NCBI GenBank assembly: GCA_030867685.1 | Contig: JAQOWU010000008.1 | Span: forward strand, 4,278,001-4,342,000 | Direction of reading: 5' to 3' | DNA: 64,000 nt | DNA from: Wickerhamiella versatilis | Lineage: Eukaryota | Shown: positions 1-64,000 of the stretch, piece by piece | How the letters are laid out: each line of letters begins with the position of its first letter | Numbering within the stretch: position 1 is the first letter of the stretch | Notes under the pieces: model-generated | The model's database searches: none | What the model was told of the DNA's origin: nothing | What the model saw: only the letters and a program-made list of their open reading frames with translations | Translations under genes and position numbers: made by a program

Positions 1-456
1 CTATACAGTTCTACGGTCAGTAATATGTCGAATAACTGCGCCTTGACCAGCGATAGCAAATGTCTTCTCCATCCAAGTCAATAGAGTTGCCCCATTGGCC
101 TGACCTTGAGATGTTGACATTGCCTTATAAAGATATTTTACCAGGACGACACGGTCCTGCGGGCTCAACTCTTTCACTAATGTATCGATCTCTGAGGAAC
201 GAGTGCTCACCAAAACTTGCAGAACAGCAGCTAACCTTGTGTCTTTAGTTGATTCATCACTTCCATATGGTGGATTGGCCAAAGCAGCCCTAAGAGCACT
301 TTCTGTGTTCCCAGACTGAAGTGATTGCTTAACCGTGAGCTGTGTCTGCTGTGCATCTGAAAGAGTCACACCACTAGGGGTAACTTCAGGAACGCTATTG
401 ACAACAGAATCGGGGTCCAGCCTATCAATATCGATCTTTCGAAAGTCTGTTGTCAT
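1..456 (-). CDS. ARC15: Arp2/3 complex subunit 5 (p16-Arc)
   Basis: DFRKIDIDRLDPD N-terminus, ALANPPYG, LVKYLYKAM and C-terminal IRHITDRRTV match ARPC5; stop TAG at 1-3. Confidence 0.93.
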   Translation of the reverse strand: MTTDFRKIDIDRLDPDSVVNSVPEVTPSGVTLSDAQQTQLTVKQSLQSGNTESALRAALANPPYGSDESTKDTRLAAVLQVLVSTRSSEIDTLVKELSPQDRVVLVKYLYKAMSTSQGQANGATLLTWMEKTFAIAGQGAVIRHITDRRTV

Positions 457-809
457 AATGTTAATAGTGCCAAGAGCCGACAGGCTTGATTATATAACAC
501 AGACGGCACCTGTGCTGGCTGTTTTCCTCGAAGGTAAGTTTACAGATTGATGTACGACGGAGCTGGGAGGGTTTCGCAGAGAGCGATGTCATCTTGAATC
601 TTCATCTTGAGCAAAAAAATATAGAAAGTGATTATATCGCGTCATGTTGATAAAACTTAGGTGAGACCATGCTAGAAGAATCCTAGGAAGGCGAACGTAA
701 TTATAGTTGTATGCAAACAGTACTTTTATATGTGGTGTTGAGAGCAGCTTCAAAGCCCTTTTGACGAATCAGACTACCCCGGATTCGAGCTGAGTAAGTG
801 GAGTCGGCC

Positions 810-2201
810 ATGGAGGGCCTTCTGCGAAGGCTTCAAAAAACCAAAGAAGACGACATTGTTGATGTTCCCTTGCTTTGTAGTCTGATCATCGATACTTATA
901 ATGACTTTGACAAGTCTGAGAAGGCAGCCCAACGCCTTCTTGAGACTATTAAGCAGTACGAAACAGATGATGATACGATCCATCCCATCACTGTGAAGCG
1001 GTTCGCGGAGTTTATTCGACATCGAGGCGACCATCTTCGGCGAGTTTTCGAGCGCATCGATAAAAACGACGATCGAAGAATCACCTTGGATGATATATAC
1101 AATTATCTCGATACCTCACATGCGGACTACGACGCTGAAAAAATTGCTGCCATTTTGCGCGTGCTGGACACTGATGATGACGGCATAATCACTATGCAAG
1201 AGTTTCAGGACAAGCTGCTGCTCGTTCCCTTGACAAAAGCGAATTTTGATCGCTTTTTCTATCATGCTTATAACTTTTTTGTGGAGGACCTTGAAATCAC
1301 CACAGACTCTGATGTACTCATTGAATCCAATAGTTTGGGATATTTTTGGTGCGGTGGTATGGCAGGTGTTGTCTCGCGTACTTGCACTGCGCCATTTGAT
1401 CGTCTCAAAGTTTATTTGATCGCTCAAGGTGGGCCTATACTCGCTGCTATTCAAAAAATCTATCATTCCGGGGGATTGCGTGCCTTTTTTGTTGGAAACG
1501 GGCTTAACGTCGTTAAGGTTTTTCCAGAGAGCGCGATGAAGTTTGGCTCCTTCGAAACTGCGAAGCGTGCATTTGCTGCATTTGAAGGTGTCGACGATCC
1601 AGCGGATATATCAAGGCTAGCTACATTCATCTCGGGGGGACTTGGAGGAATGTGTGCGCAGCTCTGCGTTTTTCCATTGGACACAACAAAGTTTCGTGTG
1701 CAGGCATCAGATGACACTAAACCAGGGCGTCTATGGCGCACTGTCCGAAATGTCTACGCAGAGCATGGTATAAGAGGGTTCTACCGCGGGTTGTATGTTG
1801 GTGTGCTTGGTATCTTTCCTTTTGCGGCCTTAGATTTAGGCATATTCAGTGCATTCAAGGGTGCTTATATCAAAAATCAGGCTAGTCGTCACAATATTGA
1901 TCCTTCAGATGTGCAGCTGGGTAATCTAGTTGTACTCAGCATGGGTGCTGTTTCGGGAAGTGTGGGAGCATCTGCCGTATATCCCATTAATCTCGTAAGG
2001 ACTCGAATACAGATGCAAGGCACCTCTGCTCATCCTTTCGTGTACAAGGGGTTCCTTGACTGTTGTCGACAAACTGTATACCGCGAAGGATGGCATGGCT
2101 TCTTCAGGGGCCTCGGTCCAAATTTGGCAAAAGTTGCACCTTCTGTCTCTATTAGCTATCTTGTTTATGAGAACTCGAAAAAGTTCCTGGGACTGCATTA
2201 A
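810..2201 (+). CDS. SAL1: Ca2+-binding mitochondrial ATP-Mg/Pi carrier
   Basis: EF hands (DKNDDRRIT, DTDDDGIIT) followed by three carrier repeats (PFDRLK, PLDTTK, PINLVR); first ATG at 810. Confidence 0.9.
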   Translation: MEGLLRRLQKTKEDDIVDVPLLCSLIIDTYNDFDKSEKAAQRLLETIKQYETDDDTIHPITVKRFAEFIRHRGDHLRRVFERIDKNDDRRITLDDIYNYLDTSHADYDAEKIAAILRVLDTDDDGIITMQEFQDKLLLVPLTKANFDRFFYHAYNFFVEDLEITTDSDVLIESNSLGYFWCGGMAGVVSRTCTAPFDRLKVYLIAQGGPILAAIQKIYHSGGLRAFFVGNGLNVVKVFPESAMKFGSFETAKRAFAAFEGVDDPADISRLATFISGGLGGMCAQLCVFPLDTTKFRVQASDDTKPGRLWRTVRNVYAEHGIRGFYRGLYVGVLGIFPFAALDLGIFSAFKGAYIKNQASRHNIDPSDVQLGNLVVLSMGAVSGSVGASAVYPINLVRTRIQMQGTSAHPFVYKGFLDCCRQTVYREGWHGFFRGLGPNLAKVAPSVSISYLVYENSKKFLGLH

Positions 2202-2355
2202 CGCCTGCTTTGGAAATATTTATATAGACTTTCATGCACATATGCATATGCAAATAGTAACTTGGTGAGAGCAGATTAGCCATTAATTGAAAATCTCATT
2301 AACAAGCAAGGGGAATAGCTAAGGTGATAACTGAGGCATTTTACGGTATCAGCTC

Positions 2356-4164
2356 TTAATGATTTTCCCTATCACTGGAATCATTCCACGCTGTCTGTAG
2401 CGTAGATTTTTTCGCATTCAGAACATCATCGTCGGTATCGGAACTTTGGCTTAATCTGCTGCTTCCGAGATGCTGATATCTCAAAAGTTCTGCATCAGTT
2501 TCCACCTGGGAATTCACCCTACTTACAGGCAATGAGGTGTAGGAGGCTGAGGTCTGCGACTCCTGGTCACCTGGCATTCGCTCACTCTCAGCCTGACTCG
2601 AAAAGGGGCGTTCGTAAAGTTCTGGAGTTGGCCGAATCGATCCAGAAGACATCCGTTTCAATGATCGAGACGAATTATCATAATCATATTCAGTCCTGGT
2701 CTCAATGCTGGTATCGTGACTAGGGTCCCTGGAAATCTGAACAGCCTCTGCCTGATTTGCCTCTGCAATCTGATGATGAACTTTGGTTTCCGCAGAAAGC
2801 TTGGGTGTCTTTGGGCGCAGCGGGGTTACTTCTTCGATATCTGATGCATGTACACTGGCCTCTGGAACCCAAGGGCTGTCTTGAAATCCTTCTGCTTCGA
2901 ATAAAGCAGAGTAACGCTTGGGTACATTTTCCAAGGAATTTTCAATCGATGTTGATCTTCTCTGTCCTGACGAGGAGGAGTGCCCTTGGCGCCAGTTTTC
3001 ATTATATGATTCGCCATCACCACGTGTACTAGTTGGACTGTACGCCTCTAGTATAGTTTCAGGTGTAGAATAATACGAAGATCGACTTCCACTACTTGTT
3101 TCTGAATTGTCATATGACGATGACAGCGAAGACCATGAGGACCAGCTGCGGGCATTGCTCCATCTTTGCTCCTGTTCTTGCTCCCATGAGGCACGCTGTT
3201 TTCTCAATATCGCTCGATGCGCAATAGCACGCCTCAGGTATGCTCCCCATGTATCCACAAAGTCCATGGCTTCCTGAATGTCTATTATCTCAGGTTCTAC
3301 TTCTTCGCGAGGAACATGTGATAGCCTCCAGGACTTGGGGCGTATTTTTGCTTTCGTCGAAGTAGGACTGGGCCGTTTATCTTTGCCCTCTCGAGATACC
3401 GCTCGTGGTGGTGTCTGCGGTAGAGGCAATACATTTTCAGGCTTCGATGCATTATAAGGGCCTTCTTTTGGCAAATTTGGATCTTTTGTAGTAGAATCTG
3501 CCTTCTGAGGCGTACTTATATCCCTTCTCAGACCATAAGCATTAGCAGGATCACCTGGGGCTGGTGTGTGTGTCTGTTCTCGTTCAGGAAGACTCACCTT
3601 GACCCAATTATCTGTGCTATTATTACCTGTATTAGATTCTTCTTTTGGAGGCAATTTCTCAGTACTGATGTTAGGCAACTGGCTTGATTGGTCCAAGGGT
3701 ATTAGGTTAGGTGGAAGCGGATTTGGCTGCGCAGTATTAGATTTCCAAACCTGGACAGGAACGGATGATCCTCGATAACGGGGTTTTGGACGCCTATAAA
3801 GAAGATCCCTGCAACGGAAGCGATAAGTTGCTCGGGAAGTATCTGGTGTTATCAAGTTTGATGGCTTACGCTGAAGATATCGCTTTGAAAATTTATAGGT
3901 CCTTTTTGAACGTTGGTTCCAGAACAGTCGGCCAAAAAACCGCTTCAATCGTTGTAATGGACTCGGTTTCAAAGCATGACGTCGTCTCAGCAGAGTAGAA
4001 TTGGTCCGCTTGTTGGTGTTCCCAGGTATATGAGCTTTGTACGGCTGCGGTTGATGTAGAGTCGAGCCTACCACCTGCCAACCATCATCCGACTGCATGC
4101 AATAATCTTTGATTGGGAAATTGTAAAATGTAAGTAGTTTGGTGGCTGGCATAAGGCCAGCCAT
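2356..4164 (-). CDS. Hypothetical Ser/Pro-rich, largely disordered protein
   Basis: 602-aa ATG ORF with a basic N-terminus and one helical-looking segment (DFVDTWGAYLRRAIAHR); family not recognised. Confidence 0.7.
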   Translation of the reverse strand: MAGLMPATKLLTFYNFPIKDYCMQSDDGWQVVGSTLHQPQPYKAHIPGNTNKRTNSTLLRRRHALKPSPLQRLKRFFGRLFWNQRSKRTYKFSKRYLQRKPSNLITPDTSRATYRFRCRDLLYRRPKPRYRGSSVPVQVWKSNTAQPNPLPPNLIPLDQSSQLPNISTEKLPPKEESNTGNNSTDNWVKVSLPEREQTHTPAPGDPANAYGLRRDISTPQKADSTTKDPNLPKEGPYNASKPENVLPLPQTPPRAVSREGKDKRPSPTSTKAKIRPKSWRLSHVPREEVEPEIIDIQEAMDFVDTWGAYLRRAIAHRAILRKQRASWEQEQEQRWSNARSWSSWSSLSSSYDNSETSSGSRSSYYSTPETILEAYSPTSTRGDGESYNENWRQGHSSSSGQRRSTSIENSLENVPKRYSALFEAEGFQDSPWVPEASVHASDIEEVTPLRPKTPKLSAETKVHHQIAEANQAEAVQISRDPSHDTSIETRTEYDYDNSSRSLKRMSSGSIRPTPELYERPFSSQAESERMPGDQESQTSASYTSLPVSRVNSQVETDAELLRYQHLGSSRLSQSSDTDDDVLNAKKSTLQTAWNDSSDRENH

Positions 4165-4649
4165 TTTATTGTGGGTTAGGGTGTTCCAGGTTTGGTAAAT
4201 GAGATTCTATTAATGCAGTTCAGGTCGAAAGTATAGCGTGGCGAGATACCATCTTGCTCATTTAGTTAATGTCTCGGACTAATTAGAAGGTGCTTATCGC
4301 GAGGTATGCTGGTGTATGCATGTTCTGAAATGAATACAATGTTACAAATTCGCTATCAGCTGGGTCACTCTCACAATAAGTCCTCAAATGTTACATTAAT
4401 GCCTAAAGAAAGCTTTTTTTGACATGGTAACGGAAAAATCAAGGCTCACTCAAAAGCTTATGTCGCAACTTTTTTTGAAGATGCAGGGACACCAAGATGT
4501 ATGATAATAATTTTATAAAAGGGAACGGGTCCTCACTGAAATTTTCTGTGTCCAACAAAATTCATGAAAAAGGCATCTTATTTTTACTAAAACTTTAGTA
4601 TAAACTATTTTACAGTCTCAATCCTGCGTTTCTCTATTTCTCTTTCTAC

Positions 4650-5918
4650 ATGATGAGTCGATTTGGCGGAGGAAATGTGGGAGAGTGCCTCAGTCAGCAA
4701 GAGTATAAGGAAGGTTACATGGCCGACGTTGGGGCCAAATACATATATACAGTGGGTGAACTGCTGGATCTTGCCAGTTCTCCACTTGTCACAGTTCCTA
4801 AAAACCTCGATGCTGCTGAAATAGAGCAAATTCATGCTCAGCGCAACCAGCAAGTATTGCTTCCAGCCCGAGAGAAAGGGTTTTCACACGCAGGTCATGA
4901 ACATCGGTATAATGGAAGAAAAGGTGGTAAAGGAGGTTGGAAGCCCCCACGTGATACCCACCGTGAAGTTCCTAAAGAACCTCTACGAGAACCCCATCAC
5001 CAGCAACAATCGCACAAGGATCTGGCACAGAAATCGGCAAAGAACCCCAGTGTACCTGTTGAGGAGGAGGATGAAAATATTTGGCTTGCACCAGACGCAG
5101 GTTCGTCTGGGTTCGGAGGTGGAGGTGGTCATGTTGCTGAATTCGAAAAGTGGAAAGCAGAAATGAAGAACAATGCACTGCTTGATGCTGGTTTTGAAGT
5201 AGGTGCACCTCGCACTAATGTAGCACAAGAGGAAAATTACGCTTCTGGTAAAAATCCGAAAACATCCGAGGTAGATTACTGGCAGTCTGCTTTACCTTCT
5301 GTACCAAAGAAACCAGCATCTGAGAATACCAGTGGATCCTCGCGATTCTTCAGCCTGCAGGAAAAGCCTCAGAATTTTGGATTTCCACCTGGGGTCGTGG
5401 GTGGTGTGCCAACCTCGTCCAGTGGTGTGTCTCAACCCACTCATGGCCTCCCAGCATCTAGCGTAGCTGCTTCGACTGGTCAGCGTCGCCAAGTCCCCAC
5501 AGGCGCTCCCTTAATGACATCACCATCCCCTATAAACCTAGGTTCACAGCCTGTGATGAATGCCGGGGGCGCTTCCCAAGGATTGGCGTCTGCGATGCCG
5601 CTACGACCTCCCCCTGGATTACAACCTCCTCCAGGTTTACAACCCCCACCTGGCCTGCAACCACCGCCTGGACTACAACCGCCACCTGGGTTGCAACCGG
5701 TACCTGGTGCAGCTCAAAAGCTTGGAAATTATGGAAGTCCTGGACTCGGCGGTCCAGATCAAAGGGGTCTCAATTCAACACCAGACAATTCCACATTGTC
5801 GCAAAGCAAATCCGGAATATATTTTTCCGGCAATGAAGAAACTCAAGCAAGGCAGACAAAGCCAACTGCTGCAAGTGATGACGCCTTTTTTAAGAGTTTA
5901 TTGTCTCGTAAAACTTGA
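4650..5918 (+). CDS. Eap1-like eIF4E-binding translational repressor
   Basis: YxxxxL-phi motif YTVGELL near the N-terminus, disordered body, five PPPGL motifs; alternative start at 4719. Confidence 0.65.
   Translation: MMSRFGGGNVGECLSQQEYKEGYMADVGAKYIYTVGELLDLASSPLVTVPKNLDAAEIEQIHAQRNQQVLLPAREKGFSHAGHEHRYNGRKGGKGGWKPPRDTHREVPKEPLREPHHQQQSHKDLAQKSAKNPSVPVEEEDENIWLAPDAGSSGFGGGGGHVAEFEKWKAEMKNNALLDAGFEVGAPRTNVAQEENYASGKNPKTSEVDYWQSALPSVPKKPASENTSGSSRFFSLQEKPQNFGFPPGVVGGVPTSSSGVSQPTHGLPASSVAASTGQRRQVPTGAPLMTSPSPINLGSQPVMNAGGASQGLASAMPLRPPPGLQPPPGLQPPPGLQPPPGLQPPPGLQPVPGAAQKLGNYGSPGLGGPDQRGLNSTPDNSTLSQSKSGIYFSGNEETQARQTKPTAASDDAFFKSLLSRKT
5601..5699 (+). repeat. In-frame 18-bp repeat encoding (L[R/Q]PPPG)x5
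   Basis: LRPPPGLQPPPGLQPPPGLQPPPGLQPPPGLQP, with synonymously diverged codons. Confidence 0.9.
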
Positions 5919-6179
5919 GTCTTATATGCTGATTATTTTGACGGTAGAGTCATTATCTATGTAGGAATCATTGATTAACTAGAGAATAGAGAGAATACTC
6001 TGCTACCGTTCTTGTCCTATATTAAAAATTGAAATATGCCTGAATCTGTATGTGATACAGATGCATGTGTGCGCCAATTTACGCAGATTAAAAACCCTAA
6101 ATAGCACTCACAATATGAATGGGTGAAATTGGCTTACTAGAACTCACATGATCAGGCGAGGCTATAAAATCTATTTTCT

Positions 6180-8849
<2,670 letters not shown>

Positions 8850-9609
8850 CTAGCTAGCCCACGTGTCTCTATCCTTAGTATACTATAAACACTAATTGAG
8901 ATGAGATCGGAAAATCGCCAAGGCACTCATTTTATAATAGTCATAAAGCTTTAAACCGCAATTGATAAAGTCAAATTTCTGATTTTTTTTCCTTCATTTG
9001 GAAAGTTAATGATGAAATTCCGTCTGACTTCTCCATGCGCAGCAAAATGTATCTGTTTCTCTATTTCTCAGCGTGCAGCTTGCTAGCTGCACGCATATAA
9101 GTTATTTAAGCTTATAATAAAGGGATTAAGACTTATCAAATGACCTCACAATGGATTGGAGATCAAACTCTAGTCTAATACTTCCAAGGTTCTCATCTAT
9201 TCCAGAAAGCATCATCATAGACGCATCAAGCTTAGAAGGCACCACACTTTCTGGCATCAAGACAAGCGAATCTACCGGTCCGGTCAATCAAGGGAATGTA
9301 GCAGATATTTCGACATTGAAGGTCTTTGGTATTGTGTTTTTTATGCTTTGAGGCAGTTAAGTACCCAAATTCCAACAATACTGTTATATCAAAAGAAATA
9401 ATTTGCAAGAGGGATTAGAGTCAGATTCATTCATTCATTCGGAGCGACTGTGGTAAAGTAGCAACGATTTGTATCTCCTGAACAAATGCGCATTCCAATA
9501 TTAAATAGCTATATAGCAAGATTATGATCTAGCAGGATCAGGAAATTTAGGCAGCCGAACCTACTGGGTGCGTAGCCGAAGCCTTAAACCTAAACCTGGT
9601 TCTGGAATC

Positions 9610-10683
9610 ATGGTCGGTCTGAGCGATGACATTTTGAGCTTATATGTACTGCCATTGCTTGACTACGATGACCTGAATAGTTTTTCCCTGGCATGTAGAC
9701 GGTGGATGATACTTTCCCAACCATTGAGGCACCCTCTACTTTATGAAAAGCTCTTTGCGAAGGATACCGACGGTGTTCAAAGAAGTACTGCTACTAACTG
9801 GAAGCAAAGATTTGATATTAGGAAAAAATACCGTCTATTCGCATGGGGAAGGTACTTCGGACGCCTCAATGGAGCGAGTTTCAACCAGCCGACAGAATTA
9901 ATTGATCGAGGACCTGTAAGGAGCATATTCCTGGGGCCAGAGGGACCTGGAGTTGTAACGTTCGAAGGAAAGGTTGTATATCGCAGCTGGAGACCGCATG
10001 AAATACCGGCGTTTATTTATAATGTTTTTCCATACCGAGACGATTTAATTGCCATAGACTCCAAAAACCAGGCTTTTCTACTGGGTGGGACTGGCTTAGC
10101 TTTTCGTGGACAAAAGATAGCGGACGACGTCAAGATGATTGCAGGTGGTTTTGTGCTTCGAACAACCGGGCAGGTGAGCCATCACGGCTCTCTTGTGGCA
10201 CAGGGAGTGGATCAGATCTCTTCTAATGGACTCTACCTCGACTGGAATGGCAACATTGGCTCATTAACTGGTGATACTGGTTTATTGCCGTTGTTCAATG
10301 AAGCCATACGAGGAACCAACGAGAGGTTTACCAAGTTGGTAGGTTGCAATAACGATACGTATATGATCTCTAATCATGGCCGTTTATTTAATTGGTATGA
10401 AAATAAACTCAGCGAAATCGATCTACCTGAGGCTGCTGCAGACGTGGTCGCAGGGTCAGCCACGAACGACACGAGGCCTCAAGTATTTTTATTGACAGTA
10501 ACAGGCACTATTTATGCATATGGTGAATCACGCAGTAGCGATTGTTCTAGTTTCGGGGTAGGGAACCTACCAAACACCGGTGATACTGTAAGACTGGCAT
10601 CTATGCATCTGGTTTCCAGGGGTCCCGCAGTCAGCATAGTTACCGATGGATACTGTACAGCAGCTCTTATGCTACCCCCCTAA
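9610..10683 (+). CDS. F-box protein with RCC1-like repeats (Saf1-like)
   Basis: F-box LSDDILSLYVLPLLDYDDLNSFSLACRRW, then WKQRF..R...FAWG and G.IYAYG; ATG at 9610. Confidence 0.7.
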   Translation: MVGLSDDILSLYVLPLLDYDDLNSFSLACRRWMILSQPLRHPLLYEKLFAKDTDGVQRSTATNWKQRFDIRKKYRLFAWGRYFGRLNGASFNQPTELIDRGPVRSIFLGPEGPGVVTFEGKVVYRSWRPHEIPAFIYNVFPYRDDLIAIDSKNQAFLLGGTGLAFRGQKIADDVKMIAGGFVLRTTGQVSHHGSLVAQGVDQISSNGLYLDWNGNIGSLTGDTGLLPLFNEAIRGTNERFTKLVGCNNDTYMISNHGRLFNWYENKLSEIDLPEAAADVVAGSATNDTRPQVFLLTVTGTIYAYGESRSSDCSSFGVGNLPNTGDTVRLASMHLVSRGPAVSIVTDGYCTAALMLPP

Positions 10684-10787
10684 AAACATATAGCAAGCTC
10701 TTATTACTACTTCTCTAGTAAACAATTGTCCTCCCCTCCATATATTTAAGTTAATGCGTCGCGTACCAATTTTCTGACTCAGGAAAA

Positions 10788-11246
10788 ATGGTGGCGGACG
10801 ATTTTTTCCCACCGTTCCAGGAGGTTATGAAACCTCTCCCTGCAGAAGAGCTGCGCATACTTTCACGTCAGTATAAGAATGAGCGACATCCTAGTGTTCA
10901 AACAAGTTTCAATTACGCTTGGGGGCTTGTCAAGTGTAAGGACAAATCCGATATTCGTAGAGGCATCACACTGCTTCAAGACGTATTCAAGGATACCCCT
11001 GAACGTAGACGTGAGTGTCTTTACTATCTTGCCGTGGCACATCTCAAATTGACAGAGTATGGCGCGGCAAGACGCTACGCAGATACCCTGATGGGGTACG
11101 AACCTCGTAATCGGGAGGTCATAGCGCTTCGGCAAAATATCGAAGACAATTTGAGCAAAGAGGGGATGATTGGCGTCGCAATTATTGGCGGTGCTTTCGC
11201 AATTGGAGCCGCAGTATTGAGTACGATACTGCGGCGTAAGAGATAA
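10788..11246 (+). CDS. FIS1: Mitochondrial fission protein Fis1
   Basis: QTSFNYAWGLVK and RRRECLYYLA TPR motifs, C-terminal TM tail ending RRKR. Confidence 0.95.
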   Translation: MVADDFFPPFQEVMKPLPAEELRILSRQYKNERHPSVQTSFNYAWGLVKCKDKSDIRRGITLLQDVFKDTPERRRECLYYLAVAHLKLTEYGAARRYADTLMGYEPRNREVIALRQNIEDNLSKEGMIGVAIIGGAFAIGAAVLSTILRRKR

Positions 11247-12145
11247 TTCTAGGAGACGCCGTTGCCCAGCTTGTGCTTGATAAGTATTACTCACTACCGC
11301 GAAATGGAAAGCCCTCGGTGCGGGCGAATGGTGTGAAGGAGTGGACTGTGGTTGCTGGTGTAGTTATTTGTATTCGAGGAAGCCTAGAGTGCATTTCAGT
11401 TGCCACAGGTGTCAAGGCTATGCCTGATACATCTTTGCACAATGGTGAAGTCGTTCATGATATGCATGCAGAGATTTTGGCTTTGCGAGCGTTCAATTTG
11501 TATCTTCTTGAACATGACCTGAATGATTTTGAATCCTATCTTTATGTATCAAAGCCCCCTTGCGGTGATGCATCTCTGAGCTTGTTTCAGGGTGAGGTAT
11601 GGCCTTCTTCAGCTGGAGACTCCACTGAGATCATTCGAGGAAGGGCACATTTTGGAGCACAAGGACGAATCCGGACGAAGCCGGGACGGGCTGATTCGGC
11701 CTTGACGATGTCGAAATCTTGTAGCGACAAATTGGCTCGCCGACAGGTACAAGGATTTGCATGCTCTTTACTCCGTAGCAAGGGTCAGCAATGGTATCTG
11801 TCAGGTCTAGTGTGCCCTGAAATACCAAAAGTCGATTTTCAGAGAGCTTTCAGCAGATGGGAGCCAATCAGTCAGTTTAAATGGCTGGAAACTGCATTAA
11901 AACCACCTGATGGGGATTCTCCAACAGCAATATCCTTGGTGTGGACACCAGATTTGTATGAGGTCTTATTTAACGGCCGCCTTCAAGGTTCCCGTAAACC
12001 ATCGCGTCTCAGTCGTCTTAGGATGGCACAATCCGCCGGAATGTCTCCAAGCGAAGCGTATTACAGCACTAAGGTTCGTAACTTCTATCCACCAGGCTGG
12101 GTGCGAACGGCAAGTGATGATTTTTATCCTAGTTTGTCACAGTAG
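11246..12145 (+). CDS. TAD1: tRNA-specific adenosine-37 deaminase (ADAT1 family); start site unresolved
   Basis: DMHAEILALRAF, PPCGDAS, RTKPGRADS and SKSCSDKLA motifs; frame open from 11240, with no ATG before 11420. Confidence 0.85.
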   Translation: MLGDAVAQLVLDKYYSLPRNGKPSVRANGVKEWTVVAGVVICIRGSLECISVATGVKAMPDTSLHNGEVVHDMHAEILALRAFNLYLLEHDLNDFESYLYVSKPPCGDASLSLFQGEVWPSSAGDSTEIIRGRAHFGAQGRIRTKPGRADSALTMSKSCSDKLARRQVQGFACSLLRSKGQQWYLSGLVCPEIPKVDFQRAFSRWEPISQFKWLETALKPPDGDSPTAISLVWTPDLYEVLFNGRLQGSRKPSRLSRLRMAQSAGMSPSEAYYSTKVRNFYPPGWVRTASDDFYPSLSQ

Positions 12146-12272
12146 CAATTACTTAGTTGGCGATCTTGATTCGTCTGTATATAATTTATTCAATTGAACC
12201 AAACTGCGAGTCTAGACTGAAGGAATACTAAGCTAAGAGGTCTATATGAAGGCACTAGCCGCCTGCGGCCAT

Positions 12273-12818
12273 TCACACTTCATTATCACTTTCACCTTCC
12301 TCGCCTCCTAATTCCTCGCCCTCTGCAACACCATCAGCCCCATCGAATCCTCCCGCGGCTGCTTCTCGTTGCATCTCTGCTGCGTATTGGGCACCGCGCA
12401 GTACCTGGGCAACCTGATCATTATCCCCAGCAAGGTCAATAGGGCGTTTACGTGAGGAATTCAAGGCATCAGGCGTGGCACCGGCTTCTATCAAGAGTTC
12501 AACAAGGGGAACAGCAGTTTCGGAGCTAGGAGTTCGGGCCGCAAAATCCACAGCGAAGTGCAACGGTGTGGAGCCACCCATCTTATTTTTGGGATCAATT
12601 TCCACGCCCTCCTGATCAAGGAGAAGATCGACAACTTCAAAAGACCCGGACTGGCATGCCACGTGAAGCATCCTATCACCAAGAGGGGTGGTGAGAGTGT
12701 TTATGGTGTTAGCTATCTCCTCAGGGGACTTTCCAGTGAATAAAGATTCAATAAGTGCCTCATTATTGGAGCGGGCCGCACCAATCAACTGTTCTTGCAC
12801 AGAAGCTCCTTCCGACAT
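12273..12818 (-). CDS. Small ankyrin-repeat protein with acidic tail
   Basis: GDRMLHVAC, GSTPLHFAV and LLIEAGA ankyrin consensus; resembles the YCR051W family. Confidence 0.85.
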   Translation of the reverse strand: MSEGASVQEQLIGAARSNNEALIESLFTGKSPEEIANTINTLTTPLGDRMLHVACQSGSFEVVDLLLDQEGVEIDPKNKMGGSTPLHFAVDFAARTPSSETAVPLVELLIEAGATPDALNSSRKRPIDLAGDNDQVAQVLRGAQYAAEMQREAAAGGFDGADGVAEGEELGGEEGESDNEV

Positions 12819-12895
12819 TATTTTGTTTAATAATCAAACTGAAACTAACATGTTGAATTGGCTAAAAAGTATTTCGATATATGGATAGATATAAC

Positions 12896-14458
12896 CTAGA
12901 TTTTCGCTCCAAGAATTTGATGAGCTTTGATAGACTGGCGTATCATGAGATCCAGCATAATTTCTTCCGATCCTCCAGGAATGGCAAGCGCACGAACATC
13001 CCGATATAGCCGTTCCACCTTTCCGCCACGTCCGCCAACTTGATACGAAATGCCACCAAGGACTTGGCTAGCCTCACGAGCACAATATTCGAACGTCTGC
13101 GTTGCTAGGGCTTTTGCACCTGCAATTGGACCTCCCAGCCGAAGCATGCCTTCTGCAGGACTAAGGTGGTCAAGTTCGAACGTCAGGGAATCCGTCCAGG
13201 CCTGCGAACCCTCTAATCGTGCTGCCATCTGTGCAAGCTTGTTTCGAATAACTGGGTGGTGGATCAATGGCTTCCCGAATGTCTCACGATGATGCGCATA
13301 TTTAAGTGCCTCTTCAACACATACTCTGGAGTATCTATTGGCTTGATGCAGAATAGCAAGGCGCTCATGATTGAAATTCCCCATAATCACTTTGAATCCG
13401 CCATTTTCTGGGCCCAGCAAATTCGAGACAGGTACTTTTACATCGTCAAACTCTACGAATGCTGTACCGCTTCCCCTCACACCCTGTACTTGAATAGGGG
13501 TACAGTTAACGCCAGGCATACTCCTCTCTATCAAAAGCATTGACACACCTTTCATTCCAGGTCCGCCCGTGCGTACAGCAACACTGAAGTAATCTGCCAT
13601 CATGCCATTCGTTATAAATTTCTTTATCCCATTGACAACATAATGATCACCCTGCCGCTCTGCTGTGGTGTCAAGATTTGCAACGTCAGATCCACCCCTG
13701 GGTTCAGTAATGCATAGACAGACCCGCTTCTGACCGCTGAGAACTTCGGGGACCACTCTTTTTCTGACTTCTGGACTTGCATAATTCAGGATCGGAGGCA
13801 ACCCAATGCCAAGACCACCTGTGAGGAACCATACAAGACCACAAGACCCACATCTCGCAATTTCATCTATGACTATCGCCTGATGGAAGCCATCGAATAC
13901 GTCGTTGGGAACAACATCCGCATGCTTGTTGGTGACATACTCAGATAAGAACTTCGGGGTGGGGCAGCAATACGCTAGATATCCGGCCTCTCCAAAATCT
14001 TTATAAAGCTTTTCGGGATAAACCCCAGCAGCATCCCACTCGTCAATGTTTGGCATGAAATTCTCTTCAACGTACTTTCTCAGACGATCACGAAACTTCG
14101 CATGGCTTGGCCCGTAGTATGCAGAAGGATAGCCTTGACTCCACGAAGGGTCTCCGAATGGTACCATATCGCCTGAGGGCTCAACAATATCTGCCTTCCC
14201 TGCAGAAGGGTTAGCAACTAAACTTGAGCTGGTTCCAATTTTGAATGCTTTTCCATATTTTTCTAGCACATTTGCCGCATCATGATACTTGTGAAATTCC
14301 TTAGATGCATCCTTACCGCCAACTTTCTGCAACATCTTTTTACCGCCCGGATGCTTTTTCTGCCACTCGGTAACATCGTAGACATCACCGTCAATCACAA
14401 TCCAAAGACTTTCCGGCGTGTTATGGGTGGCAATTTCTTCAAATGGGTATTCTTTCAT
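12896..14458 (-). CDS. Cytochrome b5-fused acyl-CoA dehydrogenase, probably peroxisomal
   Basis: N-terminal b5 domain (VYDVT..HPGG..GKDA...F..YH); ACAD motifs CITEPRGGSD and IPGGSEEIM; C-terminal AKI. Confidence 0.9.
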   Translation of the reverse strand: MKEYPFEEIATHNTPESLWIVIDGDVYDVTEWQKKHPGGKKMLQKVGGKDASKEFHKYHDAANVLEKYGKAFKIGTSSSLVANPSAGKADIVEPSGDMVPFGDPSWSQGYPSAYYGPSHAKFRDRLRKYVEENFMPNIDEWDAAGVYPEKLYKDFGEAGYLAYCCPTPKFLSEYVTNKHADVVPNDVFDGFHQAIVIDEIARCGSCGLVWFLTGGLGIGLPPILNYASPEVRKRVVPEVLSGQKRVCLCITEPRGGSDVANLDTTAERQGDHYVVNGIKKFITNGMMADYFSVAVRTGGPGMKGVSMLLIERSMPGVNCTPIQVQGVRGSGTAFVEFDDVKVPVSNLLGPENGGFKVIMGNFNHERLAILHQANRYSRVCVEEALKYAHHRETFGKPLIHHPVIRNKLAQMAARLEGSQAWTDSLTFELDHLSPAEGMLRLGGPIAGAKALATQTFEYCAREASQVLGGISYQVGGRGGKVERLYRDVRALAIPGGSEEIMLDLMIRQSIKAHQILGAKI

Positions 14459-14735
14459 CGCCGCTGTTGTTAAAATGATTTGTCCTGAAGAAAGCGGGGT
14501 AAGCTGAGTTAATATATTTATATATTCCTAACCCACTAAATTACTTTGAATATCTGGCCAAAATATAAGTAATGAAGTTGTTTATACGTCATAATTAATT
14601 AAATGAAAAATATAGTCTTCATACTCTCCTGGAAAAGTAGGACTAAATTTGCTATCCTGAACTTAACTTGCATATTCCAATTTAAACTAGAATAATGCGT
14701 GACTTACCAATATTCATTCTCAAAAATCTACTAAT

Positions 14736-16295
14736 TCAAATATCCACATTCAATTTGATATCGAGTGATGCTATAACATCGTCAAGGGCAGACAAAGAGA
14801 TGGGAACACTACTCTCTGTATTGCCATTTCCTACCGCGCTTGACCCAGGCTCAGATGTACGCGATATCCTCCGAAGATGGTCCAATGGGTTCTTTATTGT
14901 CAAGGACTGTCTTTGAGGACGTCTTGCTGGCCGCGTCGGCGTCTGTGAAGACCGCGGGGGTCGACTTGATGCACTAGCTGGCGATGGCTTTGGTTCCTCT
15001 GGTTTCGTCAATTTGGCACGAGGGGCGGAAGAAGTCGACAAATTGGCCATCTTTTCATCAATTTCCTGAAGTGCCTTACCGTCACCGGACTCCAGAGCGA
15101 TCTCCCGCTGCTGCTGTAATGCTGCGCGTACTAGAACAGCATTAGCACCCTTGACACCACTGAGCCGTTGTCGACGAGCGACCATCTCCTCTATTTCGCT
15201 CGAAGTTAAGGGTCTCTGGCGCATCTCACGAATCTCTGCGAACTTAGCATCGATACGTCGTTTCATAGGGAGCGAGATTCCCGCCTCTTTTAACGCTTGT
15301 GACCAGTATTCAAACTCAGAAGGGGTCACAGGACTATCACTGCAGATATTAAAGTCAATAGTGCGTTCTGATCCTGCATGTGATACAACTATTCCCTGGT
15401 CGACCCATCGATCCATTAAACGATAGGGTCTTGGTGCTTGGACCACCTTACGGACCTGGCACAAGCGGTAAACATTCTCACCTGTCCTCCGATTGCTTCC
15501 AATATTTACACGTACGAAGCAGCCACGAACCGCATCTTCAAAAGTAGGGTGATGACAGAATTGCTTGAACAAGGATTTACCCCAACGAATGCGGTTTACA
15601 TCTACAATGGTGGCTTCACGCTGAGATTCAGCTGAATCTTCAGCTTCATCCCACATTGGACCCTCATCATCTTCTGACTGTGAATAGTCAGATTCTCTCG
15701 CCTGTGGAGAATAACCTTCGCTAACCTCGCTTTCCAAGTCTTCCTCGTCAGAAACATCCCGAACACGTTTCTGCCGCTCCTGCCGTTTCTTTTTAAGCTC
15801 TTGGAGCTTGTTTTGGGTCCGCGATGTCACACCCACTGTGCGGCGACTGCGCGAGCGTTCTTCTTGTTCCTCCTCCTCGTCTGACCTATTACCCGTCTCG
15901 GCAGCCTTCATACGCCGCCTTCTTTCCATAAGGTATCGAGCCTCCTCGAACCTCTGCATCTCTTGACTTCTGTCAAAAAGAATTGATTCACGCTCCACTT
16001 CCGGCAATGATTCCAAGTGTCCGCGGTCAGCTTCATCACGATATTTACCTTCAAGTGGATATGGATTTTTATACAATGCCTCAGACTCCTCGTCATCCTC
16101 TTTGTCCTCGGACGGTGATGCTTTAGCGGCTCCAGAGTGTCGTTCAGAAGTTGTCGACGCATTCGCTGCAGGTTCATAGTCATCACTGCTCACGCTCCCG
16201 GTACGCTGCCTTTTCGAAGGTTGCGATTCCTCCTCGTTATCGCTTTCTTCTCCAGCCAAAGCCAGCAAATCCTCATCCTCGTCCAAGTCCGACAT
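14736..16295 (-). CDS. RTF1: Paf1 complex subunit Rtf1
   Basis: [31 protein letters not shown] (HMD) and Plus3 domain ([15 protein letters not shown]); ATG at 16295. Confidence 0.92.
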
Positions 16296-16439
16296 ATCTA
16301 GCAAACGCTTATGTCAGAATGTTAATAGATACATACAACGACCTTTATCTTCCCTTTTAAGAAATTATTACCAAAAGTACAGCAATACTAGCATTGGATC
16401 TACAGTATAAATTCTTATGCAAAACCCTGGATAAGATTT

Positions 16440-16784
16440 TTAAGTTGCCTCCGCCTTCTGTGCTGCCCTTGCCACCTCCTCAGGCGTCTTCGTTGACATC
16501 TGCAGCGCATGTATACCATTCTGGGACTGCAATTCATCCTTGAGCAGATTATAAACCATACGGTGTCTTGCTGGTTGTGGTTTACCAGCGAATGCTGAAC
16601 TTACAATACGGAGGCGAAAATGTGACTCCACTGCGTTAGCGCTCCCCCTCATAGCAGCATGATGGGCATGCAAATGACTGTCATTCTGAATATCAAGCTC
16701 CGTGGGGCTAAGAGCTTGGCGTATTTTACTTCGAATAGCGTCAGTGATAGGTGTGGCCAAAGAAGTCATCTTCCTACGAAACAT
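16440..16784 (-). CDS. BOL1: Mitochondrial BolA family protein
   Basis: NDSHLHAHH, ESHFRLRIVSSAF.GK...RHRMVY and GIHALQ; short presequence MFRRKMTS. Confidence 0.88.
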   Translation of the reverse strand: MFRRKMTSLATPITDAIRSKIRQALSPTELDIQNDSHLHAHHAAMRGSANAVESHFRLRIVSSAFAGKPQPARHRMVYNLLKDELQSQNGIHALQMSTKTPEEVARAAQKAEAT

Positions 16785-16796
16785 AACGCTTACGGC

Positions 16797-17834
16797 ATGA
16801 CACAGGCTACAGTTCTTGCATATAGAAGCTGCTTCTCCGCGCTTGAATTAAAGCCCGTGGAAATTCCAACAGAACTCAAGTCTACGGAACTTGTCGTCAA
16901 AGTGACACATGCCGCTCTAAACCCAGTGGATATAAAAATTAAGTCACTCGACCCTGGTTTCACTTTATATGCTCTTAAGGACTTCTGTGGCTTTGTAGAA
17001 CGTGCTGGACGAGACGCCGCGAAAAATTGGGCTGCCGGTGAGCGGATTTGCGGGGTTGCTCTTCGAGCGCCATTTTCCAAGAACTTTGTTGGAACGTGGG
17101 CCGTCGTGGACATTGCTGCTGATGCACTCATCAAACCACCTGCACGTCTCAGCAACGTAGAGGCCGCTGCTTTTCCTCTGACCTTCGGAACTGCATATCA
17201 GATGCTCGAAAAAGCCAGTTTGACGCCAGAGTCAGCTGTGTTAATTTTGGGTGGCGCAACCGCAGTTGGCCAGCAGGCCATCCAACTCGCAAAGCTATTC
17301 TATAAGGTAAAAACAGTAGTTGCTACTTGCTCTGCATCTTCTTCCGAGCTGGTTCGCTCGTTGGGTGCTGATGTGGTGATTGACTACAATGAACCGAGTT
17401 TGTCAAAGACTTTCGTTGAATCCACGGAAACATCAGGTAAGTATAGTGCTATTATAGACTGTGTGGGGGGTTACGATGCCCTGAGGGTTTGGCCTGATCT
17501 CCTGGAGCCTGCTTCTAAAGGCTCAGTCTACGCTACCGTTATGGGAGATTCCCCTCCATACAAAAGCTACGCCAAAAGTATGCTTGGTTCACTTTTATCT
17601 CTACCATGGGTAATTTTCAGGCAGCTTTTTGGGTCATACTTAGGAATAAACTACTTTCACGTCGTGCTGAGTGGTGAAGGGAACTGGACAAAGGATGCTA
17701 CAGCGTTCTTCGCAAATACTGCTGCTAAAGTTGTAATTGACTCTGTATATGAACTTTCTCAGTTCCAGCTTGCTTGGGACAGGGTTGATAGTACTCGAGC
17801 TAAAGGTAAGGTAGTGATAGAGATGGATAGTTAG
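16797..17834 (+). CDS. MDR-superfamily NADPH quinone/enoyl reductase (Yim1/Ast1-like)
   Basis: VKVTHAALNPVDIK, EAAAFPLTFGTAY, LILGGATAVG, LGADVVIDY, RAKGKVVI; homology begins at ATG 16797. Confidence 0.85.
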   Translation: MTQATVLAYRSCFSALELKPVEIPTELKSTELVVKVTHAALNPVDIKIKSLDPGFTLYALKDFCGFVERAGRDAAKNWAAGERICGVALRAPFSKNFVGTWAVVDIAADALIKPPARLSNVEAAAFPLTFGTAYQMLEKASLTPESAVLILGGATAVGQQAIQLAKLFYKVKTVVATCSASSSELVRSLGADVVIDYNEPSLSKTFVESTETSGKYSAIIDCVGGYDALRVWPDLLEPASKGSVYATVMGDSPPYKSYAKSMLGSLLSLPWVIFRQLFGSYLGINYFHVVLSGEGNWTKDATAFFANTAAKVVIDSVYELSQFQLAWDRVDSTRAKGKVVIEMDS

Positions 17835-18073
17835 AGCGGTATCGTATTTTGCTTGAAATTTCAGAGAGGGGCTTTTCGACATTCTTACTGCTGTATACTG
17901 TCGTTCATGGTCAAGATTGGTGTAGGATCAGTTCTCGCTATCGCCTTCCTGAATATCACAACTCTTGACTATCTTGGGTTAGGTACGAGCTAATTTGTCT
18001 TGAGCACCGTAGTGGCTTCTCGATCGACTGATTTTCAGGTAATAACGGAGTACTTCCTCCTCTCTACGATTTC

Positions 18074-18970
18074 ATGTCCGATTCTGCCGCGACAGCGCTG
18101 GCCACTGTAGGGACAGTGCTCTGGTGTGTGCAGCTTATCCCTCAAGTAATAAGGAATTGGTACGTTCGCGATTGCGAAGGCGTACCTCCAAGTATGATGT
18201 TCTTATGGGCTGCAAGTGGGATTCCATTTGGTATATATTTTGTGGTACAAACAGCCAACTTGGTTCTTCAAATCCAGCCTTACCTTTTCATGTTCTTCAG
18301 CACACTATGCTTTTGGCAAACACTTTATTATCCCCCCAGTCGCCTTGGGTTTTGGAAATCGACGGGCATCGTTATGGCGCTTGTCGCCCTTGCAGTGGGT
18401 GCTAATATTGGCTGCATACTGCCCCTACGAAATCTATATAACAAGGGGATCGAATGGCCCAATTTGATACCTGGTATAATTGCCGCTGTTTTGCTCGCTG
18501 TCGGACTTTTGCCGCCTTACTGGGAGCTAGCAAAACGGAATGGTAGGGTCGTTGGAATAAATTTCGTATTTCTTTCCTTAGATTCGACCGGTGCCATATT
18601 TAATATCGCCGCTGTTGGAGAACAGTCTGGTGAGATTGATAGGCTCGGTATCGCTCTATATGCGGTTGTAGTCGGTCTTGAGTTTGGTATATTTATGTCA
18701 CATGCGATCTGGGCACTAAGAGTCCGATACTTTGGCCTTAAGGTCGAAGAAAATACAGACGAGGAGCTTGCAGACATACTCGCTCAGTATCCTCCGCCAC
18801 CAGAAATTACAGGAAGATTCCGCAGTTATGTTGCAGTTCATATTGCGGCGCCTGTTTCAAGGATAATGAGACCCTTCGCAGAATTGATAGATCCCAGGTC
18901 GACTATATCTGTGCATGAGGCTCGGAGTAAGGAAGAGCATGTGGAGCCAGTAAAGTCGGCCACACCCTAA
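18074..18970 (+). CDS. PQ-loop membrane protein (YDR090C/Ilt1-like)
   Basis: GTVLWCVQLIPQ, LLPPYWEL and RVVGINFVFL; seven hydrophobic segments. Confidence 0.85.
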   Translation: MSDSAATALATVGTVLWCVQLIPQVIRNWYVRDCEGVPPSMMFLWAASGIPFGIYFVVQTANLVLQIQPYLFMFFSTLCFWQTLYYPPSRLGFWKSTGIVMALVALAVGANIGCILPLRNLYNKGIEWPNLIPGIIAAVLLAVGLLPPYWELAKRNGRVVGINFVFLSLDSTGAIFNIAAVGEQSGEIDRLGIALYAVVVGLEFGIFMSHAIWALRVRYFGLKVEENTDEELADILAQYPPPPEITGRFRSYVAVHIAAPVSRIMRPFAELIDPRSTISVHEARSKEEHVEPVKSATP

Positions 18971-19223
18971 TTTTATTATGTCTTGCTGTTCACTTGCTTA
19001 TTATTGCCATGACCAGTATAGATTCTATGTACATGAACACCTTATTTCCCGAATACACAAAAAAAGTAAAAAAGGTATTTTGCATGATCTCAGCTAGTTT
19101 AATTTAAAATTACTATTCCTAGCACGAGACACTAGGCAACGAGCTTAATGTTACACGCCCGCCTATCACAGGAAGTCTAATCCTTATCTATCGATGTCTT
19201 TTAAAAGAGAAATGTGGTTTGGC

Positions 19224-20102
19224 TTACCAGCCGCCGCCACCACCAAAACCTCCCTGGTTTCCTCCACCATAACCACCCTGGCCACCGCCAAAGCCGCCAT
19301 CATTTCCACCAAAACCACCCTGGCCACCACCAAAGCCGCCATCATTTCCACCAAAACCACCCTGGCTACCGCCACCGCCATAGCCACCGCCATAGCCACC
19401 GCCATAGCCACCGTCATTTCCGCCAAATCCAGAATCACCTCCCCCATGATGATGGTGTCGACCGCCGGAGAATCCACCTCCTCCGCCAAATCCACCGTCT
19501 GCACCACCACCACTTATGCTTCCGCCTCCGCCGAAGCCTCCGCCTCCTTCAAAATCATCTCGGGAAGATCCGCCAAATCCGCCGCCAGAAGACCCACCGT
19601 AGCCACCGCCAGAGGATCCACCGTAGCCACCGCCAGAGGATCCGCCAAATCCACCGCCAGAAGACCCACCATAGCCACCGCCAGAGGATCCACCGAACTC
19701 ACCACCACCAGAAGATCCGTAGCCGCCGCCGGAAGATCCGCCGTAGCCACCATTGTTACCACCGTAACCACCTTGCTGGTTACCATTACCATGATGGGAG
19801 AATACCTGGTCTTTGATAGCACCTATGATACCACCACCTGAACTATGCTGGCCACCTTCGCCGTAGCCTCCTTGGTTTCCACCACCGAAGCCATCCTGGC
19901 CACCACCGTAGCCGCCCTGATTGCCACCACCGTAGCCGCCTTGGTTACCTCCAGAATGACCACCTAGGATCTGCTGGCCTATATTTTCGAGGAGGTTATT
20001 TCCGCCACCTTGTCCTTGTTGTTGCTGGTTATTACCTCCACCAAGATACTTCTCTTCTGCCTTGTGAATAGCGAAATCTTTGGCTTGATCTAGCAACCCC
20101 AT
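19224..20102 (-). CDS. Gly-rich low-complexity protein
   Basis: 292-aa ATG ORF with GGNQGGYG, GGSSGGG[Y/F] and GGNDGG[F/Y] repeats; TATA about 40 nt upstream. Confidence 0.8.
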   Translation of the reverse strand: MGLLDQAKDFAIHKAEEKYLGGGNNQQQQGQGGGNNLLENIGQQILGGHSGGNQGGYGGGNQGGYGGGQDGFGGGNQGGYGEGGQHSSGGGIIGAIKDQVFSHHGNGNQQGGYGGNNGGYGGSSGGGYGSSGGGEFGGSSGGGYGGSSGGGFGGSSGGGYGGSSGGGYGGSSGGGFGGSSRDDFEGGGGFGGGGSISGGGADGGFGGGGGFSGGRHHHHGGGDSGFGGNDGGYGGGYGGGYGGGGSQGGFGGNDGGFGGGQGGFGGNDGGFGGGQGGYGGGNQGGFGGGGGW

Positions 20103-20203
20103 ATTAGTCTAGTAATCATAATCGCTGATCATGGAGCAGCTATATAGGGTAGGGTAAGGTTTGATGACGTGCCACGGATACGTAAATCTTGTTTCAACTA
20201 GGA

Positions 20204-21310
20204 ATGCCTGAGGAACCCAAACTAAGGGAGAGACCCGATCCTTACGATGATCGCTTTCCTTCCCCTCGAGATACACTAAGTTGGTCGCCTGAGGAGCGGA
20301 TATTAGGTCTACGTAACACTTGGCGTATGTATCCTGGCACAGTTTTCACTCCTTCATCCACAGTAAAATGGGAGTATGGTTCTCCAATCAAGCTTTCTTA
20401 TAATTTCAAAGGCGAAAATAAGAATCTGTCCGATTATGTTGTTAGTCAACACGCTGGAGGGTTGATACTACTTCACAAAGGTAAAATTGTGCACGAGTAT
20501 TATGGTTTCGGAAATACGCCATCTACTTTATGGACTTCACGCTCGGTGGCGAAGTCGATTTGCTCGATCCTCCTAGGATGTGAAATTAAAGATGGTCTGA
20601 TGTCATACTCTGATCCGATAACAAAATATGTGCCACAGCTAATTGGCAGCGCGTGGGATGGTTGTACGATAAACCACGTCGCAACACATACTTCTGGTGT
20701 TGACTGGATAGAAGACTATACAAAGCCAGGTCCATTTGCCGATATGACTCTCTATGAGGCTGAAGACAACACGTTCGATAAGGTGCTAAATCTGGTTGCA
20801 AATTTGAAGAGAGCATACCAGCCTGGAACCCATTGGGCGTATTGTAGTGGAGGATCTTTCGTTTTAGGACTTGCTATAGAGCAAGCGGTAAAGATGTCAC
20901 TAGGTAAGTACCTGGAATTGAAATTATGGGGCCCGATGGAAAGTCAAGGGGTGTGGCAAAATTACGCAGAAGGAAGCCATGACATAGGAGCACACGGTTT
21001 TAATGCTACACTACGTGACTATGCGCGGTTCGCGTATCTTACGGCGTCGAATAATTTACCAGTGGAACAGGATTGGGTCGAATTTAGTACGCGGCCGACG
21101 GCACAGTCGAATAACTTATTCAGTAACCAATGGTGGAATGATTTGAATATAAAAGGTACATTTTGGGCAAAAGGTATTTTTGGGCAGCATATTGCTATAA
21201 ACCGTGAGACGGACAAGGTGTTGGTACAATGGTCAGCATATGAGGATGCTCTTGATAGGAAATACGATGAGGAAGCTAGTGCAATGTTCGCTGCGTTCGT
21301 TGACCAGTAA
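20204..21310 (+). CDS. Beta-lactamase-fold serine hydrolase (NylB/class C-like), bacterial type
   Basis: SxxK motif (TSRSVAKS), HTSG, PGTHWAYCS, ATLRDYARF and AKGIFGQ; ATG at 20204. Confidence 0.85.
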   Translation: MPEEPKLRERPDPYDDRFPSPRDTLSWSPEERILGLRNTWRMYPGTVFTPSSTVKWEYGSPIKLSYNFKGENKNLSDYVVSQHAGGLILLHKGKIVHEYYGFGNTPSTLWTSRSVAKSICSILLGCEIKDGLMSYSDPITKYVPQLIGSAWDGCTINHVATHTSGVDWIEDYTKPGPFADMTLYEAEDNTFDKVLNLVANLKRAYQPGTHWAYCSGGSFVLGLAIEQAVKMSLGKYLELKLWGPMESQGVWQNYAEGSHDIGAHGFNATLRDYARFAYLTASNNLPVEQDWVEFSTRPTAQSNNLFSNQWWNDLNIKGTFWAKGIFGQHIAINRETDKVLVQWSAYEDALDRKYDEEASAMFAAFVDQ

Positions 21311-22134
21311 AATTTTACATCTATAGATGCCAATAATTGTAATATCGATAAGATCAGCAGTGAAGGTCTTTGGTGTGCAATCTAATATCGACGTCATAGA
21401 GTAATATGCCATAAATCTACCTTTGGTCACTTACCTTGTGTGGTTAATGCGAAAGACTTAATCTCCTCGTATTTTTTTTATTCCTTTATCTATTTATCCT
21501 CTTATTTTCTCTTTAGAATGACTAGCAGTTTTGACCATGTCACATCGACTGTCCACAGTGAATCATGGAGGACTCGTTCGAGAGAATGCTAAAAACTATA
21601 CCGCTTAGGGTGCCATTCACAGTGGTAGACTGAAGTTCTTTATTTACATTTTCAATTTCCAATGAAATTAAATAGTTTAAGTATTAGGAGCTCTTTTCTT
21701 TGATTGAGCTTATTTTTCATATCATGTGTGATATTGATTGGATAACCAGTGAGTCACGGCTCCCTTATTCACCGACTCACTGAGAGTGAAGGGACTGAAG
21801 CGTCATAGTAGCTAGGGTTCAATAAATCAAGCTGTACTCTTTGATTTACAATTCTATAATGTTTTTCTAAACTGAGTTTCAATTACACACTTTGCACGTA
21901 GATACTAAATACGCAATATTGTGTTTCACTATACAAAGTCATGCCAACCCTGAGTAATTCGCACAATATAGTAATAGGGGAAAACAAGACTTTCTAGACC
22001 CCTAGAACATCTATTACATGCAAATACCAAGCGGATGATTTTGCAAAACCTACGATGAATCCTGGCTATAAACGTACCCAACGGTATTAATACATATAAA
22101 CCTCTACCTAACAAGATTCCCGTTCCTGCGGTTT

Positions 22135-22542
22135 TTAAGCCTGAACGGCCTTGCGGACGGCAGCAGCACGCTGCTTCTTGAGCTCCTGAACTTGGAAACG
22201 CTCAAAGTCGTTGAGCTGGCGTCGGCGCTCGTGCTGAGCACGCTTCTGAGCCCACGAGCTGGCAGCCCACTTGCCATCAATGTCAGCTGCCTTCCACTTC
22301 TTCGAGACAACAGCAGAGCCTGCTGCCCGGGGAAGCTTGGGAATTACGAGTTTAGTCAAAGTACCATGGGCATAGTAGATGCCCTGGCGGGGGACGTCTG
22401 GGCCATCAACCAAAGCACGCTTGTGGTCGATGATCTCAACAATCGTTGCCAGCTTACCGGCACTGGCACCACGCTCGATTAGGAGAACGCGGCCAACCTC
22501 GACGAGACGCCAGTCGATACTTTTAATGGTGGTCTCAGGCAT
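22135..22542 (-). CDS. RPL14: 60S ribosomal protein eL14
   Basis: [36 protein letters not shown]. Confidence 0.97.
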
Positions 22543-22929
22543 TGGCTAACGGTAGTGGATCCTGTACTGCTACGTCCTCGGGATGAGTCGAGACTGGGAG
22601 CACGTTGGGCTGAAGCCCCAAGATGTGTAATACAGAAACAACTACCTGTGCTTCGTCATAGATTACAAATATTCAGGTTTAAATATTTTAAAACAAAACC
22701 CCATGATGGCTTGTAATTTGCGGTTGATGTCGGAAAGCAAGCCGACAAAATGATACCAACTTATAGCTGAGGGTTATTTACCTATATACATGGGGTCCAT
22801 CGTCCTTAACACATAACAGTGAGATTGACTGTTCCTGGACCCTTTCTCGCAATCAAGATAGTAATATTTATGCCCACTTAATTAAAGGCTTTAGATTCTT
22901 ATATTAATATGCCCAATATATATAAAGAG

Positions 22930-24192
22930 TTACGTGATCTGTGGGGGGTGCCACAGCTCCTTCTCCTTGACGTTTTCCCATATAAACCGCGCTAGCGGGT
23001 GCGCGACTTTTTCGCAAGCATCACGAGCCCATAGAACATCGAGATGGGAATAACCAGGGAGATCGATTTGAGTCATTGATATATCACATTCGTAGGTATG
23101 TATGCGGTTGATTAGCTTCTCAGGAGGGACCAAGTCGTCGCGACCGCAGGTAAATAGTGCCAGAGGAGGAAACCTATGGTCAAACCAAGGATGGTCTTGG
23201 CGTTTAAAGATGCATTTTCTATCAGCAAACCCACCTTTTCCCAGCCACCACATCATTAATTTTGAGCTCACGTACACCGGGGCAAAGATAAAGTTACGGT
23301 CCCGATAGTGCCTGTCCCACTGACGATCGCTCCATCCAAGCATATAATTGAACACGATATACCCCGTATATACAAATATTCGAAGGGGGAGGATCTTGTG
23401 CATAGATCCCATAATGCCCATAAAACTACGGTATCCTACGAGCATCCGGTAGCCCCGCACTCCATGTCGTAGCATACGTAAAAACCAGCGGTCAATAAGC
23501 GGTCCAGCATATACTGCTGGTGCCAAGGCGCTAAAACTGGATATATGAAGGCCCATGTCTGGTGTTCCTTGTCGGGAAAGCCCCAAAAACATTTGTGTTG
23601 TCCCCTGGGAATGGGCAGCGACAGCTACATGGCTAGATGCTGTATAGGCTCGAACATACTCTACCATCGCAGGACAATCCTTATTCCCAAGATCCTCTAT
23701 CGACCAATCCCACATCTCTGTCGACCAGCGTGAATACACCTTGTGCTCAGGATCAAAGCCGCAACGATTATTGCCAAGCCAGACATCATATCCTGCCCGG
23801 AACAACGTGAATGCGATAGATTCTGGGCCTGCCGTGCAGTAAGCCGCAGAACTTTGCATCAGACCGGGTAATAACAGAACTGGGTACCGTCTTTTCTCTT
23901 CGCTTTTGTTTCGTTCAATAATACGATCAACCTCCAGATAGTAGCCATCTGCTGTCTCTACTTTATGAGTTTCGAGGTCAAAGCCAGCAAGACGGACGTA
24001 GTATCGAAGATCAAAGACCAATTTGCGCTCAGCGCGGCTTAATCTTACTGTCTCGTCCTTAGGTGTGCTTTTCGTCATTATATTCTCCCATAATGCAAGT
24101 ACCAACAATACTGTGAGATAAAAGAGCGCAAATATGCATGAAGAAACACTGCATACTCCTTGAAAAGTGTTTATGGCTGCGCCATTTGGCAT
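22930..24192 (-). CDS. Steryl-ester hydrolase/lipase (Yeh1/Yeh2/Tgl1 family)
   Basis: N-terminal TM, VETADGYYL, GYDVWLGNNR, AHSQG nucleophile, YSHLDVLW. Confidence 0.88.
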   Translation of the reverse strand: MPNGAAINTFQGVCSVSSCIFALFYLTVLLVLALWENIMTKSTPKDETVRLSRAERKLVFDLRYYVRLAGFDLETHKVETADGYYLEVDRIIERNKSEEKRRYPVLLLPGLMQSSAAYCTAGPESIAFTLFRAGYDVWLGNNRCGFDPEHKVYSRWSTEMWDWSIEDLGNKDCPAMVEYVRAYTASSHVAVAAHSQGTTQMFLGLSRQGTPDMGLHISSFSALAPAVYAGPLIDRWFLRMLRHGVRGYRMLVGYRSFMGIMGSMHKILPLRIFVYTGYIVFNYMLGWSDRQWDRHYRDRNFIFAPVYVSSKLMMWWLGKGGFADRKCIFKRQDHPWFDHRFPPLALFTCGRDDLVPPEKLINRIHTYECDISMTQIDLPGYSHLDVLWARDACEKVAHPLARFIWENVKEKELWHPPQIT

Positions 24193-24448
24193 GCCAGCCG
24201 CGGTAGTTGCTTACTCAGCTACGCGACGACGTATGATGTATTTCTACTTCGAAGAGACCAGCTGTCATTTATTATCTCAAATTGAATAAGTAATTAAGCT
24301 AAACAATTCGAAATCGAAGATATTGATTATTATTGAGGACATAGAATGTGGAAGTATAGACCTTGTTTACACATAAATTTCAGGAAAAGAAACTGCAAGC
24401 AGATATATGTTGTCATACTACTTCATTAGGCTTTGTGTATAGAAAATC

Positions 24449-25474
24449 ATGTACACTTTCCGGTATTATTTTAACAATAAAAAAGCGCGCCCGCTAGCCA
24501 CTTATCATTTAAAAGAAAATATGACTCAGCCACTGACGACTATGGAGTCGGTTTTAAGACGGTCCGTACACACTGCTGTACAGGCTTCCGACGGCTACGT
24601 TTCGGTACTTGGCACGTTGCGCAACTATATTGCTCCAAAAATTACACAGAATACTCGTAATGATATACTTAGCCGATTGGACCGCGGTTTTCTATTTGAA
24701 GACTTAAACACCACGAAACGTCGGTTAGTATTTCGTCCTTCGCGAGCATTTCACTTTTCACAAAGCGTGACTGAGCCCCCTAAATACCAGGGTCGTGTTC
24801 TAGAACCTATGCAATATCCAGGCATACCGTCAGTCAACGACTTACTTCGACTAATTGCTGCAAGCGAAACACCCGAGCAGGTTCACCAAGCTCAACAGTA
24901 TTTGAAAGCATACAACACACACAAGGAAGTCCGGGCTAATCTGCGTCCTGAGCATTTTGTGGCTCTGTTGAAAAAGTCTGCCGAAGTAGGGGCTTTCACC
25001 GAAGTGTACAACGCACTGACTGTAAATCGCTATCGGTACAGAAGATTCCTTACCAATGAATTTTGGCTCGAAGTGTTACGGGTCTATGCATTGAGAGTCC
25101 CTGCCCTCAGTCATCGTTCAAAAAACGTTCTTTATAAGGCCCATAAGCTCAGTCCTGAGGGTATTGGCCGTGAGCTTGTCCTGCTCTATGCGCTGGGACA
25201 ATTTGGTGCCAAATTCGGGGAGCAATATACGAAAAGAATCCCCGAGATTGCAGATATTATAGCCAAGTTAGCACCTACCAGTCCGCTCAATCCTCTTGAT
25301 GCGGTCCTAGGTATCGAGGGGGCCAAACTTACAGGCCATACTGAGCTTGCCCAGATTCTTGAAAAGAGACTCGAGGAGTTCCAACCTAACAACGGCGCTG
25401 ATGTGGAAAGAAAATTGTGGAGTATTGCTGAAGTTGATCAGAATACATCTACTGATAGCTCTAATGCCGAGTAA
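24449..25474 (+). CDS. Probable mitochondrial small-subunit ribosomal protein (Mrp13-like)
   Basis: RLVFRPSRA...EPM..P and LRPEHFVALL..S...G.F resemble Mrp13 as recalled; true start may be 24521 or 24542. Confidence 0.55.
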   Translation: MYTFRYYFNNKKARPLATYHLKENMTQPLTTMESVLRRSVHTAVQASDGYVSVLGTLRNYIAPKITQNTRNDILSRLDRGFLFEDLNTTKRRLVFRPSRAFHFSQSVTEPPKYQGRVLEPMQYPGIPSVNDLLRLIAASETPEQVHQAQQYLKAYNTHKEVRANLRPEHFVALLKKSAEVGAFTEVYNALTVNRYRYRRFLTNEFWLEVLRVYALRVPALSHRSKNVLYKAHKLSPEGIGRELVLLYALGQFGAKFGEQYTKRIPEIADIIAKLAPTSPLNPLDAVLGIEGAKLTGHTELAQILEKRLEEFQPNNGADVERKLWSIAEVDQNTSTDSSNAE

Positions 25475-25547
25475 TAAACGTATGTACATACATAGATTTC
25501 TTCATAGGTTATGTGACTAATTGAAAGTCGATCCCGATCACATCATC

Positions 25548-26150
25548 ATGGCGACAAATATTCATTGGCACGCTGGCATTTCACATGAAGAAAGAAGTAA
25601 ATACACGGGTCAGAAGGGTATGACATTGTGGTTTACAGGTCTCAGTGCATCAGGCAAAAGCACTATTGCTACAGCTTTGGAACAGCACTTGCTGCACAAA
25701 GGTGTTGTGGCTTACCGACTTGATGGCGACAATGTCAGATTTGGGCTGAACAAAAATCTTGGCTTCAGTGAAGCTGATAGAAACGAGAATATCAGAAGGA
25801 TTAATGAGGTCACCAAGCTGTTTGCCGATGCTTCAGTGGTAAGTCTTGCTTCGTTCATCAGCCCGTACCGTAACGACCGTGATCAAGCTCGTGAAATCCA
25901 TGAAAAGGCAGGACTACCATTCATTGAAATCTACGTCAATGTTCCTGTAGAAGTTGCCGAGCAGCGTGATCCCAAAGGTCTGTACAAGAAGGCGCGTGCT
26001 GGGGAAATAAAGGAGTTCACCGGTATAAGTGCACCTTACGAGGCTCCGCTTAAGCCTGAAATTGAAGTTACCCATAACCAATCTATTGAGGACTCCGTTC
26101 AAAAGATTTACGATTACCTTGTCTCAAACAAGTACATTACACCGAAATAG
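25548..26150 (+). CDS. MET14: Adenylylsulfate kinase
   Basis: [43 protein letters not shown]. Confidence 0.97.
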
Positions 26151-26245
26151 ACTAGACATGTTGTTATACTTCTCATATTAGCAGCGAAAATAGAATTAGG
26201 AACTGCTCGAGGAAGTGATTGTTTTCTATTGGACACAAATCCCGC

Positions 26246-26869
26246 CTACCGTCGCAAGCTATCCATTCGTGCCTCGAGATCCTCGGCAGGTGACTCAACA
26301 GCAGGTTGTCCAGATGGCGCCTCTGCCAACTGATTGTTGAGGTCAACTCCAATCTCATCAAGTACCTTTGCCACTACTTCGTCAGACTCCTCTTCCTCTT
26401 CCTCGTCCACACCAGTATCCATCACATCATCCATCATTTCCTGCCGTTGGTCCATCATATCTGTTTCCCTCTCAAAGTCCATAGAGATCTTGGACAACGC
26501 TGGCAAGTTCATTTGTCTATTCATGGAGCCTAGAAGTCTCGAAGCGCCCTGCATGCTTTGCATCATTTGCTGATTCCCACGCACAGTTTGAATACGCAAC
26601 GAAATCGCCTGAAGTTGCGTCTTCATCGTATAGAATTTATGAATGTAATTCCTGGTACGCACGAGGTCTTTAGCCATAACATTTGCCGATGACATGTGAC
26701 CATCTCGGGCTGACTTCTTGATGTCGGCTATCAGCCGCCGCTCCTGACCTTCCAGACGTGACCTTTCACGATCTAACTCTCTCTGAGTCCTTTCTAAAGC
26801 CCTTTGATGCTTTCGCAGTCGCTGCTGGGGCGTCAATCGCTTGCCGAACACCCAGTCCAGCATCTGCAT
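26246..26869 (-). CDS. DID4: ESCRT-III subunit Vps2
   Basis: WVFGK..TPQQRLRK.QRALERTQRELDRE, AKDLVRTR, MIM1 tail DLEARMDSLRR; start at 26869 or 26863. Confidence 0.95.
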   Translation of the reverse strand: MQMLDWVFGKRLTPQQRLRKHQRALERTQRELDRERSRLEGQERRLIADIKKSARDGHMSSANVMAKDLVRTRNYIHKFYTMKTQLQAISLRIQTVRGNQQMMQSMQGASRLLGSMNRQMNLPALSKISMDFERETDMMDQRQEMMDDVMDTGVDEEEEEESDEVVAKVLDEIGVDLNNQLAEAPSGQPAVESPAEDLEARMDSLRR

Positions 26870-27445
26870 TGGGTTAGTCAAGAGAGATTTGGCAGGCTGC
26901 AAAGTGCAATCGTTCCTGCACCGAACCACAGCATGGTGTACTACTGGCTACCACTTTTCTAATGATATTTCTTTTTACTGATGCACGTTCAGAGCTAGTC
27001 GATTCATGAAAGTTTTTAACCCTCCAGTTTTATTTCGGTAGAAGCAACATAAGGCGGCATTTTTAAGGCGTATTGATCCTTATGGAATCTATGTCCTCCA
27101 CCAATTGCCATGTCTTAGAAACCAGCCAGTGGTAGATTCTAGAAGAGTTGCATCAGGCCCAAATCCAAGCATAAAATTACGACACTGTCCATGATCATTT
27201 GAGAAATATAATAAAAACAGCATAATTATGGTAATTTTTAGTTTTTATATACAGGAATGCCACTGGCATCAACAAGTTTAACCCCGCCATTGGGCAAACC
27301 GTCCAGTTTGCGATTCCTAATCGATGGTATAACCTAGCCCTTTACGTGGCTGCTAGGCTGATATGGTAAGATGGTGGTGCGGGTGACGTAAACAACCAGT
27401 CCAATTGCCCCTTTGCCCATTCTGGTGACCTAAAGAACTCGAGGC

Positions 27446-28579
27446 ATGGATGTTGTGACAGAGCGCGTGAGGGACGGAGTGACGGGTGAGGAGTACGACC
27501 TACAGTACATCCAGTCAAGGGTTGTGGGGAGCGGCTCATTTGGTGTAGTCTTTCATACTCGACTTCTGCCCTCCCAGGAGGATGTAGCGATTAAACGGGT
27601 GCTGCAGGATCGCCGATTCAAAAACCGAGAGCTCGAGATCATGCGTAAGGTCCACCATCCGAATATCGTGAATCTTAAGGCATACTTTCACAGCGTGGCA
27701 GAGAATGACGACGTGTACCTCAATCTAATACTCGAATATGTGCCAAGCACGGTTTTAGCTGAGTCCCGGTACTTTACCCGTGCACGGTTGCCGATGCCTA
27801 ACTTGCTGGTGAAACTTCTTACTTACCAGATGTTCCGGTCGCTTGCTTATATCCATGCATTGGGAATATGCCACCGGGATATTAAGCCTACTAATCTTTT
27901 GAGCGATTCTCGGAATGGAGTCCTTAAGCTCTGCGACTTTGGCAGTGCCAAAATTCTTCATCCGGGGGAGCCCAATGTAGCGTATATTTGCTCGCGGTAT
28001 TACCGGGCCCCCGAGCTTATTTTTGGAGCTGTCAACTACACGACCAAAATAGATGTATGGAGCGGATGCTGCGTCATGGCAGAGCTCATCCTGGGGTCAC
28101 CGCTTTTTCCAGGAGGTAATGGGATCGACCAACTGGTAGAGATAATCAAGGTGTTGGGTACCCCGTCACGGGAACAGATCAGGGCAATGAATCCTAGCCA
28201 CAATAATGATCATAGATTTCCACAGATTCGGCCACATCCCCTGCAGAGAGTTTTCAGGACGGCACCTCCGGATGCGATTGATCTAATGTCGAGTATACTT
28301 GAGTATTCTCCACAACGCCGCCCGTCGGCAATTGAGGTGCTGGCACACCCTTATTTCGATGAGCTTCGAAACCCAAATACGACGTTGCCGAACTGGCATC
28401 ACCCTGAGCAGCCCAACCGGCCGTTGCCACCGCTTTTTAACTTTACCCGTCTCGAACTAAGCATTGCACCGCATCTGAATGAACGCCTCGTACCTCCACA
28501 TGCAATTTCCCAACTGGAGTTCGATATATCCACATTCAAACCAATGTCTGAACACGAAATGAGGGCCCTGGCACAGTAG
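27446..28579 (+). CDS. Glycogen synthase kinase-3 family kinase (Rim11/Mrk1-like)
   Basis: [42 protein letters not shown]. Confidence 0.95.
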
Positions 28580-28667
28580 CAATAGGCGCAGGTCTCGCCT
28601 AAAAATTAACGTAGTGTAAAGTCGAGTCAAAAGCATGTTACGTGCTCTAAATTTACTCTTATATTGA

Positions 28668-29177
28668 TTATATCTGCAGTGAGTAACTATAATCGTCCTC
28701 GAGGTTCTGCGCTAACCACAGACCTGCACAGCTTACCATCACGCAGCCTGACGACACCACGTTTTCGATGCCCATTCCCAGCACGGGCATGTGATGATGA
28801 TGTACAATGTAACGTAGCACTAGAATAACAACTGAACCGGCCACTCCGCCAGACAGAAACGCAAAGCCCATAAACAGGACAACCTTGGCCTGCCAGCTGT
28901 CACTGCTGCCACCGTACTCGCTACCAAATGCAATGCCTGATTGCAAACGTCTCTTCTCAACAAGATTAATGACGGCCATCCCTAGCGAGCTCAGAAGCAG
29001 GGGTATCCAGTCCACAAACCCCACGTGGAGTGACGATGGGTTGCGGTGTGAAGACCACAACGCACTGTCTAGCATAAGATAAAATGCTAGCCCATAAAGG
29101 ACACCACTCGTGTATACCCCTCCCGCTCGTAACGTTTGTGAGGAGACATGCGGCAAGTTCAATGTCAGGCCGCTCAT
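28668..29177 (-). CDS. VPS68: Vacuolar sorting protein Vps68
   Basis: GGVYTSG.LY, HVGFVDWIP, WQAKVVLF.GFA and C-terminal EDDYSYSL; ATG at 29177. Confidence 0.9.
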   Translation of the reverse strand: MSGLTLNLPHVSSQTLRAGGVYTSGVLYGLAFYLMLDSALWSSHRNPSSLHVGFVDWIPLLLSSLGMAVINLVEKRRLQSGIAFGSEYGGSSDSWQAKVVLFMGFAFLSGGVAGSVVILVLRYIVHHHHMPVLGMGIENVVSSGCVMVSCAGLWLAQNLEDDYSYSLQI

Positions 29178-29248
29178 AATGCTGACACAACCAACCACCT
29201 GCTATCACACGTACCTTTGTCACCCAGAAGATTGTTGGAGGTCTTTTG

Positions 29249-30103
29249 ATGGAAATGGCAGTCGAATCTAAAAATTTATACTATGCATTCCCAGATGAGT
29301 CTGTTGGATTGTTTGATATTAACTTGAAGCTACCACATGGGTCGAGAACCCTTCTCATAGGGGCCAACGGTGCAGGTAAAACGACCCTACTCCGTGTGCT
29401 TGCAGGAAAGACACTTACAAAAGCAGGTTCGGTCATTGTTGATGGCAGAGACCCGTTTCGGGATGTTAAGAGTGACACTACCTATCTAGGTACTGAATGG
29501 GCGTCGAATACCACAGTTCGGCGTGATGTACCTGTTACATTGCTAATTGCTTCAGTAGGTGGAGATGCCTATCCAGACCGGAGAGATCTCCTTGTAGATA
29601 TACTTGATATCGACCTTACGTGGCGAATGCATGCTGTCTCTGATGGTGAACGACGCAGAGTTCAACTATGTATGGGCCTGTTGCGGCCATGGACCACATT
29701 GCTTTTGGACGAGGTTACGGTCGACCTCGATGTACTTGTTCGTTCACGTTTACTTCAATTCCTCAAGTCTGAAACGGATAACCGTCAATGTCAAGTTATA
29801 TATGCTACCCATATATTTGATGGTCTAACAGGATGGCCTACACATATTGTTCATATGGATCTGGGTAAAATTGCAGAAATAGGAAGCACAGAGGAGCTTC
29901 TAGAGGCAGGTAAGAAGGAGGGGCTAATTGATGGATCCCGGGGTTCACCCCTCTTAGAACTCGCCTTGTCCTGGCTAAAAAGTGATCTGGAAAAAAGAGG
30001 CAAAAGAGAACGTAAAACGTGGGAAAGTGTAAAGGGTTCTATAGGATTGTCGCTGGACCATGCTGATCGCTTTAGCAGCTACTTCCAAGCTACCAGGCGT
30101 TGA
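29249..30103 (+). CDS. CAF16: Soluble ABC ATPase Caf16
   Basis: GANGAGKTT, YLGTEWA, WRMHAVSDGERRRVQL, LLLDEVTVDLD, YATHIFDGL. Confidence 0.92.
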   Translation: MEMAVESKNLYYAFPDESVGLFDINLKLPHGSRTLLIGANGAGKTTLLRVLAGKTLTKAGSVIVDGRDPFRDVKSDTTYLGTEWASNTTVRRDVPVTLLIASVGGDAYPDRRDLLVDILDIDLTWRMHAVSDGERRRVQLCMGLLRPWTTLLLDEVTVDLDVLVRSRLLQFLKSETDNRQCQVIYATHIFDGLTGWPTHIVHMDLGKIAEIGSTEELLEAGKKEGLIDGSRGSPLLELALSWLKSDLEKRGKRERKTWESVKGSIGLSLDHADRFSSYFQATRR

Positions 30104-30354
30104 AATACGGCGAACACCCTAACCCTTATATGCGGGCCGGTCGCCTAACCTTAGCCCGTTAGGTCAACAAATGAAAAAAAGACCATCATGGGCGTGGAAT
30201 TGAAGCATGTTAGTCTAAACTAGCAACAGCTCTACGTGTTCCTGAATTGAAAATGATGATTAAAGAGTTATGATTGAAGCACACCCTCCATTACTGATTC
30301 TTCGATAGGTTTTCTCCGCAAATCCTTGTTTCCGAAAATTTTCAGAATACCAAT

Positions 30355-30590
30355 TCGTATGTAAGAATGCGCGTAGAACCCGCCTAGCGCCACAATTGAT
30401 TAACAAGATATGCAGTTCCTTTTGTAACCTAGCCCCAGCAGAGCTCTAGATCCTGTTTTAGACCAGCGCCATCTCGAGATCGCAATGTATCCTGACTGAA
30501 ATTAAGCTATTTACCCAATCTAAGTACCCTGGTTAAGTTCAAACGAGGAAAAACGTAAAATTCGTTGCTCAACAACTCGCATATAAACGA
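30355..30590. promoter_or_regulatory. Candidate Upc2-type sterol response elements upstream of ERG3
   Basis: TCGTAT at 30355-30360, AAACGA at 30541-30546, TAAACGA (TCGTTTA on minus) at 30584-30590. Confidence 0.45.
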
Positions 30591-30673
30591 GCCTCCAAAG
30601 AATCTTTGGGTGACACCAGTGATTAGTGAGCAGTCATAAATAACTCTAGTTCCAAAGCTCTCCTTTGCACACG

Positions 30674-31774
30674 ATGGACGTTGTACTGGAGGTGTTCGAC
30701 ACGCTATATTTGGACAAGTTCTGGGCCCAGGTTCTTCCTGCCTCGGAGTCGAATGTTTATGATGCGATGAAGGGTGCGCTAACCGGAAGCGCCACGAATG
30801 AGACGCTCCAATCCTCTGTCGCGTCGTGGATCTCGAATTTGAGTATCGGAAACCGCCCTGAGCGCTATGGACTGGTCCCAACCTATCTGGTGCCGCCCTC
30901 TGAATGGGCCACCAAGTCGCTCTTGGGACGGGAGAACCCAATCCGTCAGAGCCTGTCGCTGCTTGTGATCACGACGATTTTTGGTTGGCTCCTTTACCTG
31001 GGAACTGCTGCGTTCTCTTATCAGTTCGTGTTCGACAAGAAAAATCTGCAGCACCCCAAGTTCCTTAAGAACCAAATGCGTCTGGAAATCCAGCAGGCAA
31101 TGGGTGCGATTCCTTGGATGACCGCACTGACAGTGCCTTGGTTCGTGGCCGAACTGCAGGGTTACTCTAAGCTTTACTGGGGTATTGAGGAGTATAGTTT
31201 GAAGTACTTCGTCCTATCGTTCCCGCTTTTCTTGATCTTTAGTGATATGGGTATCTACATTGCACATCGATGGCTGCATTCGAAGTGGGCTTACAAGCGT
31301 CTGCACAAGCCCCATCACAAGTGGCTTATCACGACACCATTTGCCTCGCACGCTTTCCACCCAGTTGATGGTTATCTGCAGAGTATAAGCTACCACATCT
31401 TCCCCTTCATTTTTCCGTTGCAGAAAGTCGCCTACATTGCCTTGTTCGGTTTTGTAAACATCTGGACGGTGCTAATTCATGATGGAGAATATGTTGCTAA
31501 CGACCCAGTGATCAACGGCTCTGCGTGCCATACAATTCACCATCTCTACTTCAACTACAACTATGGGCAGTATACCACGTTCTTTGACCGTATCGGAGGG
31601 ACCCACCGCACTCCTGATAAGGAACTTTTCGATAAGTCAAAGAAGATGTCTAAGAGCTACGAGGAGAAACAGATCGATCAGCTAGAGGATATCCGTAGAG
31701 AGGTTGAGGGCAAGGACGACCGTGTATATGCTTCCGGTTCCGAGCCTTCGTTGAGTGCGACAGAGAAACGCTAG
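30674..31774 (+). CDS. ERG3: C-5 sterol desaturase
   Basis: MDVVLEVFD start; His boxes HRWLH, HKPHH and HTIHH; TPFASHAFHPVDG. Confidence 0.96.
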   Translation: MDVVLEVFDTLYLDKFWAQVLPASESNVYDAMKGALTGSATNETLQSSVASWISNLSIGNRPERYGLVPTYLVPPSEWATKSLLGRENPIRQSLSLLVITTIFGWLLYLGTAAFSYQFVFDKKNLQHPKFLKNQMRLEIQQAMGAIPWMTALTVPWFVAELQGYSKLYWGIEEYSLKYFVLSFPLFLIFSDMGIYIAHRWLHSKWAYKRLHKPHHKWLITTPFASHAFHPVDGYLQSISYHIFPFIFPLQKVAYIALFGFVNIWTVLIHDGEYVANDPVINGSACHTIHHLYFNYNYGQYTTFFDRIGGTHRTPDKELFDKSKKMSKSYEEKQIDQLEDIRREVEGKDDRVYASGSEPSLSATEKR

Positions 31775-31871
31775 TTATGTATCTATATATCTATGTATCT
31801 ATGTACCTTTTTATGATCAGATAAACGCTGGTTTGAGCTAATTTGGATCGGTATCCATTTATAAATATAAC

Positions 31872-32549
31872 TCATAATTCTTCGTCGTCTGAATCGATAA
31901 TGGTGACCTGCAAAGGGCGTACGCAAATGCCATGCATTTCAGGTGCTTCGAATAGCTTGTGGCCCAATACAGTGCCGTTGTTTTTGCCATCAGGCTGATC
32001 CAGCTTTATACCGACCCATGTACCTGAGGGGAGATCAGGTACAGCACCCACATATGCCACCGTACCTCGCGACATCGTCCCTGACTTCAAGCGTACATCA
32101 CACAAGGATCCAACTTTAATATCAGCAGCAGCTTCGACATCGGGTTGAAAGGAATCTGACGTAGTACGGCTCGCGCTATCCCCAAATCGTCCCAGATGAT
32201 TTTTCTTCTTCCATGCCAGCACAGAATCAGGCCTTTTAGCATAATCATCCGCAGACAGTTCATACTTACGAACCCCATCTCCACTCAGATCAAGCCTTTC
32301 TTCGCGTGGTCTTGTGTCAAGAACGTGGATACGCCATCCATTTGATAGTCCAATTTCATTTAAAGTCGCATGCTCGGGTACCGGTATTAGTTCCCCAGCC
32401 TCAGAATATACCCGCAAGTTTTGACAATTAGGAGGGATACCAGTAACCAATTCAAGTCTGTTCTTCAGGTTATCGACGGTTAAGTCCAAGTTTATTCTTT
32501 TCTCACCGGCAGTGAACTCACTGGTTACATTCACCAATACATCACACAT
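31872..32549 (-). CDS. ALF1: Tubulin-folding cofactor B
   Basis: N-terminal Ubl domain (LKNRLELVTGIPP) plus CAP-Gly (WVGIKLDQPDGKNNG); ends EEL. Confidence 0.92.
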   Translation of the reverse strand: MCDVLVNVTSEFTAGEKRINLDLTVDNLKNRLELVTGIPPNCQNLRVYSEAGELIPVPEHATLNEIGLSNGWRIHVLDTRPREERLDLSGDGVRKYELSADDYAKRPDSVLAWKKKNHLGRFGDSASRTTSDSFQPDVEAAADIKVGSLCDVRLKSGTMSRGTVAYVGAVPDLPSGTWVGIKLDQPDGKNNGTVLGHKLFEAPEMHGICVRPLQVTIIDSDDEEL

Positions 32550-32597
32550 TCATCCGATTAGTAATAACTCTGGTTCTATCCATCCTTAACTGCGAGT

Positions 32598-33038
32598 ATG
32601 CCTGAGAACCGGCGAAGAGGAGGTGGCGACGGTCACAGAGCGGGAAATGATCGTCGCTCCAATAATAGAAGAGACCAGCAACGGCCTGGATCTGGCCGTC
32701 AGCAGCAAGCGCAGTCGCAAAACCAACAACAAGGCCAACGAAAAGAAAGCGAAAAAAAGCCCTTTGTACCTTGGCTTGGAGAAGAAAGGCCAGGTAAAGG
32801 CCCGATTCTGGACTTGGAACAGTATCGTGGCAAGCCTATTTCTATTCAGTTCAGCGGAGGGCGTGCAATTGAGGGCATCCTTGTAGGTTTTGATGCACTA
32901 CTAAACCTCGTTTTGGATGATGTTAAGGAGGATTTGGATAATGAACAGGTCCGAAATCTCGGAAAACTTGTGGCCCGAGGACCTCAGATTCAGACTATTT
33001 CTCCGGTTCTGGGTAGCGGCGACATCGGTTCAGCCTGA
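32598..33038 (+). CDS. LSM7: Sm-like protein Lsm7 with R/Q-rich N-terminal extension
   Basis: ILDLEQY, FSGGR.IEG.L.GFD.LLNLVLDD, RNLG.LV.RG. Confidence 0.9.
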   Translation: MPENRRRGGGDGHRAGNDRRSNNRRDQQRPGSGRQQQAQSQNQQQGQRKESEKKPFVPWLGEERPGKGPILDLEQYRGKPISIQFSGGRAIEGILVGFDALLNLVLDDVKEDLDNEQVRNLGKLVARGPQIQTISPVLGSGDIGSA

Positions 33039-33174
33039 GTATTTCTTGGGGCCCGTTCCATTTTATGTACATGCAATCGCTAATGTTTGATATAATATAT
33101 ATGCCAGCTGCGTCCGATACCTCACATTCGGTCCACTAAAGTTAAAAATTGTGGGTTAGGTTACATATCATAAT

Positions 33175-34395
33175 ATGCCAGACGCGTTCACGGCGGTGCT
33201 GGATCAAACACGCAAGGAGCATGTTGCGGCTATGCAGCGCAATTCTGTGAGGAGGAATAAGCTTAAAGCGACAAATATTGGGGCTTCGCTCTCAGCTGAC
33301 AAGAAAAACCATTCAAGTACTGCGAGCGATTCAGTGTCGGGTATACGGTTATTACAGCGATATTTACCACCCGAACAAGTGGATGACTTTTTTACGGGCT
33401 GCGAGCGCCTTACCATAGCTCAGTTTTATAAAGAATGCCATCCACCATCTTTTAGTCCCCCACGGTACGCTAACTGGGTGGTGCTGGGCATTGTAGCAGG
33501 CAAGAGTGAATTCCGCCAAGCAAGTTCGGGCAGCAAATATCTGATGATGAAATTGAGTGATCTCAAATACGATGTTTCATTAGCTGTTCATGGTAAATCG
33601 TTCGCGTCTTACTACAAAATTCAACCCGGTACTTTGATTGGCATTTTGAATCCACGATTATACACGACGAAACAAGATGTGATGTCTGTAAACCTCAGTA
33701 TATTCCAAGATGGTTGTGTGGTAGAGATCGGACAAGCCAAAGACCTGGGTCAATGCGAATCTATGACAAAAGGCACGGGTCGACGATGTCGCAATTGGAT
33801 TGACTGTCGTCGTACCCAGGTATGCGAGTACCACATGGAAGAGCATCTGAGATCTGCAGCAAGCCAGCGTCCAGAGTTTAACTCGGTCGTATCAAAATTT
33901 GGAGCACCGGTTGACGCAAAAACGCAAAAACCGATGTCATGGACTCGAGGCGGCAGCGTGCGGTGGAAGCAAGGGCTTCATATAGACCATGGAGTGCCCA
34001 CTGCAAAAGTATCCACTTCAAGAGCCCGTGGTAACTTCTTGGCGGGTGGTACAGATCGGCCCATTAGTGCACCCGAAAAGGAGAAAAAACGTGCACGACG
34101 AATGGCAGAGGACCTCAAAAGTGAATTGAGACTGCGGAAAAAGTTGGCAGCCCGACCTGATGGGGTTATGTTACGAAATTTTGATGAGAAGGGTCATTTA
34201 GTCGATACTCCGAATGAGTCCAGCGAAAGAGATTCAAATTCACACAGCGCCTTTGGCCCCGAAGAGATCAGACGTATCGGGTTCAATCCTAATGGTGTGC
34301 AGGTGGATCTACAGTTGGCAAAACAAAGTCAGCCGCAGCGAACTTCGACTGTTCCTTTGGACGACGACGATAGTGACGATCTCGAAATTATTTAA
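33175..34395 (+). CDS. MCM10: Replication factor Mcm10
   Basis: PPRYANWVVLGIVAGKS OB fold, IGQAKDLGQC and CCCH zinc finger (C..C..CEYH), RPEF. Confidence 0.9.
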   Translation: MPDAFTAVLDQTRKEHVAAMQRNSVRRNKLKATNIGASLSADKKNHSSTASDSVSGIRLLQRYLPPEQVDDFFTGCERLTIAQFYKECHPPSFSPPRYANWVVLGIVAGKSEFRQASSGSKYLMMKLSDLKYDVSLAVHGKSFASYYKIQPGTLIGILNPRLYTTKQDVMSVNLSIFQDGCVVEIGQAKDLGQCESMTKGTGRRCRNWIDCRRTQVCEYHMEEHLRSAASQRPEFNSVVSKFGAPVDAKTQKPMSWTRGGSVRWKQGLHIDHGVPTAKVSTSRARGNFLAGGTDRPISAPEKEKKRARRMAEDLKSELRLRKKLAARPDGVMLRNFDEKGHLVDTPNESSERDSNSHSAFGPEEIRRIGFNPNGVQVDLQLAKQSQPQRTSTVPLDDDDSDDLEII

Positions 34396-34663
34396 GAGGT
34401 CTTTCGTTTTCCTGATTGCATTCATTATGTCTCTATTCACAATTAATTTAACCGCATTATCACTACTTATGTATGTAATCCTCCTACATAGAAGATAGTC
34501 TGTGCATAGACATTTTGGCTCTGTACCGATTCGCACCCACCAATATGACCATGAAATATATACATTGAGGACCAAGGGTTACTTTTCGGAGGCTAATTAG
34601 TTCTTTCAGGAAAGATATTACTCGCCTCTAAATTTTAAAGATCATGAACATGGCAAATGTCAA

Positions 34664-35551
34664 CTACAACTTTTGAGCCTCAAGTGCCAGACGTTCATCA
34701 TTAATTCTCCTCCAGGCAGGGAAGGTGCCAGTATCATCCTCAGCATCGTCCCATGGCTTAGGTGTCAAAATATAGTGAATATTTTTTACCTCATTATCAT
34801 CCCAAACGTTTTTGTGGATATTTCGGAGGGTTTTCAAGGCATTATACTTGTAACTCAAAGGTATCCAGAGTCCTCTAAATACATCGGAGAGTAAACTTTG
34901 ATCAGCGAAGTCGTAACCAGAGGTCTTAGAAGAAGAGTCTAATGCCGCAACGATTTTGTCATAATTTCTTTTGCTTGGAATAACTACCTGTAACCCACCA
35001 TTACACATTGCCAATCCTGAAGAGCAGGGTGGTCCACTCCAATCCTCAGGGCCTGTGGTATATTTTGTATAAGGGCAGTTTTCCGGTATCCAATTCGCTG
35101 GATAATGCTTTTTATGATAGGGGTTGCATACACATGCGTGGGCTGCGGCGAATGGGGCTTTTTCAACATCAAGTGAAATATCATCGAGCAATTCATCCAT
35201 ATTTTGTGTCACGACCATGTCACTATCAAGTTGGCAAACCAAGTCGAATTCCGTTAGCGAGAAAGGCTGGAGCTTCGACCAACAATCATAGAAACGCGAA
35301 TCATTTTCGTAATCCTTGTGTTCTGTTGGTAGAAGATATTTGATATGGCGTTTGTATATACCCCGTTTATCCAACTCATAGTGGCCCTCTGGGCTGAAGG
35401 CGTCCGTATAGAGCACTACCAGGGGGTATTTTGATCCAACCTTCTGAAGGGAATATGCTAAGGTTAAGACACCATCCATGTATTTAGTATTCGTCACAAG
35501 GGTGGTCCATACCTTTTTTGCTTCTGGTAACCGTTCTCCAAAATCAGGCAT
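34664..35551 (-). CDS. Glycosyltransferase family 8 protein
   Basis: YPLVVLYT, WSKL, LDSDM (DxD), ACVCNP, FADQSLL, YNALK, HYILTPKPW. Confidence 0.9.
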   Translation of the reverse strand: MPDFGERLPEAKKVWTTLVTNTKYMDGVLTLAYSLQKVGSKYPLVVLYTDAFSPEGHYELDKRGIYKRHIKYLLPTEHKDYENDSRFYDCWSKLQPFSLTEFDLVCQLDSDMVVTQNMDELLDDISLDVEKAPFAAAHACVCNPYHKKHYPANWIPENCPYTKYTTGPEDWSGPPCSSGLAMCNGGLQVVIPSKRNYDKIVAALDSSSKTSGYDFADQSLLSDVFRGLWIPLSYKYNALKTLRNIHKNVWDDNEVKNIHYILTPKPWDDAEDDTGTFPAWRRINDERLALEAQKL

Positions 35552-35755
35552 TGAGCTGGCGTACCACCAGTATGGTAGGTATTATTAATGATTAGCAATG
35601 ATCAGCATATCTACAACCCAGGAAGGCAGGAAAATGAGAGTGTGCGCGATTTAAATCATCTTGTATAGACAACTCTTTATATATATATATATGATTATTA
35701 CGATGCCATAGAGACAAAATGCTGATCACAAAAATCCAATCATGACAAGTTTATA

Positions 35756-38374
35756 TCATTTCCATCCTTGGTATCCTTGATACCCTTGCCAATGTTGAGC
35801 TCCGGCATAATTACCATTACCATTGTACTGGTTTACACCTGCATAGCCACCCATGTTGCCTGACCCAAAACCACCATAGTTATATCCATTATTTTGGCCG
35901 TATGAGTGCGCATACCAAGACTCTTCCTTGGCGCGCTCTTCCTCAAATGCAAGAAACGCACGATAACCCCCTCGTCGGTAAGGCCGCGGTTCAGAGGTAT
36001 CATCGCTTCTCGGCATCCGAACAGGCCTATCATCCCAACGATCCGCACGTCGTCGTTTAGCAAGTATGGCTTCCTTATCATCATAGCTCAGAACTAGGTT
36101 CTGTTCCTTGAAACCTTGCAATAGCATGCTTTTGTGAGCTTGAAGGCTAGGCAATGAGTATTCAACCAGGACAGAGTGATCAACGTTCAAATCAGGATAC
36201 TCATCTCCTACGAGAGAGCTCACGGGGCTCACTAGTCCACTCTCCAGTTTCCAACTATCTAACCTGCTTGCACTACCTGCAAGTCCATGACCATCAATTT
36301 CGTTAAACTCACAGGTTCCGGGACTGTCCGCGGAGTACAAAGATGCCAACTGTGGGCGGGCAGCGCTATCAGGTGATACAAGCAGGACAGCTTCGCGCTG
36401 TCCATTCCTCCAAATCTCTTTTTCATCCAAATCAGGATATTTCGCTCTGACTGCAGCCAAAAGACGCTCTTCATCTATAAACGGTAGAAGGGCTATCCCT
36501 TGCCATGCCATTTTCTTACCATTCATGTCAATTGGAAACTCCACAGGATAGAAATCGATAATGGGCGAATCCTCATCGCTCATAAGTGGTCGGAATACCT
36601 CCGGCAATGTGTGGCTAGAGGCAGCAGGAAGTACAGACATTAACTGCTCATATGGTTTGAAGGGTTTCCCTTCATTGAATTTAACCACAATACCATCAAG
36701 GTTCACCATATCTTGTGCAAATGGGGCATAGTGGTACGGGTAATACCATTGCCAGGAAGGGCAGCCTTGATAATAGTATTTAAGAACCCAACATATCCCT
36801 TCAATATATTTCTGCACCATTTCACCAATAAACTGCTTGTCGCTTCCACTGACACCAAACTTCGCTCTGTAGTATCTTTCGTGGTAGCCTGCTTCCCCTA
36901 GCCTAACAGTATCCATACTCGGGTCATCATCATCTTCTTCTTCTGCCTTATTATCGCCTGCTGCCTCCTCCTCTTTAACTTCACCTACAGTCTCACTACC
37001 CTCATGCTCTTCTGCCACAGATCGCTTGCGCTTTATTTGAACGGCTATGTCATGATTTGACATGTGAACCGGTCCAACGCTCTCACCTTTCGGGGTGAAA
37101 AGCGGCATGGAATCCAGTGGCTTCGCAGGTGCAGTCTCGGACCCCTTTGTTGATGTGCGGCCCAATTCTGTGCCTGTTCTTTGTCTTTTAGTTGATGATT
37201 GCTTGTTACGATTAAGATTCGCCTCACGCCTAGCATCTTGCTCTTTTCTGTGACGAAAAATGGTATCCTCCTGTGCTGCAACACCTCTCAGGAGTACCTG
37301 AGCTCGACGAAGGTCTACATCACCATCACATGTGATATAGTTTTGTGTCCGCGGAAGAGCCTGACGCCAGGATCTAAGTAACGCATCGATACCATTTTCA
37401 CGCACATCGAGAGATGGCAAGTGTGGAAGAAAATCATTACCACAGAAAAACGCCATAAAAACCCAGTCATCTATAGCCCTTTCTAAGTCGAAAGGAAAAC
37501 TTGTACCCGGTATATTGAGTTCAATCTCCAGATACTGCCTTAAAATCTCTACATCAAGCCATAGGTATGGTTTTTTGGCAGATGACTTTTTGCCGCGCCC
37601 TTGAGCAAAGACGTCTTCACGTAGAATACGAAAATGTGGTTCGTGAGTCGCCAGACCGAGAAAAATCAAGTCAGCATCTAAACCATAAATACAATGTCGC
37701 GTATTCGGATCATGCGTGGGGTCGCAGCGCTGACTGCGAATAAATTTCATTATCTTGTGCTCGCCTTCTCCAGGAACCGATGCGTCGCTAATTATCACGT
37801 TCAGTCCTCGCCATCCAGGGTCTGTATTTAGCTTATAAGCAACCCAATACCTTAGAGAATCCGCAAGGTAGTCCATGAAGGGTGTTCCTGGCGTAATCAC
37901 ATTCGTGTCCCAAGCTTTTTTTCCCTTTATAGCTGCATCAATAGTCTCACCGCGGCCTTCCGCTTCCACGAGCTGCCTCTGACGTTCATCTTCAGCTAAC
38001 TTTGCATCTTGTGCACTGCGAAATCGACGCGAGCGCTGTTGGTTCATCTTAGCCCTTGGGGCTACGCCATCAAGGGCGATCATTAGCACTTTTCGGGGAC
38101 GAGCAATCATTAGTACTCGCTCAGTATATCTAAAAACCTCAACCATCATTTCCTGTTCAGTTTCAGGAGGTGGCTTACCCTCTGGATGGGTACAGGGATG
38201 AACTATGCCATTCATATCGAGGTACAAATTATCCAATTCACCATTCTTGTTTGGAGAAGAATACTGGGGTGGAACCTGCACCCCATCGACCTCCACAGAG
38301 TTCTCCTCTATACAAGGCTTTATGATCTTTGGATACCGCTGAGATAGCCACCGATAAAACGCGGGTACTCCCAT
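35756..38374 (-). CDS. RAT1: Nuclear 5'-3' exoribonuclease Xrn2
   Basis: MGVPAFYRWL, DNLYLDMNGIVHPC, PGEGEHKI, YGLDADLI, GNDFLPH. Confidence 0.96.
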   Translation of the reverse strand: MGVPAFYRWLSQRYPKIIKPCIEENSVEVDGVQVPPQYSSPNKNGELDNLYLDMNGIVHPCTHPEGKPPPETEQEMMVEVFRYTERVLMIARPRKVLMIALDGVAPRAKMNQQRSRRFRSAQDAKLAEDERQRQLVEAEGRGETIDAAIKGKKAWDTNVITPGTPFMDYLADSLRYWVAYKLNTDPGWRGLNVIISDASVPGEGEHKIMKFIRSQRCDPTHDPNTRHCIYGLDADLIFLGLATHEPHFRILREDVFAQGRGKKSSAKKPYLWLDVEILRQYLEIELNIPGTSFPFDLERAIDDWVFMAFFCGNDFLPHLPSLDVRENGIDALLRSWRQALPRTQNYITCDGDVDLRRAQVLLRGVAAQEDTIFRHRKEQDARREANLNRNKQSSTKRQRTGTELGRTSTKGSETAPAKPLDSMPLFTPKGESVGPVHMSNHDIAVQIKRKRSVAEEHEGSETVGEVKEEEAAGDNKAEEEDDDDPSMDTVRLGEAGYHERYYRAKFGVSGSDKQFIGEMVQKYIEGICWVLKYYYQGCPSWQWYYPYHYAPFAQDMVNLDGIVVKFNEGKPFKPYEQLMSVLPAASSHTLPEVFRPLMSDEDSPIIDFYPVEFPIDMNGKKMAWQGIALLPFIDEERLLAAVRAKYPDLDEKEIWRNGQREAVLLVSPDSAARPQLASLYSADSPGTCEFNEIDGHGLAGSASRLDSWKLESGLVSPVSSLVGDEYPDLNVDHSVLVEYSLPSLQAHKSMLLQGFKEQNLVLSYDDKEAILAKRRRADRWDDRPVRMPRSDDTSEPRPYRRGGYRAFLAFEEERAKEESWYAHSYGQNNGYNYGGFGSGNMGGYAGVNQYNGNGNYAGAQHWQGYQGYQGWK

Positions 38375-38690
38375 GGCACCAATAAATTATATTAGTAAGT
38401 TGCCAAAGAAGATAGTTTCGTCGATATAATTTTCCAGAGGAAAAGAAGAAGACAAATGGTCCATATTGTCGCATGATACTCCACCTTTAGTTCTGAAGAC
38501 TTAAGGAGTATTTCAAGTTGTACCCTATAGAGATCTACACCGCCATGTATTTAATGCTAGATTTTGCTAAGAACTCTCATGAATATGCAGATGAAAACGA
38601 TAATGAAACGTTTAGTACTTTGAATTTTGTTTAAAACTTCTTTTATGTCAAGTTAACTGAGAAGAATTGGTGGTATTAGGGTTTATTGTC

Positions 38691-41600
38691 ATGACGAGCT
38701 GCCCGGCGCTCAACGAGCATGGTCTGCCGAATTCCTGCTTATTGGATCGCGTCGACGCTCTTGGCATTTTATTATTTCTACCCTTTTTATGTTATCGCAT
38801 TATAATACTCGGGCGCGTCTCCAAAACCTCTGAAACAAATATTAATGCCTACGCAGAGATCTCTATGCTTTTAGTGTTGGCTTCAACTGTTTGCATATCA
38901 TTCCGATGGACTGTTAGCTCCTTTATTGTTTTGATTGGTCAGTTAACTGCGCTGCAACTTCATCGTGTCCAGCGTAGTCGTGTGCTTGTTTCAAGCCCAG
39001 AGCTGTTAGTTATGTGGCTCTGGCGAACAATCCTGGAATGTTCGAGAGCTATATCTGTTCCTTCCATTCTAAATGCTGCAGTTTTTGTGACCACTTCTGC
39101 TGCATTGCTTTCTGAGCTTGCTAGTTGTCCATCCTGTCCAGAGGGATTCGATGATGCAACAGTCTTTGCCCGCATCAACATGACTTATCTACAGCCAATG
39201 CTTAATTTGGGGAAATCAAAAATTTTAAGTGTTGCTGATATGCCTAAGATTCCCTCCTCGCTTGATGCGGAAAAATGTTACACGAAGTATCAAAAGTCCC
39301 TTGTCACCTTTAAGAGCACGAGTAAAAATAGGGTAATATTCGCTCTATTGAAAAGTGAAAAGTATAAGGTGATATTTCTTTTGCTCGTGGATGTCCTTTC
39401 AGATATCACAGGCTATATCACTCCCCTGATCCTTTCTTATTTCCTAAGCGCCCTTCAAAAGTACAGGGAAGGATCTGAACCAGCATATCCTGCAATTTAC
39501 TTTTCTATTGGTCTTGGAGCGGTATCAATGCTTAATTCCACATTGAGAGGAGTGTATGGTGTGATGACAGCCATAATTTTCCAGTCCATGCGATCTGCAT
39601 TGATCCAAACTGTATACTATAAGGCTCTCAAATTGGATCCAGGAAGTAGGCAGCACTTTGACAACGCAAAAATTATGAATCTCATCAATGTGGACTGCTC
39701 CACTGTCCAAATGGCTTATTCACAAGTAACCACACTGATCAGTGCCCCTGTTGGACTTATAGTTTGTGTAATCCAACTATGGTTTTTCCTTGGAATTTCT
39801 ACGCTCGCTTCCATCCCAATTTATTTATTCTATGTCCCGTTTATTTCCTACACAACGCGACAATTGATGCGGCGGTTTCCGGAGATGATGGCAGTAAAGG
39901 ACCGCCGCACTAAATCAACAATGAACATTATCAGAAATATCAAATCACTCAAACTTTATGCTTGGGAAAAACCTTATATTGACCAAGTTTTAACTGACAG
40001 AGACAATGAATTAGCTGTCCAGCAGAAATATCTTCGTTACTCAGTCAGTCAAAATACAGTGTCGACACTTCTTGATGACCTCGTAGCAACTGCAGTATTC
40101 ATTGCCTTTCTTTATCTATCTGGAGCTGCACTTACCGCAGAAATTGTGTTTCCTGCTATAGCAATGCTTTCACTGGTCTCTGGGCCCCTGTTTAGTCTTC
40201 CCGCAGCCATATCTAGTTTGGGCCGCGCCTGGACAAGCCAGCAACGTTTGAACGAATTGTTTAACAGCAAGGAGGAAGATTGGCGTAACTATCATAAAGT
40301 AGCTTCTTCATCTCCTTGCGTCTGCATGGAGAAAGCTCATGTGACTTGGAGTCAGGGTGGTCCAGTTGCTCTTCCCCAAGTAACCTTTACGCTTAAACCT
40401 GGTGAGCTCTGTTGCATTCTAGGAAGAGTTGGTGCTGGTAAAAGTGCGCTGATAAAGACCCTATGTGGACAAATGTTTGTGGAGAATGGGACCGTGAAAA
40501 TCTCCGAACACTTAGCATATTGTTCACAGGAGCCATGGCTTCAGTACAAGTCTATTAGAGAAAATATTCTTTTTGGTCAGAATTATGAAAAAGAATGGTA
40601 CGATCTTGTCATCGCCGCTTGTGATTTAAGCTCAGATTTGGCTTCATTCAGTGACGGTGATGCTGTGGAAATCGGTGAGAAGGGTATTAGACTTAGCGGA
40701 GGACAGAAAGCTCGGGTAGCGCTTGCTCGTGCTGTTTATAGCCGTGCGCAGGTCTATTTGCTCGATGATGTGCTTAGCGCGGTGGATGAACATGTAGCTA
40801 GCCATCTTTTGGAAAATCTGTTTTCACCCACTGGTGTTTTGGCTGGAAAGACAATTGTATTAGCAACGAATTCTAGTAGGCCGCTAAGATATGCATCACG
40901 AGTGGTTTGCTTGAAAGATGGAGATTTTGTCTATGATGGACCGCCAAGCTCTAGTGCTATTCATTATTTCAGCAGCGCAACAACTTTGAAGGGGACATCA
41001 CTCCCTCCAGATAACTTTGATAGGCTGAAATATTTACAGCCTTTTGACTACCCGGCGCCCACACCTCAGCCACAAACTTACGAACCCGAGGCAAATTCTC
41101 GTGATGAGTTGTTCCCTGATACCCCGGTACTAAAGGTATTTTGGCGCTACTTAGAGAGCGCTGGTCTTGATGTCGCTGGGTTATCGGTATTCTTGATTTT
41201 ACTATCAGTGATTCTTCCCAATATGATAATGATATGGTTAACGATATGGAGTGATAAAAATCTTTCAGGGCTCTATGAATCGCGCTGGTACTTGACAGGT
41301 TATTTATGTCTGAGTCTCGCCTCTGCGTTAGCTATTTTTTCTTGTTACTATGTATACTATGGCGTTCTCGTTATTCGGGCATCAAGAACTCTCCATAATA
41401 ATATGTTGGTACGCGTCGTTCGTGCTCCGATGAGTTTCTTTGAAAAGACCGCAATTGGTGCAGTGATGAATAGGTTCACTGGCGACATAATGGGCATCGA
41501 TAACGGAATGCCACGCTTGCTTTATGCATTTGTTCGAAGTCTTATTGGGTGTATCGTATCGATTTCAATCGCAATATTTGGAGCTCCGTTCATTCTGATC

Positions 41601-42863
41601 GTCCTTGTCCCAGCACTCATCCAATACAACGCTTATCGTCAACTTTTTGTCCCTTGCGCGCGACAGATGCAGAAGCTTTCGAGCTCTGCGAGGGGTCCTA
41701 TCCTCAGTTTTGTTGAAGAGAGTATAAAGGGTATTGCTACAGTGAGTGCTTTTGGCTTACGTCCTCTATTTAGGGAAGGATACCGGCTGCGCTCAAATTA
41801 TTGGATGCATGTAACTTTCACCCGCTCAACACTCCGACGGTGGCTCCAATTCCGTATCCAGGTGATTTCTGCTATTCTCACGGTATCTGCAGCCTTGATT
41901 TTGGTGTATCTTGTAGGATATTGGTCCATACCGGTAGGCATTGCAGGGATAGTCTTGCACAGCATCAGACTCTCTGTTACGCGCCTGTCCTGGATCGTTC
42001 AAGCTTGGACCGATCTTGAAGTAAATTCTGTTGCTGCGGAACGTATTTTTGAGTATAGCGAAATGCAAACTGAGGCACCAGAGCATGTTCCAAATTCAAT
42101 CTTACCATATGAGTGGCCTGATGAAGGGATTGTCAAAGCGACCAATTTTTGTACGCGCTTTCATCCGGACCAGGCAGATGTATTGCACTCTATTAATTTT
42201 ACAATTAATGCTGGTGAGAAGATAGGTATTGTCGGTCGCACTGGTGCTGGTAAAAGTACCTTAACCCTGGCACTTTTCCGTATCATCGAAAAAACTGAAG
42301 GAGATATGGTTATTGACGGTATAAATACTGCAGAAATAGGTCTTCATGACCTGAGATCTCGGTTATCTATCATTCCTCAAGATGCCCAAGTCTTTAAGGG
42401 CACCCTGCGATCTAACCTGGATCCTTTAGGTGAGGTTGACGACGCTAGACTGTGGCAAGTTCTTGAATTGTGCCACCTCAAAGATCATTTTTCCCAAAAC
42501 GCGCACACCCTTGGACTTGACACGCCTTTGTCGGAGGGCGGTGGGAATATTAGTCGCGGTCAGGCCCAACTGATATGTTTAGGGCGCGCACTCTTGCGGC
42601 CAACAAAAGTCCTTGTGCTTGACGAAGCAACAGCATCGGTTGACGCTGAAACCGATTCCCTGCTTCAACAAACAATTCGAAGCGAGTTTTCAGACCGCAC
42701 CATAATAACAGTGGCCCATCGCATCAATACTCTCGATAATGCCGACCGCATCCTACTGATGGAAAAAGGCTGTGTCAAGGAATTCGATACTTACGCTAAT
42801 TTGGTTGCTTCTAAGGGTGCTTTCTACCAATTATTGCATGCCCATTCGTCAAAACCGACATAA
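38691..42863 (+). CDS. ABCC/MRP transporter, Ycf1/Bpt1-like
   Basis: Two TMD-NBD halves; GRVGAGKS, LSGGQKAR, GRTGAGKS, VLDEATA; IKSLKLYAWE; ATG at 38691. Confidence 0.92.
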   Translation: MTSCPALNEHGLPNSCLLDRVDALGILLFLPFLCYRIIILGRVSKTSETNINAYAEISMLLVLASTVCISFRWTVSSFIVLIGQLTALQLHRVQRSRVLVSSPELLVMWLWRTILECSRAISVPSILNAAVFVTTSAALLSELASCPSCPEGFDDATVFARINMTYLQPMLNLGKSKILSVADMPKIPSSLDAEKCYTKYQKSLVTFKSTSKNRVIFALLKSEKYKVIFLLLVDVLSDITGYITPLILSYFLSALQKYREGSEPAYPAIYFSIGLGAVSMLNSTLRGVYGVMTAIIFQSMRSALIQTVYYKALKLDPGSRQHFDNAKIMNLINVDCSTVQMAYSQVTTLISAPVGLIVCVIQLWFFLGISTLASIPIYLFYVPFISYTTRQLMRRFPEMMAVKDRRTKSTMNIIRNIKSLKLYAWEKPYIDQVLTDRDNELAVQQKYLRYSVSQNTVSTLLDDLVATAVFIAFLYLSGAALTAEIVFPAIAMLSLVSGPLFSLPAAISSLGRAWTSQQRLNELFNSKEEDWRNYHKVASSSPCVCMEKAHVTWSQGGPVALPQVTFTLKPGELCCILGRVGAGKSALIKTLCGQMFVENGTVKISEHLAYCSQEPWLQYKSIRENILFGQNYEKEWYDLVIAACDLSSDLASFSDGDAVEIGEKGIRLSGGQKARVALARAVYSRAQVYLLDDVLSAVDEHVASHLLENLFSPTGVLAGKTIVLATNSSRPLRYASRVVCLKDGDFVYDGPPSSSAIHYFSSATTLKGTSLPPDNFDRLKYLQPFDYPAPTPQPQTYEPEANSRDELFPDTPVLKVFWRYLESAGLDVAGLSVFLILLSVILPNMIMIWLTIWSDKNLSGLYESRWYLTGYLCLSLASALAIFSCYYVYYGVLVIRASRTLHNNMLVRVVRAPMSFFEKTAIGAVMNRFTGDIMGIDNGMPRLLYAFVRSLIGCIVSISIAIFGAPFILIVLVPALIQYNAYRQLFVPCARQMQKLSSSARGPILSFVEESIKGIATVSAFGLRPLFREGYRLRSNYWMHVTFTRSTLRRWLQFRIQVISAILTVSAALILVYLVGYWSIPVGIAGIVLHSIRLSVTRLSWIVQAWTDLEVNSVAAERIFEYSEMQTEAPEHVPNSILPYEWPDEGIVKATNFCTRFHPDQADVLHSINFTINAGEKIGIVGRTGAGKSTLTLALFRIIEKTEGDMVIDGINTAEIGLHDLRSRLSIIPQDAQVFKGTLRSNLDPLGEVDDARLWQVLELCHLKDHFSQNAHTLGLDTPLSEGGGNISRGQAQLICLGRALLRPTKVLVLDEATASVDAETDSLLQQTIRSEFSDRTIITVAHRINTLDNADRILLMEKGCVKEFDTYANLVASKGAFYQLLHAHSSKPT

Positions 42864-43155
42864 AATGTTTTTAAATGCAGCTGCACCTTATAAAATATCG
42901 CCTTAAGTGGATAAGTTGATGGTATTTTTGGCTGCTTAGGATAAAACCATGCCACATCGCTAATGACCGTATTAATTAGCATCTATTATATTTCAAGAGT
43001 AAAATCGGATAATTCCTGGCTAGTTGATTTCTCTCACTGTTGCGTCGGCATCTACCCATTTCTGGGGCACTGCACGTGACGAATCTCAAACACCAATCCC
43101 TTACCCTGCATATAGTTTGAGTAACTTACGCTTTCTGCGACAACGTATAGGGAGC

Positions 43156-44754
43156 ATGCAAGCGCCTGCGCTACGAGGTAGACGTGCCTTTAGGCTTGTT
43201 TTCTCCTTAACTGCGTTATTGGCCCTTTGTTACTTCATTTTCACCACCTTCACTGGTCACCCCCCTGCTAATCCGTTATCTGGCGCGTCGAGACATTTAT
43301 CAAATACCACCGCAGAGCCAGTATCAATTATTCGCGAAGCATGGAGCCATTATTACACGCTTGCTCGTAGTCTTTTATATGCTGAGTTTGAGCATTTTGG
43401 CCTTCCGTCTACAGGTCTCCGGGTTTATGAGAAGAACATGCAATCTTTCCAGGAGCAACTAGAATCATCACTACAAGAAGCCCAAGATGTATCGTGCGCA
43501 GAGCCTGTAAAACGATTAAAGGATTTATGGTCCGAGAAACTAACTGTCGTCGAGGAAAAATGCAAGAATGACAAGGTTGAGGTTGAGACCCTGGTTGATG
43601 AGGCGAGGAGAGCTGCTGAGGAACGGTGGGAGGTATGCAAGAATGATCTCAACGATGAAAACTGTTCAGGCGATATCAAAGAGCAGCTTATAGACCTCTC
43701 AAACCGTCATCACCATGATGTGAAGTCGGAAAGAGAGTTCGATCTTAACAAGGAGCACTTCCGCTTTTGGAAAGATAGAGATGGTATGTTTGTCGACGAA
43801 TTAGAGAGGATGCAAAAGGAGATGTTGAAGCCTGATGCGGTACCAAAACAACTACGTTCCGGTGTGGGTCCCAGGCCGGAACAAATCCTTATTTTGACAG
43901 GATCTGACTACTCTGACTCCACGACGTTTAGATGGGAGCTAAATCAACGTGTCTTTAAGAACCGCCAAGACTACTGTGACGCGCATGGTTATATTCATGA
44001 GTTTGTGAATTTCACTCGTTATGCACCTGCAAGAGACCATGTGGAGCACCCAGTATGGTTTAAGCTACCTGCTCTAGCAGAGACTTTCCATAGGTACCCT
44101 GACGTTGAATGGATTTGGTGGCTTGACCTGGATGCTCTCATCATGAATGGTGGGTTGAAGCTCGAGGAACATTTGTTACATCCTGACGTACTGAAAGAGC
44201 GTATAATGTACAAACGGCCTGTTGCCTCAATAGAGGCTCTCTACTCTCTGGGCGGCACTGCACCTGACCGTGATGAGATTCAGGTAGAGGATCTGAATTT
44301 TATCATAAGTCACGACTGGCTTACACTCAATGCTGGATCATTCTTTGTGCGTCGTACGGCTTTCACGGATGTGGCTTTGCAGATGTGGTCTGACCGGGCC
44401 TATATTTACGATTTTGAAGGCGAGCGTGTTTTCGAGCGTCGCGAGCAAGATGCGTTTGTACACATGTGGTTCAACCATGATGCCATTAAAAGGAGGACCG
44501 CAATAGTCCCACAGCGCTTGATAAACTCATTTATGAGTGATGGACGCTGGGAGTCTGACTGGACAATGATATACGAAAAAGGGGATTTTTTACTACATTT
44601 CGCAGGTTTCAATAATGATGAAGAGTTCACGGATAAATTCTATGAAGTCTGGCCTATGGTGACCCCAGCACCGGGTAAAGCCGTGGAACCTCTACCACCA
44701 CGGCCTGATCCGGAGGTTAGTGAAGAAAACGAATCAATTGAGGAAGAACTATGA
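43156..44754 (+). CDS. GT34 family Golgi galactosyl/mannosyltransferase (Mnn10/Gmh-like)
   Basis: Type II TM anchor, coiled-coil stem, NRQDYCDAHGY, WIWWLDLDALIMN, LNAGSFFVR, GDFLLHFAG. Confidence 0.88.
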   Translation: MQAPALRGRRAFRLVFSLTALLALCYFIFTTFTGHPPANPLSGASRHLSNTTAEPVSIIREAWSHYYTLARSLLYAEFEHFGLPSTGLRVYEKNMQSFQEQLESSLQEAQDVSCAEPVKRLKDLWSEKLTVVEEKCKNDKVEVETLVDEARRAAEERWEVCKNDLNDENCSGDIKEQLIDLSNRHHHDVKSEREFDLNKEHFRFWKDRDGMFVDELERMQKEMLKPDAVPKQLRSGVGPRPEQILILTGSDYSDSTTFRWELNQRVFKNRQDYCDAHGYIHEFVNFTRYAPARDHVEHPVWFKLPALAETFHRYPDVEWIWWLDLDALIMNGGLKLEEHLLHPDVLKERIMYKRPVASIEALYSLGGTAPDRDEIQVEDLNFIISHDWLTLNAGSFFVRRTAFTDVALQMWSDRAYIYDFEGERVFERREQDAFVHMWFNHDAIKRRTAIVPQRLINSFMSDGRWESDWTMIYEKGDFLLHFAGFNNDEEFTDKFYEVWPMVTPAPGKAVEPLPPRPDPEVSEENESIEEEL

Positions 44755-45926
44755 TTTAAGAAGAACCCAAAATTTGAAGAAAAAACAGTTCTTTATAAAG
44801 CTTTCGAGCAACGAATATCTGCTGGATCCAGTATTGCCATTTAAATCGGAAAGCTCTAATAGGATACCATGAGGTATTCTTTTTTTATTAAAGCGGCTAT
44901 TATTTCTAGGATCTACAACTTATGTAGTCTATATAATGTTGCATCAACGATTTTGTTTTATTCTGACTCAGGCCAATCTGCCGAGATGTCCTACCCTACT
45001 TCCCCAGTTTTACCTCGAGGTTAATTTCTCAAGTCACTCAAGTAACCTGACAACTCACTCTGATATGCCCACCCGCCTCTTATAACAATGAACCCTATTA
45101 CTATCAACCCCCTTCTGCTGTATCAATAAATAATTAATTTTTTCCGTTGCTTTCCCCAAATTAATGCGGGTATTCATAACCTCATGCCCCTTATTCATCC
45201 CCTACTAACCCACCATGTCTTAGATGTAAGTGTCAGAATAAACGCGTAATTCACGGGCCCCACTGTCTAGGAGGCGTGAATATTCTTATCCCTGCGAAAA
45301 ACAAAGAAAAAAATCAGCAGCCCAGGACGATCTATAACCCGGTGATAAAAATATCATTAGATGGGCCCACTTCATAGCAAAATGAATAAATCCCTTAAAA
45401 ATCACTGTGAATTATCTAGGATGACCTAAATGTCCTTTTTATCAACTATGTGCCCGTATAAGCTATTGTTTACTCCATGTACTTCGGTCGTACGGATCAT
45501 ACGGGCTATACACCATGAGAATTATTATCTAAAAACTGCGCCTCTGGTCGCGTTTCTTGAACATACCGCATTGCGACAACATATTTATTTCATAATCGTA
45601 AACTGGTTAAGGGTTACTTTCCTAAAATGGGCATTCGAGGAAATGGGGCAGAGGACAAGGGTACTGGTAACTACTGCAAAAACATATTTTTCGGTATTCT
45701 TTCTTCCCTATATAGATTCGCATTTTCTGAATGTTTCATATATGACTTTTTCTTGCAAGTATAGAAGGATCAGAAGTGATTTTCTGCACCTCCTGTCGAA
45801 GAATCATACGGAAAGTCTCATGTAAGCGGTATGTCCGTTTCAGAAATTGGGTATGGGTAAAGATGGTGCTATACCATCACATATATAAGCAGCTGTCGCC
45901 TCTAATTGATCCTCACTAATTTCGAT

Positions 45927-46136
45927 ATGAACGCCATTATTCTTGCTATTGCTTCTATCGCTGCTGCCCAGTCTACTGGTGGTGCCGTCCAGCAGATCGG
46001 TGACGGCCAGGTCCAGCAGCAGACTGCTACCTCTGCTGCTGCTGCCGCCACCTCTGCTCCTGCCCAGGCTAACGGTGCTCCTCAGATGGCTGCCGCTGGT
46101 GGTGCCGTCGCTGCCGTTGCCGCTTACTTCCTCTAA
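45927..46136 (+). CDS. Small GPI-anchored wall protein with one PIR repeat (Cwp2-like)
   Basis: Signal peptide, QIGDGQVQ, omega-like ANGA plus hydrophobic tail; strong codon bias; TATATAAG at 45882. Confidence 0.88.
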   Translation: MNAIILAIASIAAAQSTGGAVQQIGDGQVQQQTATSAAAAATSAPAQANGAPQMAAAGGAVAAVAAYFL

Positions 46137-46978
46137 GCAGTTGTATTTTATTGAACAACGTCTTTAGTTAGTAGTGTTTTCATAGTGATACCATATTTTC
46201 AATCTTATTAGTTTTTTTAATTACTTGCCGAAGAATATGAATGCGTGTCTTGGGTATAAGATCTCGTTCCTGAAATATATCCTTGGCAGTTATTCTGGGT
46301 TTTCATCGCGGCACCGCATCTCATTATTTACGATATAAACGGCGACGAACCGGTCACGAGAAGTGAGGCACAAATAAGTGTTGGTTCGTGTAAGTGTAGA
46401 GAAAGCTGAAAGCAGGGTTTCTCAGGCTATTTCAAACACTAGAAATCTTGGTGACCTTGGCCGTTGTGCGTATTAGCCAGCTCAAAGACTATAAATTTTA
46501 CTACAACCATGACCAAAATCAGTGCGCGCCTGAAGTAATCCTTCGTAAAAGAAGCAAATCATGGGCAGGTTTTTGAACCCCGCACTATTTAAAAATTCTA
46601 TGAGGGGCCGAATTTGGCAATTCATAGTCAGGTCCCATGCAGTATGTAATCTTGCCCGAACAAGACCCACTTCTACAAATGTGTGAGAAGAGGTGGGAGA
46701 TACTTCTTTGATTCCCACAATAAAATATAGTTTTGGTCCGCCCCTTCTTATACAGGATACAATACAGGCATATTAATGTACCTACATATCTGCTGTTCCA
46801 CGAGACAGACGTTCCGGTTTTTCCAAAACAAAAATATTGGCGAATTCAATTGTGAACGTTTAAACACTCTTTGTGCCTATTTTCTGCTGGTAACCGCAAT
46901 GACAGTCTCATGTGCGTTACGATGCGCACTCAATGTTGTATGCAATGCAACTTCTTCTACCCCACACGTAGTTACCGT

Positions 46979-46992
46979 ATGTCACGTGACAT
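46979..46992. promoter_or_regulatory. Palindromic bHLH (Cbf1/Tye7-type) site
   Basis: Perfect 14-bp palindrome ATGTCACGTGACAT. Confidence 0.45.
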
Positions 46993-47297
46993 TGTTGCGT
47001 TCACCCCCACTAAGTACCCTGGATGAGAGATTAATTCGCTAGTTAATTTTATATTTGTATTTAAAATATATATTTTCCTCCTCGTGAGTCATTTACCGCC
47101 CTCGCGCCGAACCACCAAGTTTGATCATCTGGTTAGATGGATCACATTGCCACTACCCAGAAAAATTCTAAGTTAGGGTCAAAACCATACAGAAAGAGGG
47201 GTGATTTGCGTCAATTAAAGTGGAATTGACTAATAAAATTCTACTATAAAAGCACAACAAGGCGTTGCAGTTATCACTTAGTTTTTATTTTGCCGTG

Positions 47298-48038
47298 ATG
47301 CTCACTCTAGTTTTTCTTTCCGCTCTTGTCGCTGCCGACGTACGTGATGCTGTGTCCTCTGCCATTGATATAGGTAGCTCACTCGCTAATACTGTTAGTG
47401 GTTGGTCCTCCGGGGACGGCTTGAGTGGTGCACTTGCTATTCAAGGAGCATTCTCACCGTTGCCATCTGCTATAGGTGCCATTTCCTCGAATGCAAACGA
47501 TGTAAAGCCTGACGATATTGAGCTGTTTGCCAGCCTTGAGGCCAGCTCTGTTAGTCTCTTGAAGGCACTCGAGGCGAAGGCGGAGGATTTCCAGAGCGTG
47601 GGAGCTACAGAGATTGTGAAAGGCGACATTAGTGAAATTGCTGAGACAGCTAGTGGTGCAGTTGACGCTGTTTTCAGTGCGATTGCCACACAAGATCTCT
47701 CTGGTGATCAAGCTAGTTCTGTGAGTAGCATTGCCTCCGGATTTTCGTCGGGTTTTTCTGCTATTGGGTCGAGCTTTGGGCTGAGTTTGGCCCAATTACC
47801 CACTTTTCAATACAAGGGAGGGGGAGGCAGTAGTTCATCCGCCGCTGAAACTAGCTCTGCAGAAACTAGCTCTGCAGAAACTACTTCTGCTCAATCGAGT
47901 GCGCCATCAAGCAGCAGTGTTGCTAGCACTAGTGCTCAACATTCCTCCCCTGCTGAAGCCAATGGTGGCTTGAGACTGGCGACTTCTGGTGCTGGTGCTG
48001 TTGTTGCGGCCGCAGCTGCTCTCGCCTTTCTATTCTAG
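47298..48038 (+). CDS. GPI-anchored wall protein, HsbA/Mp1-like helical domain plus Ser/Thr stalk
   Basis: Signal MLTLVFLSALVAA, amphipathic domain, (AETSS)x3 stalk, EANGG plus hydrophobic tail; TATAAAA at 47245. Confidence 0.8.
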   Translation: MLTLVFLSALVAADVRDAVSSAIDIGSSLANTVSGWSSGDGLSGALAIQGAFSPLPSAIGAISSNANDVKPDDIELFASLEASSVSLLKALEAKAEDFQSVGATEIVKGDISEIAETASGAVDAVFSAIATQDLSGDQASSVSSIASGFSSGFSAIGSSFGLSLAQLPTFQYKGGGGSSSSAAETSSAETSSAETTSAQSSAPSSSSVASTSAQHSSPAEANGGLRLATSGAGAVVAAAAALAFLF

Positions 48039-48251
48039 TTACTTAACTGAAAGTGAATTCTTACTGTAAGGTTTGATTACGTAGATATATATATGAGTAT
48101 TATTGTGAACATGAGGTGGGGTCGGTAAACGACTTTTTTTCCTTTAGCAAGTCTTATAGTATTGTATGACGTATGTCTAAATAAGAAAATGATTCTATTC
48201 CATTATACGCTGGAAATTTTTAACCGGTCATTCGTTCATTTCAATCTTGTT

Positions 48252-49298
48252 TTATATACGGGCAAGCAGTTTTGAGGGACTACCCTCCATCAACGACACT
48301 GCTTCCACGGCCATTCCTAATCCCATCTGATAGCCTGCACCACTTGCTCCGTAATTGTGTATGAGTCTCTTCCCATCAGCAAGCTTCAAACACTCAACGC
48401 GAGGACCCCCCTCGCGCCCTGGACGCAACCCCACAGCGGAACCAATGATCTCCAGCGGGCCATATTGTACGAGTTGGGGCCACATTCGAGTAGCTCTATC
48501 TAAAAATAGCGAAGATTGTGGCCATAGTGCGTCCCCTGATGAATTTCCAGGTTCATGTGATCCACCTACAATCACCAAGCCGTTTGAGAACGGTCGTGGA
48601 ACAATATACGAGCTGAAGCCCGCTGCGGCGAGCCCAATGTTTTCTTTGATCTGCGGTGCACGTACTAAAACTGCTTGTCCACGCACAGGAAAATTTTTTC
48701 GAGGGTCGTTGACGCCCGCGAGCTTCGTAACGCCTAGGCCCGTACAATTGAACACCACGTCACTCGAAGGTATTTTAAATGCATCATTGATATCTGTTAT
48801 CTCTTGTCTAATAAACGTAACCCCCTGGTCAGACAAAAGTTTCTGCAGGAACCCCAAAAACTTTGGCGTATTGAAGTTATAAGCTAGGAATTTGTGACCG
48901 TATACCGCTCCATGCTGTTCAAGGAACTGCTTGTCGTCGATGACTTCGAAGTCTGGTGAGATTTCTCGTAGCGTTTCCGTGATCAGGGCTGGTGGGGGGC
49001 CTTCAGCCCACAGCTCTATCTCTGGAACACGAAGCAATCCTGCTTCTTCACCGTAGTCGCTGAAGATGCCTTTGAGCATTCTAAAACTCGCTTTGTTCCA
49101 TTCCAATTCCTTTTTTGAGTCATGGAATACCCTGCTTGACCAATGGGCCCCCGCCACGGGTGACACATATTCGAGGCTACTATCGCCTGGTAGGTGCTTT
49201 GCAAGCACAATCGTGTTGGTTGCGTATCCTTTCCTAGCGAGCACGAGTGCTGTATAGAGTCCGGTGATCCCGCTACCCACGATAACTATCTTAGCCAT
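48252..49298 (-). CDS. D-amino acid oxidase (fungal type)
   Basis: IVIVGSGITG FAD motif, SPVAGAHW, VVFNCTGLG, PVRGQ, GLRPGR, IHNYGASGAGYQ. Confidence 0.92.
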   Translation of the reverse strand: MAKIVIVGSGITGLYTALVLARKGYATNTIVLAKHLPGDSSLEYVSPVAGAHWSSRVFHDSKKELEWNKASFRMLKGIFSDYGEEAGLLRVPEIELWAEGPPPALITETLREISPDFEVIDDKQFLEQHGAVYGHKFLAYNFNTPKFLGFLQKLLSDQGVTFIRQEITDINDAFKIPSSDVVFNCTGLGVTKLAGVNDPRKNFPVRGQAVLVRAPQIKENIGLAAAGFSSYIVPRPFSNGLVIVGGSHEPGNSSGDALWPQSSLFLDRATRMWPQLVQYGPLEIIGSAVGLRPGREGGPRVECLKLADGKRLIHNYGASGAGYQMGLGMAVEAVSLMEGSPSKLLARI

Positions 49299-49635
49299 TC
49301 AACACCCACGTAATTATCTCCAGCATCCTGTAAGACCCACAACCCTGATCTTTAAGTAGTTGAGTCATAGGCCTACGAGCTATGTCGATTGAATTTGGCA
49401 GTGACCGTCTTTTTTAATATAAGTGAAATGATAATAAGGTCTTATGCTGGAGCACCCTCTGGTCCAGATGTACGCTTTTCTCAGTAAGAAATCGCAAACA
49501 TACGATGCCAAATTAGGGTGTACATGTGATATATCGCTCCTAGAGCTTAGCCCAGACATATCATAGTAATTCAAAATGTGGTAATTAAATTACGATAGCT
49601 CATTTCTATACTTTTTTATGAACGAGGTAAAGACG

Positions 49636-50871
49636 CTAGACGTCAAAATCATCCGCTTTGGCGCGATCAAATTCCTCTTCTTCCAACTCAAACTCTGTCT
49701 CCACATCATCAGAACTGGCTATGGAACCAAGAACGCGATCAACTACAAACTTACCGCTGACAGGGACCAGACAAAGAAGGCCTGCGAGCATCCAGAAGGA
49801 GACATTGAGGCTGGTGGCATTCGCGACGAACCCAATTCCCGCCGGACCAGCTAGAATCCCGGCATATCCAACACCGGTAACTGCAGCCACAGCAAGGCCT
49901 GGTGGCATAATGTTTTGTTTGCCGGCCAAACTGAATATAATCGGCACAATGTTCGAAAGACCTATTCCAATTATGGCAAACCCTGCCATTACAAGAACGA
50001 AAAATTTGGACAACAGCACTAATAGAAAGCCTACAAGCGCGATGATGCTGCCGCCAACCAACGAACGGGTATCGCCTATTTTTGCAACAGCCTTATCACC
50101 ACAAAGACGGCCAATAGTCATAGTAATGGAAAATATCATGTATGCAAAACCTGCTTTATTGGTTTCAACCAAGTTTCGATCGATAAGGAGCAATGCGCTC
50201 CAGTCCAGCATCGCTCCCTCAACAAGGAAGAGGATGAAAGCTAGAGCAGCCATCAGAAGAACTACGCCATGAGGAACTGCAAATGCAGGACTAGGCTCAG
50301 ATTTCTCACCCGTTCCACTCAACAGGCGGGGCGCTGCTATAATGACAATACCTACAACAATAACAGCAGAGAGCAGAGTAGCAACGACGGGGGCAATTCC
50401 AAATGATAAAATAAAGGACACAAAAGCGGATCCCATGAAAGCACCAATACTGAATATACCGTGAAATCCTGACATCAAGGGCTTATCCATGACGCGTTCA
50501 ACCTCCACTGCATGAATGTTCATTGCAACATTAATAGACCCTGAGCAAATACCGAACATCACTAGTGGAATAGCAAGAAGTATTTTGGTTGGAGCTATAG
50601 CCAATAGAGACAAATCACATACTGCCGCAATGGCAGCACTTATTATTACAGGCTTGCTTCCAACCTTCGCACAGATAGAACCAACAAAGGTCATGCTCGT
50701 GATAGCACCTATTCCCACGCATAGTAGCAGCCCTCCCATTGTTTTGGCATCTGCTGAAAGTCTCTCCTTTGCAAATGGTACCAGGGGAGCCCAGCCGGAC
50801 CCGGTGAAACCGCTTCCAAAGAATACAAGTTGAGTTGCAAGCTGAGCTCTTCTCTTAGTATTATTATCCAT
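49636..50871 (-). CDS. MFS transporter, bacterial YbjJ-like
   Basis: WAPLVPFAKERL, VAMNIHAVEVER...PLMSGFHG.FS.G, EGAMLDWSA, GRLCGD, GYAGILAGP. Confidence 0.85.
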   Translation of the reverse strand: MDNNTKRRAQLATQLVFFGSGFTGSGWAPLVPFAKERLSADAKTMGGLLLCVGIGAITSMTFVGSICAKVGSKPVIISAAIAAVCDLSLLAIAPTKILLAIPLVMFGICSGSINVAMNIHAVEVERVMDKPLMSGFHGIFSIGAFMGSAFVSFILSFGIAPVVATLLSAVIVVGIVIIAAPRLLSGTGEKSEPSPAFAVPHGVVLLMAALAFILFLVEGAMLDWSALLLIDRNLVETNKAGFAYMIFSITMTIGRLCGDKAVAKIGDTRSLVGGSIIALVGFLLVLLSKFFVLVMAGFAIIGIGLSNIVPIIFSLAGKQNIMPPGLAVAAVTGVGYAGILAGPAGIGFVANATSLNVSFWMLAGLLCLVPVSGKFVVDRVLGSIASSDDVETEFELEEEEFDRAKADDFDV

Positions 50872-51387
50872 ATCTCAGGAACTCAATTTATCAATGTGCA
50901 GCTTCTATGCAACAATAAGAGATATCAATTCACACAAAATTCCTAATGAAGATTTTTGCACTATGGTTATCTCGGATTATTTCAGCAGAAACTAAATGAG
51001 CTCTATCACACCTAGCCCAGATTGGTAGAAGAGAGACCTTGCAGACATATATGAAGCTTTTTGTGCTGCGAAAATTGATTAACTTATATCGAAAATCATT
51101 TAGAGACATATTTGCGTCGGCAAATCTCGGGCACTACAGCTCTCTGCCGGTATCGGCATAATGCAGCATTAAACTTCTTACTGTGTGACAAAACCCCGTT
51201 CGCTACCTACTGGTAGCTACTAGCCCTTCAGCATGTTAGCACTATAAGAAGCCTATCAACCTAGCAACTTGCTAGGACCAATTCCAAAATGATTATCTAA
51301 ACGGTATTTTCGGATAACTTGAGTAACATTTCCGTCATTACTCAGGGCAGGCTTATGCTAGTCGAAAATTGATACGTTCATTTGCTA

Positions 51388-52062
51388 ATGGCACACCAAA
51401 GGACTATTAAGATAGCACCCGGTGGTCATGTGGAGAAGTTGCGGCAGGAAGTGGATCACGCTTGGAATAGGGCGGTAAGACATAAATTTGTCAATGAGTT
51501 GTTCACAGGAGAGCTGCCCGACAAGGTTCTTGCTACTTACTTGATTCAAGATTACCACTTTTTCGAGGGAGGGCTATCACAAATTGGTGCGTGTGTAGCC
51601 TTTGCAAGTAGTCTTCCTGCTAAAATAAGGTTCGCGAAGCAGTTGGGGTTCCTTGGTTACAATGAGAATAACTATTTCGAGAAATCACTACATGAACTTG
51701 GTGTTTCTGCCATTGAAATCGAAAACTCGACACTTACGGATACGACTAAATCGTATATTAAACAAATGACTGACACGACCAACACATGCTCATATCCAGA
51801 ACTGTTGGCGATGATTGTGGTGGCTGAGTGGATCTATCTCGACTGGGGCCAGCTTCATCTCGAACTGCCTCCACGATCACTTCACCGAGAATGGATTGAG
51901 CTTCATAGAGGCGATAGTTTCTTTGAATGGACACAGTTTCTTGTTGATGAGCTCGAAAAGGCTTTGTCTGTGGATAAATCAGCTGCTGATAGGGTAAGTT
52001 CTTTATTCAGAAAAACAGTAGAGCTTGAAGGTGATTTTTTCGATAATGCTTTCAGGAATTAA
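51388..52062 (+). CDS. Stand-alone TenA-family protein, TenA_E type
   Basis: W.RAV.HKFV.EL..G.L, YLIQDY.F, AEWIYLDWG (Glu in place of the TenA_C Cys), EWIELH, F.K.VELE..FF. Confidence 0.85.
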   Translation: MAHQRTIKIAPGGHVEKLRQEVDHAWNRAVRHKFVNELFTGELPDKVLATYLIQDYHFFEGGLSQIGACVAFASSLPAKIRFAKQLGFLGYNENNYFEKSLHELGVSAIEIENSTLTDTTKSYIKQMTDTTNTCSYPELLAMIVVAEWIYLDWGQLHLELPPRSLHREWIELHRGDSFFEWTQFLVDELEKALSVDKSAADRVSSLFRKTVELEGDFFDNAFRN

Positions 52063-52251
52063 ATGTTGATTCGGTCTTTAGCTTGTCCACTATACTTATT
52101 TACAGGCCGGCGTCGGAGCTAGTCATCATTACACGAGAAAGAAGAATATACCTTACTTTTTATTAAGACCCCTCTACATCCTAGCACTATATGCTACTTC
52201 TATACTTCATCATATATCTCTGTAACACAATTTTTCTCGTAGACTTGTAGC

Positions 52252-54213
52252 ATGAGGTGGGGTATAAAGATGATTTGTAAGACAGGGGTACATATTAGTG
52301 CTGTAAGTAACTCCATGAAGCATTCACTGGAAAGCTATACTACGGTCGGCAACCTACACGAGGAATTTGATGTATTCTTTAACTCCGGCAATTATGAAGT
52401 CCAACGAATCAATCGCAACTCAGCTAGAGTAATATGCAATTCTTTATCGGGATGTCAATTGGAATGCAATGCTACCATTGATAAATTCCTTGTTTTCAAG
52501 CTTGATGGTGGCTGGATGAAGCCTTTGACGGGGGAAGTAGCCTCATCGGCTAGAATTGATAGGATCTCGGGTGCTATCATAGAGACTGAAGCTGGTCTTC
52601 TTTCCCTCCAAACTGAAAACACGCCATATAATACGGGATCTTTTCTTTCATTCCAGAAGAATGTGTTTTGTATATCAACTGCGCCTGGTAGTGCACCTGG
52701 TAACTATGCAGCTGTGATAGTGTCGAGAGTAGAGGAGTCGCAGCTTCCTACCGTATTTTCTGACCTCCAAACTTACCTGGTACCTTCGATAGGTTCCGGT
52801 TTTTTGGGATACTGCACTTGGAATGGGATCGGACTAGATGTCTCAAGCAATGGTGTCTTGAGTGCCTTGTCAACTCTCACCAACGTCGGAGCTTCACCCG
52901 GGTGGATTGTATTGGATGACGGCTGGCAAAAATTTAACGGTTCACGACAGCTCGTGGACAATGTTCCATCGAAAGATAAATTTCCGGGAGGACTGAAAAA
53001 CTTCATAAGTAAAGTCAAACAGGATTTTGGAGTTCGGTCAGTATTTATATGGACAGCTGTAACCGGGTACTGGGAAGGAGTAACCACTCAATTTGCTGAG
53101 TCCAAGGGAGTAGAGGTCGTTAAAGATCAACATGGAAGGCTTATTTTCGCCCCTACCACAGGTGGTGTCTTCAAATACTATGAGATGTTTTTCCGGTACC
53201 TAAGTAACGAAGGTGTTGCTGGTGTGAAATGTGATGTGCTTCAGAATATTGAAGCGGTAGAGGTGCCTGATTTCTCCACCAATGAATTCTATAATGCTTA
53301 TCGTGAAGCGATGACGATTTCTGCTGCTCGAAATAATCTAGAATTAATTTGGTGCGGCGGCATGGTGCCTTGGGTATTGCAAAGAGGCCCTTTAGGTCCT
53401 CAGTTTCCCGCTTGGACCTCTTCCTGTGCCTTTCGCAATTCAGACGACTTCTTCCCAAATGTATATGATAGTCATTTATGGCATATCTACTGCAATTTCC
53501 TGAATTCTCTTTATACAAGACAATTCGGTTGTCCTCTCGATTTTGATATGTTCCAAACCACGTTGGACCCACCTTTTAGTAGACTACATGCTGCTGCGCG
53601 AATTATGTCCGGTGGACCTATGTATATCACAGATGAAGCGAACAGGCATGACTCTAGCATACTCTCAGAATTCATATTGACTGGAGGAAAAGTGCCATAT
53701 TTCTATGGTCCACCCTTCATAACAAATCCACTTAACCCCTTTGGTGCTGGACTTCTTGAGGTACAGCAAGCATGGGGAGATTCAAAGGTAATAGCCTTGT
53801 TCAATCTTGAATCCTCAGGCAAAAATCCAATTCCAATATCGCCTCGGACTCCTTCAGGTTATGTTTCACGACCTTACAACAATCATAAAACTCTCACATC
53901 AGGTATGTTTGAGCTCATAACGCATACCAGACCCTTTCGTGTAGGCAAAATGGGGGATGCGGTGATCTTTGGATATGTGGATAAGATGGCAGGGATTACC
54001 GCGGTTATGAATTATAAGGTTTTAGCAGATCCAATTCGACTCGAAATAGACCTCTCAGCCGGTAACGGTATATTGGGAATACGTTGGCCTGGTAAGTCTA
54101 TAAATGCTTATATGTCCGGACAGGACAGAAAAATCAGCATTGACTTTGATGATGACGGAACTGCACTTATCAAAATACCACATTCCGACCGACCGAAAAT
54201 TTACGTTCAGTAG
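52252..54213 (+). CDS. GH36 raffinose synthase/Sip1-like alpha-galactosidase
   Basis: GYCTWN, LDDGWQ, GYWEG, GVKCD (nucleophile), RNSDDFFP (acid/base), DFDMFQT, SGGPMYITD; start may be 52315. Confidence 0.9.
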   Translation: MRWGIKMICKTGVHISAVSNSMKHSLESYTTVGNLHEEFDVFFNSGNYEVQRINRNSARVICNSLSGCQLECNATIDKFLVFKLDGGWMKPLTGEVASSARIDRISGAIIETEAGLLSLQTENTPYNTGSFLSFQKNVFCISTAPGSAPGNYAAVIVSRVEESQLPTVFSDLQTYLVPSIGSGFLGYCTWNGIGLDVSSNGVLSALSTLTNVGASPGWIVLDDGWQKFNGSRQLVDNVPSKDKFPGGLKNFISKVKQDFGVRSVFIWTAVTGYWEGVTTQFAESKGVEVVKDQHGRLIFAPTTGGVFKYYEMFFRYLSNEGVAGVKCDVLQNIEAVEVPDFSTNEFYNAYREAMTISAARNNLELIWCGGMVPWVLQRGPLGPQFPAWTSSCAFRNSDDFFPNVYDSHLWHIYCNFLNSLYTRQFGCPLDFDMFQTTLDPPFSRLHAAARIMSGGPMYITDEANRHDSSILSEFILTGGKVPYFYGPPFITNPLNPFGAGLLEVQQAWGDSKVIALFNLESSGKNPIPISPRTPSGYVSRPYNNHKTLTSGMFELITHTRPFRVGKMGDAVIFGYVDKMAGITAVMNYKVLADPIRLEIDLSAGNGILGIRWPGKSINAYMSGQDRKISIDFDDDGTALIKIPHSDRPKIYVQ

Positions 54214-54404
54214 ATACAGCTACAAACTCCTCTAAGGTATTTATTCGCTTGTGCTTGAATTTCAAACTATAGACAAGTTAGGCTTATAACACTGTTTTTG
54301 ACTATCCGGTTGGTGGTCTCACTTAGGTGCCTACTAAGCAAGCAACATTAGATAATACCACGTCTTACAACGACAACTATACTAAGCTGACTCTGATAAG
54401 CACA

Positions 54405-55583
54405 ATGGATAAAGGAGCTGTGCTTAAATCACCAGGTAATGTTCTTAAAGACGTGGCTTTACCTGCTGCCGTAATTAATGAAGCAGCACTTGATTCCAAC
54501 ATAGCATGGATGCAGAAATTTGCCGATGATCATGGTGCGAGGCTAGCCCCCCATGGGAAGACAACAATGGCACCCGTTCTCTTTAAGCGCCAGTTGAATT
54601 CAGGGGCTTGGGGGATTACTGTTGCCACGGCAGTGCAGGCCTATGCTGCTTTTGAGCATGGAGTGCATCGAATTCTTATGGCCAATCAATTAGTTGGAGA
54701 ACCAAACATGACCATTATTGCCGATGCTATTTCTTCGGGGCTTGAATTTTACTGTTTTGTTGACAGTGTTGAGAATGTTGTACAACTGGGGAATTTTTTT
54801 GGTAAAAGAAAATCTTCTTTGAACGTATTAATAGAGCTTGGTATTGAAGGCGGGCGTTGTGGATGTCGTACGGCTGAGGAGGTTGAAGCACTTATCAATG
54901 CCATAGGCAGTCAAAAAAATCTCAATCTTGTTGGAATCGGGGGATATGAGGGACTTATCAGCAGCAGTAACGAGATAGAGGATGTCTCGGCCTATGGCAA
55001 AAGACTGGTGGAAACTGTTCGTGACCTCCGTAACAGTGGTATATTGAAGCAAAAAGATCCTCTTGTAACAGCTTCAGGTTCAAAATGGTTCGATATAATA
55101 GCTAAAGAGTTTCAGAAAGTGGGAGAGAATTATACGCCTGTGCACCGTCCGGGTTGCTATGTCGTGCACGACCACAGCCTATATGCTGGTGCAATGAAAG
55201 ACATAAAAACAAGGAACCCAAGCTTAGTTGGAGAGCTTGTCCCGGCACTTGAAGTATTAGCGTACGTTCAGTCAGTGCCCGAGCCTGGTCTTGCGATTGT
55301 TGCCTTAGGCAAGAGAGATATCGGAACGGTACCTGATATGCCAATTCCTTTGCGCCTGTATTCCCAGAAATTAGGAAAAGTGGCCGTGGAAGGTTTGAAG
55401 ACATTTAACATTATGGACCAACATACTTTTGTGCAAATTCCATCTTCTGGACCACCTGTCTCCGTAGGTGACGTAATTGCGTTTGGAACATCCCATCCCT
55501 GTTTGACTTTTGACAAGTGGCGCAATATGCTACTGGTCGATGATGATCTCAATATTATTCAAGAGATTAAGACTCTTTTCTAA
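54405..55583 (+). CDS. Fold-type III PLP dehydratase (D-serine/D-glucosaminate dehydratase-like), bacterial type
   Basis: LAPHGKTTM (PLP Lys), ILMANQLVG, GGRCGCR, GYEG, RPGCYVVHD, LGKRD, MDQH, SHPCLTFDKWR. Confidence 0.88.
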   Translation: MDKGAVLKSPGNVLKDVALPAAVINEAALDSNIAWMQKFADDHGARLAPHGKTTMAPVLFKRQLNSGAWGITVATAVQAYAAFEHGVHRILMANQLVGEPNMTIIADAISSGLEFYCFVDSVENVVQLGNFFGKRKSSLNVLIELGIEGGRCGCRTAEEVEALINAIGSQKNLNLVGIGGYEGLISSSNEIEDVSAYGKRLVETVRDLRNSGILKQKDPLVTASGSKWFDIIAKEFQKVGENYTPVHRPGCYVVHDHSLYAGAMKDIKTRNPSLVGELVPALEVLAYVQSVPEPGLAIVALGKRDIGTVPDMPIPLRLYSQKLGKVAVEGLKTFNIMDQHTFVQIPSSGPPVSVGDVIAFGTSHPCLTFDKWRNMLLVDDDLNIIQEIKTLF

Positions 55584-55824
55584 AAAGTGATCCAACGTAG
55601 TAGTTCATTGATTGTGAATCTTGATAATAATCGAAAACAGAGGCATTGCACTAGGGCATGGCCTCAAGCAGCTTTTACATTTTGTCGATTTTTTTGAAGT
55701 GTTCTGAATCATTGTGTAGGCTGGAATCTGCGATTCTCACGCATAGAAAATACTTTTAGTGCTGTATAATACTTTTTTATCTTGATAATCATCAATGAAC
55801 AGTCAGCAGATTTGAAACTCACCC

Positions 55825-57270
55825 ATGACAACCGATGCTCAGAATATAGGACAGATCACTACTCAACCTGAGCTACAGGAGGAAGCGCCTGAAGAAGTAA
55901 GTAGCCTCTTGGGGGCCTCAAGCACTAAAAGCGACAAGCTGGGATTCCACCATCTGATTCCACTATTTGTCGTTTTTGTGATGGCTGTCGCGAGCATGGC
56001 TATTTCTACAGCTGCAGGTTTTGACATCACCTTCCTTTTCATATGTAAGTTTTTTGGAACCGATGAGTCGAAGTGTTTTCGTGATCCTAATATAGGAAAT
56101 GTGGTCGCCAACTATACCTCAGTAATGACCTTTTGGCGAGGACTTGTAGCCCTTATTGTCAATACATATGTTGGCTACGTGAGCGACAAGATAGGTCGTA
56201 AACCTGTGCTCCTCGTGAGTATAATAATGAGTTCACTTAGCCGTGTATTGACATGGTACATCGTTTTTCATATGCAGAGGCCAAATACTTATTGGTGGTT
56301 AGCGCTACCCACCATCATTGACTTCTTGGGAGGCTCGACTCCAGTAGTTATTATGATGACGATATCATATATCACTGATTATATAGGAGATACGGCACGT
56401 CGAGCTAAAATGCTAGCCGTACAAGATGGATTGCTATACATCTCACTAGCAAGTGGTCCTATTTTGGGTTCATTGATGTTGAAGCATATATCTTTGCAAA
56501 AACTTTATATGGCCACTGCTATCATTGGGTTTTTGGCAGCCCTCTTGACGACCCTTTTCCTAACTGAAAGTCTTAGTGCCACATATAGGCAACGAAACTC
56601 TGAGATAAAGTACAATTTACTGAAGTCGATCAAACCTCTTTTCTTCAGCCACATAGAAGACCGTCGATCGAAAACCAACACGGTGCTTCTCCTTTTATGC
56701 ACTCTTGTAGGCACAGAGTTTACGATGTCTTTCTTTGTTGTACTTATGCTTTATCCCAAGCGTAGATTTGGTTGGTCTGCCATTGAAACAGGATATTTGC
56801 TCAGTATTATGTCTTCAACTGGGACAGTATGTCTTCTCGTCGGCTTTCCTGTCCTCTATTCGTTGCTAGCTCGAAACTGGGGAATCAGTCAAACAGGAGT
56901 AGATTCTGTAGATACAGTGTTATTCCGGGTATCTTTACTACTGAGTGCCAGCGGATATCTGCTATTTGGAAAAGCAAATACGAGCGGTGAATTTTACATG
57001 GCTGGAGCTCTCGAAGCAAGCGCAGCAATCGGAAGGCCTCTGTACAAAAGTTGCTTGCTAAAATATGTACCCCAAGGCCAGGCTGGTTCTTTCCTGGCAG
57101 CGTTTGCTCTATTAACGTCTATATCGGACATGTTTGTTCCTTCACTATTGGCGAAGCTTTTGGCGTGGTCATATTCATGGCGGCCTTCTTTGATATTTGA
57201 AGTAGTTTCATCAGTCTTTGCCGGAGTCTTTTTGCTCGCATTGCTTATAAGACCTGATAATACGGCGTGA
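55825..57270 (+). CDS. MFS transporter, fungal SLC46/YJL163C-like
   Basis: About 12 TM segments, GYVSDKIGRKPV motif A, SYITD, FLTESL. Confidence 0.85.
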   Translation: MTTDAQNIGQITTQPELQEEAPEEVSSLLGASSTKSDKLGFHHLIPLFVVFVMAVASMAISTAAGFDITFLFICKFFGTDESKCFRDPNIGNVVANYTSVMTFWRGLVALIVNTYVGYVSDKIGRKPVLLVSIIMSSLSRVLTWYIVFHMQRPNTYWWLALPTIIDFLGGSTPVVIMMTISYITDYIGDTARRAKMLAVQDGLLYISLASGPILGSLMLKHISLQKLYMATAIIGFLAALLTTLFLTESLSATYRQRNSEIKYNLLKSIKPLFFSHIEDRRSKTNTVLLLLCTLVGTEFTMSFFVVLMLYPKRRFGWSAIETGYLLSIMSSTGTVCLLVGFPVLYSLLARNWGISQTGVDSVDTVLFRVSLLLSASGYLLFGKANTSGEFYMAGALEASAAIGRPLYKSCLLKYVPQGQAGSFLAAFALLTSISDMFVPSLLAKLLAWSYSWRPSLIFEVVSSVFAGVFLLALLIRPDNTA

Positions 57271-57810
57271 GAACAGAGCATGGGTATTGTCTTCAATGGC
57301 AGCCTAGTAGCAGTCTATGATTCCATGCCACCTTTTCTAGAAAAATTAGATTAGTTGTAATGTGTTAAGGTATTACTGGGGTCTCACGAGACCCTAATTG
57401 AAAATATATATATATATAGTAGTAGTATACCCTGCTCTTATAATTTTATTCAAACGACCTATGTCATCCTGAGGTTTCTAGCATGCAGTGATCGAGTCTT
57501 ATGCGCAGCTAACTGGTTTCATCTAACACATTTGTATACGTATAACAGGACATATACTTACTATACTTTCTATGGCAACATTTTGCGAAATATCAGTATT
57601 CCTATAAATTTGAGCCTCGAGCCCTCCATACGAACTACCCCACCACGTGCGCATATGACTTTGTTCTGAGAGATAAGCCTCTTAAATAATTGAGGATTTC
57701 CACAATCCAGTAATTTGAAGTAAGCTTCATTTCACTATCTAGTGAATAATATATATATGCATTATAAAATGATGCTAGCTAATAAATTCTGCATCGTACA
57801 ATGAAATAAC

Positions 57811-59373
57811 TCATACAATCGATTCTCCTGTCCGGACCTTTTCAACATCTTTCTCGCCATCCTCCGACTCATCTTCAATATATGGTGATTTTGGAGGCTG
57901 AGGGGCCAGCTTGACGACTTTTCCTTCACTCCACTCTAATGCAGTAAAGATTATGGTCAATATAAGCGCTGTTCCAGCAAGCGCTATGCCAAAATAAAGA
58001 GCTGCTCTAAAAGACTTCAATTGATCATTAGGCCACCTTTTTTGACATTCAACCTCCACTACAGTTGAGAGACCCAGAAAGAAGGAGTTCGAATAATTTA
58101 CAATTGTATTTATGAGCGACCCTGCCATTCCCTGATATTCGTAAGGCAAATGCTCGCTCAAAATGATAGAGCCGGAGGGAAATGATGTATCAGTTGAAAT
58201 AGTTGATAAAATCCAAGTGGGGAATGTTAAAGCCCAATATGTTTGATTGACAGGTGTCACAGCCTGCATGATACATGCTCCTACAAAGCATAGCATAGAG
58301 AATATGAGCACGAAGTGTATCGGAACGTGACGGATTGCATATCCGCAAGCAATGGCGGCAAGGCATCCAAACAGCAGGGCATGTGCCTGTGAAGCTCCCA
58401 TTTCTAAAGGATTGTAATGACGGAAATCTTCGAGGAATGTAAAGTAATGAAAGAAAAGTACACCATAAGACCCCCACGCTAGGCTTTTTGCCAGAACTAG
58501 GAGAAGAAGACGTGGAGACTTGAGCAATGCAGCAGGTAAAAGGGGAAATTTGGGAAAACGGGTTTCGTAAAATGCGAACAAAGCTAATACGACGACGGAA
58601 ATAACTAAAAGTGCAATCACATATGGTGTTTTCCATCCAACAAGAGGAGCTTGATTGACGCAAAAGTCTAGAAGAACCAATCCGATGACACTCATCGCAC
58701 ATCCAGCCCAATCAACATTTTTTTCCGAATCTCTTTGAAGATGAACATTTGGCACTGACCACCAGGCAAGGCTCATGGCTATTCCCATCGCTATAGCCGC
58801 GGCAAAATAAGTCCAGCAAAAGTATTTTGTCTCTTCTGTTATGATACCGCTAAAAAGTACTCCACAAGCGCCACCCAATGGCGCGCCCATTCCAATTAGT
58901 GCAAAAACCATGTTTTTACGATGTGTTCCTGGCTGGTAAATTCGACCCACAATTCCCATAAGGTTGGGGAGCACAAAAGCAAGTCCGGCACCCTGTAGTG
59001 CCCTAGCAACGATGTAGAATTCCACGCTATTCACCCAGTATGACGCACCGACTAGGATTGTCCATATTGTAGCCCATCCATAACCCCATAGAGCAGTTGG
59101 CTTCAACCCGAAAACATCTCCAATCCGACCGCTAACCAAGATCAATGCACCAGCGCTTAGAGAAAAGCTGGCTTGGAACCAATTTCTCTCAAGACTAGAT
59201 GCCCCGTAATGGTTCGTGATTGCTTTCAGCTGTACAAGGGGGGAGGTTGTGTTAGCCAAAGTAAATACTTGAGACATAAAAGCCGAAGCGATAAACACAT
59301 ATTCAAGCCATGGGTGCTGGCAAAAGAAACTAGGATCTGTGAAGCGTTCTGAGAGAACTTCGCTCGATATCAT
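57811..59373 (-). CDS. DHA2 drug:H+ antiporter, Atr1-like
   Basis: WFQASFSL..G..ILVSGRIGDVFG, RALQG.G.A..LPN, NQAPLVGW, QGMAGSLINT. Confidence 0.88.
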   Translation of the reverse strand: MISSEVLSERFTDPSFFCQHPWLEYVFIASAFMSQVFTLANTTSPLVQLKAITNHYGASSLERNWFQASFSLSAGALILVSGRIGDVFGLKPTALWGYGWATIWTILVGASYWVNSVEFYIVARALQGAGLAFVLPNLMGIVGRIYQPGTHRKNMVFALIGMGAPLGGACGVLFSGIITEETKYFCWTYFAAAIAMGIAMSLAWWSVPNVHLQRDSEKNVDWAGCAMSVIGLVLLDFCVNQAPLVGWKTPYVIALLVISVVVLALFAFYETRFPKFPLLPAALLKSPRLLLLVLAKSLAWGSYGVLFFHYFTFLEDFRHYNPLEMGASQAHALLFGCLAAIACGYAIRHVPIHFVLIFSMLCFVGACIMQAVTPVNQTYWALTFPTWILSTISTDTSFPSGSIILSEHLPYEYQGMAGSLINTIVNYSNSFFLGLSTVVEVECQKRWPNDQLKSFRAALYFGIALAGTALILTIIFTALEWSEGKVVKLAPQPPKSPYIEDESEDGEKDVEKVRTGESIV

Positions 59374-61108
59374 ATCTCACTACTGGCCTTGGCAAGCGCG
59401 AAGGAAGAGATTTTCACGCTTCATATCTTATTCAAAGTGTGGCTCTGACCTGATTAATTTATCCGAGATCCACATCCCTTGAAACTATCAATCTCTAAGC
59501 CACTTGGATTCATACCTTTCGAGGGAAATTGTATTGTTTATAGCCCCGTAGGAATAATTTATACTTCGTTAAATTCTTCTTTAGTACCAATATTTGTGCC
59601 AGCACACGTTATCTTAGGCCGATATTCGCTTTTATGTAATAACGGTCACCGCCACTTCATGGTAAGGGTTTGAAACGTCAATCATTTCAGTATCTTCAAA
59701 GTGTAGATCCAGTACATGTCCGACAGATCCTCTTTCCAATAAGGAGCTCCATATCATTTTGCTGCAATGCTTTTGTTTAGAGCTTCGAACTATTCTTTCG
59801 GGCGTTCGCTTCTTATATATGTTTGTACGTCAATTTGATATGAACGCGTTCCTGCTCCTCTCAGTCAGGCATAGATTCCAAGCATAAGATAGACGGATGA
59901 TTTCGCAGTTTCCATCTGGACTCAAATTTTTGGAATTTTTTTTCCCACCGCAATTGCCCCCCGGTCCGCTTAATGCCTCGCGTTGGATCGTACGTACATC
60001 TTATGCGAAAATCACGCCACGGTTGATTCTATTTCTGTAGATCATGCCAGATATGTACATATGTGTTCGTTTTAAATGCTATAATCTTATTGGGGGGTAT
60101 TCCATGACAAGGTTTGGTATAGTAGAGCAATCGAGAACGTTGGACAGCTCTCCCATATCGAGATTTGCTGCATATGCGTTAGTAATCTCGAATTATTCCA
60201 GGCTTCGTGCAACGTTTAAAAATGGATGCGATGAGTAATGAGTGTCTAGGAGCCTTGGTATCCGCCCATTAGGATTTTATTTGCTGTGATATCATTGGGG
60301 TACGTGTATGGCCTATGAGATGTTTGTGGAAGGACAGTGATATCTCACATACGAGCTAATAGCCCATTTGTTCAAAGTTAAGCAACCTTGTCCCATGCCT
60401 CGGTCAGCATTTCGTGTCAATGCGCTTCGCTTGCTCTTCTATACATGCCTAAATAGCCTTCATTGAGACTGATCGGGTATCAGGTGTGATTATTGTCGAC
60501 TTTCTTACATAGCGTTTTACCATGTGATAACCTGTTTTCATTTCATATTTGTGCGCAGTATTAATTTATCATTTTGGGTTCGCCTCCTAAAAAGTCTACT
60601 GGGTGTATGCGTCCAATCTCACATGCTAGGATGATCAATTCTCGAAAGCCAATATTCAGGTACTGCGTATTGTTGTCCATGTTGTTTAAAATCATCCCTT
60701 CCGTGATTTGCAATTATACTTGTACGAATTCTCCTGGAATTTGGTATTTAATCGTATCTCTATGTTTATTTTGTTCAGATTTTGGAACCTATTTGGAAAT
60801 ATAAGGTGATAGTAATGTTCTAGTATATTATTTAGGTCATTACTAGTCGTATGATGTCTTTTTTCTTATGCCCATTGTGACATTGAAGATGAATCAGCTT
60901 AATATTTGTTTGTTACCTTCTGCCTGGCTGCATGGAATATATCTTTCAAGTCTTATTATTATATGCTTGCGTCATTGCTCTTTGTTAAGGATTACATTAG
61001 ATTATTTCTGTGATCTACGAGTGACTTTGCGATCTTATGGTGTCGAATCAAGGACTATAATATATATAGGGGGTTAAAACAAGTCGCTAATAAAAATGAT
61101 TTTACGGT

Positions 61109-62716
61109 TTATTGAAGAGGAAAGTCCACAGTGTGGTTCCTATTGAGCGAGCAAGTATCAATTTCTGCACCATCATACGATCGGAAGAACCTGACAGTTA
61201 ACCTAGAATCACTTTCGATATCCACGCGGGCAACTGCATAATGGTCTGCATCCCCCCACTCGAAGCCTTTTGTGGTACCGGATTCAAACGAAGATATCGA
61301 GGATTGCCCTTCGATATTTCCAGCCCCTCCAGCAACAATGTACATCGGAGCTTTAGGATTATCGTACCCTGCTTGATCAGGAGAGCCCTTGTACATAGGC
61401 TTGAAGCGCTGCGAGTTGTGCTCGTGACCGAAAATTGCCAAATCTACACCGTACTCGTAGAATAAATCTTCGAATGCAGCCTGGCATTCATGGCAAGAAA
61501 CCAATGAGCTAGATGCAGTGTACCAAGGCCTGTGGCCACCTACAATGACCCAAGGAGTAACACTTCGATCAACAGAAGCAAGATCTGCCTTCAGCCAATC
61601 GATTTGCTGCCCATTGTAACCAAATGGACCTTCGCTAAGCAGATATCCATCGATCGAGAGAGTTCCTATTTGATCCGGGGCATTTGGAAAATCAGTCTCA
61701 GTGTTTATAGAAATGTAATGGACCAAGCCATAGTCAAAAGAATACCACATCGGAGGGACTGCCAAGTCACGTGCATGACTGCGAAGATCATTCGCCGTCT
61801 TGTTTTTTGATGGTCCCTCAGTACCAGATGGCATGATGTTAGTGAACCGAGTGATAAAATCGGTAAAGTTATATTGGCCTCTCGGACACAATTCACTAAC
61901 AAACGGCACTTCATTACACGAAGCCTCATGGTTGCCTGGACCAACCATATAGGGCTTTGAGCCCGACACTGGCGAAAGCTGGTCGTAGAACTGTTCCAAT
62001 ATGGCTTCGTACGAATCTGGACCAGCAAAAAAGTCATTGGGATTCAAATACCAGTCATCGGCGTAGCCAAAATCACCTGGATGGACGACAAACTCATACG
62101 AGTCAGCAAGAGATAGCAAACGCTCCACACTTGGATGATCTTGAGAGGGCGCATTGTTAGAGGTGTTTTTAAAGCCGTCTGTGCCAAAGAGTCCCATATC
62201 AATTGCGACGGCAAAATTAAATGGCGTGTTATCTCCAGCTGTGCGACCACTCGTAAAGCTGCCAATAGTGCTATTGCTCGATTGAACCTTGTAATAGTAT
62301 TTCGTCGATGGCTGCAAACCAGTGAGTTCCACAGAGCTGTACCATACTCGTGAAGTGGCATAACTTATGGAACCATTATCCGAACATGCAGTTGAGTTCA
62401 GATTATCCTCCTCCGTGCCATAGGACACACATGGTCTCTGATACTGTTCAAAGGAGCTCCAGCCGATGTTCATCGATGATGGGGATGAGAACCCGAGCCG
62501 TAGGCCTACAGGGGTTGAAGGGTCAGATGGACGCTGCGGCCACACACTTTTACCATCATAAGACGCAGAATCATTACCAATTGATGGCGTTGCCTGTGGA
62601 TAGAATGCTGTTGACGCGTCATATGGCGTTATGAGGGATACCGTAGCGAAAATAGCGCCGCAGCTTTTGGCCATTAATATGAAAAATAGCGGTGAGAACC
62701 AAAAAATGAACGCCAT
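61109..62716 (-). CDS. Secreted purple acid phosphatase
   Basis: Signal-like N-terminus, FN3-like domain, metal motifs DMG, GDFGY, GNHE, GHRP and GHEH. Confidence 0.92.
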   Translation of the reverse strand: MAFIFWFSPLFFILMAKSCGAIFATVSLITPYDASTAFYPQATPSIGNDSASYDGKSVWPQRPSDPSTPVGLRLGFSSPSSMNIGWSSFEQYQRPCVSYGTEEDNLNSTACSDNGSISYATSRVWYSSVELTGLQPSTKYYYKVQSSNSTIGSFTSGRTAGDNTPFNFAVAIDMGLFGTDGFKNTSNNAPSQDHPSVERLLSLADSYEFVVHPGDFGYADDWYLNPNDFFAGPDSYEAILEQFYDQLSPVSGSKPYMVGPGNHEASCNEVPFVSELCPRGQYNFTDFITRFTNIMPSGTEGPSKNKTANDLRSHARDLAVPPMWYSFDYGLVHYISINTETDFPNAPDQIGTLSIDGYLLSEGPFGYNGQQIDWLKADLASVDRSVTPWVIVGGHRPWYTASSSLVSCHECQAAFEDLFYEYGVDLAIFGHEHNSQRFKPMYKGSPDQAGYDNPKAPMYIVAGGAGNIEGQSSISSFESGTTKGFEWGDADHYAVARVDIESDSRLTVRFFRSYDGAEIDTCSLNRNHTVDFPLQ

Positions 62717-63020
62717 ATTGCAAACGGATTAAATTTAGAGCTAAAAAAAGAGAGATGGAGGGTAATAAGACTATTTAAATATACCTAGGAATTTGAAGGG
62801 TCGGTCTTTCTTACTAACCAAGAAGATACCAGGGAGTCGATTGACGACTGGTTATAATTAACATCATATATAAGAAGGGAGTTATTAATGCCAGATAGGA
62901 AGGGTAGCAATCTATATTACCAAAAGTCAATATGATATCTACAGCAAGCACTAACATATAGAAAAAAATGTCGCGTTGTTTTCCCAAGATGCAGTGATCA
63001 GCACATGACAAAGGCGGTAC

Positions 63021-63036
63021 CACGTGGGACACGTGG
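63021..63036. promoter_or_regulatory. Tandem Pho4-type E-boxes upstream of the acid phosphatase
   Basis: CACGTGGGACACGTGG, about 305 bp upstream of ATG 62716. Confidence 0.6.
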
Positions 63037-64000
63037 ATCAGCCACTCCCGATCAACACAATGAACTTAACTGGGAATGAAGCCGATCTCATTGGTTAAAC
63101 GAGCTCGAGTCAAACACCCAAGTAACTGTATTTTAGTCGCTAAGATATACCTAGCAAATGACCGTCAATTTTTTAGACAGGTAGGTTATGGTCATCAGAT
63201 ATGGGTAGTGGCAAAAATAGGTGAATCCAGCAAGAGTATTGTTATTATATTGATTTCCTAGGATCGGAGAGGAGAAAACACAAATTTGAGCTATAGAATT
63301 CCTATGAACGAGTCCTTGCAAAAAACGTACCAGTAACTGAAAGTCATTTAAGCTAGTACGAAATTATCACAGCTCACAGGCTCAGGATGAGTTTCTTTAT
63401 GTTGACAAGAGGGGGTTGGTGTAAGAAGCAGCAAAAAGAACATATGTACGTATCTGCATGATAGCTGAAAGTGCAAGCTAGAAGAACTATAAACTCGATC
63501 GATTATGTTGAATTGAAGCCCATAAAAAGTATAAACCAAGGCCTAGGATATCGTAATAATTGTGAATTTAGAAATTTGTCAAATATTTTCAAGGTAATCT
63601 AGTAATTTTCCAGAAGTAATCATGGTAGCAGCATCATGACTTGTCATTCCCCTTCCAAGCTATATGCCGGTCGACACGCTCATTGTGTTCTCCGTCAGCC
63701 CATTCCGCCCCACATGCCCAGGGGATAGGGATAGGGGAGTTAATAACAGCCCCATAGTGCCTTTCTATTACTCCCCTTACCTCTCTTCCACTGTGATCAG
63801 CATACAATATAATTTTGCGAATAGTTGAGAAATTAGTTTATCATAATTGTGGATGAAGCAGACATATGAAATAATTTCTGAGCATCGAGAGCCCCCTTTC
63901 CCCTATTTAACCTAAATATTGTCAAATTCTGTAGAAAGAGCACTCTTTGGGACAGTACTCACGTGTGTATGTTTCAATGCCAGACCATACCGGGTAATAG

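Follow-up and report, generated by a model that had tools for sequence, protein, structure and literature searches.

A TAD1 frame without an ATG adjoins the FIS1 stop codon in Wickerhamiella versatilis and may be translated from a near-cognate codon

The window analysed here is a 64-kb stretch of a Wickerhamiella versatilis contig, and the features described below lie on its forward (+) strand. FIS1, a mitochondrial-fission gene, is an ORF that runs from ATG to TAA at 10788..11246 and encodes a protein of 152 aa with the Pfam domains Fis1_TPR_N and Fis1_TPR_C. Its 3' end reads CGT AAG AGA TAA, with the stop codon at 11244-46. Fis1 of a sister species (P0127) is equally long (152 aa) and 90% identical, with a C-terminal LRRKR in both proteins. 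The frame of TAD1, which would encode an ADAT1-type tRNA adenosine deaminase, lies at -1 with respect to FIS1. After a closing TAA at 11237-39 it opens at 11240 and reads E-I-I-L-G-D-A-V-A-Q-L-V-L-D-K-Y-Y-S-L-P-R-N-G-K-P; from ATT to stop, it occupies 11246..12145. Two candidate non-AUG starts, ATA ATT (11243..11248), overlap the FIS1 stop codon (A-TAA-TT), the TAA at 11244-46 sharing bases with both ATA 11243-45 and ATT 11246-48. The first in-frame ATG (11420..11422) corresponds to residue 61. A scanning ribosome would meet two out-of-frame ATGs ahead of it, at 11304 and 11328, followed by a TGA stop at 11334-36 (together 11304..11336). On re-reading the sequence, the coordinates given in the initial annotation for the FIS1 stop, the -1 frame, the TAA at 11237-39, and the first ATG at 11420 all hold. 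No ATG in the TAD1 frame is found over the whole FIS1 stretch, which rules out readthrough into TAD1 from an upstream in-frame ATG.

The TAD1 frame was assigned by domain, motifs, alignment, and predicted fold. Pfam A_deamin matches it with 57.3 bits (cut-off 27; E=2.3e-15). In an 18-sequence alignment, the window protein keeps 45/45 invariant columns, which include the HAE, PCGD, and SKSCSDK motifs with the catalytic and zinc residues H76, A77, E78, P107-D110, and S158-K164; the catalytic motifs are intact, as had been reported. A Tad1 profile matches ADAR2 chains from profile position 5 (E=1.6e-19), and Foldseek searches with the Tad1 model return 9dp5_A (E=5.5e-15) and 1zy7_B (E=2e-14). By domain, motifs, and modeled fold, the product is most readily seen as an ADAT1-type, ADAR-type deaminase without a dsRBD, with deamination of A37 in tRNA-Ala as its putative activity. 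It shares these three properties with the ADAT1/Tad1 family and differs from it in that its gene has no ATG and counts 301 codons, versus 310-415 in most relatives. The nearest named relative, from Wickerhamiella sorbophila, is 45% identical. There are no tRNA genes in the 64-kb window.

The part of the frame that precedes the first ATG (11246..11419) belongs to the deaminase fold. In an AF2 model with a pLDDT of 76.9 for the whole protein, this segment is predicted to form a helix (residues 2-18) and two strands (38-45 and 48-56) with pLDDT values of 83-96, and in alignment it matches the beginning of the ADAR2 deaminase domain, as known from solved structures. Since the predicted helix and both strands come before residue 61, the claim that a start at 11420 would delete elements of the fold is upheld: three structural elements would be lost. 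The alignment also makes the FIS1 stop a candidate place for the protein to begin. Three of the 18 sequences (P0006, P0008, and P0016) have their first Met opposite ATT 11246, and a fourth (P0007) has it opposite ATA 11243, all four being database gene calls compared at the protein level. ATG starts were seen on DNA at more distant loci (L001-L005, L009, and L074). Position -3 is A for ATT 11246 and G for ATA 11243.

Base 11248 is T, not G, as originally read. Among the differences listed over 2001 bases, there is no T>G in the X23 RNA (~300x at 11248), in the X19 contig, or in X1; seven further weakly supported differences stand outside this list. The X19 contig differs from the window by 39 substitutions and one gap in 2001 bases, while X1 shows no difference from the window, whose source it may be. 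Three lineages that have diverged from one another at 1.5-2% of their sites, namely the window, X23, and X19, have ATT 11246 in common, and a sequencing error at T 11248 is ruled out by the ~300x RNA coverage together with the second diverged strain.

RNA reads from X23 cover the two genes evenly from 10794 to 12160 (+), with pile-ups of read starts at 10794 and of read ends at 12160. Coverage runs at ~250-340x up to ~12000 and then fades toward 12160; summed by bin, depth stays within ~170-340 between 10802 and 11940, whereas it is ~7-14 upstream and ~50-60 at 12075-12208. The bins average ~280 for FIS1 and ~270 for TAD1, and the neighbouring genes stand at ~7-14 and ~110-137. The one loose read end listed consists of three reads at 11397, and there are three further loose ends outside the listing. 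A further run, X20, covers only 234 bases (11326-11559) and adds no information. TATATA occurs once on the + strand of 10700-12300, at 12178, downstream of TAD1. From the even coverage, we infer a single unspliced FIS1-TAD1 transcript of ~1.35 kb (~10794-12160). That single molecules span both genes is probable rather than certain, as the library is unstranded and made of short reads; equally abundant transcripts that overlap, or a weak start site hidden beneath the bulk coverage, could look alike.

The same reads bear on whether Tad1 could be made as an extension of Fis1, either by alternative splicing from 11011 or 11221 to 11252, or by a -1 frameshift before the FIS1 stop. Both routes had been put forward in the initial annotation. 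The proposed donors GTGAGT (11011..11016) and GTACGA (11221) and the proposed acceptor TAG (11250..11252) are indeed present in the sequence, their phases fit, and an annotation of Candida oxycetoniae (P0081, 499 aa) models just such a Fis1-Tad1 fusion. However, P0081 is a gene model rather than a demonstrated protein, and the 2457 X23 RNA reads contain no splice joints (reporting threshold, three reads) and no indels at the junction, which is covered ~300x. This contradicts splicing to 11250-52, leaves the GTGAGT donor and the TAG acceptor unused, and also rules out trans-splicing. The frameshift is likewise unsupported, as 11240-11245 (GAGATA), the one stretch where the shift could take place, contains no slippery heptamer (no X XXY YYZ) in addition to the absence of RNA indels, and no branch-point consensus accompanies the splice sites. 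Moreover, a fusion would set 300 residues behind the Fis1 tail anchor. Altogether, we find a fusion protein scarcely credible.

More weight attaches to the possibility that ribosomes reach AUU or AUA by cap-dependent scanning of a scarce monocistronic mRNA begun inside FIS1, downstream of the ATG at 11167, in which case the abundant bicistronic RNA would play no part in Tad1 synthesis. The initial annotation had argued that no intergenic space exists for a separate TAD1 promoter. This is correct as regards space, but a promoter could lie inside FIS1. In Candida albicans-like contigs, FIS1 and TAD1 are spaced by 46-47 nt, and a TAD1 promoter within FIS1 may therefore be ancestral. There is no ATG in any frame between 11168 and 11303, so the leader of such an mRNA would be free of upstream AUGs, and the A at -3 of ATT 11246 would suit scanning. 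Sole non-AUG starts are known from yeast Hfa1 (PMC6582344) and from TEAD1 (AUU) and DAP5 (GUG) (PMC5666671), and the evidence on constraint and start position is identical for scanning and for reinitiation. Against this, the X23 reads show no heap of starts or ends inside the FIS1-TAD1 stretch, in a listing that a start site with less than 1/5 of the depth would escape, and depth takes no step up at the junction. We therefore regard an internal monocistronic mRNA as an unlikely source of Tad1.

Comparison of the window with X23 shows how the frame has evolved. The two TAD1 sequences differ by nine synonymous and four nonsynonymous changes, a dN/dS of 0.14-0.18 that departs from neutrality with a binomial P of 0.0006-0.003. 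Upstream of ATG 11420, all three changes are synonymous (3/3, P=0.023, on small numbers), and two of them (codons 15 and 20) fall in the conserved N-terminal helix. These differences arose after the common ATT state. They indicate purifying selection on TAD1, its AUG-less part included.

These data argue against TAD1 being a young unitary pseudogene, which would have lost its ATG, make no protein, keep its frame open for lack of time, and remain as a long FIS1 3' UTR. The lack of an ATG and the out-of-frame ATGs ahead of the first in-frame one are what such a relic would display, and a gene of this kind could be lost: Gerber and colleagues are said to have found in 1998 that S. cerevisiae tad1 nulls are viable. 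One lineage has in fact lost it. Among the five private TAD1 changes of X19, two are nonsense (codons 15 and 70), two missense, and one synonymous. TAD1 is dispensable because the X19 lineage carries two nonsense mutations, and it may be on its way out of the species. The X19 private changes (one synonymous, four not) do not differ significantly from the rest (9 to 4; Fisher P=0.12). Elsewhere, however, the frame behaves as a gene. The dN/dS of ~0.15 accrued when all lineages already had ATT, and the invariant family columns are all in place. The frame is open in the window and X23, and from residue 27 to the stop in two further strains known from database calls (P0003 and P0124), the latter with an in-frame 2-codon insertion. 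The sister-species Tad1 (P0125), whose frame is also open, is 73% identical overall and 82% identical (27/33) over residues 28-60, upstream of the first Met; its gene call likewise begins at a non-ATG codon, and the sister-species Fis1 comes from a contig equal in length to that of P0125. None of the 80 metagenome loci listed, the best of which is 41% identical, comes from the sister species or from the 45-50% relatives. Disabling mutations, which along with a dN/dS near 1 would mark a pseudogene, are found in X19 only. Decay of TAD1, which the initial annotation had raised against its own proposal, is true of that lineage, the frames of the window and X23 being intact. For the species as a whole, we consider a pseudogene improbable.

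Database gene calls bring up one more possibility, an N-terminally shortened Tad1 that starts at GTG 11318, at another GTG, or at ATG 11420. Four calls (P0003, P0123, P0124, and P0125) begin at the equivalent of GTG 11318, a codon kept in both the window species and the sister species, and one (P0004) begins at the equivalent of ATG 11420. The GTG calls prove no usage because the caller permits GTG starts. Position -3 is unfavourable, being T at GTG 11318 and C at GTG 11273. A start at 11318 would remove the conserved helix, in which the window/X23 changes are synonymous, while one at 11420 would also remove the two core strands, and the ATGs at 11304 and 11328 would catch scanning ribosomes before they reached it. 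A downstream start is thus very unlikely. For annotation, the lesson is that ATG-based callers truncate TAD1, the database versions beginning at residue 27 or residue 61.

Our main reading, to which we assign a probability of about 0.45, is that TAD1 is a live gene that has lost its AUG and is co-transcribed with FIS1, its translation beginning at AUU 11246 or AUA 11243 and most likely depending on ribosomes that reinitiate once they have terminated on FIS1. Since TAD1 has no ATG, starts at the FIS1 stop, and appears to share an unspliced RNA with FIS1, it is probably translated from the AUU codon. FIS1 and TAD1 would be transcribed as one unspliced mRNA, on which some of the ribosomes terminating on FIS1 would be incompletely recycled and would reinitiate on the spot. 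Met-tRNAi would then start Tad1 within AUAAUU, either at AUU 11246, a near-cognate codon, or at AUA 11243 next to it. AUU and AUA are weak initiators. The output would be a low amount of Tad1, as needed by a nonessential tRNA-Ala A37 deaminase. We infer both the use of AUU or AUA and the coupling of initiation to FIS1 termination. Reinitiation at ATT 11246, first proposed in the initial annotation, stands as the best candidate, aided by the even RNA coverage and by purifying selection.

Fungal viruses exploit coding-region structures ahead of the stop codon (PMC10275272). In FIS1, a hairpin lies at 11208..11235 (+), with 10 perfect pairs and two more, and with 8 nt between its end and the stop codon. 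It is one of three such perfect inverted repeats in the 64 kb, against a mean of 0.6 in shuffles (n=30), a rarity judged post hoc. The RNA fold of 11150-11330 is mildly unusual only (z=-2.23; 6/200 shuffles equally good), and any role of the hairpin in TAD1 expression is speculative. The core of TURBS motif 1 is TGGGA, which pairs with 18S rRNA helix 26. This exact sequence is absent from the + strand from 10812 to 11857.

We hold it doubtful, though worth stating, that the pair forms a native, operon-like bicistronic mRNA, with a hairpin-aided restart on AUAAUU without an AUG, and that selection has kept this layout in two species or more. Such a restart past a long ORF, moreover at a codon other than AUG, would have no earlier cellular example among fungi. 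Eukaryotic nuclear mRNAs are generally regarded as monocistronic and AUG-started, and to our knowledge the known cases of long-ORF reinitiation are almost only viral or engineered. TAD1 encodes a conserved housekeeping enzyme. Although it lacks both an AUG and an intergenic region of its own, it is constrained and shares the RNA coverage of its neighbour. If Tad1 is made from the shared RNA, the locus offers a natural, genetically tractable yeast model for coupled termination-reinitiation and non-AUG starts, for which the natural knockout lineage X19 is a control. The locus is also an example of how two genes long arranged in tandem can come to overlap through genome compaction. A literature search found no paper joining TAD1, FIS1, and yeast.

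The closest parallels are cases of viral termination-reinitiation (influenza B M1/BM2 with its UAAUG, the calicivirus TURBS, and the fungal viruses CHV1 and HvV190S), in which a long ORF likewise ends where the downstream one begins. AUAAUU at the FIS1-TAD1 junction resembles AUAAUG in influenza B BM2, and in both systems the upstream coding sequence contains a structured element. Reinitiation after a long ORF functions in yeast cells and accepts non-AUG codons, including AUA at -1, one codon upstream (PMC3035654; PMC10275272). In contrast to the viral cases, FIS1-TAD1 is a cellular nuclear pair, naturally non-AUG and without the motif 1 core, known here from sequence and RNA coverage.

Yeast HFA1, human TEAD1 (AUU), and EIF4G2/DAP5 (GUG) resemble TAD1 in having no usable in-frame AUG, conserved coding sequence before the first AUG, and a purine at -3 (PMC6582344; PMC5666671). 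However, their starts are 5'-proximal on their own mRNAs, whereas the TAD1 codon overlaps the stop of an upstream gene that is probably co-transcribed, and on the main RNA ribosomes would meet a 152-codon ORF and its many AUGs before TAD1.

Yeast bicistrons provide the third comparison. Reinitiation past an ORF of 152 codons is normally very inefficient in yeast, although in S. cerevisiae a second cistron can be translated via 80S reinitiation (PMC11952965). The ent transcripts of Wickerhamiella/Starmerella yeasts are potentially bicistronic (bioRxiv 10.1101/399394). As is probable for FIS1-TAD1, two ORFs lie on one RNA, and the second may be translatable without a dedicated element. Those systems are an engineered construct under selection, or genes of bacterial origin gained by horizontal transfer that have spacers and start with AUG. 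By contrast, FIS1 and TAD1 are native genes and an ancient pair, with no spacer between them and no AUG for the second.

The 64-kb window is a very compact piece of budding-yeast chromosome, in which 49 frames extend for 150 codons or more from stop to stop, and its FIS1 and TAD1 genes overlap by one base. FIS1 runs on the forward strand from its ATG at 10788 to a TAA ending at 11246 and encodes 152 residues, with the Pfam domains Fis1_TPR_N and Fis1_TPR_C. The TAD1 frame, shifted by -1 from that of FIS1, has a TAA at 11237-11239 and is then open for 301 codons, up to 12145. Its first ATG lies at 11420 (residue 61), behind two out-of-frame ATGs at 11304 and 11328, none was found in this frame along the whole of FIS1, and the place of an ATG start is taken by an ATT. 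The initial annotation, which had described TAD1 as lacking an ATG at the FIS1 stop, was right in all its coordinates. Elsewhere in the window, long open frames at 6180-8849 (reverse strand) and 43024-44754 (forward strand) have their first ATG 46 and 44 codons past the upstream stop, respectively.

As for the protein, profile and alignment evidence identifies the 301-codon frame as an ADAT1/Tad1-type adenosine deaminase. It matches Pfam A_deamin with 57.3 bits (cut-off 27) and keeps each of the 45 columns that are invariant in an 18-sequence alignment, HAE, PCGD and SKSCSDK among them. The match of the Tad1 profile to the solved deaminase domain of ADAR2 starts at profile position 5. The AF2 model (pLDDT 76.9, pTM 0.81) is similar to ADAR deaminase structures in Foldseek, with E-values of 5.5e-15 to 2e-14, and in this model the residues ahead of ATG 11420 form a helix (2-18) and two strands (38-45 and 48-56). 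A downstream translation start is improbable, and we rejected ATG 11420 because it follows the two out-of-frame ATGs and would cost the protein these three confident structural elements.

To positions 10400-12400 we aligned the raw RNA reads of X23, from a strain labelled as the same species and about 1.5% different from the window, and the contigs of three other runs, including X1, which is identical to the window and, as its possible source, not independent, and X19, a single contig with 39 substitutions and one gap. Across this interval, no T>G is listed in X23 (about 300x at 11248), X19 or X1, with seven weakly supported differences falling outside the listing. The raw-read check proposed in the initial annotation has thus been run, and the T at 11248 stands, with no G in X23 or X19, which rules out a sequencing error. 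Since the window, X23 and X19 lineages all have ATT, by parsimony it would already have been present in their common ancestor.

X23 depth, summed over both mate orientations, is about 7-14 upstream of 10794 and 169-344 in every bin between 10802 and 11940 (308 in the junction bin), and drops to about 50-60 by 12075-12208. The mean is about 280 for FIS1 versus about 270 for TAD1, and about 7-14 and 110-137 for the neighbouring genes. The only accumulation of read starts is at 10794 and of read ends at 12160; the library is unstranded and short-read, and a minor internal start would go unlisted if it contributed under a fifth of the depth. No joint or indel was reported within FIS1 and TAD1, three reads being enough for reporting. 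The simplest reading is that FIS1 and TAD1 share a single transcript, about 1.35 kb long and unspliced. The sole TATATA element on the forward strand of 10700-12300, at 12178, is downstream of TAD1. Two of the three routes initially proposed fell away: splicing to the TAG at 11250-11252, with no junction reads, and -1 frameshifting, with a six-base window, GAGATA, that is not slippery and no indels in the RNA. Candidate reinitiation gained from the even coverage and from the constraint described below. A Fis1-Tad1 fusion by either splicing or frameshifting, which would add 300 residues to a tail anchor, is highly improbable.

The pile at 10794 (31 read ends) lies 6 nt past the A of the FIS1 ATG, and depth rises there from about 14 to 169 in the next bin. 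An RNA beginning at this point would have its first AUG at 10827 (Met14), yielding Fis1 without its N-terminal arm; residues 1-13 are kept apart from one change in the sister species. The pile could stem from a library effect, or it could mark a very short leader or a second isoform.

Between the window and X23, TAD1 has 13 listed differences, nine synonymous and four non-synonymous (N95K, I210T, A219T and I231V), corresponding to a dN/dS of 0.14-0.18 (214-260 synonymous and 642-689 non-synonymous sites); under neutrality, so few non-synonymous changes have a probability of 0.0006-0.003. In the 60 codons ahead of ATG 11420, all three changes (codons 15, 20 and 53) are third-position synonymous (P=0.023). 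In two further strains (P0003 and P0124) the frame is uninterrupted between residue 27 and its stop, and in P0124 this holds with four substitutions and, near the C-terminus, an in-frame insertion of two codons. In the sister species, whose Tad1 gene calls start at a GTG equivalent to residue 27 (P0125) or an ATG equivalent to residue 61 (P0004), 27 of 33 residues between these points are identical to the window, and 202 of 275 overall. Its Fis1 (P0127; 152 residues, 90% identical) shares the C-terminal LRRKR, and both proteins were placed on contigs of 102,347 bases. Judged from these substitutions, the stretch before the ATG is constrained like the remaining protein in two species, which would not be easily explained if TAD1 were an untranslated relic.

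Both this constraint and the low dN/dS make it unlikely that TAD1 is a young pseudogene, a reading that draws on the X19 lineage. There, TAD1 has five private changes: stops at K15 (11282, which with 11284 gives TAA) and E70 (11447), Q212L, S227P and one synonymous change. Going by its sequence, TAD1 is a pseudogene in X19 and, since it carries two nonsense mutations, dispensable; the same is reportedly true of S. cerevisiae, from its tad1 nulls. The X19 lineage is a ready-made natural TAD1 knockout. Its private changes (one synonymous, four not) do not differ significantly from the rest (nine to four; Fisher P=0.12). FIS1 in X19 has synonymous changes only, alongside the TAD1 stops at codons 15 and 70.

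Tad1 identity to the window is 99% in the strain cluster, 73-74% in the sister species, 49-50% in further relatives and 45% in Wickerhamiella sorbophila, the nearest named relative. The lineage is isolated: once the sister species is set aside, the nearest relatives reach 55% identity for Fis1 and about 50% for Tad1. In the alignment, ATT 11246 takes the position of the first Met in P0006, P0008 and P0016, and ATA 11243 that in P0007, all database gene calls compared as protein, in which a first Met need not mean an ATG codon. At the DNA level, an ATG start was confirmed for L001-L005, L009 and L074, metagenome loci that are more distant. Of the 80 metagenome TAD1 loci retrieved, 6 have FIS1 ahead of TAD1 in the same orientation, with spacers of 46-47 nt (L001 and L002), about 260, 497, 751 and 1779 nt. 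The 46-47 nt between FIS1 stop and TAD1 ATG (within 2930-3000 in both loci) contain an A-run, and the Tad1 N-terminus of these two loci is that of the Candida albicans protein P0042. The tight tandem is thus not peculiar to the window lineage, and co-transcription may occur elsewhere too. A public annotation from Candida oxycetoniae (P0081, 499 aa) has a fused Fis1-Tad1 model with all three Pfam domains, probably an artefact of a tight tandem. The tandem pair is old, judging from the 6 of 80 loci and this fused model, and in the window lineage its spacer has contracted to the one-base overlap. With possible source runs set aside, the runs listed as sharing at least 84% of sampled 10700-12200 words include metagenomes of foods and food fermentations from four studies (P4, P8, P9 and P10).

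Just two near-cognate codons lie in frame upstream of the helix, ATA 11243 with G at -3 and ATT 11246 with A at -3. The -3 base is C for GTG 11273 and T for GTG 11318. Leaky scanning to ATA/ATT on the main RNA is implausible because an AUG-rich ORF of 152 codons precedes them, and therefore two routes remain. In the one we favour, with a probability of about 0.45, TAD1 would be a live gene whose AUU/AUA start is tied to the end of FIS1 translation: ribosomes finishing FIS1 at TAA 11244-11246 of a bicistronic RNA would reinitiate at AUU 11246 or AUA 11243. The same start might instead be reached by ordinary scanning on a minor transcript begun inside FIS1 after ATG 11167, which we deem unlikely and which would fit with the lack of ATG in any frame across 11168-11303. 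Regarding reinitiation, positions 11208-11235 of the forward strand, inside the Fis1 tail-anchor codons, hold an inverted repeat of 10 perfect base pairs (12 when a G-U is counted) that ends 8 nt ahead of the FIS1 stop. The window has only three such repeats (the others at 9071-9094 and 46014-46041) versus 0.6 on average in 30 shuffles, and the only X19 change within this one, 11229 C>T, turns a G-C into a G-U pair and is synonymous in FIS1. A link between this hairpin, picked out post hoc, and reinitiation is suggestive.

Reinitiation at overlapping stop and start codons is known in viruses, and a single letter separates the AUAAUU of FIS1/TAD1 from AUAAUG at influenza B M1/BM2. The TURBS motif 1 core, TGGGA, does not occur on the forward strand from 10812 to 11857. 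According to PMC3035654, reinitiation in BM2 and feline calicivirus is still fairly efficient when AUG is replaced by non-AUG codons, an AUA one codon upstream is usable, and the signal functions in yeast cells. The review PMC10275272 states that Met-tRNAi is used even when restart occurs at a near-cognate codon, and that reinitiation in the fungal viruses CHV1 and HvV190S depends on a pseudoknot or on coding sequence ahead of the stop. In yeast, second cistrons are normally poorly translated, and an inducible 80S-based reinitiation route is reported (PMC11952965); potentially bicistronic transcripts of acquired bacterial genes are described for Wickerhamiella/Starmerella yeasts (bioRxiv 10.1101/399394). 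Sole non-AUG starts are found in yeast Hfa1 (PMC6582344) and in TEAD1 (AUU) and DAP5 (GUG) (PMC5666671). In the main texts of the literature searched, we found no native yeast pair in which a non-AUG start overlaps the stop of an upstream gene co-transcribed with it, and nothing on TAD1, FIS1 and yeast together. The two features are each known separately; it is their combination that is undescribed in that literature.

Follow-up and report, generated by a model that had tools for sequence, protein, structure and literature searches.

Five neighbouring genes of Wickerhamiella versatilis, encoding a D-amino-acid oxidase (DAO), a YbjJ-like MFS transporter, a cysteine-less TenA, a GH36 protein and a PLP deaminase, are probably a chance mosaic of independently transcribed genes and not a pathway. 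Three of the genes are of bacterial type and entered by separate transfers, the other two are fungal. Judged from its sequence relatives, the deaminase is most likely an ongC-type enzyme for D-glucosaminate, D-serine and D-threonine acquired from Halomonadaceae, the substrates being those predicted from its bacterial counterparts.

Organization of the Five-Gene Group

The five open reading frames lie in the window (the whole 64-kb stretch of DNA that was analysed), are all intronless and carry the Pfam domains given in Table 1. A sequence-only reading had listed DAO and MFS on the reverse strand, followed by TenA, GH36 and a PLP dehydratase on the forward strand, and all five are present as it placed them. 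DAO and MFS stand in tandem on one strand with a gap of 337 bp, and the intergenic sequence between the divergent MFS and TenA genes may possibly serve as a shared promoter. The TenA start was trimmed from 51382 to the first ATG at 51388, in agreement with the 224-residue protein P0241. The deaminase frame opens at 54327, and its first ATG at 54405 corresponds to the start of the 391-residue relative P0002. RNA reads begin at 51361 for TenA and at 54400–54417 for the deaminase.

Table 1. Features of the five-gene group, with positions counted from the first letter of the window.
Feature	Position	Strand	Evidence
DAO, D-amino-acid oxidase family, 348 aa	48252..49298	-	PF01266, E 5.6e-34
YbjJ-like MFS transporter, 411 aa, with an acidic C-terminal tail added	49636..50871	-	PF07690, E 6.9e-15
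Divergent intergenic region MFS/TenA, 516 bp	50872..51387	.	Coordinates; GC 0.39
TenA, cysteine-less, TenA_E-like, 224 aa	51388..52062	+	PF03070, E 6.4e-21; ORF from 51382
GH36 raffinose-synthase/alkaline alpha-galactosidase family, 653 aa	52252..54213	+	PF05691, E 1.2e-34
OngC-type fold-type III PLP deaminase, 392 aa	54405..55583	+	PF01168, E 6.3e-12; PF14031, E 1.2e-15

Ordinary yeast genes flank the group on both sides. The five genes lie in an AT-leaning region at a chromosome end, towards its inner part, and their order is that of W. versatilis genes 00113–00125, with the same annotations, in the gene table of PMC13376923 (Supplementary Data 6). The same source describes 'End' domains, more than 500 kb long, in which acquired genes are plentiful.

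Origins of the Individual Genes

The MFS, TenA and dehydratase genes had been assigned to bacterial families from their signatures, and the nearest relatives of all three are bacteria, drawn from three different groups at three levels of identity (63%, about 50% and about 47%). All trees were quick searches with SH-aLRT support only.

Among solved structures the PLP deaminase matches 3gwq (E 5.8e-102, residues 39–418). It shares 62–65% identity with Chromohalobacter and Salinicola proteins and about 44–45% with Vibrio and Psychromonas members, and in the tree it falls inside a 12-row Salinicola/Chromohalobacter/Aidingimonas (Halomonadaceae) clade with a support of 99. Across 20 sequences, three yeast rows among them, there is no variation at the lysine of the HGKTT motif (K78) or at H390 and C392 of the SHPCLTFDKW motif; we take the former to be the PLP lysine and the latter two to be a metal site. 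The neighbours of the bacterial relatives are OngB-like at 65 of 80 loci, OngR-like at 60 and RidA-like at 58; all three kinds are found at the closest named locus, and an OngIT-like SSF transporter is sometimes adjacent. These neighbours suggest that the yeast enzyme is an orphaned ongC-type deaminase, standing outside any transferred operon. A domain search of the 64-kb window found no OngB, OngR, OngD or OngIT near it, nor a KDG kinase. OngC converts D-glucosaminate (GlcN1A) to 2-keto-3-deoxygluconate (KDG) and ammonia and also accepts D-Ser and D-Thr (PMC9537276). The earlier guess that the yeast enzyme acts on amino-sugar acids was a good one, since ong-type clusters, which serve D-glucosaminate, are where its relatives in bacteria are located. 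The deaminase (gene 00116) is tabulated as 'HGT Bacteria, New function', that is, without a native counterpart, in Supplementary Data 6 of PMC13376923, and no KDG kinase, KDPG aldolase or N-acyl-D-amino-acid deacylase appears by name among the matches listed from that gene table.

Among solved structures TenA matches 1z72 and 2a6b best (E 5e-54). The active-site cysteine of 2gm7 ('LLPCFW') aligns with Ala-Glu of the yeast protein ('VVAEW'), so that the catalytic cysteine is absent, with Ala aligned in its place, which bears out the TenA_E signature recognized from the letters alone. Named relatives are from Brevibacterium and Streptococcus, at 46–47% identity, and the yeast clade (support 99) lies within a bacteria-only group with Brevibacterium-like and Streptococcus clades. 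The gene (00118) carries the label 'HGT Bacteria, Replacement' (PMC13376923, Supplementary Data 6).

DAO and GH36 had been described as looking fungal, and the fungal or eukaryotic nearest relatives of each uphold this. DAO matches the D-amino acid oxidase 1c0i (E 1.1e-38), presumably the Rhodotorula enzyme, and the D-aspartate oxidase 9vpf (E 1.9e-34), and its Atlas clusters, among the matches listed, are 98–100% Eukaryota, most commonly Ascomycota or Basidiomycota. GH36 is very divergent. Beyond the members of its own cluster, a search of 1.84 billion representatives gives 35% identity at best, and its named top matches are from Wickerhamiella sorbophila, Pyronema and Ascobolus. In the alignment with 7exf the segments GVAGVKCDV and RNSDDFFP are conserved, with the KxD and SDD motifs that we take to hold the catalytic aspartates. 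By sequence both genes are fungal and DAO is native; DAO (00120) and GH36 (00117) are also both labelled 'Native' in Supplementary Data 6 of PMC13376923.

Every named match among the best 120 of 5,097 for the MFS transporter is bacterial, at 47–54% identity with Alpha- and Betaproteobacteria nearest, and no fungal name occurs among those 120. Of 401 sampled Pseudomonadota genomes, 21 have matches to it at E<=1e-60. These nearest relatives support a bacterial descent of the transporter. They speak against its vertical inheritance within fungi, under which the bacterial genes of the group would be only two. In favour of vertical inheritance, the four-row yeast clade (support 100) lies outside 31 proteobacterial rows in a tree from which other fungal sequences are absent, no bacterial family encloses it, and the gene occurs in three or more yeast lineages. 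The PANTHER family presumably also includes a fungal protein, which was counted on the same side. The gene (00119) is labelled 'Native' in Supplementary Data 6 of PMC13376923, but two of the four genes of its PANTHER subfamily are labelled 'HGT Bacteria' in the same tables. Vertical inheritance is on balance decidedly unlikely.

For this clade of yeasts the horizontal transfer of operons has been documented (introduction of PMC13376923; PMC12461148), and the three bacterial-type genes could in principle descend from one operon that was later split by inserted fungal genes. However, the nearest bacterial groups and identity levels differ among the three genes, the genes lie on different strands, and relatives of MFS or TenA, like those of DAO or GH36, are found within about 8 kb at none of the 80 bacterial deaminase loci. 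Neither MFS nor TenA has a match in the Chromohalobacter genome G001; for TenA this shows little, as its search matched none of five genomes. Transfer as a single operon is already contradicted and can be set aside as practically untenable; the separate transfers proposed from sequence alone agree with the donor groups, the loci and the missing MFS match. Bacterial similarity, taken by itself, would also fit an assembly artefact or bacterial contamination. Against this, the composition of the bacterial-type genes is host-like, with GC3 of 0.38–0.42 (MFS 0.41, deaminase 0.38) compared with 0.79 for the Chromohalobacter homolog, and with codon-usage correlations to the native genes of the window of 0.43–0.72 compared with -0.30 for the donor-type gene. 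The yeast genes on both flanks, RNA reads that cover the bacterial-type genes in libraries including a poly(A) one, the presence of the stretch in 20 runs from 11 studies and the same gene order in the gene table of an independent long-read assembly make an artefact vanishingly improbable.

Expression and Regulation

RNA depth per column is 13–60 for DAO in runs X21–X23 and 1–12 in X24, 9.5–48 for MFS, mostly 16–69 for TenA and 4–42 for the deaminase; for GH36 it is only 0–8, about 10-fold below the others. Between genes the depth is about 0 (DAO/MFS), 2.5–12 (MFS/TenA) and 0–2 (TenA/GH36). These drops indicate separate transcripts, which are at unequal levels. In Supplementary Data 6 of PMC13376923, four of the genes have TPM values of 24–164 and GH36 has 4.6–5.9 in one medium, and only two of the five, GH36 (about five-fold) and DAO, differ between two glucose media. 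Co-regulation, by which metabolic gene clusters are recognized, was thus not seen in these two media, which are without the candidate substrates. The common regulation expected of an island finds no support in the response of GH36 and DAO alone or in the separate, unequal transcripts.

Chance Mosaic or Functional Module

The chance mosaic that we favour would have been assembled as follows. A Halomonadaceae ongC-R-B-D cluster supplied an ongC-type deaminase without its partner genes, and in the yeast this enzyme would most likely convert D-serine, D-threonine and D-glucosaminate to ammonia and pyruvate, 2-oxobutyrate or KDG. The proteobacterial-type YbjJ-like transporter would be an older acquisition, present in at least three yeast lineages, and the Brevibacterium/Streptococcus-type TenA would probably turn the degraded thiamine pyrimidines FAMP and AmMP into HMP. 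The three bacterial genes entered in three separate events and are now fully adapted to yeast composition; as acquired genes accumulate in chromosome-end regions, the five have probably become neighbours by chance. The data show what the genes are, where they came from, that they were transferred separately, that they are transcribed and that two media do not regulate them jointly, whereas the substrates are predictions. The first 161 genes include 23 labelled 'HGT Bacteria', with one run of four, according to the published labels (PMC13376923). When these labels are shuffled, 65–81% of the shuffles give at least one four-gene window with at least three bacterial genes. In a chromosome end so rich in acquired genes, the clustering is therefore no more than chance would give. 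Of the island put forward in the sequence-only reading, the mosaic of bacterial and fungal origins is real, and the functional salvage link is not borne out by the regulation, the unrelated functions or the HGT-rich region.

A functional link between DAO and the deaminase is conceivable, in that both could release ammonia from D-configured amino acids, they lie two to four genes apart and a transporter stands beside DAO. In its fullest form this link would make a nitrogen-scavenging module, with MFS importing D-amino acids or D-glucosaminate, DAO oxidising neutral D-amino acids, the ongC-type enzyme deaminating hydroxy-D-amino acids and D-glucosaminate, and TenA and GH36 as bystanders or loosely co-selected. 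The substrate class of DAO complements that described above for OngC, and the tandem of DAO and MFS points the same way. The second-best matches of the deaminase, MFS and TenA (P0002, P0122 and P0242, at 75%, 81% and 59% identity) all give 102,347 bases as the length of the longest contig. This common figure suggests that the three genes may have stayed linked in a related species, and chance co-location does not predict such linkage; it could also be simple inherited synteny. DAO, MFS and the deaminase have similar moderate TPM values (about 13–58), and the gene table also holds at least two D-aminopeptidases of bacterial origin, a D-amino-acid dehydrogenase and several RidA proteins in the same genome (PMC13376923). 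Against the module, DAO responds to medium while MFS and the deaminase do not (two media, same source), and the contexts of bacterial MFS genes are variable, with neither a deaminase nor an oxidase in any of the eight loci examined. Clustering of this degree does not exceed what chance gives in the domain, and in W. domercqiae the corresponding families, matched by family, are at unlinked genes (00024, 01938 and 04155) in the published table. Such a module is unlikely.

The occurrence of the DNA in food-fermentation metagenomes, and a halophile family as the resolvable donor, lend no support to the nectar or insect niche that had been imagined. A more specific possibility, rather unlikely as a whole, is that a halotolerant food-fermentation yeast took ongC alone from halophilic Halomonadaceae living in the same salty habitat and, with its native DAO and the bacterial YbjJ-type transporter, draws nitrogen from the D-Ser, D-Thr and D-glucosaminate that bacteria and oxidised chitin release. 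If this were true, a D-glucosaminate deaminase would be new to eukaryotes, and a YbjJ-type transporter would for the first time have a substrate assigned to it.

Significance

Bacterial genes in Wickerhamiella and Starmerella are well documented, and two of the three in this group are already tabulated, so that the mosaic itself adds little. What is new is a specific predicted function and a donor for a tabulated 'D-serine deaminase', as an orphaned Halomonadaceae ongC. If confirmed, this would place in a eukaryote an enzyme from the pathway by which bacteria use oxidised chitin, with donor and recipient both salt-tolerant. The evidence that a transporter labelled 'Native' descends from bacteria suggests an under-count of older, duplicated acquisitions in the published alien-index list. 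The five genes are also a worked example of why neat-looking chromosome-end 'islands' need evidence from regulation or genetics before they are taken for pathways.

Comparison with Known Systems

The Dsd1-type eukaryotic D-serine dehydratase of S. cerevisiae presumably also has PF14031 and the same likely D-serine reaction. The W. versatilis deaminase, in contrast, descends from bacteria and is much more similar to proteins of Halomonadaceae. OngC of the ong cluster of Pseudoalteromonas prydzensis ACAM 620 (PMC9537276) has PF01168 and PF14031 in common with it, and the OngR-like RpiR, OngB-like Amidohydro_3 and OngD-like RidA neighbours of its bacterial relatives reproduce the ongC-R-B-D layout of that paper. 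Unlike the members of the ong cluster, the yeast gene is solitary, and its likeness to OngC is drawn from Pfam architecture and gene neighbourhood. In its gene table PMC13376923 names the deaminase only 'D-serine deaminase/dsdA', with no donor, and lists MFS as 'Native'; the available text of that paper does not discuss the five-gene group as such.

The yeast TenA is nearest to the uncharacterised 1z72 and 2a6b and to Brevibacterium proteins. The thiamine salvage pathway of Wickerhamiella/Starmerella was reportedly rebuilt from bacterial operons (Goncalves and Goncalves, in PNAS in 2019), and the yeast tenA, from that clade too, is likewise a thiamine-salvage gene of bacterial origin. TenA_E is a cysteine-less TenA that enables cells to use FAMP and AmMP (PMC10470507); PF03070 and the absent active-site cysteine are both true of the yeast protein. 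None of the tenA_E genes in the ocean data of that paper come from Firmicutes or Actinobacteria, so the yeast TenA may be a separate cysteine-less lineage. Bacterial thiM and thiD are genes 00284–00285, on the same chromosome end as tenA (PMC13376923). The tenA gene lies about 165 genes away from that pair, encodes a cysteine-less protein and is one of two tenA genes tabulated for W. versatilis.

Gene organization and gene models

The DNA of the window is that of a budding yeast, its genes lack introns, and the observation of a five-gene island is confirmed: all five open reading frames (ORFs) of the sequence-only reading are present at the positions it gave, and Pfam assigns them the same domains. 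The remaining 26 large ORFs that were scanned are mostly ordinary yeast genes, among them ARG5,6-like, XRN-family exonuclease, APS kinase, Snf7, MCM10-like and ABCC transporter genes, with 6 lacking a Pfam match, and therefore the island lies in a normal chromosomal context.

Positions of the island genes and of neighbouring features in the window
Feature	Position	Strand	Domain assignment
69-aa ORF	45927-46136	+	
HsbA-like secreted or GPI-type protein	47265-48038	+	PF12296, below Pfam cutoff
DAO	48252-49298	-	Pfam
MFS	49636-50871	-	Pfam
TenA	51382-52062 as called; first ATG 51388	+	Pfam
GH36 raffinose-synthase family gene	52252-54213	+	Pfam
PLP enzyme (deaminase)	54327-55583 as called; first ATG 54405	+	Ala_racemase_N plus D-ser_dehydrat
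Purple acid phosphatase	61109-62716	-	

The starts of TenA and of the PLP enzyme should be shifted to the first ATG. From that start TenA is 100% identical to the 224-aa protein match P0241, and RNA reads begin at 51361; the corresponding start of the PLP enzyme matches that of its relative P0002, with RNA reads from 54400-54417. In both genes the read starts lie only ~5-27 bases upstream of the ATGs (51361-51388 and 54386-54405), giving very short leaders.

Published annotation of the locus

The reading of the gene origins is supported and has in part already been published. In Supplementary Data 6 of PMC13376923 (Commun Biol 2026), the rows for genes 00113-00125 of W. versatilis JCM 5958 have exactly the gene order of the window, reversed: purple acid phosphatase, two MFS, D-serine deaminase, galactinol-sucrose galactosyltransferase-related, tenA, YbjJ-related inner membrane protein, D-amino-acid oxidase, two unannotated genes, alpha-1,2-galactosyltransferase, ABCC and RAT1. 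The deaminase is tabled as 'HGT Bacteria, New function' and tenA as 'HGT Bacteria, Replacement', while GH36, MFS and DAO are tabled as 'Native'; these rows thus already hold the bacterial origin of two of the three genes, but not that of the MFS. The main-text passages and table rows of PMC13376923 relevant here contain no donor, no link to the ong (oxidised N-acetylglucosamine) cluster and no discussion of these five genes. The purple acid phosphatase, gene 00113, is labelled 'HGT Pezizomycotina' in the same rows, and therefore the stretch rich in acquired genes runs on past the coordinates of the island.

Origins of the five genes

The bacterial families claimed for the MFS, TenA and dehydratase genes are supported, since the named nearest relatives of all three are bacterial. 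The trees all come from quick searches, and their branch support is SH-aLRT only. Among the best 120 of 4,233 matches to the PLP enzyme, the two closest relatives have 97% and 75% identity, every named match after them is a gammaproteobacterium, with Chromohalobacter, Salinicola and Aidingimonas (62-65%) at the head, and there are no fungal names. Of the 80 loci kept from a scan that took one genome from each prokaryote species, the best is that of Chromohalobacter moromii (63%). A quick maximum-likelihood tree (54 rows) joins the three yeast rows in one clade (support 100) nested within a 12-row Salinicola/Chromohalobacter/Aidingimonas clade (support 99), which itself falls in a wider, mostly Halomonadaceae group.

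For the MFS protein, the named sequences among the best 120 of 5,097 matches are all bacterial at 47-54% identity (Rhizobium, Sphingomonas, Bradyrhizobium, Paraburkholderia and others). In the MFS tree, built like that of TenA without fungal sequences, four yeast-type rows on a long stem stand outside all 31 proteobacterial rows, so the donor is not placeable. One of these four rows, P0123, has 64% identity to the window protein and shares its acidic C-terminal tail. Eight bacterial MFS loci have no consistent partner gene and therefore give no clue to the substrate. Two of the four YbjJ-related genes in the table rows of PMC13376923 are labelled 'HGT Bacteria', in agreement with bacterial descent of the MFS family, though the window's own MFS is labelled 'Native'.

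The 82 TenA matches include as named sequences only Brevibacterium (46-47%), Streptococcus, and distant Rhodobacteraceae and Pseudomonadota MAGs, and the TenA tree places the yeast clade (support 99) within an unresolved group with Brevibacterium-like and Streptococcus clades. Aligned with 2gm7, the window's TenA has Ala-Glu ('VVAEW') in place of the 'LLPCFW' cysteine, and the closest solved relatives, 1z72 and 2a6b (E 5e-54), also have Glu at that site; the 'TenA_E' label is thus borne out in the sense of a cysteine-less protein. Thiamine salvage in this yeast clade was reportedly treated by Goncalves and Goncalves in PNAS in 2019. The part of PMC10470507 that bears on the characterised TenA_E clade describes it as making FAMP and AmMP usable by cells.

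The fungal ancestry claimed for DAO and GH36 is upheld. DAO is fungal, as indicated by the listed Atlas clusters, which are all 98-100% eukaryotic with Ascomycota or Basidiomycota commonest, by the top solved match, the D-amino-acid oxidase 1c0i, and by the 'Native' label in the table rows of PMC13376923. GH36 is likewise fungal, though isolated: in an exhaustive phmmer search of 1.84 billion representatives, the best match outside its own cluster has 35% identity, and the top named matches are Wickerhamiella sorbophila, Pyronema and Ascobolus. An Atlas feature search, in which the nearest clusters are mostly bacterial, had suggested a bacterial-type GH36, a reading overturned by these fungal phmmer matches. 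In its alignment to the Arabidopsis enzyme 7exf, GH36 retains the GVxGVKxDV and RxSDDF motifs.

The claim of separate transfers rather than one operon is right. Relatives of the yeast DAO, MFS, TenA and GH36 occur in none of the 80 bacterial deaminase loci (E<=1e-10; up to ~8 kb searched on each side of the deaminase gene), and no MFS match occurs in the Chromohalobacter genome. TenA has no match in any of five proteobacterial or acidobacterial genomes, Chromohalobacter included, an empty result that shows little. Together with the three different donor groups, the locus and genome searches rule out a single operon. The GC3 of the three bacterial-type genes is 0.38-0.42 (0.79 in the Chromohalobacter homolog), a host-like composition, and therefore the transfers are not recent.

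Expression and strain variation

The relevant rows of PMC13376923 give TPM values for triplicates in two glucose media (YPD and YNB), in which only GH36 (log2 change -1.9) and DAO (-0.75), of the five genes, are called differentially expressed.

Published TPM ranges of the island genes (PMC13376923)
Gene	Medium set 1	Medium set 2
Deaminase	46-58	25-47
GH36	24-32	4.6-5.9
tenA	112-150	106-164
MFS	42-48	28-33
DAO	29-42	13-19

Raw RNA reads from four runs that carry the same species name, representing at most two samples in two studies, were aligned to 47000-56000. About three quarters of the aligned reads are 95-99% alike to the window, so the RNA comes from another strain. Coverage is good over DAO, MFS, TenA and the deaminase, where runs X21-X23 mostly reach tens of reads per column, and the depth of GH36 is only 0-8. 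Between genes, depth drops to 0-0.7 (DAO/MFS) and 0-2 (TenA/GH36); the drops and the unequal depths thus indicate separate transcription at different levels. Nothing points to common regulation of the five genes in the two glucose media, neither of which holds a relevant substrate.

On the far side of DAO, the 69-aa ORF begins like a signal peptide, is rich in Ala/Ser/Thr/Gln in its middle and hydrophobic at its C-terminus, and looks like a GPI-anchored wall protein. By position only, it would correspond to the unannotated gene 00122, whose expression in the rows of PMC13376923 (10,600-29,400 TPM) is far above that of any other gene in the neighbourhood. Beside this very highly expressed gene, the HsbA-like gene 00121 is almost silent (depth ~0-1.4; TPM 0.3-6.5 in the same rows).

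Between 48203 and 55600, the RNA runs have ~180 listed positions that differ from the window and are fixed in all reads, as well as a 2-base deletion and a 1-base insertion (48203, 48216) just downstream of the DAO stop. The protein matches P0001 (deaminase) and P0121 (MFS) are 97-98% identical to the window proteins; the island is thus present in two or more strains, or very close species, that differ by ~2%. The window stretch is found in 20 public runs from 11 studies, mostly labelled as food fermentation or food metagenome, 9 of which are possibly the window's own source and hence not to be counted. The nectar or insect niche proposed from the sequence fits less well than a salty fermentation habitat, which these food-metagenome runs and the halophile donor family of the deaminase would suggest.

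Why the genes are neighbours

In the passages of PMC13376923 on chromosome ends, W. versatilis is described as having AT-enriched, low-expression 'End' domains of >500 kb in which acquired genes accumulate, and it is plausible from gene numbers alone that the island is inside one. Only 70 of the first 102 tabled genes are 'Native', and among the first 161 the label 'HGT Bacteria' is given to 23, four of them in a row (00084-00087). When the paper's bacterial labels are shuffled over the first 161 genes, at least one 4-gene window with at least three bacterial genes appears in 65% of shuffles; the figure is 70% with the MFS added as bacterial and 81% within the first 120 genes. The clustering is therefore as expected by chance in this stretch, and chance co-location in a permissive part of the chromosome is probably the best explanation.

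A live minority reading, rather unlikely, is that DAO, the MFS and the ongC-type enzyme form a module for D-amino nitrogen; its main support is a hint that the three bacterial-type genes share one contig of 102,347 bases in a relative. The functional 'salvage island' is unsupported, with no common regulation seen and clustering within chance.

The deaminase and the ong pathway

No OngB, OngR, OngD, OngIT or KDG kinase is found within the window by a Pfam scan of ORFs, and among the listed rows of the matching species' published gene table there is no entry named KDG kinase, KDPG aldolase or N-acyl-D-amino-acid deacylase. Outside the window, rows 00576-00579 of that table hold a bacterial-origin FAD oxidoreductase (00576), ArgE-type deacetylase (00578) and RidA (00579), and the adjoining deacetylase and RidA genes recall the pairing of OngB with the RidA-type OngD. 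A literature search, the relevant papers of which are all bacterial, gave no report of an OngC-type enzyme in a eukaryote.

Of the 80 bacterial loci, 65 have an Amidohydro_3 (D-aminoacylase-type) gene as a neighbour of the deaminase gene, 60 have an RpiR/SIS regulator, 58 a RidA and 13 an SSF transporter, with Pfam calls made for 11 of the loci. The arrangement is that of ongC-R-B-D, with ongIT, in the oxidised-chitin pathway of Pseudoalteromonas prydzensis as set out in the relevant part of PMC9537276. In that pathway GlcNAc1A is deacetylated by OngB to D-glucosaminate, which the fold-type III PLP enzyme OngC converts to 2-keto-3-deoxygluconate and ammonia; OngC has D-serine and D-threonine as further substrates. 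Every column that does not vary among 20 family members is kept in the yeast protein, the HGKTT lysine and SHPCLTFDKW among them, and with the ong-type neighbours of its bacterial relatives this protein can be read as an ongC-type deaminase captured without its partner genes. Such a lone enzyme would most plausibly release ammonia from D-Ser, D-Thr and D-glucosaminate, the putative substrates being those of its bacterial counterpart.
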